This document shows, piece after piece, positions 1 through 64,000 of a stretch of DNA of 64,000 nucleotides. The DNA is taken from assembly GCF_963921235.1 (NCBI RefSeq), contig NC_086097.1, positions 48,362,001 to 48,426,000 on the forward strand. Reading direction: 5' to 3'. The DNA is from Mobula hypostoma (Eukaryota). Position numbers and translations under genes: made by a program. Within the stretch, counting starts at the first letter, position 1; each line of letters begins with the position of its first letter. The notes under the pieces were generated by a model, which made no database searches, had not been told where the DNA came from, and worked only from the letters and a program-made list of their open reading frames with translations.

Positions 1-932
1 TATATTTAGATTTTGAATTACATTTATTTTACACCTGTTTTTGTGTACTAATTAATACGGTGTACAATTTTAAATCTCCACCCGATCAGCTCTTGGTTTT
101 TCTAAATTTGGAATTCCTTGGTATTCTAAAATTGTTATCCTTTTCCCCCTCTGCAAAGTATCAGTGAAGGTTACTTGATCACACATTTTTTATGGGTAGG
201 AATAATTAGCAAAATGCAGAAAATCATTGCGATGTCCTGACGAGGAGAGGCTTTGATAAGGGGAGAAAAGCAGAAAATGCTGGAACCATACAGTAGGTGA
301 CATAGTGCTATGGAAATGGATCTGCTGGTTACATAGCTGCAAATATTACTTTAATTAGATACACAGTCCACCACATGATCTATGGCCTCTGACGAGATCT
401 TCCAACTAAACAAGTAAGGTGACTTGTTGACTCATTGTCCTTCTGGATAAAATATGAATGCACCTGATGTTGGGTAACCAGGCTCCTGCATGATGCAAAT
501 GTTTGATCTATCTCAATTTAATACGGATCTTCATCTGAAACCATGAACTTAACTCAGAAGTATCATCTCTGTGGAAAATGATTGGCTCTTTATTTGCAGG
601 GGTAAGCTATCAAGTTTTTGATCACTGCTAGGCTCCTATATGGTAATCAGCTAGGGTAAGATTGTTTAGCATGCTTGATTTAATTAAATGCCTGATGATT
701 TACTTCTCTGAAAAGGTTGACTTTTAAATATTTAACAATTCTTATTGGCCGTTATGGTAGTTCAGTAATTGTAGGCATTACTCTATGATACAAGGTCATT
801 TAGCAACACACTTAGCACATTTTTGTTTCCTGTGACTGCTCTATGCCAATCGTAACTGCTGCAATCTCTCATTGTCATCTCTTTCATCCCTTAAATATCT
901 CATTAAACATTTCAATTCAGACATTGTTTCAC

Positions 933-970
933 CCAGTTTCCCCCGGGATCAATAAAGTATGACTATGACT
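933..970 (+). mobile_element. Tiny 3' tail of a LINE/SINE family ending AATAAAGT(ATGACT)n
   Basis: CCAGTTTCCCCCGGGATCAATAAAGTATGACTATGACT matches the reverse complement of the insertion at 27936-27990. Confidence 0.7.
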
Positions 971-1860
971 GTATTGGCCCCCACGCTTACTTCTCCACCA
1001 GCCCACTTCTCACATCCCTCCTTCCTCACCCCCACCTTGAAGAAACTGTAATGAACAAGGCTAGCTTGTAATTTTCGTTCTTTTCCATTAGGAGTCCTTG
1101 GATTTCCTCTACAAATTGAAATTGGAGATTGCACCCTGTCAAAACCATTCCTGCCACATTCCCTTCACATTTTTCTGTTAAATCATGGGCTTAGTGTTAA
1201 TGAACATAATCTTTGAGTTTGATGATGTTTAAATTTAAAAATCCAAATTGTATGGCAGGATGTCACTTTGACAGTTGAGACATCTTGTCATGGTGTGAGT
1301 GAGTGCATTGTTACTCTCTTTCTTGTTCTTTTTCTGTTGATTTTTATGAAACTAGATTTTTAGCTAAGTGGATTATATGATCTCAATATGATCAGGTTAA
1401 CCCTTGCTTTTTACTTGCAGCAATATAAACAAATATTTTTGAGGATCGACCTTCTCACATTTTCGGCATGGATTATACAGGGTATAGATTTGGGAACATG
1501 ATAAGGGGAATAAAAGCCAGGAATAAAGTTTCTAATCCCAGTCATGATGTTGTAGATGAAGACATAAAAGAGTAAGGGGGTGAAATTCACCCTGAATGGC
1601 ACCCACTAAATACTGCTCATTGGATTCTACTTTAGAAATGTAGTTTAATTACACTGTAACATGCAATGGATGAATTTCTATGATTTAGAAATGTCAATCT
1701 CTTTGCTTTGAGAAAAGCTCTTAGTTAAATAACACAGGTCTCTTCAATTATTTCACATGTTTAATACTCTATTTAACTTCTGGATAGAATTTTACACAGC
1801 TGTTACTATTCTCCAGTATTATTTGTCCTCTTTTTCACTTTCACAAGGTAGTTCACTTAC

Positions 1861-1963
1861 TGAAGTGAAATCCAGAGACCTGGCCATTGATCGAATCATT
1901 GATGCAGAAGCATGAGTTGAAACCCATCATGGCAAAGAGGAGAAGCTAGTTCACTAACGTCCT
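1861..1963 (-). other. Candidate spliced exon (non-coding or 5'UTR/first coding exon)
   Basis: Minus strand: ttttcttttccag|AGGACG...TTCA|gtaagt, strong acceptor and donor. All three frames contain a stop when read from the exon start; an internal GCCATG opens MMGFNSCFCINDSINGQVSGFHF to the donor. Confidence 0.35.
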
Positions 1964-2084
1964 CTGGAAAAGAAAATCTGCTGTTGTGCCAGTTTTGTTG
2001 GTATATGATTCTAGACCCATTAACGTGGTTTGGCCTTAATTAGTTGGGATTACAGGAAACTTCTGATTTCGAGAAAATTAAGAA

Positions 2085-2650
2085 GAATCAGAATTCAAAT
2101 CAGGTTTATCATCACTGGCATGTGACGTGAAATTTGTTAACTTAGCAGCAGCAGTTCAATGCTATACATAATACAGAAGAAAAGAAATCCATAAATTACA
2201 GTATACATATCATGAATACATTGAAAATTATGTATAAACAGAAATAATATATATAAAAAAGTGAGGTAGTGTTCACAGGATCAATGTCCATTTAGGAATC
2301 CGATGGCAGAGGGGAAGAAGCTGTTCCTGAATCGCTGAGTGTGTGCCTTCAGGTTTCTGTATCTCCTACCTGATGCTAACAGTGAGAAAAGGGCATGCTG
2401 GGGGTCCTTAATAATGGACGCTGCCTTTCTGAGACACCGCTCCCTAAAGATGTCCTGGGTACTTTGTAGGCTATTACCCAAGATGGAGCCGACTAGATTT
2501 GAAATACTCTGCAGCTTCTTTCGGTCCTGTACAGTAGCATCCCCCCCCCACCCCATCCCCCATAACGGACAGTGATACAGCCTGACAGCCTGTCAAAATG
2601 CTCTCCACGGTACATCTATAGAAGTTTTTGAGTGGACAATTTTTGAGGAC
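2085..2650 (-). mobile_element. Rex1/Babar-type LINE, 5'-truncated 3' end
   Basis: NFYRCTVESILTGC...DRKKLQ...LFSLLASGRRYR...RFRNSFFPSAI, then 3'UTR and TGATTC-type tail. Confidence 0.85.
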
Positions 2651-4849
2651 GGACAATTAGTGCCAGCTTTCCCAGTAATGCTTGAATAAGTAAATCGGAA
2701 GGGAAGGAAGTATTTTAAATTATGCATTTGGTTTGCTTTAAGTTAAATAACATATATTCTTTGTGTGTGATTTTGAGGATTAATCAGAGAACCTGTGTGC
2801 TTTCATTCCAATTTTAGCTGAGCGAGTGGTATAGTTAAAACCTGAGGTGTCTACCTTGAGTGCTGGCTGACCTTTGCTGTGTATGTTCACTTACACAGGG
2901 CATCTCTGTGCCTTTAGTTAATCAATGTTGCTTAGAGCTGAGGAATTTCTTTGAAACTGTTTTAAGGTAATAAAGACAAATAGCAGCTGAGAACCAGTCA
3001 TGAGGAAAGTGCTCTGGGCTACTATTAAACTATTGCTTGCTGTCTGTCAGATTAGTGGCCAAGAACTTTTAATGAGAAAACTCTCAAGGGAATCTTACAA
3101 ATTAGTTAGGTTGGTGTCACGTGTTTTACATAAATCATAACAAAATATTATAAAATGCTTTATTTTGGTAATTGATATATAAAGGAAAGACGGTATCTCA
3201 TATATTTAAATGTCGGTAGATAAAATCAAGAGCTCCCTTTTAAGCCTTTTAAGATAATCTGTTTATAAAAAAGCTTTCAGAAGCTCAATGCATTACTAGT
3301 TATACCAGAAGCATTGTAAGTGAAATTTGATGCTGTTTGTAGGAATAAGTGAACCATAAAGTGAACTGAACCTGGCTAATGTGATGTAGAACTTTTCAGG
3401 AATACTGATTGCTTTGTTTTTCAAATACTAACAGTTTCAAGGAACTAGATAATGGCCCATCCCTCCATTTGGGCTTGGATCAGGTTTTATAGAGATTCAT
3501 GGTTTACCTATTTGTATTAACTGACCCTTTTCACAAAATCGGAGTCACTGTCAAGTAGGAATATGTTGGCGTCCATCATCTGCTGTAATAAATGACAATA
3601 ATCCCTGATGTCAACTCACGTTGCAAATGGAATTCTGAGTTATATCATTGTCATTACATTATTCCTACAGATAGTACAAGGTCTTTACAATTCATTACTG
3701 CTGCAGACCTGCATCAAATAATGGGTCGTGCAGACCAAACATTCAGTTACAAAATTTAGTTTTCCCAATACGGTTCCGACTGCCGCTTTACAAAAGGAAG
3801 TATTTGCCCCTTTTCCTATTTCTTATGACATGGATTTTCTTCTTTATATTAACTTTTTATAGAGAAAAAAAAACCTTTAAATGCAGACTAGATAGTGGAA
3901 AAAATTGAAACTATTATGAAAATCCCACTTGAAAATGCTCAATCTTCCACATGCACTGTACTCTATCAGAAATGGACAATGCTAAGTACTCAAAATACCA
4001 ATCAAATCAGAACATTTAAGGTTATTTAGCATGCAGGTGCCAGGGACAGTCCAATCAAGCTGCTACAAAAGATCAAATTGCTGGGACTCTGAAACCCTGA
4101 TGCTCCAATATAAAGACATGCAATCAAAAGAGAAATTGGAATTATTGCATCTTATAAGCTCTGACTCACTGATAGTTAGGCGTAAGATATTATTATACTA
4201 ATTAACATACACTTTTTTAAAAAATGCCTGATTCTTATTACATCGTATCCACCATTTGAGCAAAAAAAATATACAAAGGCTTTGGAATTAGTAATTCACA
4301 TCCTTATTATCAAACTGGTCTATTTGCATGCATTAATTGTTACTTCACAATACCGTCATTGCAATTCAGTCTGACATTGTAAAAGTCTAATCGATTCTCT
4401 GTTAAATGTGGTTCCTATTTTATCAAATCAGAAGGGAAGGAATGTTTCATTTTTATAAACTCGGTGTTAGACTTCGAAATTGAAATCCAATATTCAATTT
4501 CTCAATTTTATTCCGCTCTGTTTGCTCTTGAATTTTTATTGCATTAACATTTCTTTTGATTTTACCCATATAACTAAGAAACAGGCTTTTTAAAATATGA
4601 TCGAAAGGAACAGCTTCATCAATAGTTCAGTGGGTAAATAGACAGCAGGGAGCGTGTCATGCAAATGAAGGTGGTCTTATATGAACTTGCCCTGGATACT
4701 GCTGGGTCCCTCCTATCTCTCATTCATCTAATGTCCTTGGTGATGACTTCCAAAAATACATTGCCAAGTGCCGCATCTACGCTAACTGCATGCTTGATCT
4801 CACTTCCATGTCTCTTTAGCTCTTCGTCATTCTCACTGTTTATGTGGTT

Positions 4850-5150
4850 TCAATCAGAGCAGTTGCAAGAACATCATAGTTGGATACAATGCCCCTAATC
4901 TAGGTAGAAAATAGAAATCAGCTTTACTTCATTCCTGATTGTTACTGGTGACATGCCAAGAAACACATGCAAATGGACATTGGGGCTGAACAAGACTGGG
5001 CTCAGTGTGATGTAGCTTTAGTGATTGACTTGCCACTATCTGAACAGTTATCAGAGTGAAAAAAAATTGATAGGTTGCTGTGAATTCAGGAATCTGCATC
5101 TAATTTGCAGTCAAAGCCTTCAGCAGAGGAAGGCAGATATCAATAAATTG
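4850..5150 (+). mobile_element. Old SINE remnant
   Basis: Degenerate resemblance to an ancient fish/shark SINE body recalled from memory (GGACATTGGGG..GGGCTCAGTGTGATG..GCCTTCAGCAGAGGA). Confidence 0.3.
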
Positions 5151-5719
5151 CAGCTGAAGGTATAAATCTTAACAAATAATGTAGTACAGGGGATGATATT
5201 GGCTGCCTTGTTATTTCTGGGTAAGAATGAAATTAACCATTACATTCTTCTTTAGAAATGAAGCAGATCAATCTTTATTTAGGGCTGCAATAATTTTTGT
5301 CATTGATTTTTATTTTACAGAACTTCAGCTACAATTCATCTTTGAACTTTTCTCTCAGTACATCCTGGAACTGTCTTCCTCATTTTCCTATTTCTATATG
5401 AGAAAGAATATCTTTATTTATGTGGCACTTTTCTTGTTGAATGCTATCCCAAAGAACATTATGGACAACTAAAGCAATTTGGAAGTTTAGTTGCTGCTGT
5501 AATGTCAAGCTCATTGTCATCTGCAAAAGCACCTGTTTGCACAGGTGCAATGAAAATCTTGCTTGTAGCAATACCACTGCTACATACCTTCACATAAGCA
5601 GCATTCCCAAGAAAAATATGTTAGACATAGATTATATAATTTTTTATAAGAAATAACACAATTAGGACTAAAACTGACATGTCCTTTTTAGTGCAAAGTT
5701 ATCAAAGTGGTCACACTGC

Positions 5720-5842
5720 TGCTAAATTATAGTGATCAGGGTTCTGCCCATTGGTTCAAAACTCAAATGATTGAAGTGAAGTAGCCCTTCTTGAACCTGG
5801 TGGTGTTGGACTTCAGGCTTCTATACCTCCTGCCTGACTGTA
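5720..5842 (-). mobile_element. Rex/Babar LINE 3' fragment
   Basis: cttcttgaacctggtggtg..cttcaggcttctatacctcctgcctga, homologous to 2320-2380. Confidence 0.6.
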
Positions 5843-5844
5843 GT

Positions 5845-6945
5845 TGACTCTAACGCACCAGCCTGTCCTGGCTGACACACCGGACAATCACTTGTATGTG
5901 CCGGCGACCGTGCGCTGTGACTCATTCCAGTGGGCCCACTCCTCATTCCTCTCCAGCTATCCAGGAGCACGATGGACTCTGTTTCCTGCGGTGCCGGTTC
6001 TGGCGGCCCGCCATGATTGCAGATATACAATGGTTTGTCCGCCTACTCTCAGTGTGCCTGGTCCAATTCCTCTGAACAGCGGCCCTCGTGTCCCCTGCAG
6101 CCCCGACTAATCCCTTGACGCCAGTGGTCCCACATCACCATGGGTTTCATCATGGATTTACCATGGTGATTATGATGGTGGTGGACCAGCTCTCCAAGAA
6201 GGCCCACTTCATTGCCTTCCCCAGGGGAGCCAGTGAGATAGTGGATCTGATTCTCCCTCATGTAATTTGCCTCCAAGGCTACCCTCTGGGCCACAATTCA
6301 GCTCCCACTTCTAGGAAGCCTTCTGCTCCCTCCTCCATACGGCAACAAGTTTGTCCTGTGGCTATCATCCACATACCAGGCAGAAAGAGCCAATCAGCAA
6401 GTGGAGAAGTTTCTGCAATGCTTCACTCTCTCTGACCCTTCCACACAGAAAAAGTATCTGCTTTGGGCAAGCTGTCCCACAATCTACACATCTCCTCTGC
6501 CATGGGCATGTCGCCCTTTGAAGTGCTTCATGGCTACCAACCCCCATTGTTCCCCAAGGTGGAGCCATGGTGGAGGTCCTGTCCGCCTGGGCCTGGTTCA
6601 CTGCTGCTGAAAGCTTGCAGGAGGGCATGGTGGGCCATCCTTGCTACCAATCATGTCTAATGGCGCCAGGCCAACCATTATCGGCACCCAGCCAGACTAC
6701 TCTAACCTGGGAAACATATCTGGCTGTGCCCCTGAGATCTGCCCCTGTGCACCCTGCAGTCCTGTGAGCTCTCGACCCAGTTCATTGGTCCTTTCAAGAT
6801 CACCCGTCACATCAATCCAGTCCCCTGCAGTCTCCAGCTGCCACCATCTCTCAGGATCACACCTACCTTCCCCAGGTCCTGCCTCCACCAGACCCATCCC
6901 GATTATCCTAGGCCTTTGGGGGCCAGCGGTAGGGGAGGGAAGTCC
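5845..6945 (+). mobile_element. Gypsy LTR retrotransposon, decayed integrase region
   Basis: MVVDQLSKKAHFIA, LHISSAMGMSPFEVLHGYQPPLFP and a KFIGPFKI-like (GPY/F) motif across frameshifts; polypurine tract at about 6929-6942. Confidence 0.8.
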
Positions 6946-7248
6946 TATCAGGCCTCCTCCTGTTTCACCTCCCAGTCTCCACCCAGCTAATAGGATTCAC
7001 CTGCTGCTCATTCCAAACTCATCACCTGCAGCTTATTTAACCCCAGTCCTCGATCACTCATCAAAGTATTCAAGCCTCAACCAGTTGCTCTTAGGTTTCA
7101 CTCTTCTCACCTAAAGTTTACCTTGTTGCCTGTTGTGTTTAGTTTCTGTTCTGTCTTGTTTTGTGGTCTATTATTAAAGTTATTATTAACTGTTGAGCTG
7201 CCTCTGCTACTCTTCTTTTGGGTCAGGCCTCCCTTACATTTCCTGACA
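6946..7248 (+). mobile_element. 3' LTR of the Gypsy element
   Basis: Follows the polypurine tract; starts T(A)TCA, contains TATTTAA and ATTAAA, ends TGACA. Confidence 0.7.
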
Positions 7249-7831
7249 GGTCCCTCTGTCATTAATCACATTGGATTTTATTTTTATCTGAGCCTGTGAT
7301 TGCTCTGGTTTGTTATAAACTCTATAATGGTGGAGACAGTGTAAACAGTGAATTTTACCAGGGATTCTTCTGTTCATCTGATGTCATTTTAGTTGAAAAG
7401 CCACACTCCCCCAGAATATTGCTGTAGTGTTAAGCACCAGTCTCCCAGCTTTCCCACAGCTCTTCTGCTAAAATTAGAGCAGATGAACAGAAGAGCCTCT
7501 GAAGAGATTCAGTCTTCTTAGTATATATATTTTCTATATCTCTATTGGATTTTTAAATCAAGTCATTGTTGGATGCTGTCATTCCCAGTTTATTGCTCTT
7601 CATTTTTTAAATATACTTCATATAGAAATTAATCAATATGAGGCACAATAATTCAGGCAGGATATGCACTTCTTCAATACTTTGCAGTGCTTTATTCCTT
7701 CAGCATTACAACCAATGATAGCAGTTGATGTCCAGCTACCACAGCAATCATCTATCATTGCCTCTGGGCTCTGATCTCTGAGCCTCATCTTTCAGAGGAA
7801 AACCACAGATTTTATATTCCCACTCAAATTT

Positions 7832-8267
7832 ACTTGGATTCATTTACTTTGCCTCCAACTTCCACCCTGCCCTCAAATTTACTCGGTCCATTTTTGACAC
7901 CCCCACCCCCTTTTTTTGTCTCTCTGTTTCCAACCCTGGAGACAGTCTATCTACTGATATCTTTTATAATCACACTGATTCTCACAGCTACCTGGACTAT
8001 ACCTGCATCTCTTCCATTTCTCACACATCTGCCCTCACCCAAACTCCACCAGCCACACCAGAGATAGAGTTCATTTTGTCCTCACCTACCACCGTACTAG
8101 CATCTGCGTTTAGCACATAATTCTCTGTAACTTTCACCATCTTCAATGGGATCCCACCACCAAGCACATCTTCCCCACCCCTGCAGGGATCACTCCCTAT
8201 TCGACTCTCTCGTCCGCTTGACCCTCCCCACCGATCACCCTTCTGCAAGGATGTAACTCTGAGGTTT
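7832..8267 (+). mobile_element. Penelope-like element (family 1) fragment, RT C-terminus/linker
   Basis: Homologous to the minus-strand PLE ORF at 26575-27717 (NFHPALKFT, DSHSYLDY, LVLTYH). Confidence 0.85.
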
Positions 8268-8850
8268 TATAAGACACTAGTCAGGCTGCACTTGAAGTAT
8301 TGTCAACAGTTTTGGGCCCCGTATCTCAGAAAGGATGTGTTGTCATTGGAGAGAGTCTAGAGGAGGTTCATGAAGATGATTTTGGGAATGAAGGGGTTAA
8401 CATATGAGGAGTGTTTGGCAGCATTTGGCCTGTACTCTCTGGTGTTTAGAAGACTGCAGTGGGGAATCTCATTGAAACCTACTGAACATTGAAAGGATTG
8501 GATAGGGTGGATGTGGAGAAGGTATTTCCTGTGGTTGGGTATATTTAGAACTGAAGGGCACAGCCTCAAAATTGAAATGCAGTCTTTTAGAATGGAGGTA
8601 AAGGAGGAGTTTTTTAGCCAGAGAATAGCAAATCTGTGGAATGCTCTGCCACAGACTGTGGTGGAGGCCAAGTCCACGGGTATATTTAAAGCAGAAGTTG
8701 ATTCTTTCCTGATTGGTCGGGGCATCAAAGGATATGGTGAGAAGGAAGGTGTAAGGGGTTGAGTCGGATATGGAAACAGCCATGACGGAATGGTGGAGCA
8801 GACCTGAGGGTCTGAATGGCCTAATTCTGCTCCTATACCTTATGGTCTTA
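8268..8850 (+). mobile_element. CR1 LINE 3' fragment inserted in the PLE
   Basis: YKTLVRLHLKYCQQFWAP...FFSQRIANLWNALP and a CR1 3'UTR. Confidence 0.9.
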
Positions 8851-9475
8851 TATCGTGAGACCCATTGTAGATTGGGAGACCGCTTCGCCGAGCACCTATG
8901 CTCTGTCAACCAGAAAAAGTGGGATCTCCCTGTAGTCACCCATTTTAATTCCACTTCCCATTCCAATTCCAATGTCAATCCTCCTCTACTGCCGTGATGA
9001 GGCTACACACAGTTTGGAGGAGCAATACCTTATATTCTGTCTGGAAAGCTTATAGAGTGAACATTGATTTCTCCAGCTTCCAGTAATTTCCACCCCACCC
9101 CCTTCACTGTTCCCCACTCCTGTTTCCCTCTCTCACCTTATCTCCTTACCTACCCATCGCCTCCCACTGGTGCTCCTCCTCCTTCCCCTTCTTCGATGAT
9201 CTTCTATCTTCTCTTATCAGATTCCCATCCTCCGGCCCTTTATCTTTCACAGATCAACTTCCCAGCCCTTTACTTCCCCCTCCCCCTCCCCCTCCCTGTT
9301 TCACCTATCATCAACCATTTTGTTCTTCATCCCCTTCCCCTACCTTCTTACGCAGACTTCTCCCCTTCCTTTTCAGTCCTTGGTGATGGGTCTTGGCCTG
9401 TAATGTCGACTTTTTATTCTTTTCCATAGATGCGGCCTGGCATGCTGAGTTCCTCCAGCATTTTGTGTGTGTTGC
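8851..9475 (+). mobile_element. PLE family 1 GIY-YIG C-terminus and 3' terminal repeat (decayed HHR at about 9375-9411)
   Basis: ETHCRLGDRFAEHL..DLPVVTHFNSTSHS followed by the pyrimidine-rich tail. Confidence 0.85.
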
Positions 9476-11199
9476 TTTATATTCCCACTGTTTATCATTC
9501 CTTCCTAATCTCATTGTTTTACAATCACATATGTTAAATGACATCTCCCATTTTCGTCCCAGTTCCCCAATATGCCTAGGTTCTTTTTATGTTTGATCAG
9601 GTGATTGCATCCTAGTTGCGTATCATTTGTAAATTTTAAGATCTTGTTTCTGTTCCTGCTTTCACATAAACTGCACTGTTCCAAAACTATTTCCTGTGGC
9701 ATCCAACTAGTTACCACATTCAATGTCAATGAAGTTCTATTTTTAAGTTCGATTTAATTCTTCTACCACTATTATTTTTTCATTTATTTCAGAAGCAACA
9801 CAGACTTGTGTTGAGATCAATTTCCTCTTTTGAGTATTTATGAATATCAAGCATTATCACTAAAATGCTTTTGCCGTGAAATTCACCCCCCAGTTAGTAT
9901 AACTTAACATTATGTTATTGTGCCAGTGTATTATACTAATTGTCGGTGTTCCGTAATTAGAAGAATTCTGGAGCTAGAGTGCATTCTGACCAGATTTGAT
10001 GGTGTGATTCAGAATTTCTGGGCCGTTATTTTCATTGGCCTTTAAGTCTCAGTACTTCGATGTCACTGCACAGATCTGCAAAACAAAAGTAGCATTTGTT
10101 TTTTTAACCAGGATCTCAGAGAATATACATTTAATCACACCTATTAAAGGAAACACTCTGTGCAAAGCAAAGAGATAGGCAATATACTGTATAGGGACAG
10201 CAAACAAAATAGGATTGGTACTATCAATATTTAGCTCGGTAATACATTCCTGAAGCAGCCACATTCAATTGGAACAACCATTGGTCATAAAAATCCAATT
10301 AAAGCTCAAGGTCAGAAATACTCTCCACCTAGAGGTTCTTCTGGGAAGCTATTTGCATTTGTAATGAAGAAGCCTATAGGTGAAATGAAATTATAACATG
10401 GAAAATCTGATTCCGTTTGCATTAGAGAGAAGCAGTATCATGCAATTGAACATCCCAATATGCAAGGGCTGCCATATGCTGTTGAGTAAGAGAGCTTTTC
10501 AATAAGGGAGAGAATAGCCAGGGGCAATTGACATGACATCAAATAAGCAAATAATGAATATCTTTTGATGGGTTGCACAAGAATTCATTAAAATAGAAAT
10601 ATAAAACAATGTGTCTGAAACTATTTCCTACAACAAATCTCATATATGATTTTTGTATTTTCTCTTGTCATTTGTCATGTTATTAAATTCTAAAAGTCAT
10701 GCTCATCTGTTTTCATTGGACCATGTTTTTAATAATGGTGAATGAAGAAATATTACCTGACATGTCCTTACACTGTAGGCAATCAAGCAACTAAAGATAA
10801 TAAAAATAATAAAACTAATAACACAAAAGCAATTAAAGTGATCTTTAAACAAAAATATCAGTGCATTTGGGTAGGACTTGAATCATCGGAATTATTAGAA
10901 TTTACATCATTTCACCACTGATTTTCTCTTCTCCTTAAGATGTGGTTTAAGACATGCTTCTATGAGTGAGTACTTGCTAGCCTAACATAATACATTTTAT
11001 AAATTTCATGTCAATTTTCATTTGTTAATGTTCATGTGAATCACTTTGACACATTTTACAACATTACTAGGATTAGATATACACAATTTATTACTGAATC
11101 ATTGACAGCTTTTTATATTTCAGGTGTGTGAAAGTAAGGGACATATTCTCTTAGTTTCCCTGGGTTGCCTGTTATTTGTAGATAATGGAAAATGGGTAG

Positions 11200-12812
11200 A
11201 TTGGAGTACTTACATGCACTGTGATGAAGTGCTTTGAGAGGTTGGTGATGAAACATTTCCATTCCTCCTTGAGGAGTGACTTGGATGTGCTCCAATTTGC
11301 CTATTGTCACAACAGGTTGACAGTAGATGCCATTTCATTGGCTCTTCACTCAAACCCGCCACATCTAGACAGTGAAGAGGTGTACACCAGGATGCTCTTT
11401 ATTGACTGCAGCTCTGTATTCAACATCATTGTCTTCTCAAAACTAATCAATAAGTTGAAAAACCTATGCCCTAATGCCTCCTTGTGCAACTAGATCTTCA
11501 ATTTCCTCACATGCAGACCTCAGTCAGCTTGGATTGGTAACAGCGTCTCCTTCACAATCTCAGTCAGCTCAGGAGCACCACAAGGCTGTGTGCATAGCTC
11601 CCTGTTCTGCTCACTTTAACTTATGACTGTAAGGCTAAGCACAGCTCTAATGCCATATTTAGAATTTCTGTTGTTGGCTGAATCAATGGTGGTGACAAAT
11701 CAACATATATGAGGGAGTTGAAAATCTGGCAGAACGGCGCCACGACAACCTGTCACTCAATGTCATCAAAACTGAAGAACTGATTATTATCTTCTGGGGT
11801 AGGAAACTGGAGGCCCATGAGCCAGTCCTCATTCGAGGGATCCTCAGCGTTATCATTTGAGAGGACCTGTCCTGGGTGCCATTACAAAGAAGGCATGGCA
11901 TCGCCTGTACTTTCAGAATCAGGTTATTATCACCGGCACGTATCTTTAAATTTGTTAAACTCTTACAAGTTCGTGAAGATTTGACATGTCATCTAAAATT
12001 TTGACAAACTTCTATTGTTGCACAGCTGATAGTATACTGACTGGTTGCATCACAGCCTGGTATGGAAATATTAATGCCTTTGAACAGAAAAGCCAACAAA
12101 AAGTAATGGATACAGACTGGTCTATCACGGGTAAAGTCCACCCTATTGTTGAGCACATTTATAAGGGGTGCAATCGCAGTAAAGCATCAAGGACCCCCAC
12201 TATCCGGTCTCTTTTCACTGCTGCCATCAGGAAGAATACACAGGAGCCTCAGGTCCTGAACCACCAGATTCAATACAGTTATTACCCCTCAACCACCAGG
12301 CTCTTGAACCAGAGGGGATAACTTCACTCAACTTCACTCACCCAACACTGAACTCATTTCACAACCCATATTCTCAATTCCAAGGACTCAAGAAACACAA
12401 TCTCATGTTCTCAATATTTATTGCTTTGATTTGTTTTTTCTCTCTCCTTCAAAAGAGGGGAGCCATGGAGTCATAAGTAGCTAGCCATCTGGACACAAGC
12501 TGGGGTCTGATCAGCCCCGGCTGGGTCACCTGGAGGAGGTTGTATGATGTTGAAAGACCCAAAACACCCGATGATTCCAGGAACATCACTGAAGATGCGT
12601 CCAGAAGCATCAATAGATGTATGTACACAGTATTTGCACAGTTTGTTGCCTCTTGCAAGTTGGTTGTTTGTTTTTGTTGTGAACCATTTTAGTTGATTCT
12701 ATTGTGTTTCCTTGTACTTATGGCAAATTACTGCAAAAAAGTTAATCTCAGAGTTGTACATAGAGACATATATACAGTTTGAAAATAACATTACTTTGAA
12801 CTTTGAACTTTG
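11200..12812 (+). mobile_element. Rex/Babar LINE, RT to 3' tail (decayed)
   Basis: MKCFERLV..LQFAY..DAISLALH..RMLFID, GAPQGCV, SILTGCITAWYG; tail (TTTGAAC)n. Confidence 0.9.
12450..12625 (+). mobile_element. Hero-like (R2 group) non-LTR element, extreme 3' end
   Basis: KRGEPWSHK* followed by GCTGGGGTCTGATCAGCCCCGGCTGGGTC..ATCACTGAAGATGCGTCC, resembling fish Hero termini as I recall them. Confidence 0.55.
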
Positions 12813-13613
12813 GAGCACACAAATATGAAGGAACTATCCTGATTTTCTCCCATTCAGATTATCAAGGGAGACGCTGAGACTCGATTTGCCGGTGTAGACT
12901 CTTATCTGTCCATTGTTTTAACATTAAGGGCATCTAGGTAATCCCTCCAGCAGGACACAAGCCCACTGAAATCTCCCAGTTGTAAAGAGATGTATTAAAT
13001 ACTGGGCCAGCTGGGAATGCCAGAATTAGCAATGCAAATGCCTCTTATAAACCACTTAAGTATTTGAATTTTAATCAAATACAGGCTGCTCATTAAGATC
13101 CTAAACAGGAACATGTCAAGCCATGAATGGGTATTTTTCATAATTAAAAAAAACTGTGCATGTGTTGGATTATTGATTGATTAGTTCAATACTGAAGTGC
13201 TAAAATGTAGCGAATAAAATAATATACAAATTAATAACTTAACTTTGGATGCAAACCTAATTGCAGAATAAAATTCCCTTGATTTATTCTAATGTCAGTG
13301 CTGAAATACCTTTATATTTTGCTACTGATACATCAGTAACTATTCCTTGGGTATTTTCTACAAAATACGAATATCACAAATGGAACCTATCTTCATAAAT
13401 AAAATAAATTTGAACAAAATAAATCAGAAAAATAGCAGGTACTGGAAACTATTAAACAGAAATAGAAAATGGTGGAAATTTACATCAGCTTGCCACTGTA
13501 AAAAGAAAAGTTAACTCTATGAATTGTCAGAACTTAAAGAAAATGTAAATATTGCAGTGGTGTTGAAGGGAAACAAAGATGGAAAGAATCGGAAAATATC
13601 ATTGCCTTAAGGA

Positions 13614-13770
13614 ATGGCACATTTTTAAGAGGAAGAGGGGAGTTCTCCCCAGTGGCTTGGCCAATATTTTTCCTTGACCAAGATCACTGATAACCTGGTC
13701 AATATTACACAGATTATTGTTTTCTTCTGAAGTGACACCTTGTGAATGAGAATGAATTGCTTCCAAAATG
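13614..13770 (+). mobile_element. Deu-domain SINE remnant (SacSINE1/AmnSINE1-like)
   Basis: GAAGAGGGGAGTTCTCCCCAGTGGCTTGGCCAATATTTTTCC..ATCACT..CTGGTCA resembles the Deu core. Confidence 0.6.
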
Positions 13771-13789
13771 GTTTAGTTGGTTCTGAACT

Positions 13790-14860
13790 GACTAATGAGG
13801 CAACCGTGGACTCCTCTGCACTTGGGGTAGAATGTGTTGATGAAATGGTGAATACCTTCTCGCACATATAAAGGGCCTCTGGGTATGTTCCTTAGTCATG
13901 ACCTCAAGCTTCTCAATACCATCCCAAATGCTCCTTCTCCACTGTCATGGACTGGAGATTCCCAGGAGTTGGGTGGTGGGGGTGGAGTGGAGATATGTGT
14001 GGATGTTGTATTTTTCAGGGAATCTTTGAGCACATCCTTGAATCTTTTCCTCTATCTGCCTACTAATTCTTTTGCATAACAAAGGTAATCTGTTTTGGGA
14101 GTTTGATGTTGAGTATGCCCAATGTAATTGACTGAATGTGGTTTGGGTCTCAGTGTTGGAGATGTTGCCCTGGAAAAGCATAATGAGATTGATTTACTTA
14201 TTCTTCCACTTAATTTGGGGGATTTTGTGGAGACAGCAATTTTCCATTGCCTTGAGATGCTCACTGAAGACAGTTCAGGTCTCAGAAGAATATCGAAATG
14301 CAGAAAACCATGCATTTTGTGGATGTCTGAAGTCTTGATCTTTAAATGTCCTTTTCCTTAATTGACTAAAAACTAAGTTGACACGTTGAATGTGAATTTT
14401 ATCACTGATGACAGCCTTTGTTGTTACATGACTCCTGAAATACAGGAAGGGGTTTACATTTCCCAAGGTCTTGCCTTGAACCTTTACTGTCAGAGGCAGT
14501 AAGCTATGCCAGAGGCAAGTTGATAGAATACTTTTATCTTGTAGATGTTCAGAGTAAGGCCCTTCCTCTAGCATGTTTTCTGAAAGAAATGGTGCTATCT
14601 AGGAGCTTGGCCTGAGCAAATAAAAAATATAAGCATCATCTGTACCCTACAGCTTGACTACTGAACTTTAGGTGTCCTTGGTTTTAAAGGATTGTTGTCA
14701 TAGTCGTCATTGCACCACTGATGACTCAGTGACCTGAGGGATGGGTACCAGCTGTCTGCCTGCCTAACATCCTATCACTGATGTCCTTTGTCACAAGTCC
14801 TTGCCACTTGCCTTCAAACAGAGAGCATGGAGTAGAGGCCTGGATTCCTGCCTGACCTCT
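13790..14860 (-). mobile_element. RTE (BovB-like) LINE remnant
   Basis: Minus-strand YSSET*TVFSEHLKAME, SQLHWA, LPKQI, RKRFKDVLKDSL. Confidence 0.7.
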
Positions 14861-15964
14861 AGCTCCCCCACATCTCTGACTCTAAACACTAACCTGACCT
14901 TTAACTCCCTCTTTATCTCCAAAACCATCCCTACAAACCTGAAATATAACAAAGTATGAGCCACAGCCTTGACAGATACTGCAGGTTCTTTCTTGATGTC
15001 TCCGTCCTATTAGTTCTTGATTCCCATTAGTCATGTCATAATTTGGATTTACTTGATAATGTGCCGTGCAGTCAGTATTTCACCCTGGTTTCTACATTGC
15101 AGCAGACTAGACACTATGCTCTAAAAATATTCCAGCAATGCTGAGGTATTTTGGTAATGGGCAGTGTACTGTGGAAATCCTTTTCTAAATAGCCAAGGTG
15201 CTTGGGCGTAAATTATTTTGATGATTGTAATTTCCTTGTTTTTCCTTCCATTTCCTTGACAGATATTTTTTACAGATGGCAATTTATACTGGACACTGAT
15301 CCTAACATATTATTCCAAATATGTTGCACTAGCTTGGGAGGATCAGCAGATTATTTGGCAACAGTGGTGGTGGAGGTTTCACAGCAGAACCTGATATTTA
15401 CATTCTGGCACCACGCTGGAGCTGGGGGAGGTGTGAGGGTCACCAGACTGTGATTGACAATTAGATCAAACTATGGCTGCTGTTCAGAATGAAGCACAAA
15501 GCTCTTCTATACATATCCTCAATCATGAGTCTTATGAATGCAGGATTTTAAGGTATCAGCTGATTACTTCATTCATATCATGAATTTACTGTGTAAGTTT
15601 ATGATATCCCTGGACTGAAAAATCCACCTCACACACATATTCATCACTGTATCTGATATTAATAACTATCATTTTACTTCAACCTATAATTTTAATAATA
15701 ATTGAAAAATTTCCATCCTTAGCTATATTCTTAACAAATTTATTAATGTACAGCTTTCTTACTTTTGATCAGTATCATCCACAACAATGACCCTCAAACC
15801 TCCCGAAGGAATCTACACAAAGGATCATACATTGCGGCAATATTTTTCTGTTTAAAGAAAAGATTTTTAATACTATACCATGTAAATCTTTGTTTTAAAA
15901 TTGATAGCTATGATAATTCTCATTTCTTGTTCTGAAAGATGTACTACATGAACGTAACTCTCAT

Positions 15965-16780
15965 CCAGGTAGCACCTATGGACAAAAATACAGTTGATGT
16001 TTTGGACGAGAAAACTTTGGCAGGACTGGAGAAAAAAGTTGAGGAGTAGATTTGAAAGGTGAGGGGAGAGGAGAGAGAAACGCCGGGCGATAGGTGAAAC
16101 TTGGAGGGAGAGGGCTGAAGCAAAGAGCTGGGAAGTTGATTGATGAAAGAGACAGAAGGGCATGGAAGAAAGAAGAAAGGGGGGAAGGAGCACCAGAGGG
16201 AGGTGATGGGTGGGCAAGGAGATAACGTGAGAGAGGGACAAGGGGATGGGAAATGGTGAAGGCTGGTGGGGGGATGGAGGCATTACTGGAAGTTTGAGAA
16301 ATCGATGTTCATGCCATCAGATTGGAGGCCACCCAAACAGAATATAAAGTGTTGTTTCTTCAACCTAAGTGTGGCCTTATCCTGACAGTTGAGGAGGACA
16401 TGGATGAACATATCGGAATGGGAATGGGAAGTGGCATTAAAATGAATGGCTACTGGGAGATCCCATTTGTTCTGGCAGATAGAGTGTAGATGCTCGGCGA
16501 AGCGGTCTCCCAATCTACATCAGGTCTCACTGATCTATAAGAAGCCATACCGGGAACACTGAACACTGTCTATGACCCCAACAGACTCACAGATGAAGAG
16601 TCACCTCACCTGGAAGGACTGTTTGGGGCCCTGAACGGTAGTCAGGGAAGAGGTGTGGGGGCAGGTGAAACACTTGTTCTGCTTGCAGGGCTGAGTGCCA
16701 GGAGGGGGATCAGTGGGGAGGGACGAATGGACAAGGGAGTCGTGTAGGAAGCGATCCCTGCGGAAAGGAGAAAGTGGGGG
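15965..16780 (-). mobile_element. PLE family 1, GIY-YIG end and 3' terminal repeat
   Basis: GDRFAEHLHSI..DLPVAIHFNATSHSH..LQSDGMNIDFSNFQ*. Confidence 0.9.
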
Positions 16781-16782
16781 GG

Positions 16783-17185
16783 AGTAATGCCTCCACCATT
16801 ACTCCCCCCACTCCCCCTTCACCATTTCCCATCCCCTTGTCCCTCTCTCATGTTACCTCCTTGCCCACCCATCACCTCCCTCTGGTGCTCCTCCACCCCC
16901 CGACCCCCCTTTCTTCTTTCTTCCTTGCCCTTCTGTCTCTTTCACCAATCAACTTCCTAGCTCTTTGCTTCATCCCTCTCCCTCCAAGTTGCACCTATTG
17001 TCTGCTGTTTCTCTCCCCTCCCCCCACCTTTCAAATCAAGCTTTTTTTCTCCAGTCCTGCCGAAGGGTTTGACCCGAATCGTTGACTACTTTTTTTCCAT
17101 AGATGCTGCCTGGCCTGTTGAGTTCCTCCAGCATTTTGCGTGTGTTGCTCGGATTTCCAGCGTCTGCAGAATTTTTTGTGTGTTG
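16783..17185 (+). mobile_element. Inverted copy of the PLE 3' terminal repeat (decayed HHR at about 17053-17087)
   Basis: Starts at the ORF stop (GTAATGCCTCC) and mirrors 16283-15965. Confidence 0.85.
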
Positions 17186-18504
17186 TGACTCTCACCCGTG
17201 TGCTTCCAGTGCATGTCACAATCTTTCGCTTTGCCAACCTTTAACTTGTATTTTAACCTAGTGATGGTGAAATTGCTTGAGTGTATCTCCATGTGTACAA
17301 AGTATTTTTGGAGACTTACCATTTTCCTTAGAGAGGACAGTCATCTGGTGTAGCTATTTTGTAGCAATGCATTGCTAACTCAGTCTACAGCAGGGGCTTA
17401 AGTCTCGTTGGTGAAATATCTGCCTTACAAAATAACCATTATTTCTTTTGTCAAGTGAATGATTTATCCCCTCGTGTAGTTGTGCAACTGATGATTGGAA
17501 TGGAATCTTAAGAAGATTTTCTTTAGGATGGTTGAGGAGATTTATGAATGGCACTTGGAAAGTTTTAGATGGATTTGTAGTACTAAAACTGATTTCAGTC
17601 AGAATCTACTGACAAGCTATCCCTTTTCCTAACCTGCACGTATCCACAGCATGTTATATCTGTCTAGGACCTCTGTACATACTGATAAGAGTGCAAAGCA
17701 CAGCAAGCTAGGGTGGCAAGGGCCAGTGGTGATGATTCATCACTGGACAAATCCTCTGACTAAGTTTAGCCATGTCACTGTCAAATAGGACAACATCTCT
17801 GCCCTGACTGGCAACATTGGGAGCCTTGGCATGTATGCCCTGGTTTGGAAATATTGAGGTCATATATTGAACAAATAGACATGCACTTCAAAATACATAC
17901 TTCAACTCTGTGGAATTTGAGGGGAAGATGATAACAATAGGGCCCCAAAACAAGTGCAAGTAGTAAAAAGCAAAACACCAAATGAATATTGCATCAGAAG
18001 TACTGTATACAGAACACTGATTCATCTTCTCCATGAAAAACATGCTGATGATGTACAAAAACTGGAAGTTTACTTTAATTTAAAGCTCCATAATTACCTG
18101 AGATTAGTAACTTGGAGACAAGAGCTTGAAGTAAGCTGTGACAGTGAGTACATTGTTTCATTACAGAAGCTATCCTTCCATTGCTATTCCGGTACCTTCT
18201 TAGATCATACCTTATGCGATGGGCCTGTGTGTGCATCCATGGACCAACAAATTCAGTCAGACCCACTAATTAAGATCTTGTGTGTAAAATTCTTGTGTTG
18301 ATGGATATTACTTCCAAGAGCGGTAGAGAATTGTGTTAGAGACAAGTGACTGGTACAACTATAGTCCTCAGTCGGAAAACATCACCTTTTGTCGAAGGCT
18401 GTGAAGACAAATCTGAAGTATACTTGTGAAATTAGTTCAGTCAGTTGTTAACACTGCAACGGCTACTCATTCTCAAAGGACATACTGGAAGGTTCATCCA
18501 CCAT

Positions 18505-18800
18505 TTGCTGGAGCTCAGAAATCAGAAGGTGCAATTATGCTGGTGGGTTTATACTTTAGGCCTCCAAATAGCCATCAGGAGGTGGAGGAACCGATATGTC
18601 GATAGAGTATGGAAAGGTGCAGAAACAACAGAGGTGTCGTAAGTGGCTTTTGGATAGGCACTTGAATATGAAGGGAATGGGGGGATATGGATGATACACA
18701 GGAAGAGGACATTTACTATTAATTGGCATCGAGATCAGTACACATCGTGGGCCTAGTGAACTGTCCAGCTGTACAGTTCTATGCTCTATATTCTATTTCA
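18505..18800 (+). mobile_element. CR1 remnant: endonuclease piece joined to 3' end
   Basis: GAIMLVGLYFRPPNSHQEVEE..ERCRNNR followed directly by LLDRHLNMKG and a CR1 3'UTR. Confidence 0.65.
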
Positions 18801-19019
18801 GTCTTGTCATTTTAGAGCAGCCAAGAGTTTCAGTTGTCAAAACAATGGTTGTATTTTGCCAGTCTGCAGATCCAAGGTTAATACTGGAAACCAAAGTAAT
18901 TTCAGTGGTCAATCAAAACTACAAAAGTAATAAGCATTTCATAATTTAGAACCATTTGGATAATGTGAAACTGATATTGCACAATATCTATTTTATAATC
19001 AGACAGACAGACTTCCTAT

Positions 19020-19930
19020 TAAAGATGTTGGTTAATAACCAGTAGATTGAAAAGTGAATTGATACTGGCATAGACTGTTCATTTATCAGTCTTCACACTT
19101 ATTCTAGCAAGTTCAGCTGATAATGCAGATAGTAAATAACATTCAACTGAAAACTACTCTGGCGAGGTTTTACAATTCTAAAAGTAAACGGAGTCCACAG
19201 TATAACTCAGCATACAGTGAGTAAGGCTGCTCATCATTGTAACAAAACATTGAAAACAGGCCAATGTTAAATGGGCTGAGACAACTTTGGCTGCATTGAA
19301 AGAATGTACTCAGTGCCAATGCTTTATATTTGCACCCTGCTACATTGTTGCAGAGGTAGTTGACATGTCTGAAAATAGCTTCAGCTACTTATCATGTTAC
19401 CACATGCACGTTCGCCTCAGACACAATGCAAAACTGGGTGACTGTAGACCCAGGCCAGTTCTGTATGCTCCAAAGCTTCAAATTGAAAAGGAACTGGATT
19501 ATCTAGAACAAAAGGAAACATGAGGAGAGTAAGTGGACTACACTAGTAATGGTTTTGTTTAAAACTGTACAGGGTCTACAACATCCCCACATAGGATCAG
19601 GTTGATATTATCTACTACCTGCTTTGCAAGACTTACACATCGAATTCAAAAATTAAAACTTCCAATCCAACAATTTCATGTCCACCAAGACAGTGAGTAA
19701 TAGCTGACTATTAATAATGCACAATTGTTTCTACTATCTTATGAAGTCACATCTTTGCCTGAGATTTTCCAGGCTATAATGGATGAGATCTCACAAGAAG
19801 TGAATCATGTTTTCTGTAACCAAGATGATCTATTGCTTACTATAGGAACAGGAAAAAAAAAGTCTTCCTGATCTTTGGGGAAGAGTTCAGATTAAATGAG
19901 CACAATGTGAAGTCAAAAGCATCCCTGAGG
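19020..19930 (+). mobile_element. Old Gypsy pol remnant (protease-RT)
   Basis: IDTG, LK..YSGE, RPRPVLYA.KLQIEKELDYLEQ, PEIFQAIMDEI..VFCNQDDLL. Confidence 0.7.
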
Positions 19931-21701
19931 CACTAAACGGAAGCAGTGGCTCAGCAGGTGAATTCACTACTTGATGCAGACCTGACCCAAGAAGGCCCTT
20001 GGTTTGATCATCTGCCTTTACTGTAATAGTTCAACTCAGCTGGAGCAATGATTTACTTGAAACAAGTGGCTTTGGTATTCCTGGATTAGGGCACTCAATT
20101 ATTTGAGTTGCCTCTTCAGAAATCCATCCTGACATCAGTGACTTGCTGTCCAAAAGTAATTCATCATATTGTTACATGAAAAGCTGAGAGATTTTGAAAC
20201 ACTAAAGGAAAGAAAAGGGTAATTTTATTTATCTTGCATCAGTGATTTCCTTTGGAAGCCCATGTAGCTGAACAGTAAATGAGGAACTGGTGAATAATCT
20301 ACCTACACTCGGATGATGAATGCTAGTACCCGTGAAATTGGTGCTCAGCAAGTGTCCAGGGCTTTGGTTGAGGAGAGGAGAAAAATATAAAAACTCTTCA
20401 TAGTGCACATGCTTACCCTTCACATGCTTATCAGGTCTACCCATAAAGAATTCTTCTTCTTGGATTTAACCATATCTCATAATTATATTGCAGAAGGGAT
20501 TAATTAAAGAGAGTCAATTTCAGGATGATTTGTAATTCTTTCTGTTAAGTTTGAAATCAGTGTTGCACGCAAAATATTGAGCATGTACTTCAAACTTAAG
20601 CTTTAGAATTACCCTTTCAAATTAACCCCGATCAAAGCCAATCAGGGTATTGACTTATTTCGTGGAACAACATAAAATACAACTTGCTGTTTTTAACATT
20701 ACCTCAAATTGCTAGTCAACAAGTTTCCATTAGCCAGCTTAGGAGTAAGCAAATATGAATTCACTTGAAACATGTTTTTTTCTATATATGTGATCACCTT
20801 AGAAATGCTTCAGAAATAAAGGTTTTATAACAATGGCTGATGCCATGCTTTAAGTGATCTCTCAGTATCTCTAATGCTGGCAATGGGTTGAGTGGATATC
20901 ATCAGTTTATCTGTGGCTTTTCTTTCTCAGAAAACTACAGCAAATCTTTCAACTTGTTTCAGTAGTGTAGGGGGTCCCAAATTTTTCTGCATTTTAGATG
21001 GCCTCCAGTGTAGGCAGGTAGAGGTCCTGCCCAATATAAAATGAAATCTCTTGCATATATTCCATTTACGGTTGAATAACTTGCGACCGCAATCAGATTT
21101 TGTTCGCTATCAGTCCATACTCCCACCTATCAATATGGGTCAGTAGAAATTGAGAGGAAGCCACTCTGAGTGGCCACCAAAGGGCAGCTCTGTAGGATAC
21201 TAATTTGCATGAATTAATCTCCCAATAACTGGCCAAAGTCATTGGCTTCAGATATTGAATCTTGCCTGTCTTTAATATGGTAAAAATTGTTACTTTCATC
21301 TATAGGTAATTGCAAACTAAAAATTGGTATCCCGTCATTTATGCTGCTCAATACTTATTCGTTAAAGCAGTAACGGATGAGGCTGTAGAATTCCTACACT
21401 AATGAATTTGTGGAGAAGGATTATGTATAAATCATATCCCGGGAATCTTTTTCCCAAGTGTCACATTTGCTAAGTAAGTTAACTAATACACAGATATCAT
21501 CAACAAAACTTTTATTTGTCTCTGAAAGATTAGACTAATTCATTTCCCAATCCACCAGCAAAAATTAGAAGTGTTTCATCAGTATTCTGGGTAAGTGCCA
21601 TGGTAAGGGAGGTATCTGGAACTAATCTTCAGTTCATCAAATTAAAAGATTTTTAATTGTGTGGATGGAAAGTGTTCTACAAAAGACAGCAGCAAGACAA
21701 A

Positions 21702-21990
21702 AGGGTGACACAGTAGTGTAGTGGGTAGCACAATGCTTTGCAGTTCAGGTGACCCGGGTTCAATTCCCACTGCTGACTGTATGGAATCTGTACATTCTCC
21801 ACTGGACCAAGTGGGTTTCATCTGGCTACTCTGGTTTCCTCCCACAGTCCAAAGATGTACTGGTTGGTAGATTAATTGCTAATTGTAAATAGTTCTGTGA
21901 TGAGACTAGAGTTAAATCTAGGGGATTGCTGTGCTCTGTGGCTCGAAGGGTTGTAAGGGCCTACTTCAAACTCTTCAAACAAATAAAAAC
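21702..21990 (+). mobile_element. tRNA-derived V-SINE (HE1-like)
   Basis: A-box-like head, GGTTCAATTCC B box, V-domain CTCTGGTTTCCTCCCACAGTCCAAAGA. Confidence 0.85.
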
Positions 21991-22124
21991 TTTTGGATGC
22001 CAAGAATAGCAAAGAAAGTTTTGTTTTAATTTTAATTTGTTACCATTTGATGAGTAAGTATTATTGAGACATTCTTAATTAACTAGAGAACTAAATACTT
22101 GACTAATAAACTCCGGACAACACT

Positions 22125-22240
22125 GGCCCGACTGGTCGAGAGGCTGCCTCATAGCTCTAGTGACCCACGTTCGGTCTTGCCCTTATGTTTTGTCTGTGTA
22201 GAGTTTGCACCCTCTCTCTGTGACTGAGTGGGTTTCTCAA
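22125..22240 (+). mobile_element. V-SINE 5' fragment
   Basis: gctgcctcatagctctagtgaccc..gtctgtgtagagtttgcac..gtgggtttctc. Confidence 0.6.
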
Positions 22241-25200
22241 GAATATAAAAGGTAACCAGTTATACATTTCAATACTTGTGGATCCATTCACCCGCTTACC
22301 CATTCAAGATCTGCAGTGGAAGCTCAGATGTTTGCCATGAAGTGCTAGCCTTGGCTCTAATTATCTGTGCACCCTTGTGAGGGCAGGGCGCACTCAAGCA
22401 ACCCATCCTCCAGAACATTACTGCATTACCTTGGACATGTGATGCAGCTTTATGCAGAGTGAACCTACTAGCTGCTTTCAGGATATCGTCCTATCCATTC
22501 CACTCCTATTATGCCACTGCTGGTGCTTGCCAGCCCTAATTGTCACTCCTTACATAGGGATGGTATATTTCTTTAGCTTGTCCTGCAGAAGCTGGCCAGA
22601 AGGTGAGCTGGCAAAGGGATGTGCAGTCTCTGAGACTGTAGTTGTGAGCATGCAACATTCTACCGACAGTGCAATGGTTAAATACACCTTTGTTCTCCAC
22701 TGGTCTGGTGAAACAAGTTGAAAATATCAGGGGGCAGAAATGCGTATGTTTGCCGTCATTAGGATGTGGTTTCAGAGTACTTGGAGGCACATGATAAAGT
22801 AGGTCAATGTCAGCATGGTTTTTTAAGGAGAAATCTTGCCTGACACATTACTGCTATGCCGCAGTTCCACCAACTTTTCTGCAGGATTTGTATTGGGTCC
22901 TTCCAAGATACGTGATCATCAACAACACATCAAAAACTCTTAATCACAAGTAAAACCATTATATTTCGAAACATGCATTTTCTGATTGAATTTTAGCTGC
23001 CCACGACAGCACTGTGCAGCAAAAAGTGCTAAAAAATCCATTGACTTTCTTATATTTTGATAACCAACTGATTAAAACAAAATTGTTGCTGTAACAAAAG
23101 GGTTAATGAAATGTGCTTACTTTGTAGCTTTCCTAGGGATAATCTGAATGGGTACAATTTGCATTTATTCTGAAACTGCCCTAATCTGACAATACTTAGA
23201 CATAGAATTCATTTATGAAGGCAAAGCATTTAAAATTTGATGGCTATTAGAAACAACCAAAGTGATGGCAGCTAAAAATAAAAATGTATAGTAATGTTAT
23301 AAAATCTCAAGGTCAGTCAAGCAATAAACACATCTTTCAAAAATTTCCACTCTTATTTAATCAGACTACCCGCCTTTTGTTTCTTCCCTTCACATTCCAG
23401 AGCAATGCTGTTCATTTAGTTGCTAAGCTTGATTTGACAACATGCCTGGCATATCTGAGTTGGACAAACAGTAGGTATCTGGACTCCACTCAAGTGGCTG
23501 AAGAGAAAAACAAATCTGGGAGGCACGACTGATTGATTGCTCAGTGGCAATGATCCAGAGGATGATCAGTATTCGCAGAAAACTGACAGGGTTCACGTTC
23601 ACAAAAGCAAGAGGTTATGAAACCGGAGCCAGTGATCACACTGTGTTACAAACACAGCCAATAATGTTGCTTTCATATGGTCAAGGTCAGTAAGTGCTAT
23701 GTCTTCTTCAAGAATTTGAGGTTCAAGGAACTGAAAGATGAAATAAATAGAAACAACAAACTAAATGGAAACAGCAAGAAGAATAAAACTGATATTTGAA
23801 AAAAGGAAGTTATTTGAAGTTGTCATGTGTTTTGAAGTAGGTTTCAACTAAATGAAATATGATGGCTTGCTTTAATTTGTACAGTTTGGCATTAAATGTT
23901 TTTAGTATCTGCAGAAGATGATCAACTGGAAACATTGGTTCTGTGCCTTCATTGAGCAACTGGAAATAATACCTGCATTAGATCAACAGAACACTTGGTG
24001 CTTGAGATATACTAATACTGAGGCAAATAATGGATGCTGTTTGGGACACAGATATAAAATTGGGTATAATTCCACTTTCCTGCAATTTACAAGATTTATT
24101 AAGCCATTTAGATTTTTTTTTTGGTCGTGATACTAAACTTTATTAAATGAATTTCTGCTCCCACTAACATTGTGGAGAGAGTATTTTCAAAAGATATCAT
24201 TTAAGTGTACATATCCCAGTGACCTATTGCATAATTCCAGCCAGGGTTATAATGAAATCCAGGCTAGGCTTTACCTTCTATTTTGTTCTGACAGTGTTCC
24301 TCATGAGCCTGTAAAAGTAATAGGCAATTTCTGCACCAGTATCATCTGCAGTTATATTTATTTAAATTAACTTTGTGAAAGAGCTGAGATAAGCGAACAG
24401 GATGACAATTCATTTACATTTAAAACCATCCAAAGAAATAGCAAAATATCATGCCTTATGTTAATAAAGCAATTGAAATGAAAGTTGAGAAAAGTAAGAA
24501 AATTGACCACTTTTAAAGGAAAGCTTCTTAGAAAACAGGAGACCTGTAATCACACTGATCTGGTTCCAGGTTAAGGTGGCTATGTATCTTTAGGCAAAGT
24601 GTCTTTGTTCTTGATACACATTACTGATGAGGAACCTGACAGTATAATTTGCTGGAAATGGACATAGCTCCCAAAGGACCCAATCCAATTATTTCTACAA
24701 TTAGTGAAAGTAGGATATTTAGCTTTGTGTCCACAAAATAAGCAGGCATTCTTTCAGCTGAACAATAATACATAAAGATGGGATTTGTGGAATTGAAAAT
24801 TTTATGAGGTAAGCTATCCTGTGAAATTGCCATCCTACATTGTTAAAGTATTTCATTAAGCTTTGAAACATTGAAAGCTGAAAGAAATTCCCTTCTAACA
24901 AACTGGGAAAAAATTAGCCTGAAGGGACTTTCATAGATTTATAGCAATGAATTTAGTTGCAAATAATCATAACAATTTGGAAAATAACATGTTAACCATA
25001 CTAAGATTTGAACGCATCACTTCTTTGCTTGAAAATGAGGTGCTTAAAATTGTCACAATTTCATTGTATTCTGGGTTTCTCTTCAAGCTAAATGATTATG
25101 TTAACAAATTGAAATTCAGCACTCCGAACATATTTATAAACATTAAGATTTTAAGTGTATATTTGCAAATCATCAATATTGGTCAGGAAGAAGAAATAAT

Positions 25201-25949
25201 AAAATAGAGTTTCGCAACTACTCTCTCAGCATGTTTGCATGCCAATTCCTTGCGTCTTCTGTTTGTCTGTCTGCTTCTGCATGGGGTTTTGACAGACATT
25301 CACCTATTGTTGCCCCTGTACCTGACTTTTTTCTCCTCTCTGTTTGTCTGCCATTGCCCACTGGAGACACTTGTTTCATTTACATGCAGCTGTCAAGCTG
25401 TGGGCATTGTACCAGCATTCCGAGGCAGCCTGCCTGTTGGTGCGAACAAGGGGCTGGAGCAGACGAAAGGTAGTCGCCGTGCTGTATCATGTGAGTGGGC
25501 AGTGCAGCTTTTAGTCTGGGCTTGACAGACCCTTTGTCACCCAAAAGAATTGAACAGAAATCACCTGCTTAATTTTAAGAAGCATCATGTTGACTCTCTG
25601 AAGAGCACTGGTTAGGTTGCACTATACACAACAAAAGAGTGGAATATACTCAATCTATCGTTCTCTGAACTGTGGCTCATCCTAACAATCTGGGCCCTAT
25701 GCATTCACGGGGCTCTAATTTGTTTCTATGTAGGCTGTTGTTAGAAAGAGCCGTGTGCTCTGGCCATCCATTTCAGGAATCCAGCTGATGTATGCAGTAT
25801 AGATGCAACCAGATGATAAATGGCTCCTGCCTCAGTCAGGGTGGGTTGGTGTTGTTGGTGGTGATGATGGTGGGCACGTTAAACCATTACAAATGTGCAA
25901 TGCCTTTATTTGATTATTTAGAATAACACAACACTTGCAGAGTCTTGGC

Positions 25950-26060
25950 ATGAGACATCGACTCTTTATTCTTCTCCATAGATGCTGCCTGATTGCTCAG
26001 TTCCTCCAGCATTATGTGTGTGTAACACTGGATTTCCAGCATCTGCAGAATCTTTTGTAT
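25950..26060 (+). mobile_element. PLE terminal-repeat fragment
   Basis: catagatgctgcctga..agttcctccagca..atttccagcatctgcagaatc. Confidence 0.75.
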
Positions 26061-26574
26061 TTCTGATTAATTTTTTTACCAGATTGCTTTACTTTTCTCA
26101 ACATAAATGGCTATCATTCAAGTTCAAGTTTATTGTCATCTGACTGTACACATATACAGCCAAACAAAAAAATGTTCCTCTGGCAACACACATAAAAATT
26201 GCTGGTGAACGCAACAGGCCAGGCAGCATCTATAGGAAGAGGTACAGTTGACGTTTCGGGCCGAGACCCTTCGCCAGGACTAACTGAAAGAAGAGATAGG
26301 AAGAGATTTGAAAGTGGGAGGGGGAGATCCGAAATTATAGGAGAAGACAGGAGGGGGACGGATGAAGCTAAGAGCTGGAAAGTTGATTGGCAAAGGGATA
26401 TGGGAGAATCATGGGATGGGAGGCCTAGGGAGAAAGAAAGGGGGAGGGGGGAATCCCAGAGGATAAGCAAGTAGTATAGTGAGAGGGACAGAGGGAGAAA
26501 AAAAAGAGAGGAAAAAATACATATATAATAATAAGAAATAAATAACGGATAGGGTACGAAGGGGAGGTGGGGCA

Positions 26575-28290
26575 TTAACGGAAGTTGGAGAAGTCAATGT
26601 TCATGCCATCAGGTTGGAGGTTACCCAGACGGAATATAAGGTGTTGTTCCTCCAACCTGAGTGTGGCTTCATCTTTACAGTAGAGGAGGCCGTGGACAGA
26701 CATATCAGAATGGGAATGGGATGTGGAATTAAAATGTGTGGCCACTGGGAGATCCTGCTTTCTCTGGCAGACAGAGCATACGTATTCAGCGAAACGGACT
26801 CCCAGTCTGCGTCCTATCTCGCCAATATATAGAAGGCCGCATCGGGAGCACCGGACGCAGTATATCACCCCAATCGACTCACAGGTGAAGTGTCGCCTCA
26901 CCTGAAAGGACTGTCTGGGGCCCTGAATGGTGGTGAGGGAGGAAGTGTAAGGGCATGTATAGCACATGTTCCGCTTACAAGGGTAAGTGCCAGGAGGGAG
27001 ATCGGTGGGAAGGGATGGGGGGTACGAATGGACAAGTGAGTCGCGTAGGGAGCGATCCCTGCAGAAAGCAGAGAGAAGGGTGGAGGGAAAGATGTGCTTA
27101 GTGGTGGGATCCTGTTGGAGGTGGCGGAAGTTACGGAGAATTATATATTGGACCCGGAGGCTAGTGGGGTGGTAAGTGAGGACAAGGGGAACCCTATTCC
27201 TAGTGGGGTTGCGGGAGGATGGGGTGAGAGCAGATGTACGTGAAATGGGGGAGATGCGTTTGAGAGCAGAGTTGATGGTGGAGGAAGGGAAGCCCCTTTC
27301 TTTAAAAAAGGAGGACATCTCCTTCGTCCTGGAATGAAGAGCCTCATCCTGAGAGCAGATGCGGCAGAGACGGAGGAATTGCGAGAAGGTGGTGGCATTT
27401 TTGCAAGAGACAGGGTGAGAAGAGGAGTAGTCCAGGTAGCAGTGAGAGTCAGTAGGCTTATAGTAGACATCAGTGGATAATCTGTCCCCAGAGACAGAGA
27501 CAGAAAGATCTAGAAAGGGGAGGGAGGTGTCGGAAATGGACCAGGTAAACTTGAGGGCAGGGTGAAAGTTGGAGGCAAAGTTAATAAAGTCAACAAGCTC
27601 AGCATGCGTGCAGGAAGCAGCGCCAACGCAGTCATCGATACAGCGAAGGAAAAGTGGGGGACAGATACCAGAATAGGCTTGGAACATGGATTGTTCCACA
27701 AAGCCAACAAAATGCACGTATAGCTGGGACCCATACGGGTGCCCATGGCTACACCTTTAGTTTGGAGGAAGTGGGAGGAGCCGAAGGAGAAATTATTAAG
27801 AGTAAGGACTAATTCCGCTAGACGGAGCAGAGTGGTGGTAGAGGGGAACTGGTTAGGTCTGGAATCCAAAAAGAAGCAGAGAGCTTTGAGACCTTCCTGG
27901 TGGGGGATGGAAGTATATAGGGACTGAACATCCATAGTCATAGTCATAGTCATAGTCATACTTTATTAATCCCGGGGGAAATTGGTTTTTGTTACAGTTG
28001 CTCCATAAATAATAAATAGTAATAGAACCATAAATAGTTAAATAGTAATATGTAAATTATGCCAGTAAATTATGAAGTAAGTCCAGGACCAGCCTATTGG
28101 CTCAAGATCCATGGTGAAAATAAAGTGGTGGGAGCCAGGGGACTTAAAATCATCGAAAATTTCAGAGCGTGAGAAGTGTCACGAACATAGGTGGGTAGGG
28201 ATTGAACAAGGAGGGATAAAACAGTGTCGAGGTATGCAGAAATGAGTTCGGTGGGGCAGGAGCAAGCTGAGACAATAGGTCTACCTGGAC
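26575..28290 (-). pseudogene. PLE RT/GIY-YIG ORF (frameshift at about 27717, insertion at 27936-28106)
   Basis: GRPIVSAC, MDVQSLYTSIPH, GVAMGTRMGPSY, RCIDD (canonical YIDD altered), CKRNMCYTC, VIYCVRCSRCGLLYIGE. Confidence 0.9.
27936..28106 (-). mobile_element. 171-bp LINE/SINE 3' end with (ATGACT)4 tail
   Basis: TSD ATCCAT at 27930-27935 and 28107-28112; AATAAA before the tail; interrupts the PLE RT. Confidence 0.9.
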
Positions 28291-28824
28291 AATATTCCTC
28301 TGGACTAGGATGCATCCACAGAACATATATTAAGCACAACTCATAAAACAAAATAATACTGCAAATTAGTTAATAAAATATAAATTCAAAATGCATGTAG
28401 TGCTCAGCACAGGTAAATAGTAAACAGTAAACATTAAACAACATACCATCCTAGTGCTGAGACCTCAGTGGTGACAGGGTATTCATTAGTCTCACAGCCT
28501 GGGGTGAAGATGCTGGTCCCCAGTCCTGATGCTCCTCTACCTCCTTCCTGATGGTATTGGGTCAAAGGGGGTGACGGATAAGCGACAGGAATCCTCAATA
28601 ATGCTTCGAGCTCTTTGCATACAACACTCCCTGTAAATATCACAAATAGAAGGCAGGTAGATCCAGGTGATCATATTCTGCATATATACTATACCTTAGA
28701 GAAAAATTATATTAGGAGACATGATAGATACATACTTAAATGCACAATGTAATTTTTCTCTTCTACACTAATCACTTATATAAAACAACCAGAGATAAAT
28801 CATCCAACAAAGTAAAGAGGCAGT

Positions 28825-29480
28825 ATTAGAGTCAGGTCTAATATCACTGGCATATGCTGTGATATTTGTTGTCTTTGTGGCAGCAGTACAATGCAATACA
28901 TGATAATAGAAAAAAATTGTGAATTACATTAATATATATACAGAACATAGAATAGTACAGCACAGTACAGGCCCTTCGGCCCACAATGTTGTGCCGACCC
29001 TTAAACCCTGCCTCCCATATAACCCCCACCTTAGATTCCTCCATATACCTGTCTAGTAGTCTCTTAAACTTCACGAGTGTATCTGCCTCCACCATTGACT
29101 CAGGCAGTGCATTCCACGCGCCAACCATTCTCTGAGTAAAAAATCTTCCTCTAATATCCCCCTTGAACTTCCCACCCCTTACTTTAAAGCCATGTCCTCT
29201 TGTATAGAGAAGCAGTGCTATATAGTTAAATTAAATAAGTAGTGCAAAAATAAAAATAAAAAAGTAGTGAGGTCGTGTTCATGGGTTCAATGTCCATTTA
29301 GGAATCAGATGGCAGAGGGGAAGAAGCTGTTCCTGAATCACTGAGGATGTGCCTTTAGGCTTCTGTACCTCCTTCTTTATGGTAGCAATGGGAACAAGGC
29401 GTGACCCAGGTGATGGAGGTCCTTAATGATCGATGCTGCCTCTTTGAGTCATCATTCCTTGAGGATGCCCTGGATACAGC
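28825..29480 (-). mobile_element. Rex/Babar 3' end, interrupted by CR1
   Basis: Homologous to 2085-2460. Confidence 0.8.
28941..29205 (-). mobile_element. CR1 3' end, same subfamily as 41030-44056
   Basis: Near-identical to 41035-41300; VGAWNALPES..FKRLLDRYMEE. Confidence 0.9.
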
Positions 29481-29847
29481 AGTACCAAATCTCTCCCTAA
29501 AATACGTCATGAAATTTGAAGATATTAATGCAATTGCAGAATCCAGACTTGCAATTCACCAACTGTTCTTCATAGAAATTTCATCGATTGTTCTATTAAC
29601 ACAGGAGCAATTGTATTCATCTAAATGCGTGGTACACATTATTTAGTTCTGGAATACCCTTGGCTCACTCACTCCCTCCATCAGAATCAGGCTGCTCTGT
29701 TTTTTATTCACACAACACCAACATAAAGAAAGCTGTTAATAAGTGATGCAAACACGAGGGATTCTGCAGATGCTGGAAATTCAAGCTACACACATCAAAG
29801 TTGCTGGTGAACGCAGCAGAACAGGCAGCATTTCTAGGAAGAGGTAC

Positions 29848-29883
29848 AGTTGATGTTTCGGGCCAAGACCCTTCGTCAGGACT
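29848..29883 (-). ncRNA. Mirror hammerhead motif with two CpG-type changes
   Basis: Minus strand: AGTC-CTGACGA-A-GGGTCTTGGCCC-GAAA-CATC-AACT. Confidence 0.65.
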
Positions 29884-29932
29884 AACTGAAGGAAGAGCTA
29901 GTAAGAGCCTCTTACTAGCTCTTCCTTCAGTT

Positions 29933-29968
29933 AGTCCTGACGAAGGGTCTTGGCCCGAAACGTCGACT
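29933..29968 (+). ncRNA. Minimal type I hammerhead ribozyme motif, intact core
   Basis: AGTC-CTGACGA-A-GGGT(CTTG)GCCC-GAAA-CGTC-GACT. Confidence 0.8.
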
Positions 29969-30544
29969 GTACCTCTTCCTAGAGATGCTGCCTGGCCTGC
30001 TGCGTTCACCAGCAACTTTGATGTGTGCAGCTGTTAATAAATGAGTAAGGAAATGTCTCATTTCAGAAGACTTGATAATTTTTGTATATTTGCAGATGGG
30101 AGAAGTTACTCTAATGCTTGGTTTTTAAAAGTCTAATGCAATCAAGTAAGTCAGAAAAGGTAAAGGCTCAGGGCTAAAATGGCCATTGATCCAGCTTTGA
30201 TCTGCTTTCCTCATTGAAAGTAAAAGAAAAGTAAATGATAAGCAATTCATTAGCTTCCTTTGGTAATCAATACACATCCCATGGCCATTGTGTTAGGAAA
30301 TCTTTGATTCCTTTTCAACCTTGTGAACAAGAGATAAAAGATAGAGATAGCAATTTTTAAACATAACTTCCCATATGCAGCCAATGATTTAAAGGGAAAG
30401 CTTTGACAACTAAATTGAGAAAATGGGAATGCAGGGACAACAATAGCCAACAATATCATTCATGCCAAGCAAACTATTTGGCTGATGTGTTAAAAGAATT
30501 TATCCATTCTCAGTTTTATAATATAACCTAATCTCATTGAGAAG

Positions 30545-30810
30545 GATAGCATTTTTCTAAGGCTGAATGATGCTTCTCTTAGTTAGAGAGCCTAAATATA
30601 GATATCTTAGATCTCAGAATAGCAGCCAGCCAATTAGGATGGGGATGAGGCGAACATTTTGCATTCAGAGGGTTGCAATCTTTTAGAACTTCCTTCCTTA
30701 ATTGGTTGTGGATGCTCACTTGGTGAATGTATTCAAGGGTGGGATAATTAACTCTTTGGTATAGATAGAAACTTTAACAAAAACTTTGCCTAACTTCTAT
30801 AGTCTATGTC
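30545..30810 (+). mobile_element. Old CR1 3' remnant
   Basis: ggatgaggcgaacattttgcattcagagggttgcaatcttttagaacttcc.. Confidence 0.6.
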
Positions 30811-31028
30811 AGAGACTTAGCATGACACTATTACAGCTGGGGGCATCAGAGTTTGGAGTTCAATACCGGCATTTTCTGTAAGGAGTTTGTACACTCTCCC
30901 CATGGAATGCTTGGGGTTTCTTGGGTGCTCCTGTTTCCTCCCACAGCCCAAAGATATACTGGTTAGTAGGTTTGTCCCGTGATAAAGCTAGGGTTAAATT
31001 GGGGATTGCTGGGTGGTGTGGCTCAAAG

Positions 31029-33010
31029 CCGGAGTGTGGCTATTTTGGAGTGTGTTTTGGAAGCAGTGGGTCGAGACGGTTGACTGGAAAATGGCGGAGA
31101 GAGAGAACATCAAGGAAAGAGCCAAGCTGTTGAAGGAAGTTTTTGGTGACAGTGGAAGTGAACTAGAGTTGGAGGTTGGCAGGAAAGAGGAACGGAATAG
31201 AAAGAGGAAGAAAAGAAAGCAGAGGTACGGGATATCAAACTCTGAGGAGTCAGCAGATGATCAAAACAGGACAGCAAAACAATGGAAAGAAGATGAGATT
31301 AAAGCAATTATAAAACTAAGTGAAGATGAGACGTCTTTTGCTGATTGGTACCCGATTCGTTTGACGAAGATGCTCAACAAAATTATAGGCGAGATTAAAG
31401 GAGCAAAGATTTTACAAAATGGATCGCTATTACTGATTTGTCGGGATAGTGCTCAGCAAGGCAAAGTGATAAGATTATGTAGAACAGATGGCAAAGAAAT
31501 ACAATGCTCAATACCTAACAATAGAAAGTGGACTAGAGGAGTTATTTCGGGGATACCAACAAAAGTTACTATGGATGAGATTGAACAGAATATAAAAGGA
31601 GCAAAGGTTATTGAGGCCAAACGTTGAAAGTTACAAGAAACGGAAAAAAATGTGATAGTTTATCGGTAATGATTAACTTTGAAGAAGAGAGATTACCGAC
31701 TAACATTTACTTAGGGTATATGTGTTATGCGGTTAGAATATATATACCACTGCCTTTAAGATGCTATAAATGTCAGAAATTCGGGCACATTGCGGCAGTC
31801 TACAGAGGAAAACAAAGATGTAGGAGATGCGCTAGAAAAGATAAATATAGGAAATGTGAAGTGGGAGCTAGGCTGAAATGCTGCAATTGTGGCGAGGAAC
31901 ACAGCGCAGCTTATCGAGGGTGCATTTATAGCAAGAAGGCGGCTGAGATACAATATGTAACAGTAACTCAAGGATCAGTTATGCAGAGGCAGTGAAAGAA
32001 TTTGATGAAAAAAAGACTGTCAAGCAAACAAATACAGGGAATAATAAACTGGTGCATTGTGAGAGCTGTAATATGAAAAATAAGGATACACTATTAATGA
32101 GTAGAAAGGATTTTGTGCTTTTTATGATGGATGCAATTAATTGTTCAGCGCAAACAAGCAAAAGAACTGAGAAAATTAAAATTATCGTCAAATCTGCAGA
32201 AAAGTATCTTGGTATTAAAGGGATTAGGTTGGAAGAAGTCAAGAAGTCAAAGAAATGCTGAATGGAGGATCCAACAGTTCACAGGCAGGGGAGATGAAAT
32301 CTTAATGGCAGTATATTTATTGCAAATGGTCAAGAATTTAAGAAGTGTTTCAGAACTTAAGAAAAATCCTCGGATTTTATGGTTGAAGCCCAGGGTAAAT
32401 GTGCAGAACTCCAACAACAAATAGAAGTACCCAACAAGAACAACGGTGAGTTGGAAAGAGATTGGAAAATGGAGATTATTACAAAGATACAAAAGGAAAA
32501 GGAACTTGTTGCAAAGTGAATTATCTACATTCAGATTATAAAATGAAAACATGGAAGCAAATGAAGAAGAACTCCGAGGTCTCAGTAAACAACTGCAGGC
32601 TACGATCCAAGAAAAAGAAAACCTGAAAAAGCAGATAGACTTGGAAAAGCAGCAATTTTAAAAGTATAACGTGTGATAATTACTATTCTTTAACAAGACA
32701 ATTTTAGTCTTACAAGTGGTGTAGATGAAATCAATGTAATTGAGGTAATGCAACTACATGAAAACATGTGACAAAATTAGGGAAGAATAGCAGTTTGCGG
32801 CATTATCTGATGAGCGCATTTAAACATTCACGAGGAATTGCAACTACAGAGTGATGCTAATAGGGAACTGCAGGCTGAACTAGATTGTCTAAAGTAAAGA
32901 ACTCCAGGACGTATTTGGTTGGAACACAAGAAGTCTAGCAGGTGGCGGTAATGCACTGAAAACTGGCTGCCAACCGCCATAAAACAAAAAAAGAGAAGAA
33001 GAAGAAGGAT
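31029..33010 (+). mobile_element. Non-autonomous I/Nimb-clade LINE derivative
   Basis: TSD TGGCTCAAAG at 31019-31028 and 33011-33020; zinc-knuckle ORF1; 3' stem TGGCGGT..ACCGCCA; (GAA)n tail. Confidence 0.85.
31091..32305 (+). pseudogene. Gag-like ORF1 with three CCHC knuckles (frameshifted)
   Basis: RGVISGIP, PLRCYKCQKFGHIAAV, CRRCA, CCNCGEEHSAAYRGC; TAATG stop/start overlap at 32303-32307. Confidence 0.85.
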
Positions 33011-33061
33011 TGGCTCAAAGGGCCAGAAGGGCTTTTGCCATGATGTATCACTAAGTAAGTA

Positions 33062-33180
33062 ACTAAAATTTATTATCAAAGTACATATATGCTACTGTAT
33101 ACCACCTTAAGATTCATTTTCTTACAAGCATTTACAGGAAAAATAGAAATACATTAGAATTAATGAAAATACAAAGTAAA
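33062..33180 (-). mobile_element. Rex/Babar 3' tail
   Basis: Reverse complement resembles 33655-33710 and 12730-12800. Confidence 0.65.
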
Positions 33181-33182
33181 TA

Positions 33183-33738
33183 CACTGAGGAGAGTATTCT
33201 AACTGGTTGCATCATAGCCTGGTATAGAAACACCAATGCCCAGGGATGGAAAAGACTATAAGAAGTAGAGAACACAGCTCAGTCCATCACAGGCAAAGAC
33301 CACTCCACCACTGAATACATTTACATGGAGTGTAGCCACATGAAAGTTGCATCCATTTTCAAAGATTCACACCATCCAGCCATTCCCTATTCTCACTACT
33401 ACCACTGGGCAGGTGGTACAGAGGCCTTAGGTCCCACACCACCAGGTTCAGGAACAGTTATTACCCTACAACTATCGGGCTCCTGAACTGGTGTGGATAA
33501 CCTCTATCACACTACTCTGAACTGATTTTACAACTCAAGTTCTCAGTATTATTTTCTTTATTTGCAGTTTGCCTTCTTTTGCACATCGGTTAATTTTTTA
33601 GTCTTTGTCAGTTCATGTCTGTTATTTTTGTAAATTCTATTGGCTTTCTCTTTCCCCTGTAAATGCCTTCAAAAAATGAACCTCAATGTAGTATATGGTA
33701 TCATAAATTTAACTTGAACTTGAATTTTGAACTTTGAA
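33183..33738 (+). mobile_element. Rex/Babar 3' fragment
   Basis: ESILTGCIIAWY..LLPLGRW..RFRNSYYP; (TTTGAAC)n tail. Confidence 0.85.
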
Positions 33739-35214
33739 AAAAAAGCAAGTCATAATTTGCTTAGGTAGATCAGTCATGAACTAAGTAAATGATGGAACTT
33801 CAGTTTTTTAAATTCTTAGCACATCAGCCTGCAACTGGTTGAGTCAATAGTCTATTTCATTTATTGAATATGTTGTGTAATTTTTTTTTGGCTTCTGGTT
33901 TTCCTTGCTTCTTCTTCACCAGCAATGCTTCTACTAAAAGCCATCTCTGAGTTTTTGTAACCTAGAGTAATTTGTATGTCTTGCACTCTGCGGCTTCTGT
34001 AAAGCAACAAATTTCACGATATATTGTATGTCAGTGATTCTGATTCACCACTTTATATCACTTCTCTTACTCAATACCTTGAATCTTTGATTATATGTTC
34101 ATTTAATTCTTTTCCCAGTGAACCCCAACAGAGTTCTGATATAAGTGTTGTCACATTGTAATGAAAACAGCACAAGGCACAAAGCTTCTTATTATGTTAA
34201 TCTGAAGTTCCTTTCTAGAGAGTTGCATAGATTTAAAATCAGCTTTTCATTTATTATTAAATACTTACTAGGCATTTCCCAGTATATAGGCAATTAGACA
34301 TATTGAACATAGCACTACTTTGATCAGACGTTTTACAATGTATGTGAATACTTTCATCTAAATTCTTCTCTTGTTGCACTTTAAATCCTGCAGTCCATTA
34401 ATTTCTTCTGTGGTGAAGGTAGCTGACCACCAGGTATAGACTGGGGACTGTTTGAGCAATGGATATTACCATGGGTTCCGTGAAAGCAGCTACATGATTG
34501 AGTAGCAGGAGCTTTGATTAAGTAAGGCTATTTAATCCTCACCTAGTTTTCTCAGTTCAGTTCTCCATTTGACCTGCTGAACCATCGGAAAGCTGGAAAA
34601 CCTCACTGATCCAGGAAATCAAATTGCCTTCTGGACAGCTTCAGACTCAGTATCACAGCATTTTAACTAATAGCTTTGGGTATTAGTTGAACGCCAAAGA
34701 CTTAAGTTATTGTTAAGTCAGTGCAATCTATTCAAACTGTTGTTCAGAACTGTCTTCATCGATTCACTATGCCTGTTTGGGGCACCTTTGCAGTTATAAA
34801 AATAATGTGAAATTTGATTTTACAAAAATTGAATGATATTGCAACTTGATGAGACACATTGCTTTTACTGTATGAGTTATATGCACTTCAAGTGATAACT
34901 TACAGATATCCTATTAAAGCATTGAACATAGGTAGCTGCAAATGGCATATGACTGAACCAAGCCTTTCAGATTTATGCCAAATTAGTTGTTTCCCTGCTA
35001 TTTGTACTAAAATGTAACATGCTATAGGCTCACAAGCAAAGGAAGATCCTACCACAAGTAAGAATTGAAGGGATATAATAAAATCCACATTAAAGGTAAG
35101 CAGTAAATGCTGAGGACATACCTCAGGTCAGGCGGACAGAGAAACTAAATGAACAGCACAGGTTGATCATTTTCCATCATACTTCTTGTTTAGTGTTGAA
35201 AGAGCAACAACAAT

Positions 35215-36975
35215 GAGCCAACTCCAACCTCACTCCTTCCAAATATCTACTCCCTCCGCACCAATCCTAACCTCACCATCAAACCTGCAGATAAGGGAGG
35301 TGCTGTAGTTGTCTGGCGGACTGACCTCTACGTTCCTGAGGCCCAGTGCCAACTCTCAGACATCTCCTCTTACTTACCCCTCAAACAGGACCCCACTAAG
35401 GAGCACCAGGCCATTGTTTCCACACCATCACCAACCTTATTGACTCTGGGGGTCTCCCATCCACCGCTACCAACCTCATAGTTCCCATACCCCACAACTC
35501 CCGATTGTACCTCCTACCCAAGATCCACAAACCCACTTGCCCAGGTAGACCCATTGTTTCAGCTTGTTCTTGCTCCACTGAACTCATATCTGCATACCTC
35601 AACCCTGTTTTATCCCCCCTAGTTCAGTCCCTTCCTGCCTACATCCATGACACTTCACACTCTCTGCTGCTTCCTGAACCCATGCTGAACTTGTTGATTT
35701 CATCCACTTTGCCGCCAACTTCCACCCAGCCCTCAAATTTTCCTGGTCTATTTCCAACACCTCCCTCCCCTTTCTCAATCTCATTGTCTCTATCTCTGGA
35801 GACAGCTTATCCTCCAATGTCTATTATAAACCCACAGACTCTCACAGTTACCTGGACTATACCTCGTCCCACCCTGTTACTTGTAAAAACTGCCATCCCC
35901 TTCTCTCAATTCCTCCATCTCCACCACATCTGCTCTCAGGACGAGGCTTTTCATTCTAGAATGAAAGAGATGTCCTCCTTTTTCAAAGAAAGGAGCTTCC
36001 CTTCCTCCAACATCAATGCTGCCCTCAACCGCATCGCTTCCATTTCACACACATCAGCTGTTATCCCATCCTCCTGCAACCCCACCAAGGATAGGGTTCC
36101 TCTTGACTTCACCTATCACCCCACCAGCCTCTGTATCCAGCACATAATTCTCTGGAATTTCCACCACCTCAACGGGATCCCACCACCAAGCACATCTTTC
36201 CCTCGCCCCCACTTTCTGCTTTCCGCAGGGATCACTCCCTACACGACTCCCTTGTCCACTCATCCCTCCCCACTGATCTCCCTCCTGGCACTTACCCTTG
36301 CAAGCGGAACAAGTGCTACACCTGCCCCTACACCTCACTACCATTCATGGCCCTAAGCAGTCCTTCCAGGTGAGGTGACACTTCGCCTGTGAGTCTGTTG
36401 AGGTCATGTTCTGTGTTTGGTGCACCTGGTGTGGCCTCCTGTATATCAGTGAGACCCGACATAGATTGGGAGACTGCTTTGCCGAGCACCTACACTCCGT
36501 CCACCAGAAAATGTGGGATCTCAAAGCGGCCACATATTTTAATTCCACTTCCCTTCCCATCCATGGTCACCTCCACTGTTGTGATGAGGCCACACTCAGG
36601 TTGGAGGAGCAATACTTTATATTCCGTTTGGGTAGCCGCCAACCTGATGGCATGAACATCGATTTCTCAAACTTCCAGTAATGCCCCTCATTCATCTCCT
36701 TCACCATTTCCCATTCCCATTTCCCTCTCTCACCTTATCTCCTTGCCTGTCCATCGCAATCCTCTGATGCTCCTCCCCCTTTTTTGCCTTCCATGGCCTT
36801 CTGTCTCTTTCACTGATCAACTTCCTGGTTCATCCCTCCCCCTCCAGGTTTCACCTAGCATCTAGTGGTTCTCTCTTACCTCCCCTACCTTCCAAATCTA
36901 CTCCTCAGCATTTTTTCTCCAGTCCCGCCAAAGGGTTTTGGCCCAAAACATCAACTGTACTCGTTTCCATAGATG
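35215..36975 (+). mobile_element. PLE family 1 copy with internal RT deletion
   Basis: IKPADKGGAVVV, YLLPKIHK..GRPIVSAC, GLLYISET..PDGMNIDFSNFQ*; decayed HHR at about 36921-36957. Confidence 0.9.
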
Positions 36976-36979
36976 ATAA

Positions 36980-37160
36980 CGACTGTAAGGAGTTTGTATG
37001 TTCTCTCCATGACCACGTAAGTTTTCTCCGGCTGCTCCACTTTCCTCCCACATTCCAGCTGTGCAGATTAGTTGGTTAATTAGTCACATGGGTTTCATTC
37101 GGTGGTGCTGATTCATTAGGCCAAAAGGGCCTGTTATCATGATGTTTCTCTCCAAAAAAA
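36980..37160 (+). mobile_element. V-SINE 3' part
   Basis: ctgtaaggagtttgtatgttctc..ttcctcccacattcca. Confidence 0.7.
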
Positions 37161-37199
37161 AGTAAGCCCATCTTCTTTGGATTTAAGCATAATGCTTTT

Positions 37200-38785
37200 T
37201 CTAAATGGTGAGACATTTGTGGCTGTAGTGGATACATGGACTCCCGGGGTTAAAATATGAAGAAAGATTACACTTGATGGGGTTATATAACTTGGGGTGA
37301 TTCATGCTGAACATGATAAATGTTTTGGATTCTCTTCAGCATTTGATTCCAGATGTATGATGAATTTTACATTGAGATTGATAGATTTTTATTAACTGGG
37401 AATATTGGCTACCCATGATGGTATTGATCAGTTTGTAAGGTGGGCAGAGAAATTAAAACCTGAAGGTTATGGTACTTCAGGATTAATATTAAGGTTAGGA
37501 TATACACAATGAATGGTAGGATTGTATGAAATACTAAGGGACAAAAGGACCTTCATCTACATGTCCAAGAATTCCTAAAGGCATCAGCATACAGAAATAA
37601 GGTTAAGAAGACATACATGGTATTTGGAGACACACAGATTGCAGACGCTGGAATCTGGTGCACAACTAAATTGCTGGATAAACTCCGTGGGTCAAACGAT
37701 GGAAGCAAAGGGATGGTCAATGTTTTGGATAGAGTCCCTGCATCAGGGCTGAGAGTGTAGAGGGAATCTAGCCAGTATACGGAAGTGAGCGGGGAGGAAA
37801 AACAGACGCTGGTAAATGGAGACAGATGGGGAAGAGGAAAGGGGTGCTGGGAGGTGATAGACAAAACCAGCTAAGGGAGAGATGATGGGCAGATGGGACT
37901 AAAGTGGGAGGAGATAGGAAGGGTGAATCGAGGGTAAAAATGTTCTATCTGTCTCTTGGCACATTCCCCTGCAACAGTAGGAAATGCAACACGTCCCTTC
38001 ACCTCCTCCCTCACCACCTCTTAGGGATCGAAACAGCACTTCCAGGAGATTCATGTGCATTGCCTCCAGTCTGGTAAACTGCATTCAGTGCTCATGAGGT
38101 GAACTCCTCTACAATACATGGACCAGATGACTGTTCTGCAGAACACCAACACTCTAGCTGCGGCAGCCTTCCTAAGTTTCTGGGTCCATGACATTTCACT
38201 GCCTCTCCCCTTCCCTTCCTACTTCCACACCGACCCATTTATCCCGGGCCTTCTGCACTTCCACAGTGAGGCCAAGCACGAGCTTGAAGACTGGCACTTC
38301 ATATTCTGTTTCAGCTAGCCAATAGCTAATAGGTGTGAACATTGAATCTTCCCATTTCAGGTAACCCCCCTCTCCACTGAATTCCTTTCCCGCTCACTTC
38401 GGTTCACCTAGGCTGACCGTCCCTTTGTTCAACCCTTCCATCCCGCCCCCTTGTTATCTAGACTATTAACCCTCTCCCACCTGGTTCAAAGTACCCACCA
38501 CCTACCTGGATTACTCCTCCCTTATTCAACTGTCCTATTCCTATCCACACATGGTTCTATCACCCTATCATCCCTCCCGCTCTGGTTCCATTTATTATCT
38601 ACTTACCTCTCTCTCTAGCTTTCCTCTTCCTCGCTCCCACCCAGCTCCACCTGTCTGTTTCTTTCTTATAGTTATGACAGGGTGAGTGCTGGGAACTGGG
38701 ATTTATATAGCTAGGTAACTGTTGGCCAGTACAGATATGCTGGGCTGAATGGGCTTGGTTTCCCTGCTGGACGATTCTATGATAT
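37200..38785 (+). mobile_element. Old CR1 remnant interrupted by an inverted PLE pair (CR1 parts 37200-37625 and 38668-38785)
   Basis: YTMNGRI..QKDL motif; CR1 3'UTR ending ATTCTATGA. Confidence 0.55.
37626..38665. mobile_element. Old PLE: minus-strand terminal repeat (37626-37940) plus plus-strand GIY-YIG and tail (37950-38665)
   Basis: GTFPCNSRKCNT, GLLHFHSEAKHELEDWHFIFC; mirrored terminal repeat. Confidence 0.7.
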
Positions 38786-39874
38786 CAGTAATACCAGACA
38801 AAGTTAGTATCTGTAATTATGTTAGAGATTGTCTATGATAAAAAAAATGTTAGAAAAGATCTGAAGAGCCAAGTAAGTAGCCTACTCTTGTTGTGTCCAG
38901 TGTTAAAATACAACTACAAAGCAGTGAATGTCTAAATAATGTGGCATAGAAAGGAGCCAGCCTTTCAATATATGGGAATGTAATTCATGTTTGAATGAGG
39001 TCATTTTCTTTGGAATTCTTTTGAATGAGTGTTTATTTTCATCTTGGTTTTCCAAGAAGTGAGTTTCTAATGCCCTCACAGTGTGCCAGCTGGGTTGAGA
39101 TCAGTAGGAACATAGTTTCATTGGCTCTCCTAAGCTGATTGCCTGAAACGTTGGGTAGGGTTCTGTAGGGTAGTAAAGCACCAGAACAGCAACTCCAAAT
39201 TCAAGCCTTAGAATGGTGAGATTGGGTTTGGCAGCAAGCATTCCCTTGCCCAGGATTAATCTAACTTCACTATAGCCAGCAGCAGCTGTGACGTTCAGAC
39301 ATGCAACAGCAGCAAAAGCTGTACTTGACGCACTACAGGTCATGCTGATCTCTTTGTTTTGGCTGTAGCTAGTGGAATTGTTGTGTAGGTTTTCGGAATT
39401 TTCAAGCCCTTAAGGTCATGAAGGGAAGAACATCACTGCTGCCACTGCTTATACTTCTCTTTAGGGAGAGGGACATCACATCCACAAGGGTCCGAGGTGA
39501 ACTTTATTTAACATGAAGCATCCATGGATACTGACTGGAGCAGCAAATTCAAGAGGGTCAAATAGACTGTTGATAGTCAATAGTACACCACTATGTGTAA
39601 AAGGGTCTTTCAGTATTAGCGACCTGGAAAGTAAGGGTGTTGATAATGAGATCCATCCAAGGCCCAGAGTGCACTGCATAGGAGGAAGGTCCTGTCAAAG
39701 GTCAAGACTCTGTAGACTTTTGGCCAGGTCTTCAGATGGGAACATCACATGACCTCAGCATTGTTGGAGTGACCTTATGCTTTTTGAGGTTAGACTATGC
39801 CAACATATCTTGTGCTGCTTTCAGTATGTTGACTGCTTCTTCTGCACTAGAAAATGATTTAAGACCATCATCAT

Positions 39875-40072
39875 CATAGAAGTACAAGGTTCCTAATAAA
39901 TTTATTACCAAAGTATACACGTCACCATATGCAACCCTGAGATTCATTTTCTTGTGGGCATACTCAATAAATCCAATAACTATAATAAAATCAATGAAAG
40001 TCTGCACCAACACGGCAGACAATCAGTGTGCAAAAGACAGCAAACTGCATAAATACAAAACAGAAGCAATAG
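39875..40072 (-). mobile_element. Rex/Babar 3' tail
   Basis: taaatttattaccaaagta..caaccctgagattcattttcttgtgggc. Confidence 0.7.
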
Positions 40073-40074
40073 AT

Positions 40075-40512
40075 CCGTTATTACAGATAGGACAATCCAT
40101 AATAACCATCCGGATATAATATTACAGGATAAACAAGCAAGAACAACTTACTTAATAGATAGAGCCATTCCAAACACACATAACATACAGAAATCAGTAA
40201 GTGAAAAACACCAGAAATATGTTGAATTAAATGAGGAAATTGAACAACTTTGGAACATGAGCAGGGCATACATTGTCCCAATAGTAATATCTGCAACTTT
40301 CGTCATCCCAAAGTCACTACACAATAGCATTAAACTATTATGTAAATCTTCAGAAAGTCACAATATTAAGCACCACTAGGATGGTCCGAAAGTTCCTAGC
40401 AATTGAGAAATGAGCATGCCTGGCTGTGCCCGTACCTCAGGTTTTACCAGCTTGAGCTGAGAACAAATGTGTTTCATAAATAATAATAACAATAATAATG
40501 ATGATGATGATA
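40075..40512 (+). mobile_element. R4/Dong-clade element, copy 1 (REL endonuclease 3' end and (TAA)n(TGA)n tail)
   Basis: ITDRTIHNNHPDIILQDKQARTTYLID.AIPNTHN..EKHQKY..IVPIVISAT. Confidence 0.8.
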
Positions 40513-43500
40513 AAAAGGGCAGAAGTGGGAAGAGGAATAACAGACATTAAAAATCTACACACCAGTCAGATAAAACTTTTAAGGATGTACTTTCATCAAT
40601 GAAGACATGATTCAGCACTCCACGCGAGCATATGCAATTCTGACAGGAAGTATGCACCACTGAACTTAATTGAGAACTCAACTCAGAAAAATGAAGACAT
40701 TATCGCTATTGAAAAAAAGTTAACCAGTGGGAGAGCATGACCCTCCATGGAAGACATCCCCATGACCCGAGCAGAATAGATTTCAACAAGGAAATGCCAA
40801 ACACCTAGGCTCAGAGTTGGAGACCTCTTCCCAGAAACAGAAGGGTTCTTTGTGGCAATACAAGACCAGGTGGTTAACAAAAAAATTATCAAAAAGTCAA
40901 AATAAAAGACAACAAATTCAAGATGATAAATGTAGAAAATGCCGAGAGAAAACAGAAACAATCCAGCAAAGGGGATCCAGTAGCAGCTTAACTTTACCTG
41001 ATAGCTTACACAGGCACAATTAAGTTGCAAACATAGAACATAGAGTAGTACAGCACAGTACAGGCCCTTTGGCCCACAATGTTGTGCCGACTCTTAAACC
41101 CTGCCTCCCATATAACCCCCCACCTTAAATTCCTCCATATACCTGTCTAGTAGTCTCTTAAACTTCACTAGTGTATCTGCCTCCACCACTGACTCAGGCA
41201 GTGCATTCCACGCACCAACCACTCTCTGAGTAAAAAACCTTCCTCTAATATCCCCCTTGAACTTCCCACCCCTTACCTTAAAGCCATGTCCTCTTGTATT
41301 GAGCAGTGGTGCCCTGGGGAAGAGGCGCTGGCTATCCACTCTATCTATTCCTCTTATTATCTTGTATACCTCTATCATGTCTCCTCTCATCCTCCTTCTC
41401 TTCAGAGAGTAAAGCCCTAGCTCCCTTAATCTCTGATCATAATGCATACTCTCTAAACCAGGCAGCACCCTGGTAAATCTCCTCTGTACCCTTTCCAATG
41501 CTTCCACATCCTTCCTATAGTGAGGCGACCAGAACTGGACACAGTACTCCAAGTGTGGCCTAATCAAAGTTTTATAGAGCTGCATCATTACCTCGCGACT
41601 CTGAAACTCTATCCCTTGACTTATGAAAGCTAACACCCCATAAGCTTTCTTAACGACCCTATCTACCTGTGAGGCAACTTTCAGGGATCTGTGGTCATGT
41701 ACCCCCAGATCCCTCTGCTCCTCCACGCTACCAAGTATCCTGCCATTTACTTTGTACTCTGCCTTGGAATTTGTCCTTCCAAAGTGTACCACCTCACACT
41801 TCTCTGGGTGGAACTCCATCTGCCACTCCTCAGCCCAATTCTGCATCCTATCAATGTCTCTCTGCAATCTTAGACAATCCTCTACACTATCCACAACACC
41901 ACCAACCTTTGTGTCATCTGCAAACTTGCCAACCCAACCTTCTATTCCCACATTCAGGTCGTTAATAAAAATCATGAAAAGTAGAGGTCCCAGAACCGAT
42001 CCTTGTGGGACACCATTAGTCACAACCCTCCAATCTGAATGTACTCCCTCCACCATGACCCTCTGCCTTCTGCAGGCAAGCCAATTCTGAATCCACCTGG
42101 CCAAACTTCCCTGGATCCCATGCCTTCTGACTTTCTGAATAAGCCTGCCATGTGGAACTTTGTCAAATGCCTTACTAAAATCCATGTAGATCACATCCAC
42201 TGCACTACCCTCATCTATATGCTTGGTCACCTCCTCAAAGAACTCTATCAGGCTTGTTAGATACCATCTGCCCTTCACAAAGCCATGCTGACTGTCCCTG
42301 ATCAGACCGTGATTCTCTAAATGCCCATAGATCCTATCTCTAAGAATCTTTTCCCACAGCTTTCCCACCACAGATGTAAGGCTCACTGGTCTGTAATAAC
42401 TCGGAATATCCCTACTACTTTTTTTGAAAAAGGGACAACATTTGCCTCCCTCCAATCCTCTGGTACCATTTCCGTGGACAACGAGGACATAAAAATCCTA
42501 GCCAGAGGCTCAGCAATCTCTTTCCTTGCCTCGTGGAGCAGCCTGGGGAATGTTCCGTCAGGCCCCAGGGACTTGTCCATCCTAATGTATTTTAACAACT
42601 CCAACACCTCCTCTCCCTTAATATCAACATGCTCCAGAACATCAACCTCACTCATATTGGCCTCACTCATATTCAAGTTCCCTCTTATTGGTGAATACCG
42701 AAGAGAAGTATTCACTGTGGACCTCATTCACTTCCACAGCCTCCAGGCACATCTTCCCACCTTTATCTCTAATCAGTCCTACTTTCATTCCTGTCATCCT
42801 TTTGTTCTTCACATAACTCAAGAATACTTTGGGGTTTTCCTTTACCCTACTCGCCAAGGCCTTCTCATTCCCCCTTCTTGCTCTCCTCAGCCCCTTCTTA
42901 AGCTCCTTTCTTGCTACCCTATATTCCTCAATAGACCCATCTGATCCTTGCTTTCCAAACTTCATGTATGCTGCCTTCTTCCACCTGACTAGATTTTCCA
43001 CCTCACTTGTCACCCATGGTTCCTTCACCCTACCATTCATTATCTTCCTCACTGGGACAAATTTATCCCTAACGTCCTGCAAGAGATCCCTAAACATCGA
43101 CCACATGTTCATAGTACATTTCCCTGCAAAAACTTCATCCCAATTCACACCCACAAGTTCTAGCTTTATAGCCTCATAATTTGCCCTTCCCCAATTAAGA
43201 ATTTTCCTGCCCTCTCTGATTCTATCCTTTTCCATGATAATGCTAATGCAGCGGTGGTCACTGTCCCCCAGATGCTCACCCACTGAGAGATCTGTGACCT
43301 GACCCGGTTCGTTATCTAATACTAGATCTAGTATGGCATTCCCCCTGGTCAGCCTGTCAACATACTGTGATAGGAATCTGTCCTGGACACACTTAACAAA
43401 CTCTGCCCTGTCTAAACCATTGGAACTAATCAGGTGCCAATCAATATTAGGGAAGTTAAATTCACCCATGATAACAACCCTGTTATTTTTGCACCTTTCC

Positions 43501-44600
43501 AAAATCTGCCTCCCAATCTGCTCCTCGGTATCTCTGCTGATACCAAGGGGTCTACAGAATACCCCCAATAGAGTAACTGCTCCCTTCCTGTTCCTGACTT
43601 CCACCCATACTGACTCAAAAGAGGATCCTGCTTCATTACCCACCCTTTCTGTAGCTGTAATAGTATCCCTGACCAGTAATGCCACCCTCCTCCCCTCCCC
43701 CACCCCGCATCCCTTTTAAACCACAGAAATCCAGGAATATTGAGAATCCATTCCTGCCCTGGTGCCAGCCAAGTGTCTGTAATGGCCACTACATCATAAT
43801 TCCATGTATGTATCCAAGCTCTCAATTCATCACCTTTGTTCCTGATGCTTCTTGCATTGAAGTGCACGACCTTTAGCCCTTCTACCTTTACAACCTTTAT
43901 TCTGCTTCTCTTTCCTCAAAGCCTCTTTATATGTTTGATCTGGCTTTACTCCATGCACTATATTTGCAGTTCTCGCATGACCTTTATCCTCCTCCACCTC
44001 ACTATCGGCTCTAACACTCTGGTTCCCCTCCCTCTGCAAATCTAGTTTAAACCCCATTCATCATTCATTAAAATCTTGCTTTAAAATACAAAACTCATAA
44101 AAGAATCACACCTTACTATAAATACAAGCCTGATCCTGTTTTAGAGTCAGAACACCACAAATTATACTATGACCCATCATTTATTAGGGATAAGACAATC
44201 CATAAAACTGTCAGGATATAACATTACAGGATAAACAAGCAAGGACAACTTACTTAATAGATACAGTCATTCCAAACAGACATAACTTACAGAAATCAAT
44301 AAATGAAAAACGCCAGAAATATGCCGAATTAGAAGAGGAAATTGAAAGACTTTTCAAAACGTACAGGGTATGCATTGTCCCATTTGTAGTATCTACAACT
44401 GGAACCATCCCAAAGGCACTATACCATAGCATTAAACAAATAAGGTACACAGTAATGTTTATGTAAATCTTCAGAATGCCACAATACTAAACACCACTAA
44501 AATAGTCTGGAAGTTCCTAGCCATTGAGAAATGGGCATGCTTGGCTATGCCCATGTCTCAGGTGTTACCAGCTTGAGCTGAGAGAAAAAATGTAATACAA
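40513..44600 (+). mobile_element. R4/Dong copy 2 (3' third, split by CR1; parts 40513-41030 and 44057-44600)
   Basis: LFPETEGFFVAIQDQVV, CRKCREKTETIQ, HRHN.VAN, then YYKYKPDPVLE and the REL motif after the CR1. Confidence 0.8.
41030..44056 (-). mobile_element. CR1 LINE with near-complete frameshifted ORF2 (APE endonuclease and RT)
   Basis: FNARSIRNK, GEFNFPNIDW, GDSDH, YRPVSLTSVVGK, GVPQGSVLGPLLF, FADD; ORFs 43430-43867, 42663-43703, 42383-42727, 41094-42455. Confidence 0.95.
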
Positions 44601-44910
44601 AACCAGGGGCAGTCAGCAGCACCAGAACAAAGGGCGGCCAGTAGCAGCACCACCGCGGACGGGACAAGACGACAGCACTGGCCTCCTGCAACAGCAGGCA
44701 GAGTTTGGAGAACTCATCAGACAGTATGCCTCTCAGCCGCATAGACTTGGAGGACAGGTGAGGAGCCAGGGCTCAGTTTCAGGCTCTGCGGGGTGGTCTG
44801 AGATACTGGGATGGAAGGTGCGGGGTGAGGACATCCATCGGTGTAACATCAGCTGCGCTCACCTCCTCCCCCTCCCCCAGGCTCAGAAACAAATCCAGAC
44901 ACATCTGTCC

Positions 44911-47592
44911 CCAGATTGGGCCGTGCTCCGGTCAGCATCTGTTCTCCATGTTATGGGCGGCTGAAGCTAAAACCTGGCTGTAGGTATGAAGAGCAATACC
45001 CTTTCACTTTAGAAATGGAGAGATGTCTACGGATAGAGTGATATGGCCGCTGCCTGGGGATCACCAGGGCATGACACTAGTGGTCTACTGCTGAATAGGT
45101 GGGCAGGCGCTGGGAAACCCGAAAAAGATACTGCCAACATTCAAAGTCGCCCATCAACACCAAAGGCTGTGACTACTGCAGGTGTTTCTCAGGGGAGCAG
45201 TCCACTTACCTCAGAAACCACTCAAGCAGTTAGGAGAAGAAAACACACACATGAAATGGTCATTAGACATAAACACATTCATGATATGATGTGCATATAT
45301 TATCAAGTAACAGAACTTGAGACTGACATGACAGTACATATGGACAAACATCATCAACAGTATATAGATTAATATCCCTCCATTCAAGTAAATGTGCAAC
45401 GAATAGCAGATGAATGTAGAGTGATAGTAAAATTAACTTAATCTCTAGAGACATGTTAAACCAAATATACAAGAGCTAGAAAGAAACCAGCAGTGACAAT
45501 ACTAGACAAGAAAATAATGAAGTTACAACCCACCAAAGCACTGATGAAAATACAATTATTTCATCTGCTTCACAATCAGACGTTAACAACAACACAGATG
45601 TAGAGCCTCCGAGAACACCAATGATGAAGCTAATATTATCCTAAATTTGACACTACACCAAAAGAATATCTGGATATTGACCCAACAAAAAACCCCTACA
45701 TACCAAAACAAAACAGGTCATCAAAATTTTCAAAAATTGGTAATACTCTCAACAATATTATATTATCAGAGCATTTAGGAAAACTTGAAACATTTGAAGA
45801 ACAACACACAATAACATACTGTGCAGCATTAACATCAGTGCAGTGCAATGGCTCCAAAATAGAGACAATCCTTAATAGAAACTCAAAACTGAGTAATGAA
45901 ATGGGAACACCAAAAAGGCAGAAAAGATTAAAAAACAAAATTGAAACCTTAAAAGTAGAAATAGCCCACCCAATGAAGTAGAAAATGGATAACATGAGCA
46001 AGAAAGTTAAGAGAAAAGCTAAGGTAGTACTAAGGAATATAAGGCCCATACAAGATATGATCAGCCTAAAAAAATGCAGAATTTATAGATACACTAAAAC
46101 AACAGTTTGGTGCATACAAAACCAGATTAAATAGATACATGGAATGCACCAGACCAAAAAAAAACACAGAATTATCAGTTCAGAAACAATGAAAAAGGTT
46201 TATACAGGGTATTCAAACTATATTTGATGGACCAAAATGTCACAAACCTCAGCACAAAATTACCAACAAACACAGAGATAATGAAATTTTGGTCTAATAT
46301 CTGGTCAAACAGGGTGGTGTACAATCCAGAAACAAGCTGGATTATGGAGGATAAAGAATAGACACACACGATTGAAGAAACACAAATACCTGAAGTTACA
46401 ATGGATACGCTGAAAGTGGTTATAAAAAATACCCACAACTGGAGAAGTACTGGAAGTGATCATATTCATAAATATTGGTATAAAATTTACTTAATTTCAT
46501 CCGTACCTATTAATACATATCAACAATTTTCTTAAAATCCTGACAAAGTGCCTGAATTTATTTACAGAAGATAAAACATATCTTTTAACTAAAGGATAAA
46601 TCACAAATGACCCTTCAAAATATCATTATATATACTGCATATATTTCTTTACAAACTATATATAAATTATATCATCATGTATCTCACAACTAATCCCTAC
46701 TCACTTAGATAACTACAATATACTTACAAATGAGCAGAAAGTTTGCCGTAAAGGTATGAAAGGATGTAAAGAATAACTGATAATAGATTCTGTAATTCTA
46801 TATCAAGCCCGGCAGAAAAGCAGAAATCTTTCATGTTGCTATATTGACTACCAAGAGGCATTTAACTCTATCTCACACTCATGGTTAATAGAAGTTCTTA
46901 ATATATATAAAAGTGCACCCAATATTTGTAAAATTCCTTCAACATCTGATGAAGCATTGGTGTCCTACAATCACCCTATCTATAATCAACCACCAATAAA
47001 CAACCACTGTATCAAAATAAACCAAGGCATTTTCCAGGGTGACTCTCTAAGTCCACAATGGTTCTGTTAAGCTTTAAAGCTGCTCTCTAATTTACTGAAT
47101 CAGACAAAAATTGGGTATCAAATCAGAAACAACCAAACAAATTGTATCTTAACACATCTTCTATACATGGATGATTTAAAATGATATGCTACTGCATCAG
47201 TAAAGCTAATGCAATTAATTCAAATAGTAGAACAATTTTTGAAAGATATAGACATGAATTTTGGTCTGTATAAATGCAGAGCATTAAACATAAAGAAAGG
47301 TGCAATGGTGCTAGTAGAATACAAAACAGAGCAGCAGGATACAATAAAACTGATGGAGGAATTTGAAACATGAACAGGGTATACATTGTCCCGATAGTAA
47401 TGTCTACAACTGGTATCATCCCAAAGACACTACATAATAGCATTAAACAATTAGGTCTACACAGTAATATCTATGTAAATCTTCAGAAAGCCACAATACT
47501 AAACACCATTAGAATAGTCCGAAGGTTTCTAGCAATTGAGAAATGAGCGTGCTTGGCAATGCCCGCACCTCAGGTCTTACCAGCTCGAGCTT
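44911..47592 (+). mobile_element. R4/Dong copy 3 (5' region, N-terminus, RT, internal deletion, 3' end)
   Basis: AYYQVTELETD, THNWRSTGSDHIHKYWYK, EQKVCRKG.KGCKE, IDYQEAFNSISHSWL, GIFQGDSLSPQWFC, HLLYMDDLK. Confidence 0.8.
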
Positions 47593-48540
47593 ACAGGGGT
47601 AAGCTACATAACAGTTTATAGCACAATAACCCTTCATGCAAGTAAATACACAACGAATAGCAGGACAACATAGATAATAAAAACAACTTAATCCCTATCG
47701 ACACGTTAAACCAAATAAAACATGAAGTAGTGCAAGAGCCGGTAAGAAACCAACCTAAAGACCACAACAATGTTATACAAGAAAATAACGAAGGTGCTAC
47801 CCTCTCAAAGCGCTGATGAAAATAGAATTACTTCAACAACTGCTCCACAACCTGACGTTAATAGATGTAGAGACTCCATGTAATGCTGGTGATGAAGCTG
47901 AGCTTACAGACAAAAGAACAACCTGCATTATCAAAATAAACTGAGACATTTCCCAGGGTGACTCTCTAAGCCCACTATGGTTCTGTCTAGCTTTAAACCT
48001 GTTCTCTAATTTATTGAAATGGATGAACATAAGGTATCAAATCAGAGACAACCAAACAGATCATACCTTGACAAACCTTCTATACATGGATGATTTGAAA
48101 TCATATGCTTCTTCATTAGTAAAGCAATTCATTCAAATAGTAGAACTATATTCTAAAGATATAAACATGAACTTTGGACTAGATAAGTGCAGAGCATTAA
48201 ACATAAAGAAAGGTGAAAAAGAGCTAATAGAATACAAAACAAAACAGCAGGATACACTCCAACAAATGGATGAAAATTCAACATATAAGTATCTGGGACA
48301 TCAACAGGCAAAGATCATACTGTAACAATGAGAAAATCTTGAGCAGAATTTACTTCAATGCTTAAGAGAATCTGTCAAACAGAATTCGATAGTAAAAATA
48401 TAACAAAAGCAATATCCATGTTAACATATTCTTTTGGCATAATATCTTTATCTGAAACTAATCTGGAAAATTTGCAAAGAAAAATAAAAACTGAAATGGT
48501 AAATTTTAGAAAATACTAAGTGCATTCAAGCACACTTAGA
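47593..48540 (+). mobile_element. R4/Dong copy 4 (N-terminal piece fused to RT)
   Basis: QGDSLSPLWFCLAL, LLYMDDLKSYA, DINMNFGLDKC, YKYLG. Confidence 0.8.
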
Positions 48541-49508
48541 TTAACACTTGTGGCAACGAATTCCACAGATTCACCACCCTCTGACTAAAGAAATTCCTCC
48601 CTATCTCTGATCTAAATGGACGAGCCTTTTTTCTGAGGCTGTGCCCTCTGTTCCTTAGCTCATGCACTATAAGAAACATCTTCTCCACATCCACTCTATC
48701 TAGACCTCTTAATATTTGAAAGGTTTTAATGAGATTCCTTCTCATTCTTTTAATCTCCAGTGAGAGCAGGTCCAGAGCCATCAAATGCTCCTCATACATT
48801 AACCCTTTCATTCCCAGAATCATTCTTGTGATCCTGCTTTGGACACTTACCAATGACAGTGTATCTTTTCTTGGATAAGGAGCTCAGAACCGCACACAGT
48901 ACTCCAAGTGCAGTCTGGCCAATGCCTTATAAAGCCTCAGCATCACATCCTTGCTCATAGATTCTAGTCCTCTCGAAATGAAGGCTAACATTGTGTCACG
49001 GTACTGATCGGTTATTCTCTGTGTCCCTTTAAATTTACTTTGTGTCATGATCAGGACCGTTGACTCCTTGTTTTCCTTAACTCATTGTTTCCCCGTGTTT
49101 CTTGGGCTCTGTAATTAAAGGCACTTAAGTTTCAGCTGAATGAGCAGTATTTAGTGTCGGGCTTACAGCTACTTGGCACTAGATCATCACCTGACATCAC
49201 TTCATGTCACCGAAGCAAGTGCGAGCAAGTCACCTTGCCAGAGCAAGCTAAGTCACATTGCTGGAGCAAGTCAAGTGTCCTCTCCGAAGCGAGTGCCGCT
49301 AAGTCGCCTCTCCTCACCGAGTGAGCCCGTCAAGTTACCACGCCTGAACGAGCCTGCTATGCTACCTCGTTGGAGCGGGTCCATCAAGTTAACCCACAGG
49401 AGTGAGTCAAGAGCCACTGTCTGCAGTTATGGGGCCGAGTCGAGAGCTCACCGCTACTTGGAGCCACTCGGTGCCAAGATAAAGAACTGTCTATTGTTCT
49501 GTGGTTTT

Positions 49509-49700
49509 GTCTCTTCGTGTCCTTGCCTCCGCTGGGTAGGTCTGACCATTTGCCGCTACCCTGAGTTGGGAACTGTCTCTTCGTGTCCTCATCTCTGCTG
49601 GGTAGGTCTAGCCGTTTGCCGCTACCCTGAGTTGGGAACTGTCTCTGCTAGGTAGGTCCGGCCATTTGCCGCTAATCAGAGTTGGGAATTCTGTCTCTTC
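49509..49700. repeat. Tandem repeat (units about 45-65 bp) inside the LTR
   Basis: Three copies of GGTAGGTC..(A)TTTGCCGCTA..GAGTTGGGAA.TGTCTCT. Confidence 0.8.
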
Positions 49701-49704
49701 CGAT

Positions 49705-50036
49705 GTTCCAAGTCCAGGCTCCAATGTTCTGAGTTCCAAGTTCAGGATCCGATGTTCCGAAGTCCAAGTCCGGGTCCCGAGTCCCGGTCCAAGTCCGGGT
49801 CCCGAGTCCAAGTCCAAGTCCGGGTCCCAAGTCCAAGTCCAAGTCCAAGTCCGGGTCCCGAGTCCCAGGCCAAGTCCAAGTCCAAGTCCGGGTCCCCGAG
49901 TCCAAGTCCAAGTCCAAGTCCAAGTCCAAGTCCAAGTCCGGGTCCCGAGTCCCAGGCCAAGTCCAAGTCCAAGTCCGGGTCCCGAGTCCCAGGCCAAGTC
50001 CAAGTCCGGGTCCTGAGTCCCAGGCCAAGCCCAGGC
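49705..50036. repeat. Compound minisatellite (GTCCAA/GTCCGG/GTCCCGA/GTCCCAG)n
   Basis: Directly visible. Confidence 0.95.
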
Positions 50037-50711
50037 TCTGCAACCCAATCTAGGTCCATGGTGCAAGTCCAACTCCAGCCATGCATATTCCCGCTTCTGC
50101 TTCATTCACTCCTTGATGTCTCTTTGTACAATCCTTGCTTCCTTGCTTTCCTAGTAACTATTAATAAACTCTGTTTTTGTTAACGCTATAAAACGTGTTT
50201 GTGTCCTGCATTTGGGTCCATCCATGCTCCACACTTGTGACACATTGTAATCGTGTTCCATACCACCAACTCAACTTGCAAGTTAAACTTCAGAGGATCC
50301 TGTACAAGGACTCCTAAATCCTTTTGCACTTCTGGTTTTGAATTTTCTCCCTGCTTAGAAAGTAGTCTATGCCTTTATTCCTTCTACCAAAGTGCATGAC
50401 TGTCCACTTTCCTACACAGTATTTTATCTGCCACTTCTTTGCCCATTCTCCCAATCTATCCAAGTCCTTCTGCAGATTCCCTATTTCCTCAATACTTCAT
50501 CTATCCGCTGCCCCTCCAACTATCTTTGTATCATCTACAATCTTAGCCACAAAGCCATCATTCTGTTAGCCAAATCTTTGACATAAGGTGACATAATGTT
50601 CCTGCATATTATTTGGAGGTTTCTTCACAACAGGGTTTATTCCTTTTGCTGTATCCAAGAAGTAGGCAGCTTGCAGATCTGGAAGCTCCTATAGCTTCTG
50701 CAGTCCTTTGC

Positions 50712-51210
50712 TTTGGGAGAAAACTATCTACAAGGATCCATGAACATCAGCTGGCTATAAAGTGGCATGACCAACTCTCCTCAGCCTCTACCTATAAAGA
50801 TCAAGAAGGGCACAAATTCAACTGGGCATCAGTGAAAATCATGACACAAGCAAAAATGTGGCATGCAAGAAAATTCCCAGAAGTGTGGTTTTCCACGATC
50901 AATTCTGTAAACAAACACATAGAGTTCAATCCTATTTATGAGCCGATGTGGGCAAAATTCCAGACCACAACACATGAAGTTTGCCACACAGCCAGTCAGT
51001 TAAGAGATTGAGTTTCCAAAGTGACATCCAATCAGTTGATTGCAAAGTAAATAAAAGCCAAGCATTAGGAGGATATGCCACAATCAACAGTGCACTGACG
51101 GTGTCTCCTCACACGGTGACGAAATGTTTGCAAATAAATTGCCAAGATCGGAGAACAATTCAACCCAACCGTCGACCATCTGAGTTACACATTTTCTGAA
51201 TTATTTCCAG
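50712..51210 (+). mobile_element. Second PLE family (Penelope/Poseidon-type GIY-YIG end)
   Basis: GRKLSTRIHEHQLAIK..GHKFNW..ARKFPEVWFS..VNKHIE..PIY. Confidence 0.8.
51091..51132 (+). ncRNA. Decayed minimal hammerhead motif of PLE family 2
   Basis: TGCA-CTGACGG-T-GTC..GAC-GAAA-TGTT-TGCA. Confidence 0.6.
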
Positions 51211-52504
51211 CAGTTTGTTGTGTGAGAGCTTTAGGAAATTATTGGGTCTGCTGAAGAGAGATTCTCCAATTGCCTCTGGAGAGTCATAGTATATGTCCAG
51301 ACTCTGCCACAGTATTTGTAAACCCTATGCTAGATTATTGATGTGAACGGCCCTAACCCTTCTTGCATGTTGCAGTAACTCCCCACCTAGCCACTTACCG
51401 AGAAGGTCTTGCACTTCACTAAGTCTGAGACTTAGTCCTTCCACAGCATTGCGAAAGCTTGTCATGCAGGACAGATAACTGGCAGACTGGTTGTCGAACA
51501 CCTGGTCCTGCTGTGGCTAGGACTTGATGAGTCAAATCTAGTGATACTGCAGCTCCTGAATGAAAGAATTGTGGAGACGAGTTTGCCAAATGTGTGCCCT
51601 GGGATGGATGGAAGTTCAGTCTGTCCATGTCTGTGCATCAGTAACAACTCTTGAATGAGGTTTTTGCAGTGGTGGAACTGCAGAAGGGGGCGTTGTGGCT
51701 CTTTGCTGCTGCTGGCCTTAACTGTCAATTACTGGACTATGTGAAAGGCAGGTTGGCTTCTCCTTGTAGAGCTGGAGCACTGTCTTTTTTATAACCAAAA
51801 TGGGTTTGGACATAATCTTTAGTAAGATGTACTGACTGTTGTGATGGCAACACATGACTGATTCCGGTTATAGACTTATCACTGTCTAAGTCAGCGTCTG
51901 CTTCATACACCTTTGCCTCTGCCAGGCAGCCTCAGCTTCGCACTCTTTCTTGAGCGCACTTAATGCATCCTCTACACGTGTTCTCTTCATGTTGATATAT
52001 GCTGTCTCCACGTCTGTACAAGCTTTTTCCATTTGCATTCTCAACTTTGCGCTTAGCATAAGCCACAGTCATTTTTGCATTTCTGCTCTGGCATGGACTC
52101 ATGCTGCAGCTAGGCTAATAGAGCATTGCAAAGACGCAATTGAAGACCCCATTCTGACCTGACTTCAAGGTCTTGATGGTTAATGTTGCACAGATTAGAA
52201 ACTGACATTGTCGTTTACACCGTTCAGACGCATCTCCAGTCTGCAGGTGATGCCTTTGAAGTTGAGTTATCTTTTAACTCTACTGCCCTCGCAGTGCATA
52301 TCTTCACAGCTATGAAGTGAGTTAAACAACTTTGCAAAAAACACCTGAGATGGAAACTTTCATCAGAATTTTTAATGCATTCTCTTACTTGGGACACTAC
52401 AGGAAGCTACGTAAAATACAGTATGTACTAAATTCAATACAGAATCATTGCATGTCTGAATATACTAATACTGTCATTTATTCTCACAGTTGATTATTCT
52501 CACA

Positions 52505-53568
52505 GGTTAAAGGTTTAAAGGTTTACTTATTATCAAAGTCTACAACTCTGAAATTCTTCAATTCTCTAGGTAGCCATGAAACCAAGAAAGAAAGAACAGA
52601 AAGGCAGCATGATCATCAATCCCAAAATCCCATCTCCCCACAAAAAAATCCAAAAACAGAACAAGCACATCAACCCCCAAAATCTCTCCTCCTGCACAAA
52701 AGCCAAGCAAAACAGATCAGGCACATTGACCCTCAAATCCCTCCTCCTGCATGAAAACCGAGCAAAACAGATCATGTACATTGACCCCAAAATCCCTCCT
52801 CCCGCACAAAAAAATTAACAAGGCAAATCAGGCATATTGACCCCTAAATCCCCTTTCCCAGACAAAAAAACCTGAGAAGATTGGGTGAAAAAACACAGAA
52901 TATAAAAACTATAAGGGTGAAAAAAAAGGATGTCATAGTCCGAGTCCACATCCAAAACGCAGGAAGAACCAGGGCAACACTCTCCGCAGTGACAGGCTCT
53001 CCCCTGTCTGGAGGTGTAGCAGAGCGATCAAAAAGCAGGCAGCCGGTGTTCACCCTCTGCACTCGCATCAATGCTTCAATCGCCCTCGTCGCTTTAGTCG
53101 GCGAACAGAGGAAGCTTTAATTGGTGGAATTGAGCCAAACGTCGGCTTGCGCCCTGTCCTGCAGCCTGCCCACTACGAGTTTCTCTCTTGCTGCCCCTGT
53201 CTCTTGGAATCCTCTTGAAGGCTGCAAAGCGCTGGAACACCAAAACGATCTCCACATTTCCGCACATGCATTGATGGTCTAATCTGACTTGGGGCTATAA
53301 TCGGCAAAATGGGGTCTAACATAGCCTCGTGCGCCACCCTGCAGGCTTATTGACATGAGGTTCACTCACACTGCCTCTGCCTCCTGGATGGTGGAGACTG
53401 CAGAGTGCTGACGCACTCAAACACTTTCCAAACAGCAAAACACAGGCTCCAGTGATTTCAGAATCACATTCAAGATGAGAAACAAACATAAAAGACATAA
53501 AAGAAGTAAAAAAGATGTTTCCATGATCCACCCAGAAGATGTCGACCAAAGGAGTGTTATATGCAGGT
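52505..53568 (-). mobile_element. Non-coding retroposon with LINE-type 3' tail
   Basis: (AAACCTTT)n-like tail with TTTGATAATAA on the minus strand; CpG-richer body; no recognisable ORF. Confidence 0.5.
52600..52870. repeat. Tandem repeat of about 55 bp, roughly 5 copies
   Basis: CAGGCACATTGACCC.AAATCCCTCCTCC.GCACAAAA units. Confidence 0.75.
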
Positions 53569-53569
53569 A

Positions 53570-54105
53570 CAGCAGCGCCACTTTCACTTCAGATGGTTGA
53601 GAAAGCTTGGTATGGGCCCTCAAATCTTAAGAACTTACTACAGGGCACAATTGAGAGCATCCTGACTGGCTGCATCACAGCCTGGTATGGGAACTGTACC
53701 TCCCTTAATCGCAGGACCCTGCAGAGAGTGGTGCGGACAGCCCGGTGCATCTGTAGTTGTGAACTTCCCATGATTCAGGACAGGTGTAAGAAAAGGGCCC
53801 GTAGGATCATTGGGGACCCAAGTCATCCCAACCATAATCTATTCCAGCTGCTACCATCTGGGAAGCGGTACTGCAGTATAAAATCCAGGACTAACAGGCT
53901 CCGGGACAGCTTCTTCCACCAGGCCATCAGGCTGATGAACTCACACTGATTTGAGTGTACTCTGTATTACATTGACTGTTCTATTTACTATAAATTATTA
54001 TAAATTATTTGATCGCACAGGGCACATTTAGATGGAGATGTAACATAAAGATTTTCATTCCTCATGTATGTAAAGGATGTAGGAAATAAAGTCAATTCAA
54101 TTCAA
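53570..54105 (+). mobile_element. Rex/Babar 3' fragment
   Basis: GTIESILTGCITAWYGNC..LQRVVRTA..LLPSGKRY..RLRDSFFHQAIRLMN; AATAAAG(TCAAT)n tail. Confidence 0.92.
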
Positions 54106-55382
54106 TACACACACGCATTACTCTATAACAATGTCATGTAAACAAGAGTAAACTCATGCACGTCGATATGTTAATAATGATAAACATAATACTTCCTTCA
54201 AAATATATCTACTAAATATTTACCCATATTAACAAAAACTTAAGATCACAGATATTGTTGTTTCAAGAGCAAATAAAGAGTACATGGAGATGAATGTCTT
54301 CCCACCATGTGCTTCGAATTGAACCAAATTAGCCCGTGCAGGAAATGATATAATTCCCTTTTGCCCTTGGGGACTCCCCTTATAAATCCTAGTTGATGAC
54401 AATTTTAGTTTTAAACCAGATTTTAGGGATTTCCAACTAAACATTCTGAAGCAATTCATCTAACTAAGGCTTGTGGTTATGCCACACCCCATTAATCCCT
54501 CAATGTGGTGCAAAACAGGTTGCGATATACTGAAGACATGTCATCGTTTACACCAGAATTGATTTGTATAATTTACATTACTGGCTTTCAACAAACATTC
54601 CTCTCAAAACAAGTATACATAATTGTGTATTTTGGTAAGCAGGTTCTGGAAGACGTCCTATATTTCTTTCTGCATACTTTACACAGATAATATGTTCAAG
54701 AATACAGAGGAAACAATTTCATTGTCAAATATATAGCATGTTATCATTTGGTAAAATAGTGTGAAACAAACCAAAAATGTAATTTGCTTTAGCGAATAGT
54801 CTGTGACTTACTGTTAATTGATTTGCTGGGACTCCTGTACATACTGGCACCATATTTGAAATCATTCATTTCCAGTCGTTCTGCTGAGAGCAGGGTTAGT
54901 GAATGTGAAATGGAGTTATGGTGAGGTTCATCATAATGTAGTTCATGAGGCAAATGTACTAATCAGGCTCTTTGTTGCTTGCCCTTGCTATGACCGCCTC
55001 TGGTATCTGCTGTGTTGATTTGGTTGGCAGTCACAGATATATCTCTCCCTAGTCACATCATCTTCATTCTGCGGACAAGCGAACAGGTAACTCTGAGTGC
55101 AATACTACGCACTCTTCATCTGCAAAGCATTGTCTCTAATATGCTGCAGTTTGAGGTGCCAATGTATCTTGCCAGCTCCTGCACCAGCTCTTTAAAATAA
55201 TTCCTTGGTCCTTCCACTAAACGCTTTAACATTTTACCCCTGAACTCCTTCTGCATCATCTTTGTCTTATGAACTCTGATCCTCAAATCCTATATTTTTC
55301 CCTGATACTCCCACTTCCTAAACTTCTAGCTGATACACAGAACCTGCACTGACATCATTTTCAATTCTTATTTATCCATACT

Positions 55383-55565
55383 GTGGTTTCTTCTCGTGCC
55401 TTGTGGCGTATTGGCCAGCATTCTGCTGTTTCAGTAGGATTTGACTGTTTTTTTAATGAGGCCGAGTTGCTAGCTCAGATCTCAACCCAGCATGAATGGA
55501 ACAGCATGCAAGGAGCCGGCTGGATTCGAACTCCGGATGATTCACCTCAAAGTCATTGCTCCAAA
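55383..55565 (-). mobile_element. tRNA-derived SINE with RTE-like tail
   Basis: B box AGTTCGAATCC on the minus strand; ends ACGCCACAAGGCACGAGAAGAA. Confidence 0.6.
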
Positions 55566-55589
55566 TGTCAAACATCTAAAAATAAAAAT

Positions 55590-56720
55590 TGACAATATTT
55601 GTTGGTTCTGATTTCCTTGAGCCTTGTCCATTCCCAAAGTATAAAGTTGGTCCAAGATGCCCCAAGGCTCTGCCAATTTTTAGTCAAATATAGCCTTTGA
55701 ACTTCTTGGTGGTGCTAAGGCGGTATCAGATTAATGTTGTGGGATGGAGTCAAGAATGCTTACATCAAGGGCAGAGTTGTAGTTGAGGAGATCTTCAGAA
55801 TGTTCCTTTATTATCCTTGATAAATTCACCACTCACTTTCTGAGTTATGAGTGGGTTTACTCTTGGGTATGGGGGCCAATGAAGGCTTTGACCGGCTGAA
55901 GTGTCACCAACATTGTGGTTGTCAGCGAGTTACTGAAACTTCTGTGCTCTTTCCACTCACCATTTCTTGTTGGATATCAGTCTTTGGTGTCCTTTCACCG
56001 TCAGACATGATGGGACATCTATTTCAGGAAGACTTTGTACTTGCAGGTAATTAGGTCCAGCATCTCCTTTCTCCTGATAATTCCCAGCCAATGATACCCA
56101 CAGAAATCCTACCAACTGTCCTGAAGTTCAGCCTATTGGCACTAGTAAACTAATTCAAGACTTCTCTACCAGTATAAACCAGTACTCATTTTGCAGAAAA
56201 GTCCAGAATTGGTTTACAAGTGCCAATAGGGTGGACTTTAGAACAGTTGGTATGCTTTCTGTGGCTACCATTAGCTGGGAATCAACATGTTGTTTATGTT
56301 GCATTATCTGAAGGCTGCCTTAGTGGGGTTCTTGATAGCTTCACTATTGATTTTCTAGAGGCAACATCTGTTGTTGTCTTAGTTTTAGGGTCAGGTTTAA
56401 GGAGATAATATAGCAGATTAGGTGTGATTAATCCCACTATTATCAATACTTGTCACAGTTAGGATGATCTTTGGCATCACTCATTTGGATATAATCTAAT
56501 AAGTTCTAGTGCTGGATTTGTTGTGCTAAAATAAGGTGTCTCTCTGGCAAAACAGGGTGTTGATTTTGACAAGACTTGGACAGGAGGCAAGTTTCTATTA
56601 GAGTTAGCCCTAGTTCTGCCTTTCTCAACACACCCTGCCAGAGGATTAGGTTCTTTCCTATTCTGACATTTCAGGTCCCCAGTAAAATCTACTTGTCTCC
56701 CTCTGAGTTATGAGCCAGGT
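55590..56720 (-). mobile_element. Old RTE LINE remnant (endonuclease to linker)
   Basis: NSN..LLSK..LVKINTLFCQRD..H*NLLDYI across frameshifts. Confidence 0.45.
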
Positions 56721-57996
56721 TTCTCCTCAAGGTTTGAGTAAGATAATGTACCTTTTCAGATTTGCCTTTCAAGAATGTATACCCATCATTTTATTCTTTG
56801 AGCTGCCTACCTCTTGTTTGTCACCTTTCACTCAGTATTTTAACATCATTGTCAAGATATCTGAATTTCCAATCTATGAAAGCAGAGTAACTTTAACAGC
56901 AACTATCCTTGTGCACAGTTTTGAAATCATGTATGCTAATACTTTCAAGCATTAAATCCAGATCATTGCTTTATTTTTATCTGCTTATATCTTCAGTTAT
57001 ATCATCCACTTTAATTTGTAGAGGACACTGGGTCTTGAGATCTGGCCATGTAATGCAGAGGCAGTAATTCAACTTTTTGATGATGCCTCCTAAATTATTG
57101 CAGCTCAGAACATCTCTGATCTCGAACAAGCGTGTGATAGGAATGGCTCTGGCAGTTATGTCCTTTATGAGGAAATGTCAAACACACTAGTTAGCATCTC
57201 TAATTATGGGCATTATATAAAATTGTAAGTAAATGTGCCATTAGAGAATACATAAACTGCAGTGTAGCAATTACATAATGAAGCCGGAGAAGTTTGTTGC
57301 AGGCTGGCCACATGCTGTTTATTGGTGGCATGCACATACCAGTACCTGAATATGTCTAAAATGTAGTGCCCTTATCACTTACTGAATGGATTTCTCCACT
57401 GTGAGTTGCACATTCCTTGTGCTTAATGCTGCGTTAAGAAATACTCATTCCCTTAACAAGTCTTGCAGTTGAACTCTTTGGAACTGTAACAGATCATTTC
57501 ACATGTCACAGGTGGGATTTCAGATTCTTCAGGACACATCCGAGTGATGAAAAGCTTACCATTCATCAGTATATCATCCCAGGTTTTCTTCAGGATTGGA
57601 ATACATTCTTAATTTCAGTTATCTGCCAAGCTTTCTGAATATAACACGATTTTTAATCAAAGATAATTGATTGTAACTTCTGCACGGTATAGAGCATGCT
57701 TTAAATCTTATTGATTTGCAGTTGAGTTGCCTTTTGCATCTATTAAAAAGTAAATCACCTCCATTTTGAAAGCCCCTTACCAAGGGGATAAATGATTATC
57801 TCAATGGGGTCATCTATGCCTAAAATAGAACTCAGTGAAGGATTAAGTTACAGAGATACCGAGTTAGAATGAGGTTTGAAATGGATGATTTGTCACAAAG
57901 ACACAATAATGTAAAATACTTTCAAACAATCATTTGAACATTGCACAATATAGAATTAACATTTACTATTAGCGTTTATAAAATTCAAATTATAAT

Positions 57997-60770
57997 TAGA
58001 GTCATGAAGCACTACAGCACAGAAACAGGTCCTTTGGCCCATCTAGTCTGAGCTGTTATTCTGCTTCATCCCATCAACCTGCACCTGGATTATAGTGCTC
58101 TATATCTCTCCCAACCAGAAGTTTATTCAAACTTCTCTTAAATGTTGCAATTGAATCCGCATCCACCACTTCTGCTGGCAGCTCATTCCACACTTGCACC
58201 CTCTGAAAAAAGAAGTTCCGACTGAGGTTCCACTTAAATATTTCACCTTTCTCCCTTAACCTATAACCTCTAGTTCTAGTTTCACCAAACCTCAGTGGAA
58301 AAAGCCTGTTTGCATTAACTTTATCGATACCCTTCATAATTAGGTATACTTCTGTTGGATCACCCCTAATTCTTCTACACTCCAGGGAATAAATTTCAAA
58401 TATATTCATCCTTTCCCTATAACTCAGGTGTTCAAATTCTGGCAACATCCTCGTAAATTTTTAAAGTACCCTTTACTCTGGTTTATGAACACCAATCAAT
58501 GTGCTTAAAGCTCCATTGATGACCCTGTCTACCTGTGATGGCAACTTTAATAAATTATGTTTCTGTATTCCCAGACTCCTCAGTTCTACCACATTCCTCA
58601 TTACCTACCGTTTACTGGGCAAGTCCTACCCTGGTTTGTCCTCCCAAAGCACAACTGCTCACACTGCATTAAACTCCATCTGATATTTTTCAGCCCATTT
58701 TTCCAACTGGTCCATATCTGCTGCAAGCTTTAATGACCTGCCTCACTGTCCACTATGCCCCCAACTTTGGTGTCATCCGCAGATTTGTTAATCCAGTTTA
58801 CCAGATTATCATCCAGATTATTGATATTGATGACAGACAACGATGGACCCAGCACTGATGCTTGCGGACACCAGTAATCACAGGCCTCCAGACAGAGGCA
58901 ACTGTCACTCCCTGGCTTCTCCTGCTTACTCAATATTGAATCCAATTTACTACTTCATTCCAAATGCCAAGCCATTGAACCTTCCAGACTAGTTACACAT
59001 CCAGAATTTTGTCAAAAGCTTTGCTATAGTCCATCTAGCCAAAGTTCCTACATCAATCTTCTTGATAACCTCCTTGAAAAACGCAATAAATTTGGTTAGA
59101 CACAACCTAACATGATCAAAGCCATGTTGACTATCCCTAATCAGGTCTTGTCTATTCAAATACTTATATATCCTGTCCCTTTGCATCTCTTACATTAATT
59201 TTGCCACAACTGACAAATTATAGGCTCACCAGCCTATAATTTCCCAGCAATATTAGCTACCTGGCACTTCACCTGTGACTAAGATCATTTTCAATATCTC
59301 TGCTTGGGCCCCTGCAATTTCCACATTAGCCTCCCACTGGATCCGAGAGGACTGCTAGCCAGACTCTGGAGATTTATCCGCCCTAATTTGCCTCAAGACT
59401 GCAAGCACCTGCTCCTCTGTAATCTGAATATGGTGCACGAACACACTACTATTATTCCTCAGTTCTATAGACTCTGTGTCCACCTCCCAAGTAAATACAG
59501 ATGCAAAAAAATCTATTTAAGATCTCCCCCATCTCATTTGGGTCAATGCATAGATGACCACACTGATCTTCAATTGGGCCAATTCTGTTCCCAGCTATCC
59601 TTTTGCTCTCAATGTATCTGCAGAAGCTCTTAGGAGTTTTCTTCACCTTGCCTGCCAGGGCAACCGCATGTCTTCTTTTATTCTTCCTTATTAACCTCTG
59701 AAATGTTCTCTGCATTTCTTCTATACCTCAAGTGCCTGTCTAGATCTGCTGTGCACCTCATTCTTCTTCTTAACCAGAGCTTCAATATCCCTCAAAGATC
59801 AAAATTCTCTCAACCTTTTAGCTTTAACTTTTGAAGGCCTTCTACTTACTGTTACATACCTCATGAAGATCTTGTGACTTTCTTGTGAGAATGATGTAAT
59901 GGTCTTTTGGAGGTCACCTGATGTAATTTTCCTGCCGATGTGAGGTCACGTGATGACATGTTCACCACGGGTATAAAAGGGAAGACGCCTGGTGGCACAG
60001 TTAGTTTTCCAGTTAGAACGTCAATGAGATACTCCGCTCCACTGCTTATTTGCATTATGATGCAGTTTTGATTTTAAACGGAGTTTTATGTTCTATTGTA
60101 AGATACAGAAGTCTGGACCGGCAGTTTGACCAATCACTGCCAGGTTTGTTAATGTATCTTTTCAGTAACATTGGAGAGTGAAGACGGGACCCTGAAGGAG
60201 ACGTTCGATGGGTTTGGAAAGGATCAACCATTACTGAATTCGTTCAAGAAAGAATGATCTGCATGAGATAGCCTCTGCTAAAAGTGGTAGAAAAGGCTGT
60301 GCAGGATCTATTCTATGGAGGAGGAAGGTCAGTACCTTTAAAACCATTTTATTTCCGTCATCGTGAATCCTGCAGACAAGGCAGGATCTGGCTGGGAGTG
60401 GCAGTGACATCATGTCTTCGAGGAATTCGTTACTTCATGAAAGTCTCTCCTAATTGACTATATAAATCTCTTGGATTTTAAAATTTACCATTCGAAGAAT
60501 TGTGTTTGAATTTGTTGCTTTAAGAACTGGTTTGGCATTTATCGCTTTAAGAACTAGTACTGAGAAGTGCTTTACTGAATGACCACATAGCCGTTTACTT
60601 CCGGTTAGGGTTTTCGTTTTTTTTTCATTGTTTATCAGGGTTTAATAAATGCTTGTTTGTTTATAAATCCTGGCTCGATATATTCATTGTTGCCGATCAT
60701 GTGACATTACCAAGCATCCTTTTGCCAGAAAACAACCTGTCCCAATCCTCACCTGCTGGATCCTTTCAAA
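57997..60770 (-). mobile_element. CR1 LINE, decayed ORF2, interrupted by a solo LTR
   Basis: LIRDSQHGF, SVLGPSL..ADDTKVGG, WNELPAEVV; resumes at 60711. Confidence 0.9.
59850..60706 (+). mobile_element. Solo LTR, 857 bp
   Basis: TGTTACAT...ATGTGACA termini; 4-bp TSD TTAC at 59846-59849 and 60707-60710; TATAAAA at 59972; AATAAA at 60644. Confidence 0.9.
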
Positions 60771-62789
60771 TGTAATTGTGATCATTGTGGAATAAGAAAT
60801 AAAGAATGAACACTTATCAGAAATGTACCTTAGTCTCTGCCTCTCCATGTTGAAGCCTCTTGAGCCAAATTCTCACCTTCCATTATAACGATGGCACACT
60901 CTAATACTAGCTCACTCCAGCAATGGCCACTATGCTTTAACCCAACTTCTTTTTATTGGTTCTTGCCAAGTGCATCTCCTCTCCTCAGAAAATCCTGCTA
61001 GGCCCTGCTTGTGTTTTAAAGTCTGGTGCTAAACCTCTCCTTATGCAACTACCACAACAATTTTGAGCTCTATAGAAAGTGATATGTTTGTGTCTTTTCT
61101 GGTAAGTAATAAATTCATGTTTGTATCCCAACTTCTTTGTTTGGTCATACATTACATTTAATTTTGGGCTGCTATGGTGGTGATTTCTCTCAGGAAAAAT
61201 GACCCTGAAAATCATTTGTAACGTGGTGAGAATGAAGCTGAATGAGAAATTATACTCACAGTTATTCCAATTATTTCCCAAATAAAGACTGCAGAATGTT
61301 AGTATTATTGTTCAGCATGTTTAATGTTTTCCTTATTTCAAAGGTTTATTGGATTGAATTACCTTTACTTGTTGCAAAGTGCATTGCATGGTTCAGTATG
61401 AAAGGTGACTGCTGAAGTCATTTGGACAATTTGCACTAAAGCCTGATGTTGAAGGTATTATCTTTCATGATTGCAAACAATGCGTAAAATTGTAAACATA
61501 TCTTGGGGCTTCAACCTTAGGGGTTGGAATGCCTTTCCCATTGAGAATTGCATATCAGCAATTTAAGTAGTAGCAGGCTTGATTAGTAGCTCTTCTGGGA
61601 GACCACTGTGCAGAGGGATGAGGCGTGACCCAAGTCCTTATTGTTGTGGAACCGAACACAATGAAACAAAAATCTGTTTGCTTGTAGTCACAGCTCCGAT
61701 TTTCAAAATAGCACTTTGAGTTTCTTTTTGTCTTAGATAAGCAATTGGATCCATCATTATAGGGGAAAAAAGATATTTGAAATTTTTTGAAGTAGTTGCT
61801 TGCTATGTTCACTTGCCATGAATCAAGCTATTTTAACAATCATTCTGGCTCATATTTATTGTCCATTTTCTTAGCCCACCCTGGCAAAGGTTATAGATTC
61901 ATTTGGGTGCTAGTATGGAACGTAAGTATCTAGTTTAAACCACTGGGTGTACTATTATATCATTTAGTAAAAGCATTTCTTTAAAGAGATGCTTTTCAGA
62001 CTGTTTACATAAATAAGCTGTACCATTACACCAGAGACTATATTTAAGGAAAAGTTGATGCATTAACTATTTGAAATGCATTCATTACATTCATGGGGTA
62101 TTAGTTGTGATGAACAGGTTTCTAGAGGAAGAGACAGAGATTCATTTCTTTCACACAATTTCAAGAAAGTGTTAAATAGATTCCTGAAAAATGAGGTAAT
62201 CATGACATGGAAGGTAAAAGTAAATTAAGTCTGGATGATAACTAATGGGTCTGAGGTCTCCTGGGGTTTGTCTGATTGCCTGTGAGGGCTGAAGTGGAGT
62301 TTCTGCCAGATTACTTCAGAATTGACCGCAGGTCTCAGGTTCTCCCAGGAGGTGAAGGAAAGCTATGGTAGGTGTGCATGGATGAAATGAACCAAATGAT
62401 TCAGTCAAGCATCTCTACAGCTGCATTTATTTCTTGTCCTGGATGCACAAACATATCAAACTGACGCCTTATATTTTTTCTCAATCCATTCTGATGGCAC
62501 TGATTATTATTTAGTATTGAACTGGTACAACACTTATGCAATAGTTTATCACCTTTTTGTGTGGTATTGCATTTAGGTAATTAATATAGAAAAATACAGT
62601 ATATTGGTCACTTCCTCCACGGATGGCCCGTCTGCTATGGCAGTTTGATTCTACAGGGTGTGGTGATGTTGCTGGTGGCATAACATTGTTAATAGCTAAC
62701 AGTTAATGTTGAGGGATGTAAATATGTCTTGAATGTAATCAAGTTATGCATTGTCAAAAGCTTTATAATCACAAAAGGATGGAGAAATA

Positions 62790-63540
62790 ACAGATAGAGT
62801 CTAATAGGAGAAGAGTAGGGTGATGCATTATGGGAAGTCAATTTATACAGTAAGTGGCAGTGATACACAGAGAGGTCTTGATGTCCTTAGCTCCCTAAAA
62901 ATAGGATAGGGCAGTAAAGTAGGTGAATGGCATCCTGACCTCCATAGGTCGTGGCATCTAGTATAAAAGTTGGGAACACATATTGCAGCTGTGTGAAGTT
63001 ACATTGGGGCACATTTGTAGAATTGTGTGTTCTGGGTAACATACTATGAGAAAAATGTGGAGGTTTCAGTGAGAGTGTAAGACGGGTTATAAGAGACATT
63101 GGTAAGGTGGCCAGACTTGTTTTACCATGGTGAAAATATCAACTACTAGAGGGCATAGGTTTAAGGTGAAAAGCATAAAGTTTAGAAGAGTTTTATGGGG
63201 CAAGTATTTTAAACAAAGAAGGGTAGATGTTTGAACATGCTACCAGGGGCAGTGGTGGAATCATAGACATAGGAAAGTACAGCACAGAAGCAGGTCCTTA
63301 TACCTATCCAGCCCACGTTGAACCATTTAAACTGCCAGATAGAATCATATAGGATAGCAACATTCATTTATTTATTTGTTTGTTTGTTTGATTAAATCTT
63401 ACATTCATCCCACAGCGTGAGGGAGTAAAAGTCTTTGTTTCATGACTCTTTCGCAATATACAGAAATATGAATTAACAGGCATTTAGATAAGTACATGGA
63501 CAGGCAAGAAACACAGAAAACAGGAACAGGCACTTTGATC
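62790..63540 (+). mobile_element. Old CR1 3' remnant carrying two small antisense insertions (63266-63341 and about 63364-63470)
   Basis: TRGHRFKVK; TSD GAATCATA at 63258-63265 and 63342-63349. Confidence 0.7.
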
Positions 63541-63769
63541 CATCATGTCTGCAGTGACCATAATGCTAACGTAAACCAACACTATTTGTATGCATATGGC
63601 CCATATCCTTAGCCAGTATTTTCTGCTGCTAAAAAATGCAGAAGTGTATTGAAATACAAGGTTAGATTTAAACTCAAATTCTAACATGCAATTTGAATTT
63701 GCAGCCTTCTGATTCAGAGAAGGGAAATATCAGACACTCAGCCATGATGCAGTGTTTTAAATTGAAATG

Positions 63770-63872
63770 TTCACAGTTCTTTTCCTTCTGCAGATGTTGT
63801 TTGACACTTTGAGTTCTTCTAGAACTTGCCTGTTGCTCCACAATCCAGCATCTGCAGCCTCTTGAGTCTCTA
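63770..63872 (+). mobile_element. PLE terminal-repeat fragment
   Basis: cagatgttgtttgac..gagttcttctag..tccagcatctgcag. Confidence 0.6.
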
Positions 63873-64000
63873 TAGGGAACGATTGACAGATCTAAGTTTT
63901 ATGTAACAGTCCAACTATATTGGAAGTTTAGGGATTTTTGTTTTGACTTGCAATTGTTCACCCCTAACACTGGAACTATTAAAACTGAATACTCCCCTCC

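Follow-up and report, generated by a model that had tools for sequence, protein, structure and literature searches.

The palindrome at positions 29731 to 30044 of the window (the whole 64,000-nucleotide stretch of Mobula hypostoma DNA analysed here) is one real insertion, and it was very probably produced by one integration event of an endonuclease-bearing Penelope-like retrotransposon (PLE) of the Neptune/Nematis type, which left two short copies of its 3' end head-to-head within one target duplication. The palindrome arose in a single event, its arms are derived from the element, one of them carries a tail, and its look-alikes elsewhere in the genome are of independent origin. The insertion is most likely dead and neutral, and in the best explanation of the locus its two hammerhead motifs are passengers.

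Structure of the palindrome

The features of the locus, and of a longer PLE copy in the same window, are as follows.

26184..28290, minus strand: longer decayed copy of the same family, tail-less end; broken reverse transcriptase (RT) frame, C-terminal GIY-YIG, own 13-bp duplication with 1 mismatch
29731..29746, plus strand: left target-site duplication of 16 bp with 1 mismatch, its first 12 bp perfect; the final base is possibly part of the tail
29746..29784, minus strand: 39-nt Penelope-like tail, confined to the left arm and matching the tailed ends seen at locus L037 and in other copies
29785..29907, minus strand: tailed arm, the PLE 3' end, 5'-truncated 122 nt from the tail-less end
29848..29883, minus strand: damaged minimal type I hammerhead motif, from a core search and the arm sequences
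29908, no strand: central base C; the element's own next base is A, as seen in other copies and loose contig ends
29909..30027, plus strand: tail-less arm, same 3' end and same truncation base as the left arm; stops 4 nt before the usual tail-less end
29933..29968, plus strand: intact minimal type I hammerhead motif, from the sequence; architecture compared by eye with that in the available text of PMC4209133
30029..30044, plus strand: right target-site duplication, from repeat comparison and the empty site of organism C

Two inverted arms (29789–29907 and 29909–30027) face each other around the single base at 29908 with exactly 5 mismatches in 119 bp, and the unit is bounded by a 16-bp direct repeat (29731–29746 and 30029–30044) with 1 mismatch, the first 12 bp of which are perfect; both observations reproduce those of an earlier note on this DNA. 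The same note had assigned the two arms to a PLE terminus and had seen a CTTG stem-II loop in both of them, as against CTCG in the long copy. The end of the long element (26183–26305) does match both arms at 89–92%, and the arm sequences agree with the description of the loops. The unit is asymmetric, in that an extra 39-nt element-derived tail (29746–29784) is present on the left arm and absent from the right. All five mismatches between the arms are left-arm changes when compared with the family letters in the alignment. The central C at 29908 is, to judge from its sequence context, either non-templated or a later change, since the element continues with A. Folded as RNA, the palindrome gives a hairpin of -241.6 kcal/mol (z -29.95), and none of 200 shuffled sequences folds equally well.

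Empty site and outer junctions

In a contig of organism C (one contig, depth 9) the sequence 29450–29730 continues directly at 30029. This contig is without 298 bp, equal to the insert plus one copy of the duplication, and keeps one duplication copy; the 12–16-bp repeat together with this empty site identifies a target-site duplication. Both outer junctions are present in contigs of organisms A (run X1, which may be the source of the assembly) and B, which dates the insertion to the shared lineage of A and B, later than its separation from C. The flanks show 15 differences in 871 bases in organism B and 25 in 753 in organism C. The single insertion proposed in the earlier note is thus borne out by one enclosing duplication, the outer junctions in A and B, and the empty site that it had suggested seeking in relatives.

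None of the contig records listed at the locus spans the palindrome centre, which is represented by the assembly alone, and this would suit either an assembly or library artefact or two unrelated insertions lying back to back. We give these possibilities almost no credence, given that the outer junctions occur in contigs of two organisms, that the empty site holds one duplication copy, that the arms differ at five sites and only one has a tail, and that a single duplication surrounds both arms.

The parent element

Atlas clusters at 0.96 identify RVT_1, HTH_animal and GIY-YIG in the parent element, with an RT followed by a GIY-YIG endonuclease; Pfam-A returned 0 families in the three frames searched (3/3). 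The parent frame also has a three-cysteine motif ahead of GIY-YIG, in the position of a Zn-finger-like linker. A linker of this kind between RT and endonuclease is assigned to Neptune and Nematis in the accessible part of PMC8557442, and at the level of sequence the motif points to one of these two types. The tailed end of the element has 23,869 exact 42-mer matches in 3.48 Gb, with 0 matches for the reversed control.

The long copy at 26184–28290 is a relative of the palindrome and not its source. It is a solo tail-less insertion, and is interrupted near 27940–28110 by unrelated AT-rich sequence, the start of which is a short hexamer repeat. A related Penelope-like subfamily accounts for an older inverted insertion at 15970–17190, with longer, unequal arms and the tail on its right end.

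Several other features of the window were recorded. An older palindrome at 56075–56287, with 93-nt arms that are 83% complementary and 27 nt apart, has no match to the Penelope-like end and may be a miniature element of DNA-transposon type. A tandem array of 6–13-nt units adjoins three 50–66-nt repeats at 49500–50080, and other LINE-type remnants, named by eye, lie at 30998–31995 (an ORF1-like frame with a zinc knuckle) and 41094–43915 (a CR1-like endonuclease-RT frame).

Hammerhead motifs

A CUGAnGA...GAAA core was found on each strand of the palindrome, the two starting 58 bp apart. That each arm contains a core and that the plus-strand core is intact had been stated in the earlier note, and both statements hold, with the addition that the minus-strand motif is damaged. 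The plus-strand motif consists of stem I (AGUC/GACU), CUGACGA, an extra A, a 4-bp stem II with a CUUG loop, and GAAAC-GUC without loop III, with cleavage predicted between 29964 and 29965; core, stems I and II, the missing loop III and the ACGU of the minimal type I layout are all present. On the minus strand GUC has become AUC (29854), which abolishes the ACGU dimer palindrome, and a pair in stem I is broken (29851). Two of the five left-arm changes have thus damaged this motif, and its activity would presumably be affected.

Minimal PLE hammerheads are described in the available portion of PMC4209133 (Cervera and De la Pena 2014) as having a short stem I, an unpaired base before stem II, no helix III loop and a dimer-type core, and motif pairs 100–700 bp apart on opposite strands are tied there to truncated PLEs. 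The motifs in the window resemble these metazoan type I hammerheads in their minimal layout and opposite-strand pairing, and differ from those in that text in host and family, in a stem II of 4 bp, in core starts only 58 bp apart, and in being known here from sequence. Rfam gave no hammerhead match in the window and 3 weak microRNA-type matches, none at the gathering score; the mir-4788 match, also below threshold, reflects the palindrome hairpin only. When a single arm and a dimer were folded, the hammerhead fold was not the lowest-energy structure, an outcome that says little for motifs of this size.

Genome-wide, 241 copies start exactly at the predicted cut, as compared to 67 and 42 at the neighbouring positions. 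We considered this excess as a clean sign of cleavage in vivo and rejected it as such, since it is mostly a microhomology joint at hammerhead stem I. By eye, 56 of the first 100 cut-site copies listed, from several subfamilies, are this joint and 13 are another microhomology joint, leaving about 75 cut-site copies after such joints are discounted. The stem I joint is thus recurrent, and identical centres can arise repeatedly by microhomology. Of the short arms in the sample described below, 3 of 33 (L048, L062 and L066) start at the predicted cut, one of them via the same microhomology.

The motif occupies positions 63–98 nt from the tail-less end of the element, and one hammerhead per strand is therefore to be expected wherever the arms of an inversion reach about 100 nt. 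Folding makes a competition between cleavage and the hairpin plausible, and in a transcript through the locus the hairpin should bury both motifs. No RNA record was listed for the unit, and a run that is a guess at RNA (X16) lacks coverage over most of the unique flanks; neither is counted as evidence about expression. We also considered that the insertion is retained as a working RNA, either through a 119-bp hairpin that supplies small RNAs for silencing the element or as a cleavage switch in a host transcript. The hairpin is very stable, the insertion is present in two organisms, and there are thousands of such hairpins in the genome. The drift between the arms (5 of 119) is nonetheless about what the flank divergence from organisms B and C suggests, one hammerhead is damaged, and no host exon was identified nearby, the open-reading-frame list holding only repeat-like frames; a retained function is accordingly very unlikely.

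Short inversions in the genome

The wider population was sampled through 60 of the first 100 tailed ends listed (L031–L090), which lie in the first 11.7 Mb of contig C1 and were chosen regardless of structure; these are 60 of 23,869 matches, on one contig, and the sample favours young copies. L049 was assigned by hand, L085 and L086 overlap, and for five arms that run to the reference's end an inverted partner may have been missed. An adjoining inverted arm was found at 33 of the 60 tailed ends, which thus combine 5' truncation with an inverted copy as the palindrome does. Arms in the inversions range from 22 to more than 1,100 bp; over the whole sample the shortest tailed arm is 22 nt, and the longest run past the 1,522-nt reference. 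As judged by eye, 28 of the 33 inversions have an 11–18-nt duplication, 27 of 33 short-arm ends fall within -5 to +13 of one site, and no short arm (0 of 33) has a full tail. Solo tail-less ends are also found (6 of 59), with a clear duplication in two, namely L035 by script and the long copy in the window by eye.

At least 2,905 short inversions genome-wide have both arms reaching the tail-less end. Among these 2,905, one tail start is present in 2,595, two in 146 and none in 164, a count that uses 5 tail bases only and in which the last class includes mutated tails. With 2,887 tail starts in total, independent choice would give 1,452, 717 and 735, respectively. Exactly one tail start is thus present in 89% of short inversions, and the palindrome, with 39 nt on its left arm, has the one-end tail of 30–40 bp.

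The lengths of the two arms correlate (Spearman 0.60, p 0.0002, n=33) and agree within 5 nt in 12 of 33 inversions, compared to 5.4 expected (permutation p 0.0005). With refined ends (n=33), 11 agree within 5 nt, the tail-less arm is longer by more than 5 nt in 14, and it is shorter in 8; its excess reaches 279 nt. Tailed arms end 85–112 nt from the tail-less end, on the 5' side of the hammerhead, in 25 of 60 cases, and part of the symmetry in arm length follows from these shared stop hot spots. The arms of the palindrome stop at 122 nt, just past this cluster. A second cluster of truncation points in L031–L090 was seen near 370–445 nt from the tail-less end. The clustering of truncation points suggests that they are stall sites of the reverse transcriptase.

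Alleles were compared between arms at 52 loci, with L013 and L030 skipped. At four non-CpG subfamily sites the arms agree in 47 of 49, 49 of 50, 46 of 50 and 43 of 51 cases, and mean divergence is 4.5% within loci versus 6.5% between loci. Rare variants are mostly confined to one arm (107, versus 5 shared), as expected from mutation after insertion. Some loci, for example L044, L064, L071 and L087, have discordant arm alleles, and one shared RNA is therefore not the rule everywhere. The 33 junctions comprise 12 with microhomology, 2 that are blunt and 19 with filler. The filler at the centre often copies nearby element sequence, as at L047, L049, L074 and L006; filler that copies adjacent sequence resembles the templated insertions of alternative end joining.

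Evidence against a mobile family

The earlier note had read the palindrome either as a MITE-like or retrozyme-like family mobilised by the PLE or as a fold-back product of PLE integration, and took a centre unique in the genome as the mark of a one-off inversion. For a non-autonomous family, in which the palindrome is transcribed and reinserted as a unit by the Penelope protein, one can cite a whole-unit search in which 40 of 3,550 candidates were scored: the window's own locus and 39 more all span the greater part of the palindrome, and the flanks are different at each. This likeness of the best matches stems from selection by score, and their centres still differ; in an alignment of 28 whole-unit loci, flanks and centres both do so. 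An apparent clustering of centres among the whole-unit matches was rejected on the same ground of score selection.

Genome-wide, 1,525 loci have their two arms joined, no more than 60 nt apart, in this same part of the element. The first 50 of these, inspected by eye, have 45 distinct centres, none occurring more than twice, and the five identical pairs among them could again be cited for a family. In four of the five, at 8.88/9.72, 72.1/77.4, 100.2/102.7 and 120.1/123.3 Mb of C1, the two members are separated by about 5 Mb at most and may reflect local duplication, assembly duplicates or rare local re-mobilisation. When copies with the same centre were counted, as the earlier note had recommended, 11 loci genome-wide proved to have a centre within 0–2 nt of the window's fold point, which speaks against a family. 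Read with the tail to the left, the other 10 all lack the window's central base, and none (0 of 10) has the CTTG change on both arms, as far as the arms are comparable. Five loci share an AT centre, although their short-arm ends lie at 20, 48, -1, 8 and 87 and they carry two subfamily haplotypes.

Unlike a MITE, whose many copies agree in internal sequence and in their ends and have symmetric terminal inverted repeats and a duplication of fixed length, these loci differ in centres and ends and have a one-end tail and duplications of about 11–18 nt. Non-LTR retrozymes of animals are described in the accessible portions of PMC7229834 and bioRxiv 10.64898/2026.07.22.740005 as tandem units of about 170–400 nt expressed as linear and circular RNA; like the palindrome they are PLE-derived and short, with type I hammerheads. 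Whereas retrozymes as described there carry tandem head-to-tail hammerheads on the same strand, the palindrome is an inverted pair without a unit-length family, with one motif per strand, head-to-head; the genomic units are inverted and dispersed, and their lengths form a continuum. There is no sign of a self-copying unit, a MITE or retrozyme family is not supported, and we consider it very unlikely that one exists. A one-off inversion fares no better, as thousands of similar inversions have formed independently. Of the fold-back proposal the part that stands is that the palindrome is a by-product of integration, as seen in its duplication, the empty site and the continuum of lengths; literal folding back is the second-ranked of the two mechanisms weighed below.

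Mechanism of inversion

As far as can be judged from end products, the mechanism that best accounts for these inversions, and the one we lean towards by a modest degree, is twin priming at both nicked target strands from two start sites, followed by head-to-head joining. The PLE protein would nick both target strands 12–16 bp apart. Of the two 3' ends, one would start cDNA synthesis at the tail site and the other some 40 nt further in, at the tail-less site, with a single RNA probably serving both as template. Synthesis of the two cDNAs would end early, in the palindrome at the same base, and their 3' ends would be joined via a short self-complementary match or added bases, with repair filling in the rest. 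Twin priming at two start sites yields the one-tail rule, the 14 longer tail-less arms and the loop-less centres, and a shared RNA or shared stall sites yield the correlated arm lengths and shared alleles. It is also favoured by the use of the tail-less site as the start of solo insertions with their own duplication, as in L035 and the window's long copy.

Self-priming has been proposed for head-to-head Penelope palindromes, in the part of PMC3846280 available: the 3' end of a nascent cDNA or an antisense RNA pairs back on its own strand, and copying from there yields a hairpin, with unequal arms arising from later deletions at the centre. The 11 inversions symmetric within 5 nt fit such a process, as do the many joints at self-complementary points (AT, TA and hammerhead stem I, the last making up the 56 of the first 100 matches listed) and the alleles common to both arms. 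A fold-back copy, however, is limited to the length of its tailed template and cannot acquire a tail where the template lacks one, and plain folding back cannot give the 14 of 33 inversions in which the tail-less arm is longer, by up to 279 nt. Centres with 0–1 unpaired bases, such as those of the palindrome and L078, leave no priming loop, and the fixed tail-less end, which solo insertions use too, needs a separate explanation. Given its limits on length and tail, self-priming survives only if later deletions reshape the centres, and we regard it as a rather doubtful account. Asymmetric deletion is known to reshape the centres of long palindromes. Such deletion at a later time also counts against twin priming, since it could by itself give unequal arms, microhomology and filler.

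A more specific form of twin priming can be put forward tentatively, with somewhat less than even confidence. A PLE dimer would prime both strands on one RNA, always with one tail start and one tail-less start, both polymerases would be prone to stalling on the 5' side of the hammerhead fold, and the cDNA ends would be joined head-to-head, often via hammerhead stem I. A Poseidon PLE protein, according to the accessible text of PMC11167929, cuts and extends both target strands in vitro, with two internal starts by which the tail is defined; a dimer is predicted for this protein, and hammerhead cleavage is not needed for insertion. The two strands showed no difference in start site in vitro, so the data in that text do not by themselves explain the one-tail rule. 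No twin-priming model of PLE inversions was found in the literature by title or opening of the abstract, in a search that did not cover most subscription journals.

Relationship to known insertions and implications

The palindrome is an ordinary short member of an insertion architecture already described for PLEs and abundant in this genome. Inverted 5'-truncated PLE copies with a head-to-head palindromic junction, a 30–40-bp tail at one end and one enclosing duplication are reported in the available parts of PMC8557442 and PMC3846280. The palindrome shares with these endonuclease-bearing PLE insertions the inverted truncated copy, the one-end tail and the single enclosing duplication. It differs from the inversions described there in that both copies are about 120 bp and the palindrome alone remains, and the thousands of loci found here permit statistics absent from the accessible portions of those two papers. 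There are also parallels with Poseidon of Anolis carolinensis (Frangieh et al. 2024, PMC11167929), which in the text available has two tail-defining internal starts, cutting and extension of both strands, and a hammerhead upstream of the starts. Poseidon is of another clade, however, inverted insertions are not modelled in that text, and its lack of a strand difference in start contrasts with the one tail per inversion seen here.

In twin priming of L1, both nicked strands prime cDNA and microhomology joining yields an inversion within one target duplication. The L1 pieces cover different parts of the RNA, whereas here both cover the same part and a palindrome results.

As one of thousands of dead insertions the single locus matters little, and the population matters more. 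According to the available text of PMC8557442, the origin of the one-sided tail and inverted repeats in PLEs is undefined, and the countable rules described here (one tail per inversion, correlated lengths, shared alleles, and stops beside the hammerhead) make this question of PLE integration testable. Hairpins this close to perfect, present in their thousands, might also give rise to double-stranded RNA and to errors of annotation. If the model of a dimer and stalled polymerases is true, it would explain both the inverted repeats and the one-sided tail of PLEs and replace the self-priming model, and the hammerhead fold would have a structural role apart from cleavage.

Follow-up and report, generated by a model that had tools for sequence, protein, structure and literature searches.

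A probable ORF1-only derivative of an I-group LINE carrying a fragment of the golgin gene GCC2 in the ray Mobula hypostoma

Organisation of the insert

The window analysed here is a 64-kb stretch of Mobula hypostoma DNA (64,000 nucleotides, forward strand). Positions 31029-33010 are occupied by an insert of 1,982 bp, the whole of which is enclosed by one target site duplication (TSD; Table 1). The perfect 10-bp duplication described in the first-pass annotation was recovered as an exact 10-mer on either side of the insert. An exact 10-mer is expected by chance with a probability of 8e-7 per position pair, or about 0.002 over 50x50 positions. The repeat that received the insert is multi-copy and SINE-like, and alignment showed that SINE copies elsewhere in the window, at about 21780 and 36980, match it on either side of the insertion point, which lies approximately 40 bp upstream of the SINE end. 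The location inside a SINE given in the first-pass annotation therefore stood. The more specific name given there, V-SINE, is kept as a putative label.

Table 1. Positions of the insert, its parts and the surrounding repeat (window coordinates)
Feature	Position	Strand	Basis or remark
Host SINE, 5′ part	30830..31028	+	72-77% identity to the window copies at 21777 and 36983; very high contig depth
Left TSD, 10 bp	31019..31028	+	Exact, non-extendable; the 10-mer occurs just twice within the window
5′ UTR, 62 nt, apparently complete	31029..31090	+	Resembles the region 5′ of L008 ORF1
ORF1, about 404 codons, three CCHC-type knuckles	31091..32305	+	3 frameshifts, no internal stop
TAATG, overlap of ORF1 stop and ORF2 start	32303..32307	+	Sequence, frames
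Endonuclease stub, first ~43 ORF2 codons	32305..32391 (86 nt)	+	DNA alignment to L008
GCC2 (GCC185 golgin) coding fragment, residues ~612-822, sense	32391..32891	+	E 3.1e-11 database-wide
LINE-derived 3′ end	32895..33010	+	81% identity over 79 nt to the L008 3′ end; alignment of 11 ends
Right TSD, 10 bp	33011..33020	+	Exact copy of the left 10-mer
Host SINE, leftover 3′ tail	33021..33060	+	Alignable with SINE copy tails at ~37120 and ~21945

The first part of the insert had been described as a 5′ UTR followed by a CCHC ORF1, and both were found. ORF1 is full length by comparison with relatives of about 400 amino acids, and aligned with P0035 and P0036 in three or four colinear blocks. Its frameshifts lie near 31623, 31973-31984 and 32233; these positions are approximate, the protein blocks changing frame at about 31624, 31974 and 32240. 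At E<=0.001, the middle of ORF1 has 7,425 relatives, of which the best is 68% identical. Nucleotide identity was 66% over 902 nt to the ORF1 of L008, a fish-like metagenome contig that carries a near-complete LINE. When the N-terminal part of ORF1 was searched among longer proteins, none of the 887 candidates was an intact longer relative. L008 ORF1 has three zinc knuckles, and all three have homologues in the window copy, where two are damaged: the first has a C>Y change, the second is without its H, and the third alone is intact. The zf-CCHC match in ORF1 was weak (E 0.0046, below the Pfam cutoff), and a Pfam search of eight frames gave nothing above the cutoff. Of the 23 differences listed for ORF1 in this copy, 18 are non-synonymous, which is consistent with its neutral decay.

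One relative in the P0036 cluster, P0185 (XP_038549038.1) from Micropterus salmoides, is a LINE ORF1 relative named 'SERTA domain-containing protein 3 isoform X2'. The name may reflect either a mis-annotation or an exonised element.

The LINE in L008 lies at 6465-11640 on the minus strand. It is near-intact, with one frameshift between endonuclease and reverse transcriptase (RT), and contains ORF1, an endonuclease, RT, RNase H and a 3′ end like that of the window element. No TSD was found for it. Three features of the I group were present between the two elements: a CCHC ORF1; APE, RT and RNase H together (in L008); and a TSD combined with a simple-repeat tail. The homology to L008, including its RNase H, indicates that the ancestor of the window element was an RNase H-bearing I-group LINE. 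Searches for an autonomous partner element in rays found none.

The 3′ stem-loop and (GAA)n tail of the earlier description were also located. The hairpin lies at 32942-32980 and is followed by the GAA-repeat tail; the nucleotides at 32895-32920 are only putatively LINE-derived. Folded alone, the hairpin is weak (z -1.88, with 9 of 200 shuffles equally good), and the 121-nt 3′ end folded no better than shuffled sequences (z -1.02). The hairpin motif is common to 10 contigs, one of which carries a full RNase H-bearing LINE, and is kept in 10 of 10 metagenome loci, these loci having been chosen by that very motif. We take this motif to be typical of fish Nimb elements. The RT of L008 fell into generic RT clusters of the ESM Atlas, with no named clade. 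The 10-bp TSD lies inside the range of 10-15 bp given for zebrafish Nimb-2_DR in the accessible part of PMC4245944, a range that is not clade-specific. The element is accordingly best called Nimb-like, the label being based on TSD length and the 3′ motif.

ORF2 is represented by a short stub. The TAATG overlap and the endonuclease remnant behind it were both as originally described, and the absence of RT was borne out by the lack of any RT-length frame inside the insert. Alignment of the stub with L008 DNA revealed deletions of 25 nt, removing the WNARS motif, and 2 nt, and protein comparison revealed a third of 15 nt, corresponding to the five CIQET codons. Both conserved endonuclease motifs, WNARS and CIQET, are thus missing from the stub.

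Identity and origin of the cargo

The sequence between the stub and the 3′ end had been read as a captured coiled-coil fragment of host or foreign origin, and the peptides quoted in support of this were all found in it. Its source is host GCC2, which encodes a protein with GRIP and Rab-binding domains. A single frame of the cargo, translated with X at stops, gave two matches among 108 candidates, and both were ray GCC2 (E 3.1e-11 and 7.8e-10). In a frameshift-aware alignment, 32391-32891 was colinear with GCC2 residues ~612-822, apart from an internal deletion of 41-43 codons, so that about 500 bp remain of approximately 630. This alignment contained 4-5 frameshifts and 4 stops; the total of 8 lesions used below is a conservative count from the alignment, counts by eye ranging from 9 to 13. 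The cargo scored 447 against this segment of GCC2, compared with 54-81 against eight other GCC2 segments, and shuffled cargo scored 62+/-8 (maximum 74 in 20 shuffles). Since the score is far above those of other coiled-coil segments and of shuffles, it indicates homology and not shared composition. Of the earlier 'coiled-coil cargo', the origin in a coiled-coil gene was upheld; a working protein was not, as the reading frame of the cargo is disrupted, partly by lesions common to the family.

Two other sources for the filler were considered. Diverged ORF2 was rejected, as a blastn comparison of the insert with L008 matched ORF1 and the 3′ end only, with no match to L008 ORF2. Another transposable element or a generic coiled coil was rejected by the GCC2 alignment score relative to the other segments and the shuffles.

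To place the capture in time, we compared the cargo with 15 cartilaginous-fish GCC2 orthologues, of which 13 came from the 15 cartilaginous-fish search hits and two from a protein cluster, two sharks being left out. Identity was 72-75% to four myliobatiform proteins (stingray, devil ray), falling to 64% for Pristis, 52-56% for Narcine and the skates, and 48-54% for the sharks. At 24 diagnostic sites, a set that includes two misaligned columns at the deletion edge, the cargo had the myliobatiform-derived state at 17 and a Pristis-like state at 3. It carried none of three Mobula-derived states and one of three stingray-derived states. In a tree the cargo grouped with Myliobatiformes with a support of 100, and fell outside the crown pair with a support of 68. 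The diagnostic sites and the tree assign the capture to the myliobatiform stem; it is likely, from these comparisons, to postdate the separation from Pristis and to precede or roughly coincide with the split of stingrays and devil rays.

Ray ORF1 showed 48-68% protein identity to its relatives, one cluster of which includes a largemouth bass protein, whereas the GCC2 region showed only ~30% even to turtles. The parent LINE could have passed horizontally between bony fish and rays.

Representation of the element in sequencing runs

Four of 24 listed sequencing runs were aligned to the window at 80% likeness, three of them DNA-like (X1, X5 and X9) and the fourth, X17, possibly RNA, although the run search listed no RNA data; runs D-H, with shares of 0.14-0.20, were left out. 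We used summed contig depth, which is not a copy number and gives an order of magnitude only. In X1, X5 and X9 respectively, the summed depth of unique flank was 9, 49 and 7.4, the median depth of ORF1 was 9,565, 42,465 and 3,311, and that of the cargo was 10,361, 34,556 and 2,365. The ratio of cargo to ORF1 was therefore 1.08, 0.81 and 0.71, and cargo depth exceeded that of the flank bin by factors of 1,151, 704 and 319. In all three DNA runs the depth was unbroken through both cargo junction bins. This 300-1,150-fold contrast, together with the continuity, shows that the cargo belongs to a repeat. The flank differed from the window by 0, 2 and 24 positions in about 250 bases across the three organisms, so the family is common to three related genomes. 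The element is a multi-copy family, likely with hundreds or about a thousand copies as an order of magnitude. That ORF1 is about as deep as the cargo implies few close autonomous copies, and the flat depth suggests that the family outnumbers any close autonomous parent.

The depth of the cargo could alternatively come from a separate GCC2-derived repeat, in which case the LINE/GCC2 chimera would be a one-off at this locus. No second copy of the element was found within the 64-kb window, and none of the 32 listed of 71,376 pieces bridged the 5′ stub/cargo junction or spanned the whole element. However, two of the listed pieces (X1 record 7 and X9 record 30), which are diverged with 16 other letters each, bridge the junction of cargo and 3′ end. 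The stub differences at 32345 and 32362, which belong to the deleted stub, were moreover borne by 7-22 contigs per DNA run, the depth is continuous over both junctions in three runs, and a single TSD surrounds all parts. We regard a one-off chimera as extremely improbable. The original proposal that the element retrotransposed together with its cargo is instead favoured, the depth of the cargo being close to that of ORF1 in the three DNA runs and the 3′ junction being shared.

Some contigs had other structures. One X1 contig (depth 75) skips 32266-32306 and has 5 other letters in place of the end of ORF1, its stop and the beginning of ORF2, and a loose end at 32293 in X9 represents a different ORF1/ORF2 junction. 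There are, then, subfamilies that differ in their junctions. Joints that skip 23-24 nt at 32457-32490, near the edge of the internal deletion, were seen in X5 and X17, and positions 32764-32766 were variable among contigs; the cargo thus also differs among subfamilies.

The same contigs were used to ask which lesions of the window copy are shared by the family, the differences listed being 40 of 404 substitutions and 12 of 28 indels. The ORF1 frameshift at 31623 is undone in 13, 8, 6 and 3 contigs of the four runs (30-85% of depth), and that at 32233 in 5, 9, 5 and 2 contigs (10-84% of depth). Contigs undoing the frameshift at 31973 made up 38% of the depth in X1, 1% in X5 and 4% in X9. Host-type alleles at 32624 and 32818, in the cargo, had a depth of 0 in X1, X5 and X9. 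They were found only in one 2,920-nt X17 record, which matches the cargo alone and extends beyond it, and which is likely to be host GCC2; its three-base gap at 32563 coincides with a residue missing from both Mobula GCC2 proteins. Lesion density in the window copy also differed, with 3 lesions in the 1,215 nt of ORF1 and 8 in the 501 nt of cargo (P 0.004). The frameshift-free ORF1 contigs and the family-wide cargo lesions indicate that ORF1 was probably kept open in the source lineage, and that the cargo is likely to have decayed as a non-coding passenger.

A different fate for the cargo would be translation, through TAATG, of a fusion protein in which the ORF2 start continued in frame into the GCC2 coiled coil and which was selected, at least early, as a scaffold or oligomerisation aid. 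The three stub deletions total 42 nt, so that the ATG is still in frame with WLKP, and a single extra base at the stub/cargo junction would give an in-frame WLKP-QGKC fusion. Over 32509-32657 the frame set by the ATG coincides with that of GCC2, and no more than two stops precede 32658 in it. These features would suit a fusion, but the base insertion at the junction is absent from the 12 listed indels, and the host frame of the cargo is spread over all three frames. It is likewise unfavourable that none of the three DNA runs contains the host-type alleles at 32624 and 32818, and the amino acid identity of 72-75% is close to a neutral expectation at about 11% DNA difference (an estimate from 27 of 254 letters of the likely host contig). 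We therefore consider a selected fusion protein highly doubtful, and a decaying passenger the better description of the cargo.

We also compared the evolution of host GCC2 in the captured region with that of the flanking coiled coil. The ratio of protein change was 0.65-1.5 in four myliobatiform pairs (P>=0.18) and 0.74-1.55 in seven control pairs. Faster evolution of the captured region in myliobatiforms than in controls was not found in this comparison, which has low power; within that power there is no sign of an escape like that of aub in flies.

Possible routes of capture and related elements

The first-pass annotation had proposed a non-autonomous ORF1-only element, and this agrees with the retention of ORF1 and both LINE ends, the loss of ORF2 and the cargo in its place. 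We consider it probable that the insert is a full-length but decayed member of a multi-copy family derived from an I-group LINE, in which ORF2 was replaced by the GCC2 fragment, and which was mobilised in trans. In the route we envisage, reverse transcription of the element RNA in a stem myliobatiform ray would have jumped from the 3′ end to GCC2 mRNA, and a second switch from GCC2 would have returned it to the element about 43 codons into ORF2, with a loss of ~3.7 kb. The resulting 2-kb chimera, still equipped with the 5′ end, ORF1 and the hairpin for 3′ recognition, could then be transcribed, supply its own ORF1p and borrow ORF2p in trans. In the source lineage, selection may have preserved an open ORF1, with the stub and the cargo carried along as decaying non-coding passengers, and the chimera may have multiplied to hundreds of copies or about a thousand. 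The window copy would have inserted into the SINE with a 10-bp TSD and undergone neutral decay.

Capture at the RNA level is one inferred step of this scheme. With the same family and the same mobilisation, the GCC2 piece could have entered at the DNA level, by repair of a break or deletion from the GCC2 locus or a retrocopy. Our literature search found no paper on the GCC2 exon structure, and the fragment may, as we assume from the human gene, fall within one large exon. The internal deletion of the cargo and the three stub deletions are in keeping with erosion of DNA. Both parents have a Q at the 5′ junction (WLKPQ in L008, EQGK in GCC2), which fits a short shared sequence and favours neither RNA nor DNA. 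Against entry at the DNA level, a sense coding cargo between the 5′ and 3′ parts of an element is the layout produced by template switching in LTR elements (PMC5131818, partial text). We regard DNA-level entry as unlikely, and capture by template switching on RNA as the preferred route.

The layout of the window element has precedents. Bipartite ORF1-bearing non-autonomous LINEs include HAL1 (from L1), HeT-A (Jockey) and Ag-Sponge (CR1), and like these the window element would combine a LINE 5′ end, ORF1 and 3′ end with the absence of RT and mobilisation in trans (PMC5786205, passage available). Unlike it, the elements in that list include no I or Nimb member, the passage mentions no host cargo, and the word 'Nimb' occurs 0 times in the paper. 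The first-pass term 'HAL1-like' applies to the layout and not to descent from L1, as the relative has a CCHC ORF1 and RNase H and belongs to the I group. Membership in HAL1 itself was rejected on the same grounds, an L1-clade origin being at odds with the CCHC ORF1 and with the RNase H of the relative. Nimb elements share with the window element and its relative an ancestral ORF1/ORF2 layout and a TSD of 10-15 bp, L008 having APE, RT and RNase H; in contrast to them the window element is non-autonomous, and the Nimb host ranges quoted in the accessible parts of these papers omit cartilaginous fishes (PMC4245944, PMC4758252, PMC9004415).

The closest parallel for the cargo is found in telomeric Jockey elements of Drosophila, for which the available part of PMC13534243 gives the following picture. 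About 40% of families are ORF1-only and rely on other families, and 20 families carry host coding fragments of 140-235 bp, from at least 9 captures. Eight of nine captures involve piRNA genes, and capturing families reach higher copy number. The window element resembles these HeT-A and TART relatives in being an ORF2-less non-LTR family with a host coding fragment (PMC13534243, partial text). They are, however, Jockey elements at insect telomeres, whereas the window element is of the I group, dispersed with a TSD and in a vertebrate. Its fragment, with ~500 bp left of ~630, occupies the former place of ORF2, in contrast to the 140-235-bp fragments described in the same partial text. GCC2 is a Golgi tether, unlike the piRNA genes captured in TART-nxf2 and the piwi/aub type there, and our literature search found no link between GCC185 and piRNA.

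Other chimeric elements are less similar. LTR-mediated retroposition yields chimeras in which internal ORFs are swapped for a partial mRNA copy and which are mobile as a non-autonomous unit; according to the text available, most of these are single young insertions, unlike the non-LTR, high-copy element described here (PMC5131818). SVA_F1, with part of MAST2, is likewise a vertebrate non-autonomous non-LTR subfamily bearing part of a host gene, but SVA is non-coding, acquired a 5′ exon via splicing and is mobilised by L1 (PMC4859970, partial text). We found no report in the literature of a GCC2-carrying element or an ORF1-only Nimb family, although a Repbase or Dfam entry is possible. The main text of the manta and devil ray genome preprint mentions neither Nimb nor GCC2 (0 times each), and the lone 'Nimb' match in the catshark paper is a DOI string. 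Gene capture by ORF1-only LINEs is thus already known, and the vertebrate I-group case with GCC2, as we read it, adds to a known kind.

The window element would represent a dispersed, non-telomeric LINE derivative of a vertebrate in which ORF1 was kept, ORF2 lost and a host coding fragment multiplied by hundreds. It could provide a natural test of points left open in the accessible text of PMC13534243, namely whether the loss of ORF2, or a host cargo, raises the fitness of a retroelement, here without an explanation by piRNA genes. A broader scenario is that unrelated retroelements of myliobatiform rays repeatedly traded their enzymes for host coiled-coil segments that aided their spread, with, in this case, an original in-frame ORF2-start/GCC2 coiled-coil product, or a cargo-borne RNA signal, enabling a parasite of a LINE to outcompete its autonomous parent; we think this decidedly unlikely. 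In practical terms, with GCC2-like fragments present by the hundred at ~90% identity, mapping reads to the real GCC2 and repeat-masking it would be error-prone.

Elsewhere in the window, long frames were seen at 41097-43915 and 26578-27962 (both on the minus strand) and at 35400-36353. We take these to be CR1-like (endonuclease, RT) and Penelope-like (RT, GIY-YIG-like) elements. A low-complexity tandem region at 49520-50180 reads as PSPSPS and QVQVQV in translation.
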